Positions 1-11,035 of a stretch of 11,035 nucleotides of DNA are shown here, piece after piece (position 1 is the first letter of the stretch; each line of letters begins with the position of its first letter). The notes beneath the pieces were generated by a model, which was not told the DNA's origin, ran no database searches, and saw nothing but the letters and a program-made list of their open reading frames with translations. The stretch lies in the UHGV virus genome UHGV-0227640; one strand, given 5' to 3'. A program made the position numbers and the translations under genes. This stretch comes from a virus.

Positions 1-215
1 ACCCGTGCGTTACTGAAAAACGGCAGCAATGTTTTGTCTTCCACCAGCGGCTGGCGAACGGCAGGAACGACCCCGGACGGCAGATTACGCATGCTTTTCG
101 GTTCCGGCTCCACCAGTACCCGGGTATTGTGGAATACCGGCATGGATTCACGGCCTAGTTTAAGGACCACCAGCCCAAGCTCTGGCACCAGAACAGGTCT
201 AAGTAATACCCGCAC
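1..215 (-). CDS. Partial CDS running off the left edge (5' end only); hypothetical protein
   Basis: Manual translation of minus strand from GTG at 215-213: VRVLLRPVLVPELGLVVLKLGRESMPVFHNTRVLVEPEPKSMRNLPSGVVPAVRQPLVEDKTLLPFFSNAR... stays open to position 1. GGAGG lies 4 nt upstream, overlapping the TAA stop of the 217-495 gene. The plus-strand ORF 34-477 looks like its antisense shadow. Could instead be a frameshifted continuation of the 217-495 gene. Confidence 0.35.
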   Translation of the reverse strand, partial: MRVLLRPVLVPELGLVVLKLGRESMPVFHNTRVLVEPEPKSMRNLPSGVVPAVRQPLVEDKTLLPFFSNAR

Positions 216-216
216 G

Positions 217-495
217 TTACCTCCAGATCCGTTGCTGGAAAGTGCGGGACGCACGTGGTGGGCGTTCGGAATAAGGCAGCCTGACAGAGATTATCCAGTG
301 CCGATAGTCGAGACTGAGAGCTTTCTTAACCTCGAACCCGCGCCTGCGGTAAGAATGAATCAGCCATTCGGCCTGTTCTTCAGTGCATGGGGGATGCTGG
401 TACCAATCAGATTTAAATGCGTGAGAGCGCCGCCCGTGCCTGCTGGCAAAGACGGCAGAATCATCAGAATTGTGTAATTTGGTATCGTGCGCCAT
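217..495 (-). CDS. Hypothetical 92-aa protein
   Basis: ORF-track ORF (MAHDTKLHNSDDSAVFASRHGRR...). Weak SD. Sits just downstream of the terminator of the HTH-peptidase operon. No motif recognised. Confidence 0.45.
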   Translation of the reverse strand: MAHDTKLHNSDDSAVFASRHGRRSHAFKSDWYQHPPCTEEQAEWLIHSYRRRGFEVKKALSLDYRHWIISVRLPYSERPPRASRTFQQRIWR

Positions 496-562
496 CGGTT
501 GTCTCTGCTGGCGCAGCAGGTGCCAGTTGTTCAGGCTGGCCTGTGGATTGTAAACCAGAATA

Positions 563-590
563 CGTAAAACAAAAACCCGCCGAGGCGGGT
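563..590 (-). terminator. Rho-independent terminator of the two-gene operon
   Basis: Minus-strand hairpin ACCCGC-cucg-GCGGGU (plus 575-590) followed by UUUUUGUUUU, 12 nt after the TAA stop at 602-604. Confidence 0.6.
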
Positions 591-601
591 ATGAATGAGA
601 A

Positions 602-1747
602 TTATTTTTGTTTTATGGTAAATGAAATAACATTGTCAGAATGAATCATATCTGATTCTTTAAATCGTGTAATTGCAGATAACTCATTTAAGGGAAGAGC
701 AAAGATATCAGTTAACTCAGTTACCTTTATGATTGAATGCTTATCAAGAAGTAAAAGTAACTTATTAAGTAACTCAGGCTCTTCTTTTGGGATTGCATCA
801 TCTAACGGCTCCCTACGATGGAATGGCGCTAATTGCTTAAATATATAGCTTTTCTGATTATCGCTGATTAACTTAAGGCTATGACTCCTCATGGCAATAC
901 TACCGATAGATGTAATCCAACGTAGTTTTAATCGTTCTAACGCTGATAAATTTGGACTATAAAATTCACGCCCGAAAGTGGTGGCTGGCATTAAAAAGCT
1001 GGAGGCAAAATAATCGGCCTGCAACTCCACCAGGTCGAATAATTCTTTATCATTCAGGTAGTCATCCTCCACTGCCCTATGCATAATTAAATGGCCAAGT
1101 TCATGAGCAAGACTAAATCGCATGCGAACAGCCGTCTTCGAGCTATCTAACATAATTAAAGGCCGCCCATTATGCCAGAACGAAAAGGCATCAACTTTCT
1201 CACCAGAAGGTAAATGAGAAACCACGATTCCTTTATTTTCAACAAGTCTAGTTAAATTGAGTATTGGACCATCACCTAACCCCCAAAAACGCCTTAATTG
1301 GGTGGACATATCCTCAATATCAGATAGAGACAGAACCTCAAAATCAATAATATCGAATTCAGGCAGAACCACATCTGGTAATTGAGCATATTTTAGACAT
1401 TCATCCAATATTAATGCCGCCCAACGCCCACGTGTTTTCCCTGTAACTCGAGCCTTTTTGGTCGCAGTTGAACGACTTCTAAAATGAATCGCCCCCTCCA
1501 GAGATGGAGAAGCACTGGAGGCTAAGAAAAATCGTTCTGGAAATCCTAACACCTTGGCTATTGCAGAAAGTGTATCAGCAGAGGGAGACTTCAACCCCTT
1601 CTCAAATGACGAAATAGCTTGTCTTGAAATATTGAGCACTCTGGCAAGTTCAGCCATCGTCAACCCTTTTGCCTCTCTTGCCTCCTCAAGGCGACGAGGA
1701 TTAAACGATTTATCAGTAAATGGTGTTTGTGCGATATTCATGCTCAT
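602..1747 (-). CDS. XRE-family HTH fused to ImmA/IrrE-type (COG2856 / M78-like) zinc metallopeptidase; candidate antitoxin/regulator
   Basis: 381-aa ORF. N-terminal XRE HTH (GLTMAELARVLNISRQAISSFEKGLKSP). HEXXH motif HELGHLIMH at about residue 232, as in the ImmA/IrrE family. Start ATG overlaps the upstream stop (ATGA at 1744-1747). Terminator follows. Confidence 0.85.
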   Translation of the reverse strand: MSMNIAQTPFTDKSFNPRRLEEAREAKGLTMAELARVLNISRQAISSFEKGLKSPSADTLSAIAKVLGFPERFFLASSASPSLEGAIHFRSRSTATKKARVTGKTRGRWAALILDECLKYAQLPDVVLPEFDIIDFEVLSLSDIEDMSTQLRRFWGLGDGPILNLTRLVENKGIVVSHLPSGEKVDAFSFWHNGRPLIMLDSSKTAVRMRFSLAHELGHLIMHRAVEDDYLNDKELFDLVELQADYFASSFLMPATTFGREFYSPNLSALERLKLRWITSIGSIAMRSHSLKLISDNQKSYIFKQLAPFHRREPLDDAIPKEEPELLNKLLLLLDKHSIIKVTELTDIFALPLNELSAITRFKESDMIHSDNVISFTIKQK

Positions 1748-2358
1748 GATTGCTGTGATTTAATTATTTGTTCGGTAAGAATCTTGATTTTATCTTCAAT
1801 CTCAGAATCCACATTTTCTGCTTCAACTTCTACCATCGTCATAATTGGTAAAGACTCAGTATAAAGAATCCCGTAATTATCCGAAGAAGGAACAGTTAAA
1901 TTCAGTTTGGACAAGTGCTGATTACTGCCATCATGTAACATATAAACATGTCCACCAGACGCTCTCCCATCCAGGGAGTCGGCATTTTCATCCCCAAAAT
2001 TCAATTCATAATTTTGATTAGCGTAAACAGCTCTATACAATGCCTGCTTAGGAAGTGGCGCATTACCCGATAAATGATGTGCCGTCATTTTCCAGTTGTT
2101 CGAGTGAATCGCAATGTGTTTACAATTTTTAGCAGCATTGCTACCGACTTCAAAATCCAGCCCCACACGCTTAGCCGCATTCTCAAGCAATGCATCGGCA
2201 TAAAACCAGCGCAAATATGACTGTGCTTGAGCCCAAAAAGAACCAAACTCTTTTGCCTTCATATGCGAATGAAGATAAGCCTGTGCTAACGCGATCGAAA
2301 GCTCTTTGCGGCACTCCTTGTCATATGCTTCTAACAACTGTTGAGATAAATTCTGCAT
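1744..2358 (-). CDS. Hypothetical 204-aa protein, first gene of the operon; candidate toxin/effector partner of the HTH-peptidase
   Basis: 204-aa ORF. AAGGA about 12 nt upstream of ATG at 2358. Stop overlaps start of downstream gene. No transmembrane segment or catalytic motif I recognise (His/Asn-rich centre HIAIHSNNW...HHLSGN...GGHVYMLHDGSNQH, acidic C-terminus). Visibly more A+T-rich than the phage core genes. Confidence 0.75.
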   Translation of the reverse strand: MQNLSQQLLEAYDKECRKELSIALAQAYLHSHMKAKEFGSFWAQAQSYLRWFYADALLENAAKRVGLDFEVGSNAAKNCKHIAIHSNNWKMTAHHLSGNAPLPKQALYRAVYANQNYELNFGDENADSLDGRASGGHVYMLHDGSNQHLSKLNLTVPSSDNYGILYTESLPIMTMVEVEAENVDSEIEDKIKILTEQIIKSQQS

Positions 2359-2383
2359 GACCGTAATATCCTTGTTGTTTTGG

Positions 2384-2423
2384 TGTCAACCATATTTCCA
2401 TTTAACATCGACTTTGTCAACCA
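2384..2423. promoter_or_regulatory. Putative promoter/operator of the two-gene operon
   Basis: Minus strand reads GGTTGACA (plus 2415-2423) and again GGTTGACA (plus 2384-2392): a TTGACA -35-like hexamer plus a second copy 31 bp downstream near the expected transcription start. The -10 is weak (AAATAT/GAAATA). Possible autoregulatory site for the XRE HTH. Confidence 0.25.
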
Positions 2424-2435
2424 GGTAGATGCTAG

Positions 2436-2456
2436 AAAAACCCGCCGAAGCGGGTT
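2436..2456 (-). terminator. Rho-independent terminator downstream of hok
   Basis: Minus-strand hairpin AACCCGC-uucg-GCGGGUU followed by UUUUU. Core 20 bp AAAAACCCGCCGARGCGGGT is nearly identical to the terminator at 571-590. Confidence 0.6.
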
Positions 2457-2524
2457 AAGCGCGGGTGCATTGAGGATGCCTGACTCATCAGAGGTGGCGA
2501 GGGATTTCTCCCCCGCCTAGTCTC

Positions 2525-2680
2525 TTACTCCTCAGGTTCGTAAGCTGTGAAGACAGCGACCTCCGTCTGGCCGGTTCGGATTCGTACCTCGCAGAGGTCT
2601 TTCCTCGTTACCAGTGCCGTCACTATGACGGTTAAACAGATGACGATCAGGGCGATTAACATCGCCTTTTGCTGCTTCAT
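2525..2680 (-). CDS. hokD: Hok/Gef-family type I toxin (small membrane-depolarising peptide), HokD/RelF-like
   Basis: Not in ORF track (51 aa). Manual translation of minus strand 2680->2525: MKQQKAMLIALIVICLTVIVTALVTRKDLCEVRIRTGQTEVAVFTAYEPEE. AAGGAG 9 nt upstream. From memory this matches HokD (RelF) of E. coli K-12. No relB/relE upstream. Confidence 0.8.
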   Translation of the reverse strand: MKQQKAMLIALIVICLTVIVTALVTRKDLCEVRIRTGQTEVAVFTAYEPEE

Positions 2681-2938
2681 AGCCTGCTTCTCCTTGACCT
2701 TTCGGTCCGTAAGAGGCTAATCTCTATGTGTCGCATAGATATGGCCTCAGATTAATGTTAAGCGTCTTGCAGGACGCGTAATGTTAACTGGGGCTTTTCT
2801 CTATCTGCCTTTTGGTGTTCATGCCTGAGACAGATAGCCTCAAGCACCCGCAGTCATTCTACTTAACTAAGATTTCCCCGCAAACCGTTTTTGTCCGGCA
2901 CAGTAAATATCCAACTAAACCAATGGCGTTCGCTGTAT
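2677..2938 (-). promoter_or_regulatory. hok mRNA leader region; expected position of mok-like coupling ORF and antisense Sok-like RNA
   Basis: 258 bp with no long ORF. A 19-codon uORF (minus 2736->2677, MRHIEISLLRTERSRRSRL) ends in an ATGA overlap with the hok start. Plus-strand TTGACC (2694-2699), 18 bp, TAATCT (2718-2723) could drive an antisense RNA. Inverted repeat CTATCTG/CAGATAG at 2801-2837. Confidence 0.3.
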
Positions 2939-3118
2939 TTACCGCCAGTATTCAATGCACATGACCGCCATGAACACCCCTAAAAAAAGGGCATTTATAT
3001 ATCCAAATATTAATATCAAAACATCAACTTTTTCCATATACCTTGCTGTGAAGATGATGGGCATACATGATACGAACAACCAGAACGCAACAAACAAAAA
3101 CTGCAATGCGTTTTTCAT
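2939..3118 (-). CDS. Small hydrophobic protein (59 aa, two predicted transmembrane helices)
   Basis: MKNALQFLFVAFWLFVSCMPIIFTARYMEKVDVLILIFGYINALFLGVFMAVMCIEYWR. Strong SD (AGGAGG) 4 nt upstream of ATG at 3118. The ORF-track N-terminal extension to 3157 lacks an SD. Embedded in a strongly A+T-rich stretch (about 2950-3290). Confidence 0.55.
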   Translation of the reverse strand: MKNALQFLFVAFWLFVSCMPIIFTARYMEKVDVLILIFGYINALFLGVFMAVMCIEYWR

Positions 3119-3288
3119 TATTCCTCCTACAATCAATGTGCAATTACATTTAAACACACCTCAATTTGGCCGGACATATAAATATCTAAACCAGAAAAAA
3201 TCACTTACATAGCGTTACAAACTCTTTAGTCTAAATATTCATCGTAAAACATTCCCCATACTTATCAGCCCGTTCTGCGCCAGGTAGC

Positions 3289-3605
3289 TCATTGCCTTAT
3301 CTGGGAATCTGTAATCAGGTTTCCGGATGCTGGTGGATTTTCGCGTTTTAGTTGTTCATAAAAGTGCACAGCTTTAACCAGTTCTTCTGATGTAACCGGG
3401 ACTGGCGGGGCAGTGAATAAGGCCTGAATTTCATAGTTCGGCCTGTCGTTACAATCCTCTTTTTTCGGTACATATTTCCAGTCACCAGACCACTACTTCC
3501 CCTGAAAGTCCGTAACGCCTTTTTTTTCACGTAGCGATATCGCCATGCCACTGTTTTTGCTTGCCCCGCCGTTTCATGCCCTTCCTGATAATTAACCTCG
3601 CTCAT
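3289..3605 (-). pseudogene. Decayed Ea22-like paralog (frameshift plus in-frame stop)
   Basis: 5' end (GTG/ATG at 3605, MSEVNYQ...) is DNA-similar to the 5' ends of the Ea22-like genes at 6470 and 7092. After about 20 codons the listed frame turns implausible (basic, low complexity), while the +1 frame carries protein-like WSGDWKYVPKKEDCNDRPNYEIQALFTAPPVPVTSEELVKAVHFYEQLKRENPPASGNLITDSQIRQ ending at 3289, preceded by TAG. Homopolymer runs (T8 at 3520-3527, T6 at 3470-3475) are likely slippage sites. Confidence 0.4.
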
Positions 3606-3778
3606 TCATCGCCCCACTCATCACAATATGCTTCGACCGGAGTTTTTCCTGCTTCATAATCATCACGCCATGCTTCAGCATCAGCAGCACTGCCACCACG
3701 TAACTCTGCATAGTCCATTAACAGTTCATGCCATGCTTCAAAACTGACGTTGTATTTAGTTGAACCAAAATCAGCCAT
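3602..3778 (-). CDS. Small acidic protein (58 aa), hypothetical
   Basis: Manual translation: MADFGSTKYNVSFEAWHELLMDYAELRGGSAADAEAWRDDYEAGKTPVEAYCDEWGDE. GAGG about 10 nt upstream. Start overlaps stop of the 3771-3953 gene and its stop overlaps the start at 3605 (ATGA). Below ORF-track cutoff. Confidence 0.5.
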   Translation of the reverse strand: MADFGSTKYNVSFEAWHELLMDYAELRGGSAADAEAWRDDYEAGKTPVEAYCDEWGDE

Positions 3779-3953
3779 TTTGCTCTTCCTCTTCGTCTTT
3801 TATTTCGTGATATGAGTAATTGCAGTAGTTAAAGAAAATATCTTTTGCTTCGTCATGTATTTCATCAGGCGTCGCATCATCATCCACTTCGAATTCATCC
3901 TCGAAATCTCCACCGGCTATTCCCGTTTCAATAATTATTTTAAACTTTCGCAT
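3771..3953 (-). CDS. Small highly acidic protein (60 aa), hypothetical; possible DNA-mimic
   Basis: ORF-track ORF MRKFKIIIETGIAGGDFEDEFEVDDDATPDEIHDEAKDIFFNYCNYSYHEIKDEEEEQNG; about 20 of 60 residues are Asp/Glu. Preceded by a structured leader (hairpins at 3961-3976 and 3991-4009). Confidence 0.55.
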   Translation of the reverse strand: MRKFKIIIETGIAGGDFEDEFEVDDDATPDEIHDEAKDIFFNYCNYSYHEIKDEEEEQNG

Positions 3954-4046
3954 TTAACTACCGCCCTTTCGGGCGGCCTCCTGATGTTCTGAGGGTGCAG
4001 AAATCCCTCCGGTTAAGGATTAAATTTTTAACAGAGCTAAATTTAA

Positions 4047-4403
4047 TTATTCAGTTCTGGATTTTGTCGCCCTGCGTATCCGCGCTTTCGCGTTACGCTC
4101 AATCTGAATTAGCTTTTCTATATTTTTTCGCCTTTCCTGTTCCTCCTGGCGCAATAGCCTTACATCATCTGCCAGTCTGGTTTCTCTTTTCGCCACAGAG
4201 AGCATCCAGTCAAATGGTTCCACAACTGCACCGCAGATTTTACAGCGGACCTGACGCTCTTTTTCGTCAACCCGGACAGAGGCGTGATGACAATATGGTC
4301 TTTCCGATGGCTCATAAAGAAAATTAACCTGATTACGAGGGTCATCCTCTTTTACCGGAAATAAAACGATATTGCTTAACTCATCCTCTGGTTTTATTTC
4401 CAT
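4047..4403 (-). CDS. Hypothetical protein (118 aa) with zinc-ribbon-like Cys/His cluster and basic coiled-coil tail
   Basis: Internal start MEIKPEDE... at 4403 with AAGGAGAGGAG upstream; the ORF-track extension to 4460 lacks an SD. PYCHH...CKICG motif. C-terminus rich in R/K/E (RRKNIEKLIQIERNAKARIRRATKSRTE). Confidence 0.6.
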   Translation of the reverse strand: MEIKPEDELSNIVLFPVKEDDPRNQVNFLYEPSERPYCHHASVRVDEKERQVRCKICGAVVEPFDWMLSVAKRETRLADDVRLLRQEEQERRKNIEKLIQIERNAKARIRRATKSRTE

Positions 4404-4524
4404 GCTCCTCTCCTTTGATGCGAATGCCAGCGGTAATTGAAGCCTGATAGCTAATTTCACTCACAGTACCGCCTCCTGAAAATTTAATGAACAATTCAAT
4501 ACGTTCTTTGGTAATAGTGGTCAT
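4381..4524 (-). pseudogene. Chimeric 47-codon ORF / deletion scar of an Ea22-like gene
   Basis: MTTITKERIELFIKFSGGGTVSEISYQASITAGIRIKGEEHGNKTRG. The first 21 bp match the 5' end of the gene at 5207 (19/21). The middle contains the TTTTCAGGAGG module. Then an Ea22-like N-terminus (VSEISYQA) is fused directly to the Ea22 C-terminal codons (AGIRIKGE; DNA CCGCTGGCATTCGCATCAAAGGAGAG identical to 5726-5751). Confidence 0.3.
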
Positions 4525-4534
4525 GTGTTACTCC

Positions 4535-4798
4535 TTAACCCGCAGTGCTTTCAACTGATGAGGGGAACAAAATCTTTTCATCAAACCCTGCATTCATATC
4601 ATGAACAGCAACACACCAATCCATCGACGAACGATTATCAAGAGCCTCCATGATTTCATCCATGCGGCGCAGGTCATACAGGTAAATGCTTTTATCGCCA
4701 ATGGTGTAAAAACCAATTTTTTTCGGTGATGGGCAGCGATCAAGAACGTCCTGTAATTCGTTCAACCATGCCCGTTCTTTTTTTGTTAAAGTTGCCAT
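4535..4798 (-). CDS. Hypothetical phage protein (87 aa)
   Basis: Internal start MATLTKKERAWLNELQDVL... at 4798 with AAGGAGAG SD; upstream stop at 4800-4802. The ORF-track extension to 4858 overlaps the upstream gene. Confidence 0.6.
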   Translation of the reverse strand: MATLTKKERAWLNELQDVLDRCPSPKKIGFYTIGDKSIYLYDLRRMDEIMEALDNRSSMDWCVAVHDMNAGFDEKILFPSSVESTAG

Positions 4799-4799
4799 A

Positions 4800-5207
4800 T
4801 CACTCTCCTTTCCCATGAAGCATAGCGGCGCGGCAGGCGTTCCATATTTCGGCAGCAATATCGCGCTCGCTATCGGTTAATTTGTACGTGGAAACATAGC
4901 CAGAGAGCATTTCTACGTTTTCCGGAGTTGCTTCTTCCGGCACTATCGGCGCTGGAGGGGCGGCAAATAGATATCCGCCAAAGTCAGGAAGCTCTCCAAT
5001 GGCCTGTACGAACTTTTGTTTGCCTACGTCAACTCCTAATGGGTAATGAGCTATAATCTTTGCCACCGGCTCTGCTTCCAGCGATACCAGTGCAATTCGT
5101 GCCAGTTCTTCCGCTTCTTCTGCTGGCAGTACAACGTTGCTACCCGGTCCGTATGTTTCGCGCCACTGCTTGATTGTCAGCAGTCGCCCTTTGGTAATAG
5201 TGATCAT
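4800..5207 (-). CDS. Hypothetical phage protein (135 aa)
   Basis: ORF-track ORF MITITKGRLLTIKQW...; ATGA overlap with the upstream gene at 5204-5207. Confidence 0.65.
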   Translation of the reverse strand: MITITKGRLLTIKQWRETYGPGSNVVLPAEEAEELARIALVSLEAEPVAKIIAHYPLGVDVGKQKFVQAIGELPDFGGYLFAAPPAPIVPEEATPENVEMLSGYVSTYKLTDSERDIAAEIWNACRAAMLHGKGE

Positions 5208-5719
5208 GCCGCGTTTCCTTCTTTCTTATTAACAATCACACCGTCATATATTTCATTAAGGTGCCCTCTCAACTCCATGCGCCTTAATGCAGATAACATG
5301 TAATCGCATTCAACCTGCTTATTCCCAGTAAATGGCTTATCGTCAGGATTACCCCAACAGCAATTACCCCTGGGCCATCCATGTACTTTCCGTACTCTTC
5401 CGTTAACAACGTGAAGTAATCCCCAGCCGGGAGGTAAATCCTCAACTGAAATAATTTCCGGCTCACTAATAAAGAATCGCCAGTCGCCCATGCCAAGTGA
5501 GGGATTTTTACGGAAACGCTTTTTTCTATCTGCCAACAAGTCAGCACGAGAACACTTCGCCTCTATCAGGCATGATGCTGAATTTCTGAATCCCATAGCA
5601 TCTGGCTGTTCTCCGGTACTGGTTACAGCAACAAAGCGGTCATGAAAGCAAACCTTGAACCCGTTGCGCTTAAGGAACTTGTACGCAATCTGACAGAGTT
5701 CGCGGTGTGTTAACGCCAT
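5204..5719 (-). CDS. Hypothetical phage protein (171 aa), possible PD-(D/E)xK-type nuclease fold
   Basis: ORF-track ORF. Pattern ...QPDAMGF...CLIEAKCSRADL resembles the D...ExK catalytic signature. Assignment tentative. Confidence 0.65.
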   Translation of the reverse strand: MALTHRELCQIAYKFLKRNGFKVCFHDRFVAVTSTGEQPDAMGFRNSASCLIEAKCSRADLLADRKKRFRKNPSLGMGDWRFFISEPEIISVEDLPPGWGLLHVVNGRVRKVHGWPRGNCCWGNPDDKPFTGNKQVECDYMLSALRRMELRGHLNEIYDGVIVNKKEGNAA

Positions 5720-5720
5720 A

Positions 5721-6470
5721 TCACTCTCCTTTGATGCGAATGCCAGCGGCGCGGATTGCAGCGATGACTTCAGAAACTTTGTATGCCATTACCGTTTGGT
5801 AATCATCGTGAAAATCTGTTCGATGAAGCATGCTGCTACGTTCCGGGAGCGATATTTCCCGAGCATCCAGTTCCTTAACGCGTTCCTCCAGTTCGTAGAC
5901 CCTGCATTGTTCTCTATCATCAATCAGATATAACCCAAGACATTCGCTTTCTACCCAACCGCCAAAATCATGATCGTAACGCTCACATGAAAACTCACCG
6001 TCACCGTCCTTTGTTGGAATGGTGTAACTATCTAATGGGCCACCATATGTCGGCACATTCCCCAATGTTGGATGCTCAATCCACATGAAAAATGCACGTC
6101 CGGTTATTGGGCAAATATCTGGCCGCCATTGGTTACGAACAGCCTTGGTTTCGGATAATTCTTCAGCGTGTTGTTTTACTTCCTCAAGCTCAACTCTCAG
6201 CTTCCCTACCGTTAGCGCAATATCCTCGTTCTCCTGGTCGCGGCGTTTGATGTATTGCTGGTTCCTTTCCCGTTCATCCAGTAGTGCCAGCACGGTTTCT
6301 GGTCCGGTCAGAAATTTGAAGGCATTGAGCGCATCAATATCCACACCGTAATCTTTAAGTTCCTGTTCACTTAACAAATCATCATCAGTTGGCAACATTA
6401 ACAGGCGTTCCATTGCTGGAATTGCACGTTCTGCTGCCTCACGCAGTGCCTGGTAATTAATTTCGCTCAC
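5721..6470 (-). CDS. Ea22-like (ead/Ea22 family) early protein, 249 aa
   Basis: GTG start at 6470 with AAGGAGG upstream. N-terminus MSEINYQALREAAERA is characteristic of lambdoid Ea22-like proteins as I recall them. Coiled-coil-like middle. C-terminus ...AGIRIKGE. Confidence 0.7.
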   Translation of the reverse strand: MSEINYQALREAAERAIPAMERLLMLPTDDDLLSEQELKDYGVDIDALNAFKFLTGPETVLALLDERERNQQYIKRRDQENEDIALTVGKLRVELEEVKQHAEELSETKAVRNQWRPDICPITGRAFFMWIEHPTLGNVPTYGGPLDSYTIPTKDGDGEFSCERYDHDFGGWVESECLGLYLIDDREQCRVYELEERVKELDAREISLPERSSMLHRTDFHDDYQTVMAYKVSEVIAAIRAAGIRIKGE

Positions 6471-6910
6471 TGGTTGCCTCCTTTGCGAAGCTCTGCGGCT
6501 AAATACTCCAACGCCATTACCGGGACGCCAACAAGCACAGTTCCTTTAAACTTCTTATGCAGGTGCTCGATAGCTGTATCCACGCCCTGCGCCCGTACTT
6601 CAGCCAGGAAAGCATCGGTGGCCGGAGTTTCAGGAATCCGTCTCCTCATCAGTTCTATTGCATGATTGAACCCGAAATCTTCAGCAAGAGATACGTCATC
6701 CATATTGTCATTGTCGTCCTCAATATCCCGTGGTTCTGGAATTGCAGACTTTATTACCGCATTCTCCGCCGCCAGCGCCGCGCACTTGGCCTCAAGAGCG
6801 GCAACCACTTCCTGATGGTCTTTGTACTTAACGTATGAGCCGGAGATGTCATCACCTTCGGTGTTTAGCCATGCGTCATTGCAATTCACTGCGTAGGTTC
6901 TGATGCTCAT
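6467..6910 (-). CDS. Hypothetical phage protein (147 aa); possibly the C-terminal part of a split Ea22-like gene
   Basis: Start MSIRTYAVNCND... at 6910 with GGGAGAG upstream; ATGA overlap with the stop of the 61-aa ORF. The ORF-track extension to 6967 is read in the frame overlapping that ORF. Confidence 0.55.
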   Translation of the reverse strand: MSIRTYAVNCNDAWLNTEGDDISGSYVKYKDHQEVVAALEAKCAALAAENAVIKSAIPEPRDIEDDNDNMDDVSLAEDFGFNHAIELMRRRIPETPATDAFLAEVRAQGVDTAIEHLHKKFKGTVLVGVPVMALEYLAAELRKGGNQ

Positions 6911-7092
6911 GTTGATGCTCTCCCGCCCCTGACAGACGCCAGGCCAGTCAATAAAGTATCCGCACAATGCCTACCCTCAGACGTGCGCGCAGGATAAATG
7001 CCGTTATGACCCGGCAAAATATATGCTACCCATTCATCTTGCGTTGCCTGTTCCGCCGCCTCGCGCAGTGCCTGATAGTCAATCTTGCTCAC
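6907..7092 (-). CDS. Ea22-like N-terminal fragment (61 aa); truncated paralog or 5' part of a frameshifted gene spanning 6467-7092
   Basis: GTG start at 7092. MSKIDYQALREAAEQATQDEW matches the N-terminus of the 249-aa Ea22-like protein. DNA at 7040-7092 is about 80% identical to 6421-6470. Confidence 0.45.
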   Translation of the reverse strand: MSKIDYQALREAAEQATQDEWVAYILPGHNGIYPARTSEGRHCADTLLTGLASVRGGRAST

Positions 7093-7573
7093 TGGTCGCC
7101 TCCTTCATAAAAATAATCCAGTGGGTCTTGTCACCCTTTCCTGTTCGTTGACCGATAACAGGCTTTCTGTCGGTCAGTGCCAATATCTGGCGAACAGGTA
7201 TTTGCGTTTCATTCCATTTAAAAATCAGAACGCTGTATGGCCGCAACACACGAAAGGCTTCTTTAAATCCCTGCCGCAAATCATCACGCCAGGTATCTTT
7301 ATTCAGCCGTCCATATTTCTTTCCCATCCAGGCGTTATCACCAACACGCTCAAGATGCGGAGGGTCGAATACAACAACCGGAAACGATGCGTCTGCAAAT
7401 GGTAATGCACGAAAATCTGCTATCAGGTCAGGGCTAATTATCAGTCTTCGTCCATCACATAATGTGTGCTCTTCCTTTCTGATATCGCTAAATATCGCCC
7501 GGTCGTCATTCTTATCGAACCAGAACATGCGGCTGCCACAGCACATATCAAGAATGGTTGCCGGTGCACTCAC
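7079..7573 (-). CDS. Small SAM-dependent DNA methyltransferase (orphan; N6-adenine or N4-cytosine type)
   Basis: 164-aa ORF. Motif I-like ILDMCCGSRMFWFD near the N-terminus and motif IV-like VVVFDPPH. GTG start overlapping the upstream stop (GTGA). No adjacent restriction enzyme gene. Confidence 0.6.
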   Translation of the reverse strand: MSAPATILDMCCGSRMFWFDKNDDRAIFSDIRKEEHTLCDGRRLIISPDLIADFRALPFADASFPVVVFDPPHLERVGDNAWMGKKYGRLNKDTWRDDLRQGFKEAFRVLRPYSVLIFKWNETQIPVRQILALTDRKPVIGQRTGKGDKTHWIIFMKEATSEQD

Positions 7574-7992
7574 TGCGCTACCTCCTGAAAATTACCCTGA
7601 TAAAACGACAATATGCGCTGCATAACTTCGCTCTTCCGGCACTCGCGACAGATTATGTTCTGACGCCTGTCGTAGCGGCGTATTTCGCCGTCTGGTAATA
7701 GCCAGATAAGGTCCGGATCAACCACAGATGGTTTCTTCAGCTTTGCCCTTGAGAGTTTTTTGCGGGCGTTTTGCCAGTCCTTGCGCGCCTGCTCAGACGG
7801 GAATACTCCGTAACCGGAATTGTAAACATCACCACTGGCGGCCAGCTCCATGCATAAACGACCGACAGACGCATGACTGACACCAATTTCATCCGATAAC
7901 TGCCGAATCGTGCCTCGTCCGTTAAGGCGTACGAATTCCACGATCAGCCCTTTAATTTTTTCCCGCTCTTCTTGTGTAAAAACTTTTGCCAC
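7570..7992 (-). CDS. HTH (winged-helix-like) DNA-binding protein, 140 aa
   Basis: ORF-track ORF. GTG start with GGAGG 5 nt upstream. HTH-like segment GTIRQLSDEIGVSHASVGRLCMELA. Confidence 0.6.
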   Translation of the reverse strand: MAKVFTQEEREKIKGLIVEFVRLNGRGTIRQLSDEIGVSHASVGRLCMELAASGDVYNSGYGVFPSEQARKDWQNARKKLSRAKLKKPSVVDPDLIWLLPDGEIRRYDRRQNIICRECRKSEVMQRILSFYQGNFQEVAQ

Positions 7993-8032
7993 AAGCCCTC
8001 CTGAAAATTACCTCATGACCAGAAATTAACAC

Positions 8033-8995
8033 TTACCCCCTGAAGCCCGGCGGAATTTCAGTGTCCGGTTCAGAAATGTGATTCACGCAACGCTGCGCAG
8101 GCGAACGCCCCAGGCGGATAACCAGTTCATCCCATTTTTCCCGGAGTTTTGCCGGACTCATGATGTTTTTTACCCAGAACGAATCCCGCTGGAGACGCCC
8201 AAACATTTCACAAATTTGTCTGTGAGTTCTGCCATCCAGCATCCGCATTGTGCGAACGTCATTGGCCCATGCTGTCCAGTTGGGTTCTTTCGGTCTAGTG
8301 ATCTCGCCATCATAGCTGGCCGCCTGCTCGTAAAGACTCACGATTCGTCCCCAGATCCACTGTGCGCACACCAAATCTTCCTGACTTCCCCACTGGCGTT
8401 TTTTCGCACTGAACACAACCGCGTCAGGGTGTCGGGTTAAAAAATCCTGTTCAGCCGTCTGCGGGTCCGGTTGCGAAGCGTCCGGACAAGAAGATCTTTT
8501 ATCTGACGGATCAGGTTTTAATACTGACGGATCGGGGTCAATCATCGGCCCCCTAATCGGCAGTTTTTTATCAACAGTTGATCCATCAAAATTTGACGGG
8601 TCAACCGTTGAGGGGTCAATATTTGACGGGTCAACTGTTAACGGGTCATTTTTTGCCGGGCTAATTTTTCTTTTCGGTTTATATGACTCACGCGCCGCCG
8701 CCGCAGCTGCTTCGAGTTTTTCCACATTAAGCCGATAGATATTGCTTACATTACGCCCACCGACCTTACGCTCTTCCTTCGTCAGCCAGCCCTCTTTCGC
8801 CAGTTCTGCAATAGCCGATTTCACTGTGGATTCACTTCTTGCACCGATCTGACGCCGGATAGTTTCAATGGCAGGCCATGACACGCCCTCGTCATTGCTG
8901 TAGTCTGCAAGACGGGCCATAACCGCCACCCTGGATAAGATCATGCCGGTGAAGGCGCACCCTTCCCAGACAAGACCATGAAGCTTGCTGCTCAT
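8033..8995 (-). CDS. Phage replication initiator (lambda O-like): N-terminal winged-helix DNA-binding domain, repetitive linker, C-terminal domain
   Basis: N-terminus ...MARLADYSNDEGVSWPAIETIRRQIGARSESTVKSAIAELAKEGWLTKEER. Linker with repeats DPLTVDPSNIDPSTVDPSNFDGSTVD encoded by the DNA iterons. ATG at 8995 with a G-rich SD preferred over GTG at 9010. Confidence 0.75.
   Translation of the reverse strand: MSSKLHGLVWEGCAFTGMILSRVAVMARLADYSNDEGVSWPAIETIRRQIGARSESTVKSAIAELAKEGWLTKEERKVGGRNVSNIYRLNVEKLEAAAAAARESYKPKRKISPAKNDPLTVDPSNIDPSTVDPSNFDGSTVDKKLPIRGPMIDPDPSVLKPDPSDKRSSCPDASQPDPQTAEQDFLTRHPDAVVFSAKKRQWGSQEDLVCAQWIWGRIVSLYEQAASYDGEITRPKEPNWTAWANDVRTMRMLDGRTHRQICEMFGRLQRDSFWVKNIMSPAKLREKWDELVIRLGRSPAQRCVNHISEPDTEIPPGFRG
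8500..8690. repeat. Iteron array plus A+T-rich segment: putative phage origin of replication inside the initiator gene
   Basis: About six copies of TGACGG(G/A)TCA and variants at 8504, 8525, 8594, 8609, 8624 and 8638, some spaced 15 bp apart, followed by the A+T-rich stretch 8649-8685 (TTTTTTGCCGGGCTAATTTTTCTTTTCGGTTTATATG). Confidence 0.55.
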
Positions 8996-9017
8996 AAAAC
9001 CCCCGAACACCGTGCTT

Positions 9018-9443
9018 TTAGTGCATCACCACAGCATTCCCTGCCGGGCCGCCGCGATTCATCTGGTCATACAAAACAACCGCTGACGCAACAAAATCAT
9101 CGACATCCTTCACCAGCCGATCCCTCCGTTCGACGATCTCACGGTAATATTCAGAACTGTGGCTGCGCATACGGGCCACCAGCAAAGGCGGCATCGCCTT
9201 TTCGATCGCCGGTAACAGAGCCTGCATTTTTTCAACAGCATCAGGGGTGTCTTTATCCAGCCAACGGAAAATTTTCTGGGTATTACGGGCCAGGGCTTCC
9301 GGATGGCTGTCGTCATACAGTTCCGGGAACGTCATTCCCAGCTCGAAATACGCTTTGGTAATTTTCGCAGCCGGCACTTTTTCGCCGTCCGGATGCGCCC
9401 AGACATTCATCGCCATGCGGATGTGTTCATGCTTGATTTTCAT
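9018..9443 (-). CDS. YdaT-like (CII-like) regulatory protein, 141 aa
   Basis: ORF-track ORF MKIKHEHIRMAMNVWAHPDGEK.... The position (between the Cro-like and replication genes) and the N-terminus resemble E. coli Rac YdaT as I recall it. Confidence 0.6.
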   Translation of the reverse strand: MKIKHEHIRMAMNVWAHPDGEKVPAAKITKAYFELGMTFPELYDDSHPEALARNTQKIFRWLDKDTPDAVEKMQALLPAIEKAMPPLLVARMRSHSSEYYREIVERRDRLVKDVDDFVASAVVLYDQMNRGGPAGNAVVMH

Positions 9444-9708
9444 GAATCAAGCTCCTAGAAAGTGGTTGTGTTAACGTTTTGGTATCTTCCAGCTCGGGCC
9501 AAATATTCATCCAATCAAAAGGCCTTAGTTGCTGACGTGTAACTTCACCATTACTGGCTCGCTCAATAAGGACACATAACGATGCCCCTAACACTTGACC
9601 TTTACTCAATGCCTTTCTTAGATAACCGATGCTGGTACCACACTCGCATGCAAACATACGCTGTTCATCTGACGAAAGAGAATTGAGAAATATTCTTAAT
9701 TCTTCCAT
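9427..9708 (-). CDS. Cro-like / YdaS-like HTH regulator, 93 aa
   Basis: ORF-track ORF. AAGGAG 6 nt upstream of ATG at 9708. HTH-like segment CECGTSIGYLRKALSKGQVLGASLCVLIERAS. Divergent from the repressor gene. Confidence 0.7.
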   Translation of the reverse strand: MEELRIFLNSLSSDEQRMFACECGTSIGYLRKALSKGQVLGASLCVLIERASNGEVTRQQLRPFDWMNIWPELEDTKTLTQPLSRSLIHENQA

Positions 9709-9732
9709 AGCTACTCCTTAGTAAACACAGCA

Positions 9733-9802
9733 AAGAATACCCACAGGTAAACAAAAGTCAATACCCACAGGTTGTTTACCTTGCGGTAATCGCATCTATT
9801 AT
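9733..9802. promoter_or_regulatory. Immunity switch: divergent promoters with operator-like sites
   Basis: Sites TACCCACAGGTA (9738-9749) and TACCCACAGGTT (9762-9773), 24 bp centre to centre. Inverted repeat AGGTAAACAA / TTGTTTACCT (9746-9755 / 9771-9780). Leftward promoter TTGACT (9761-9756), 16 bp, TATTCT. Rightward TTTACC (9775-9780), 16 bp, TATTAT (9797-9802), placing the transcript start at or next to the ATG at 9809 (leaderless, no SD). Confidence 0.5.
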
Positions 9803-9808
9803 TTACCT

Positions 9809-10228
9809 ATGGACAAATATGAATTTAGACGACAGCAACTCATCAAAATTCGTGATGAGAAATGCGATGGTAAAGCGGTTAACGTGGCCAGAAAGATCGG
9901 GCGCGAGCCTTCTTATGTATCAAGAATGTTGTACCCAGAGGGGAAAAAGGGAAAAAAACGGATCGCTGATGATATGGTGGAGATTATCGAAGAGTCCTTT
10001 GGGTTACCCCGGGGATGGATGGATGGTATCGTTTCATCATCAACGAACACAGCCTCCAGTTATGAAACAAGGGTTCTAACGCCACGACAACGTATTTTTT
10101 TAGATCTCTTAGACGAACTGCCAGAAAGTGAAGCGGATAAATTATTAAAAACTCTTGAAGAGAAAAAACAGTATTACAATATGATCTACGAAGAAATCCG
10201 TAAAAAGAAAGCACAAAACGCATCATAG
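9809..10228 (+). CDS. Prophage repressor-like HTH protein (positional equivalent of CI/DicA/RacR), 139 aa
   Basis: ORF-track ORF. HTH-like segment AVNVARKIGREPSYVSRMLYP. C-terminal ...LDELPESEADKLLKTL resembles the DicA C-terminal region as I recall it. No S24 peptidase domain. Confidence 0.7.
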   Translation: MDKYEFRRQQLIKIRDEKCDGKAVNVARKIGREPSYVSRMLYPEGKKGKKRIADDMVEIIEESFGLPRGWMDGIVSSSTNTASSYETRVLTPRQRIFLDLLDELPESEADKLLKTLEEKKQYYNMIYEEIRKKKAQNAS

Positions 10229-10270
10229 CTCACCAAACAACTAGTCACCAGTTAAGACACCGCAAAAATT

Positions 10271-10307
10271 TACCCATGGGTATTTACTTTTTAAATACCT
10301 ATGGGTA
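10271..10307. promoter_or_regulatory. Second pair of operator-like sites upstream of the ydfA-like operon
   Basis: Perfect palindrome TACCCATGGGTA (10271-10282) and TACCTATGGGTA (10296-10307), 25 bp centre to centre, same consensus as the sites at 9738-9773. Confidence 0.4.
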
Positions 10308-10493
10308 TCCTTCTTTTCATACCAACCCACCCCGCCCCACAGAACGCCAGGCAATACTTCGAGTTACCCGGCAGTGGTCAGGGGTTAAGTAGCCAGCCCG
10401 AGGCGTATGAACATGACGGCGGGAACACTTTATATAACAGCGCAGCAGTTTTTTAGTTCCGCTACCCCGGCGTTAAGGGGAAATGAGGTCAGC

Positions 10494-10649
10494 ATGGATA
10501 CTATCGATCTTGGCAACAGCGAATCTCTGGTATGTGGCGTGTTCCCCAACCAGGACGGTACGTTCACCGCAATGACGTATACCAAAAGCAAAACGTTTAA
10601 AACCGAAAATGGTGCCCGTCGCTGGCTGGAAAGAAACTCAGGTGAGTGA
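10494..10649 (+). CDS. ydfA: YdfA/YdaF-family (DUF1391) small protein, 51 aa
   Basis: Internal start MDTIDLGNSESLVCGVFPNQDGTFTAMTYTKSKTFKTENGARRWLERNSGE with GAGG 6 nt upstream. Matches YdfA of the K-12 dicB operon from memory. The ORF-track extension from 10407 lacks an SD. Confidence 0.6.
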   Translation: MDTIDLGNSESLVCGVFPNQDGTFTAMTYTKSKTFKTENGARRWLERNSGE

Positions 10650-10650
10650 T

Positions 10651-10779
10651 ATGGATTTTGACACAATCATGGAAAAGGCTTACGAAGAATACTTCGAAGG
10701 CCTTGCCGAAGGCGAAGAAGCTCACAGCTTCAACGAATTTAAACAGGTGCTTTCCAGTTCGGCAAAATCTAACGGCTGA
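10651..10779 (+). CDS. ydfB: YdfB-like small protein, 42 aa
   Basis: Manual translation MDFDTIMEKAYEEYFEGLAEGEEAHSFNEFKQVLSSSAKSNG. Start is 1 nt after the upstream TGA. Size and position match ydfB. Below ORF-track cutoff. Confidence 0.5.
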   Translation: MDFDTIMEKAYEEYFEGLAEGEEAHSFNEFKQVLSSSAKSNG

Positions 10780-10808
10780 TAAGCGAAACAGCACCGCGAG
10801 GAATCAGT

Positions 10809-11027
10809 ATGCAGAAACGAGAACCCGTCATCATCGCGCCAGACTATACCGATGATGAACTTTATGAGTGGATGCGCCAGAAAATTAATGCAGCGCAGGA
10901 TCTGAAATGGGCCAATGAAGCCAGGACTAAGCAGGCTGAAAATCTGTCCGCTCTGGAGCAGGATATCACCAGGCTGGAAAAAGCAGCGGCATTAAGCATT
11001 GCCAGAATGGTTACATACCCACGTTAA
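10809..11027 (+). CDS. ydfC: YdfC-like protein, 72 aa
   Basis: ORF-track ORF MQKREPVIIAPDYTDDELYEWMRQKINAAQDLKW.... GAGGAA SD. Size and position match ydfC of the dicB operon from memory. Confidence 0.55.
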   Translation: MQKREPVIIAPDYTDDELYEWMRQKINAAQDLKWANEARTKQAENLSALEQDITRLEKAAALSIARMVTYPR

Positions 11028-11035
11028 TAGCTAAC

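Follow-up and report, generated by a model that had tools for sequence, protein, structure and literature searches.

A predicted lambdoid immunity switch with a chimeric repressor ahead of ydfABC

In phage lambda, the repressor gene and cro diverge from a region that holds three operators, and a second operator set lies downstream of the repressor gene, at an early-left promoter that reads in the same direction as that gene. The centres of lambda OR1 and OR2 lie about -66 and -42 from the repressor start, and Cro and cI bind the same operators. The Qin prophage of Escherichia coli K-12 has the same layout as the locus described here, with a Cro-like gene, a short non-cleavable repressor and a promoter before ydfA-ydfB-ydfC-dicF-dicB. 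For its repressor, DicA, experiments have demonstrated repression of dicC as well as of dicBp, which lies upstream of ydfA, and Qin is induced by the antirepressor Rem or by a DicC-dependent switch, not by RecA (PMC10448788, PMC3441716). In the Rac racR-ydaS-ydaT region, too, the repressor gene diverges from that of a YdaS-like Cro, which YdaT follows, and a leaderless racR transcript has been mapped experimentally (PMC9638921).

We analyzed a window of 11,035 nucleotides from the virus genome UHGV-0227640. Its switch region is very probably a lambdoid prophage immunity switch built like that of lambda, with three operators between the repressor and Cro-like genes and two at the early-left promoter (Table 1). 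Operators between divergent genes and a second operator set, two features that mark a lambdoid OR/OL system, are both present. The switch region occurs in 822 of 5426 complete E. coli genomes (~15%), and in a complete genome with an identical copy of it the prophage adjoins ompW.

The original prediction had proposed four operator-like 12-mers in two pairs with lambda-like spacing, one pair between the divergent genes and the other ahead of ydfA. A motif scan of the window recovered all four, and the perfect palindrome reported among them (TACCCATGGGTA) indeed matches both strands. The start-to-start distances of 24 and 25 bp also hold. This spacing need not mean lambda-type cooperativity, because it follows arithmetically from sites that bracket a -35 hexamer within a promoter spacer of 16 or 17 bp. 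Across the family the consensus is better written TACC-YNNR-GGTA, with a variable centre, and E. coli strain variants differ only in these central variable bases. Allowing at most one mismatch to the consensus first proposed, we observed six matches where 0.23 are expected by chance. The suggestion that the 12-mers are chance repeats or duplication remnants with no regulatory role is hardly credible: the motif is small, but nothing else speaks for chance, none of 200 dinucleotide-preserving shuffles reached six matches, and the positions of the sites are kept across genera while their surroundings diverge.

A looser skeleton (TACCNNNNGGTA) has eight matches in the window, five of which cluster in 9738-10307. 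The fifth of these is a site that the original prediction overlooked (TACCTTGCGGTA, 15 bp past the second site), and the divergent region therefore holds not a pair but a set of three (OR1, OR2 and OR3), with OL2 and OL1 on the ydfA side. The skeleton matches at 1201, 5790 and 9349 were set aside as chance, given an expectation of 2.25 and centres that break the Y..R rule. A further candidate over the repressor start codon was weighed as a fourth OR operator; it lacks conservation in the closest non-E. coli relative (Salmonella), and its standing as a weak or half site is left uncertain. Six operator 12-mers were sought in the literature, and the only matches were to primers in unrelated contexts.

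Table 1. Coordinates of features in and around the switch region of the window; promoter elements are predictions.
Feature	Position	Strand	Basis or remark
Cro-like gene, 93 aa	9427..9708	-	ORF; PHROG 35 match; 73% identity to phage mEp043 Cro
Shine-Dalgarno of Cro-like gene, AAGGAG	9714..9719	-	read from sequence; 5 nt before its ATG
Predicted PR -10, TATTCT	9734..9739	-	promoter scan; first two bases are the last two of OR1
OR1, TACCCACAGGTA	9738..9749		equivalent at -71 to -75 from ATG in 25/26 loci
Predicted PR -35, TTGACT	9756..9761	-	promoter scan; abuts OR2 directly
OR2, TACCCACAGGTT	9762..9773		site at -47/-48 in 21/26 loci
Predicted repressor-maintenance promoter -35, TTTACC	9775..9780	+	promoter scan; embedded in OR3
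OR3, TACCTTGCGGTA	9777..9788		site at -32/-33 in 24/26 loci
Predicted repressor promoter -10, TATTAT	9797..9802	+	promoter scan; 6 nt before ATG
Possible weak or half site, TACCTATGGACA	9804..9815		over start codon and +1; first 9 nt are those of OL1; uncertain
Repressor gene, 139 aa	9809..10228	+	ORF, profile matches, structure model
OL2, TACCCATGGGTA, perfect palindrome	10271..10282		distal member of the pair kept in 27/27 loci
Possible intrinsic terminator: OL2/OL1 RNA hairpin, 16 bp, then UCCUUCUUUU	10271..10320	+	terminator scan
Predicted PL -35, TTTACT	10283..10288	+	read from sequence; abuts OL2
OL1, TACCTATGGGTA	10296..10307		motif scan and conservation across loci
Predicted PL -10, TATCCT, 17-bp spacer	10306..10311	+	first two bases are the last two of OL1
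Conserved leader of PL (ydfA) transcript	10319..10493	+	start of the homology shared with loci of other immunity types
ydfA	10494..10649	+	ydfA-C: Pfam DUF1391, RefSeq annotation
ydfB	10651..10779	+	ydfA-C: Pfam DUF1391, RefSeq annotation
ydfC	10809..11027	+	ydfA-C: Pfam DUF1391, RefSeq annotation

The Cro-like gene heads the rightward lytic operon, ahead of a YdaT/CII-like gene and an O-like replication gene; the match of its product to the Pfam YdaS_toxin family fell below threshold. Between it and the repressor gene, the three OR sites (9738-9788) overlap the predicted PR -10 and -35 and the -35 of the predicted repressor promoter, and this arrangement is kept in relatives. Across 26 loci (25 relatives from different genera and the window), OR1, OR2 and OR3 stand near -72, -47 and -32 relative to the repressor ATG, with nearly invariant TACC and GGTA halves and a variable central 4 bp and flanks. 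The right half of OR2 departs from the consensus in a conserved way, reading GGTT in most loci with this site, and the GGTA half of OR3 is invariant across loci despite its position in the promoter spacer. Predicted PR has 9/12 consensus matches and a 16-bp spacer (promoter scan); its -10 flank is conserved across loci, as is the OR2 flank TCAA (reverse complement TTGA), which matches the predicted PR -35. The TTTACC -35 of the repressor promoter is kept in at least 21 of the 26 loci.

This architecture suggests how the switch might work. The 139-aa repressor would bind the palindromic TACC-YNNR-GGTA operators, probably as a dimer. With OR2 (abutting the -35) and OR1 (filling the spacer and overlapping the -10) occupied, RNA polymerase would be excluded from PR, and the Cro-like/YdaT-like/replication operon would be off. 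The left half of OR3 coincides with the -35 (TTTACC) of the putative repressor promoter, and occupancy of OR3 at high repressor levels could give autorepression. OR2 is centred 41.5 bp upstream of the repressor ATG/+1; -41.5 is the placement from which lambda cI activates PRM, and the repressor may act similarly here. OR2 and OR3 are 15 bp apart and therefore abut, which makes both their joint occupancy and a lambda-style alternate pairwise cooperativity uncertain.

On the other side of the repressor gene, the downstream pair is 24-26 bp apart in all 27 loci of the OL comparison and in four further short-form loci; its two sites stand on either side of a -35 hexamer, and the pair overlaps a -10. 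A TTGACA-like hexamer stands at the PL -35 position in all related loci and TAnnnT at the -10 position in 25/26. Predicted PL, with a start at ~10318-10319, is a weak consensus match (8/12), which falls just under the threshold of the promoter scan and explains why the scan did not list it. No third OL site was seen by eye upstream of 10271. The module at PR, in which a distal operator is followed by the -35, then 7 nt and then a proximal operator that overlaps the -10, recurs at PL. The genes ydfA, ydfB and ydfC are the first of the early-left operon, followed in a complete genome by Rha, dicB, exonuclease, xis and int. Given the same operator module at PL, the same repressor would be expected to silence ydfABC, dicB, exo, xis and int. 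The ydfA leader shows very little sequence variation among loci, and Rfam contains no known RNA family matching 9400-11035.

The pair at 10271-10307 could also, or even mainly, act as an intrinsic terminator of the repressor transcript, blocking read-through from the repressor promoter, which is constitutively active, into the toxic ydfABC-dicB operon. The terminator scan flagged 10271-10320, and the RNA of the OL region folds at -23.4 kcal/mol (z = -4.5), as well as which none of 200 shuffles folds. The window hairpin is also the most stable among the 27 loci (-21.4 versus -4.4 to -17.1 kcal/mol) and has 7 U within the first 10 bases of its tail; the 42 nt from the repressor stop codon to OL2 hold no other hairpin, and phage mEp043 and two other loci (L030 and L031) each carry a separate canonical terminator ahead of OL. 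However, two similar palindromes 25 bp apart inevitably give some hairpin, the 16-bp stem, at about -22 kcal/mol, is rich in A and U, and C residues break up the proximal tail UCCUUC. The terminator-like feature lacks conservation among relatives, and no obvious terminator is present in K-12 Qin either. Termination as the sole function would, moreover, give no account of the 12-mers kept at OR and PL in every relative. We regard a terminator role as possible but doubtful, and prefer to read the pair as operators of PL.

The repressor mRNA had been predicted to be leaderless, on the grounds that the ATG has no Shine-Dalgarno sequence and sits where the transcript would start. Both observations stand. 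The 20 nt before the ATG (9789-9808) contain no GGAG, GAGG, AGGA or AAGG, whereas the Cro-like gene has a Shine-Dalgarno sequence, and the A of the ATG falls on the canonical +1, 7 nt past the -10. Position 9809 is the first possible start codon past the preceding in-frame stop, and that codon is ATG. Transcription would then start at or within 1 nt of this A. In 23/26 loci a -10-like hexamer ends 6-7 nt short of the ATG and no Shine-Dalgarno sequence is present, which supports a leaderless mRNA, and lambda PRM has the same -35/-10/ATG geometry. Leaderless precedents are lambda cI, PY54 cI and PracR3 of RacR (PMC9638921); together with the conserved geometry they argue that the prediction is probably correct.

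It is less likely that the repressor mRNA carries a leader, made from an upstream intergenic promoter or an establishment promoter that lies within the Cro/YdaT-like genes, and is translated from a non-canonical initiation signal. Three promoters have been mapped for racR, two leadered and only one leaderless (PMC9638921), so leadered repressor transcripts may exist here too. The CII-like protein encoded at the locus (PHROG 163 match) implies an establishment promoter and hence a long leader, and in one relative, an Orbus locus (L027), a G-rich run resembles a Shine-Dalgarno sequence and the -10 is missing from its expected position. That run occurs in the Orbus locus only, while TTTACC, a spacer of 16-17 bp, the -10 and 6-7 nt to the ATG recur together in 23 of the 26. 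Repressor residues 1-8 are invariant or nearly so among relatives, an upstream in-frame start is absent, and the shared geometry of lambda PRM also counts against a leader. A repressor mRNA that is not leaderless is thus unlikely, and a leaderless transcript remains our reading.

The repressor begins with a predicted helix-turn-helix DNA-binding domain (residues 1-76), which a disordered linker connects to a C-terminal helical hairpin of DicA type (89-138). Its AlphaFold model (pLDDT 83) is a helix-turn-helix bundle with a C-terminal helical hairpin, and the N-terminal helices (3-18, 23-30, 34-40 and 54-63) are modelled at pLDDT ~90. Foldseek returned the phage SPC32H repressor (Rep-Ant complex) and XRE-type controller proteins as top structural matches; the XRE-type proteins C.Esp1396I, HigA and SPC32H Rep had probabilities of 0.9-1.0 but E-values of 1e-3 or above. 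Pfam gave no match to the protein at E <= 1, HTH_3 and its relatives included, a PDB sequence search gave nothing significant, and Pfam, NCBIfam and PDB sequences hold no known family for the N-terminal domain; the sole family match of the N-terminal-domain search was PHROG 5736, "transcriptional regulator". The NCBIfam DicA model NF007257 scores 24.5 bits against a cutoff of 101 bits, over residues 86-136 only, which leaves the protein outside that family. BLASTP aligned it with DicA over 46 C-terminal residues, at 33% identity, and detected no similarity between the N-termini.

Relatives of 221-242 aa carry PF00717, and the 139-aa repressor has no Peptidase_S24 domain, with the DicA-type C-terminal domain in its place. 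The repressor is a chimera of an mEp043-cI-type DNA-binding domain and a DicA-type C-terminal domain. Given this composition, induction would be expected to proceed via an antirepressor or a Cro-driven flip, not via RecA-stimulated cleavage.

About 30 loci encode the N-terminal DNA-binding domain of the repressor, in Yersinia, Edwardsiella, Klebsiella, Pantoea, Aeromonas, Ferrovum and the phages mEp043 and CharmingMan. The operators are kept whether the C-terminal domain is of S24 or DicA type and whichever genes follow. Phage mEp043 is a natural swap, with the same DNA-binding domain and operators but an S24 C-terminal domain and N downstream. Phage Tritos is the reverse swap, having the same C-terminal domain (72%) and ydfA-dicF-dicB operon, while its N-terminal domain and operators differ. 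Five ydfA-linked loci with other repressors (K-12 DicA, RacR-like and others) contain no TACC-N4-GGTA site; each has its own repeat common to its OR and OL, and their homology to the window starts just after the PL -10. It is therefore the DNA-binding domain that the sites follow, irrespective of C-terminal domain and neighbouring genes, and operator sequence co-varies with the DNA-binding domain as in heteroimmunity. The comparison of these loci strongly supports the original proposal that one repressor controls both promoters, which we accordingly consider probable.

Another candidate for the main ligand of the 12-mers is the 93-aa Cro-like protein rather than the 139-aa protein. It is 73% identical to mEp043 Cro and occurs with a three-site OR in 19/26 loci, and the shared operators of lambda Cro and cI offer a precedent for binding. 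Yet the seven loci without a Cro homologue keep TACC-N4-GGTA at OR1, OR3, OL1 and OL2, and the loss of OR2 among them is confined to the Klebsiella group. In these Klebsiella loci the retention of the other four sites indicates that the sites follow the domain of the repressor, not Cro; they are present in every locus having that domain and in none without it. Binding mainly by the Cro-like protein is therefore very improbable. The operators are likely shared by the repressor and the Cro-like protein, and exclusive use by the latter is not likely.

These results give a gene annotated as "hypothetical protein" in RefSeq a predicted function, a predicted operator (TACC-YNNR-GGTA) and three predicted promoters. 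They also define a widespread phage-repressor DNA-binding domain outside Pfam, with a predicted cognate operator and promoter architecture, in Enterobacterales and beyond. They predict which prophages run the DicB/DicF cell-division-inhibitor operon via this 139-aa repressor, predict cross-immunity with mEp043-type phages, and provide a clean natural case of domain shuffling between cleavable and antirepressor-controlled repressors. A more far-reaching interpretation, which we consider rather unlikely, is that the natural chimera (a DNA-binding domain of cleavable type joined to a non-cleavable C-terminus) might confer SOS-proof prophage immunity against mEp043-type phages, and that the OL pair might have been recruited as the terminator of a leaderless mRNA, making a 37-bp operator, promoter core and terminator. 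The switch itself is real but ordinary and in concept goes no further than the lambda and Qin paradigms; we found no description of the repressor family or its operator sequence.

A close counterpart is mEp043, for which a literature search of titles and abstracts found no operator analysis. The DNA-binding domain of its cI is 65% identical to that of the window repressor over residues 1-86 and 76% over a 72-residue core, and the REPSYVSRMLY stretch, which spans the predicted recognition helix (residues 34-40), is identical. In mEp043, as in CharmingMan, the sequences and positions of OR1, OR2 and OR3, the OL pair, the promoter overlaps and the distance from -10 to ATG are as in the window. 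The mEp043 cI differs in its length of 228 aa and in a C-terminal region that aligns with S24/LexA-family repressors, so it is presumably SOS-cleavable. Its PL drives N, not ydfA, the separate terminator noted above precedes its OL, and the stretch upstream of its OL pair has a longer split palindrome (TACCTG-N10-CAGGTA) that is absent from the window.

The structure model is best matched by the Salmonella phage SPC32H repressor (Rep-Ant complex, PDB 5D50; Foldseek E = 1e-3), a short, non-cleavable phage repressor that is inactivated by an antirepressor; the match is weak, with an identity of only 16-22%, and a common induction mechanism is at most suggested by it. RacR is unrelated in sequence to the window repressor and binds other, more numerous sites of TTAGGC type. 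DicA shares with the window repressor a homologous C-terminal domain, whereas its N-terminal DNA-binding domain is unrelated in sequence; its operator is TTGTTAGTCATAACTAACAA (PMC3441716), and Qin is without TACC-N4-GGTA sites.

Compared with lambda, the window has an operator core of 12 bp (TACC-N4-GGTA) instead of 17 bp, an OR2-OR3 spacing of 15 bp instead of 23, two OL sites instead of three, and a repressor of 139 aa without the S24 autocleavage domain; after PL there is no N gene, and the early-left genes are ydfABC and dicB. Several other features are lambda-like. OR1 and OR2 are 24 bp apart, with centres at -65.5 and -41.5 from the repressor start, and the -10 lies 6 nt before a repressor ATG that has no Shine-Dalgarno sequence, implying a leaderless mRNA. 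The locus thus belongs to a known kind, the lambdoid OR/OL immunity switch, in the form exemplified by the Qin dicA/dicC/dicBp paradigm.

The four operator-like 12-mers of the original prediction are present in the window at precisely the stated positions, with start-to-start spacings of 24 and 25 bp, and none of 200 dinucleotide-preserving shuffles reached the observed match count (chance expectation 0.23). Both sites claimed between the Cro-like and repressor genes (OR1 and OR2) stand, but their number does not: a scan with the looser skeleton TACCNNNNGGTA uncovered a third clustered site that had been overlooked (OR3). The remaining pair, OL2 and OL1, lies downstream of the repressor gene, ahead of ydfA. 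Elsewhere in the window there are three scattered skeleton matches, versus 2.25 expected by chance. An exact TACC-N4-GGTA match at 5790-5801 (TACCGTTTGGTA), within an ead/Ea22-like gene, is probably not an operator, because its centre departs from the family consensus TACC-YNNR-GGTA and the count fits chance. At 9804-9815, TACCTATGGACA spans the repressor start codon, is identical to OL1 over its first 9 nt and may represent an additional weak or half operator at +1. In a Salmonella relative (L035), the sequence reads TACTTATGGATA, so this element is not conserved there.

Genes, putative operators and predicted promoter elements of the switch region
Feature	Position	Strand	Sequence	Basis or remark
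Cro-like gene, 93 aa	9427-9708	-		
PR -10	9739-9734	-	TATTCT	promoter scan; 16-bp spacer
OR1	9738-9749		TACCCACAGGTA	12-mer match
PR -35	9761-9756	-	TTGACT	promoter scan
OR2	9762-9773		TACCCACAGGTT	12-mer match
Repressor promoter -35	9775-9780	+	TTTACC	promoter scan; inside OR3
OR3	9777-9788		TACCTTGCGGTA	looser-skeleton scan
Repressor promoter -10	9797-9802	+	TATTAT	promoter scan; 16-bp spacer
Repressor ORF, 139 aa	9809-10228	+		divergent from Cro-like gene
OL2	10271-10282		TACCCATGGGTA	12-mer match; perfect palindrome
PL -35	10283-10288	+	TTTACT	directly after OL2
OL1	10296-10307		TACCTATGGGTA	12-mer match
PL -10	10306-10311	+	TATCCT	begins at last two bases of OL1; 17-bp spacer

In the predicted lytic promoter of the Cro-like gene (PR), OR2 directly abuts the -35 and OR1 occupies the spacer, its last two bases common to the -10. 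The predicted early-left promoter upstream of ydfA (PL) has the same module order (OL2, TTTACT, 7 nt, OL1, TATCCT), matching 8 of 12 consensus positions, slightly below the scan threshold. The spacing proposed as lambda-like is therefore real but accounted for by promoter geometry, since spacers of 16 and 17 bp yield 24 and 25 bp (12 + 6 + spacer − 10). A strong Shine-Dalgarno (AAGGAG) lies 5 nt 5' of the ATG of the Cro-like gene, but no such sequence occurs upstream of the repressor ATG. The canonical +1 of the repressor promoter, 7 nt past the -10, is the A of this ATG, and 9809 is the earliest possible start downstream of an in-frame stop; sequence and promoter scan thus bear out the claim of an ATG without Shine-Dalgarno at the predicted transcript start. 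The repressor mRNA is probably leaderless; leaderless transcripts have been shown experimentally for lambda cI, racR (PracR3) and PY54 cI. Some database proteins (P0010, P0019) start at an out-of-frame ATG at 9819 (MNLDDSNSS...) and return to the repressor frame further on: they are repressor copies from some E. coli genomes that are frameshifted or mis-called.

We compared 24 loci with DNA-binding domains at least ~50% identical (one genome per species), adding two phages and four further loci with short-form repressors, which lack the Peptidase_S24 domain. Across 25 relatives and the window, TACC-N4-GGTA recurs upstream of the repressor ATG at approximately -72 (OR1), -47 (OR2, usually GGTT-ended) and -32 (OR3). 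TACC and GGTA are near-invariant whereas the central four bases and flanks vary, so the repeated 12-mers of the proposed consensus hold but its fixed centre does not; the two substitutions of an E. coli strain variant, 9743 A>G and 10278 G>A, hit the variable central bases of OR1 and OL2, respectively. Although it falls within the promoter spacer, the GGTA half of OR3 is invariant among loci, which argues for protein binding and not promoter constraint alone. A -10-like hexamer ends 6-7 nt upstream of the ATG in 23 of 26 loci, and among these 26 a Shine-Dalgarno-like run was found only in Orbus. Every locus has a downstream site pair, 24-26 bp apart and 460 to 2500 nt from the repressor, with a TTGACA-like hexamer directly after the first site and a TAnnnT whose first two bases are the final two of the second site; outside the OR and OL positions, exact matches to the skeleton are only about as frequent as chance predicts.

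Phage mEp043 shares the DNA-binding domain, a 73% identical Cro, and the same operators and geometry, but differs from the window in its S24 C-terminal domain and in having N downstream. Upstream of its OL pair (~3553-3574 of locus L001) is a split palindrome absent from the window, TACCTG-N10-CAGGTA, which consists of operator half-sites with a 10-bp insertion. Conversely, phage Tritos shares the C-terminal domain (72%) and the ydfABC-dicF-dicB operon, but has a different N-terminal domain and operators of GTAC type. Four more ydfA-linked E. coli loci (LexA-type; O157 with an HTH repressor and relBE; K-12 DicA; RacR-like) lack TACC-N4-GGTA, and each has its own repeat, common to its two regulatory regions. 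Homology of other ydfA-linked loci to the window starts directly after the PL -10, at ACCCACCCCGCCCCACAGAA, which places PL and OL in the exchangeable immunity module. Klebsiella loci have no Cro homologue but retain OR1, OR3, OL1 and OL2, so the sites go with the domain of the repressor and not with Cro. In Klebsiella loci L007, L009 and L011-L013, TTTGCTATATTTT replaces OR2 at ~-48 from the repressor ATG; together with the missing Cro homologue, this hints at another lytic-side partner and another layout of PR.

The repressor, labelled 'hypothetical protein' in RefSeq, has no Pfam match at E ≤ 1 but matches PHROG 5736 ('transcriptional regulator'). Over residues 1-86 it shares 65% identity with the mEp043 cI N-terminus, and residues 86-136 resemble the DicA C-terminus (33% identity by BLASTP; NCBIfam E = 2e-5, but 24.5 bits versus a cutoff of 101). 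The repressor is thus chimeric, its DNA-binding domain being of the mEp043 type and its C-terminal domain of the DicA type. In most of the relatives from a large-database search, the N-terminal domain was joined to Peptidase_S24, in Enterobacterales prophage repressors of 221-242 aa labelled 'LexA family'; short forms resembling that of the window were fewer. The AlphaFold model (pLDDT 83) comprises a four-helix bundle including a helix-turn-helix (helices 23-30, 34-40), a disordered linker (77-86) and a C-terminal helical hairpin. The best Foldseek match is the antirepressor-controlled repressor of Salmonella phage SPC32H (5D50, E = 1e-3); other top matches are XRE-type controller and antitoxin proteins.

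At the RNA level, OL2 and OL1 can pair into a 16-bp hairpin followed by UCCUUCUUUU (-23.4 kcal/mol, z = -4.5), the most stable of its kind among 27 loci. Unlike mEp043 and two other ydfA-linked loci, which have a separate terminator before OL, the window has none between the repressor stop codon and OL; possibly, the OL pair doubles as operator and terminator. The 175-nt ydfA leader (10319-10493, + strand), beginning directly after the PL -10, is near-identical in at least five immunity types. Pairing is predicted between the C-rich 5' end of this leader, ACCCACCCCGCCCC, and the G-rich ribosome-binding region of ydfA, GGGGAAATGAGG; variation is too low for a covariation test.

After the Cro-like gene come a YdaT/CII-like gene and an O-like replication gene, and ydfA, ydfB and ydfC lie downstream of the repressor gene. 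The region was found in 822 of 5426 complete E. coli genomes, and in one complete genome a copy identical to 9400-10520 lies inside a full-length-looking lambdoid prophage adjoining ompW. There, the ydfA operon runs on through Rha, dicB, exonuclease, xis and int, and is a classical early-left operon. At the window's far end, a gene pair (602-2358, - strand) resembles the Rosmer anti-phage defence system: a 381-aa protein with HTH and M78 (IrrE-like) peptidase domains (PADLOC RmrA, E = 5e-102) and an upstream 204-aa protein with a weak RmrT match (E = 7.5e-10). It adjoins hok/sok, with a Hok/Gef-family toxin gene (2525-2680, -) and sok antitoxin RNA (2678-2849, -; Rfam 106.7 bits versus a gathering score of 59); an isrK-like match at 2435-2516 is below threshold (26 bits versus 50).

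Overall, the proposal that one repressor controls both promoters is supported once site number, centre and spacing are amended. Repressor dimers would occlude PR from OR1/OR2 and PL from OL1/OL2. OR2 is centred at -41.5 relative to the repressor start, the position from which lambda cI activates PRM; bound there, the repressor would be placed for similar activation. OR3, on the -35 of the repressor promoter, would be expected to mediate autorepression. Because the repressor lacks an S24 domain, induction would be expected to follow the DicA route, independently of RecA, with either a Cro/DicC-dependent flip or an antirepressor (Rem, for example) as the trigger. For DicA, induction is by the antirepressor Rem or a DicC-dependent flip and is RecA-independent (PMC10448788). 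Qin offers a precedent: its DicA represses dicC as well as dicBp, the latter upstream of ydfA, and both intergenic regions were noted to contain operator-like sequences (PMC10448788; PMC3441716). The window is a heteroimmune version of this dicA/dicC/dicBp arrangement.
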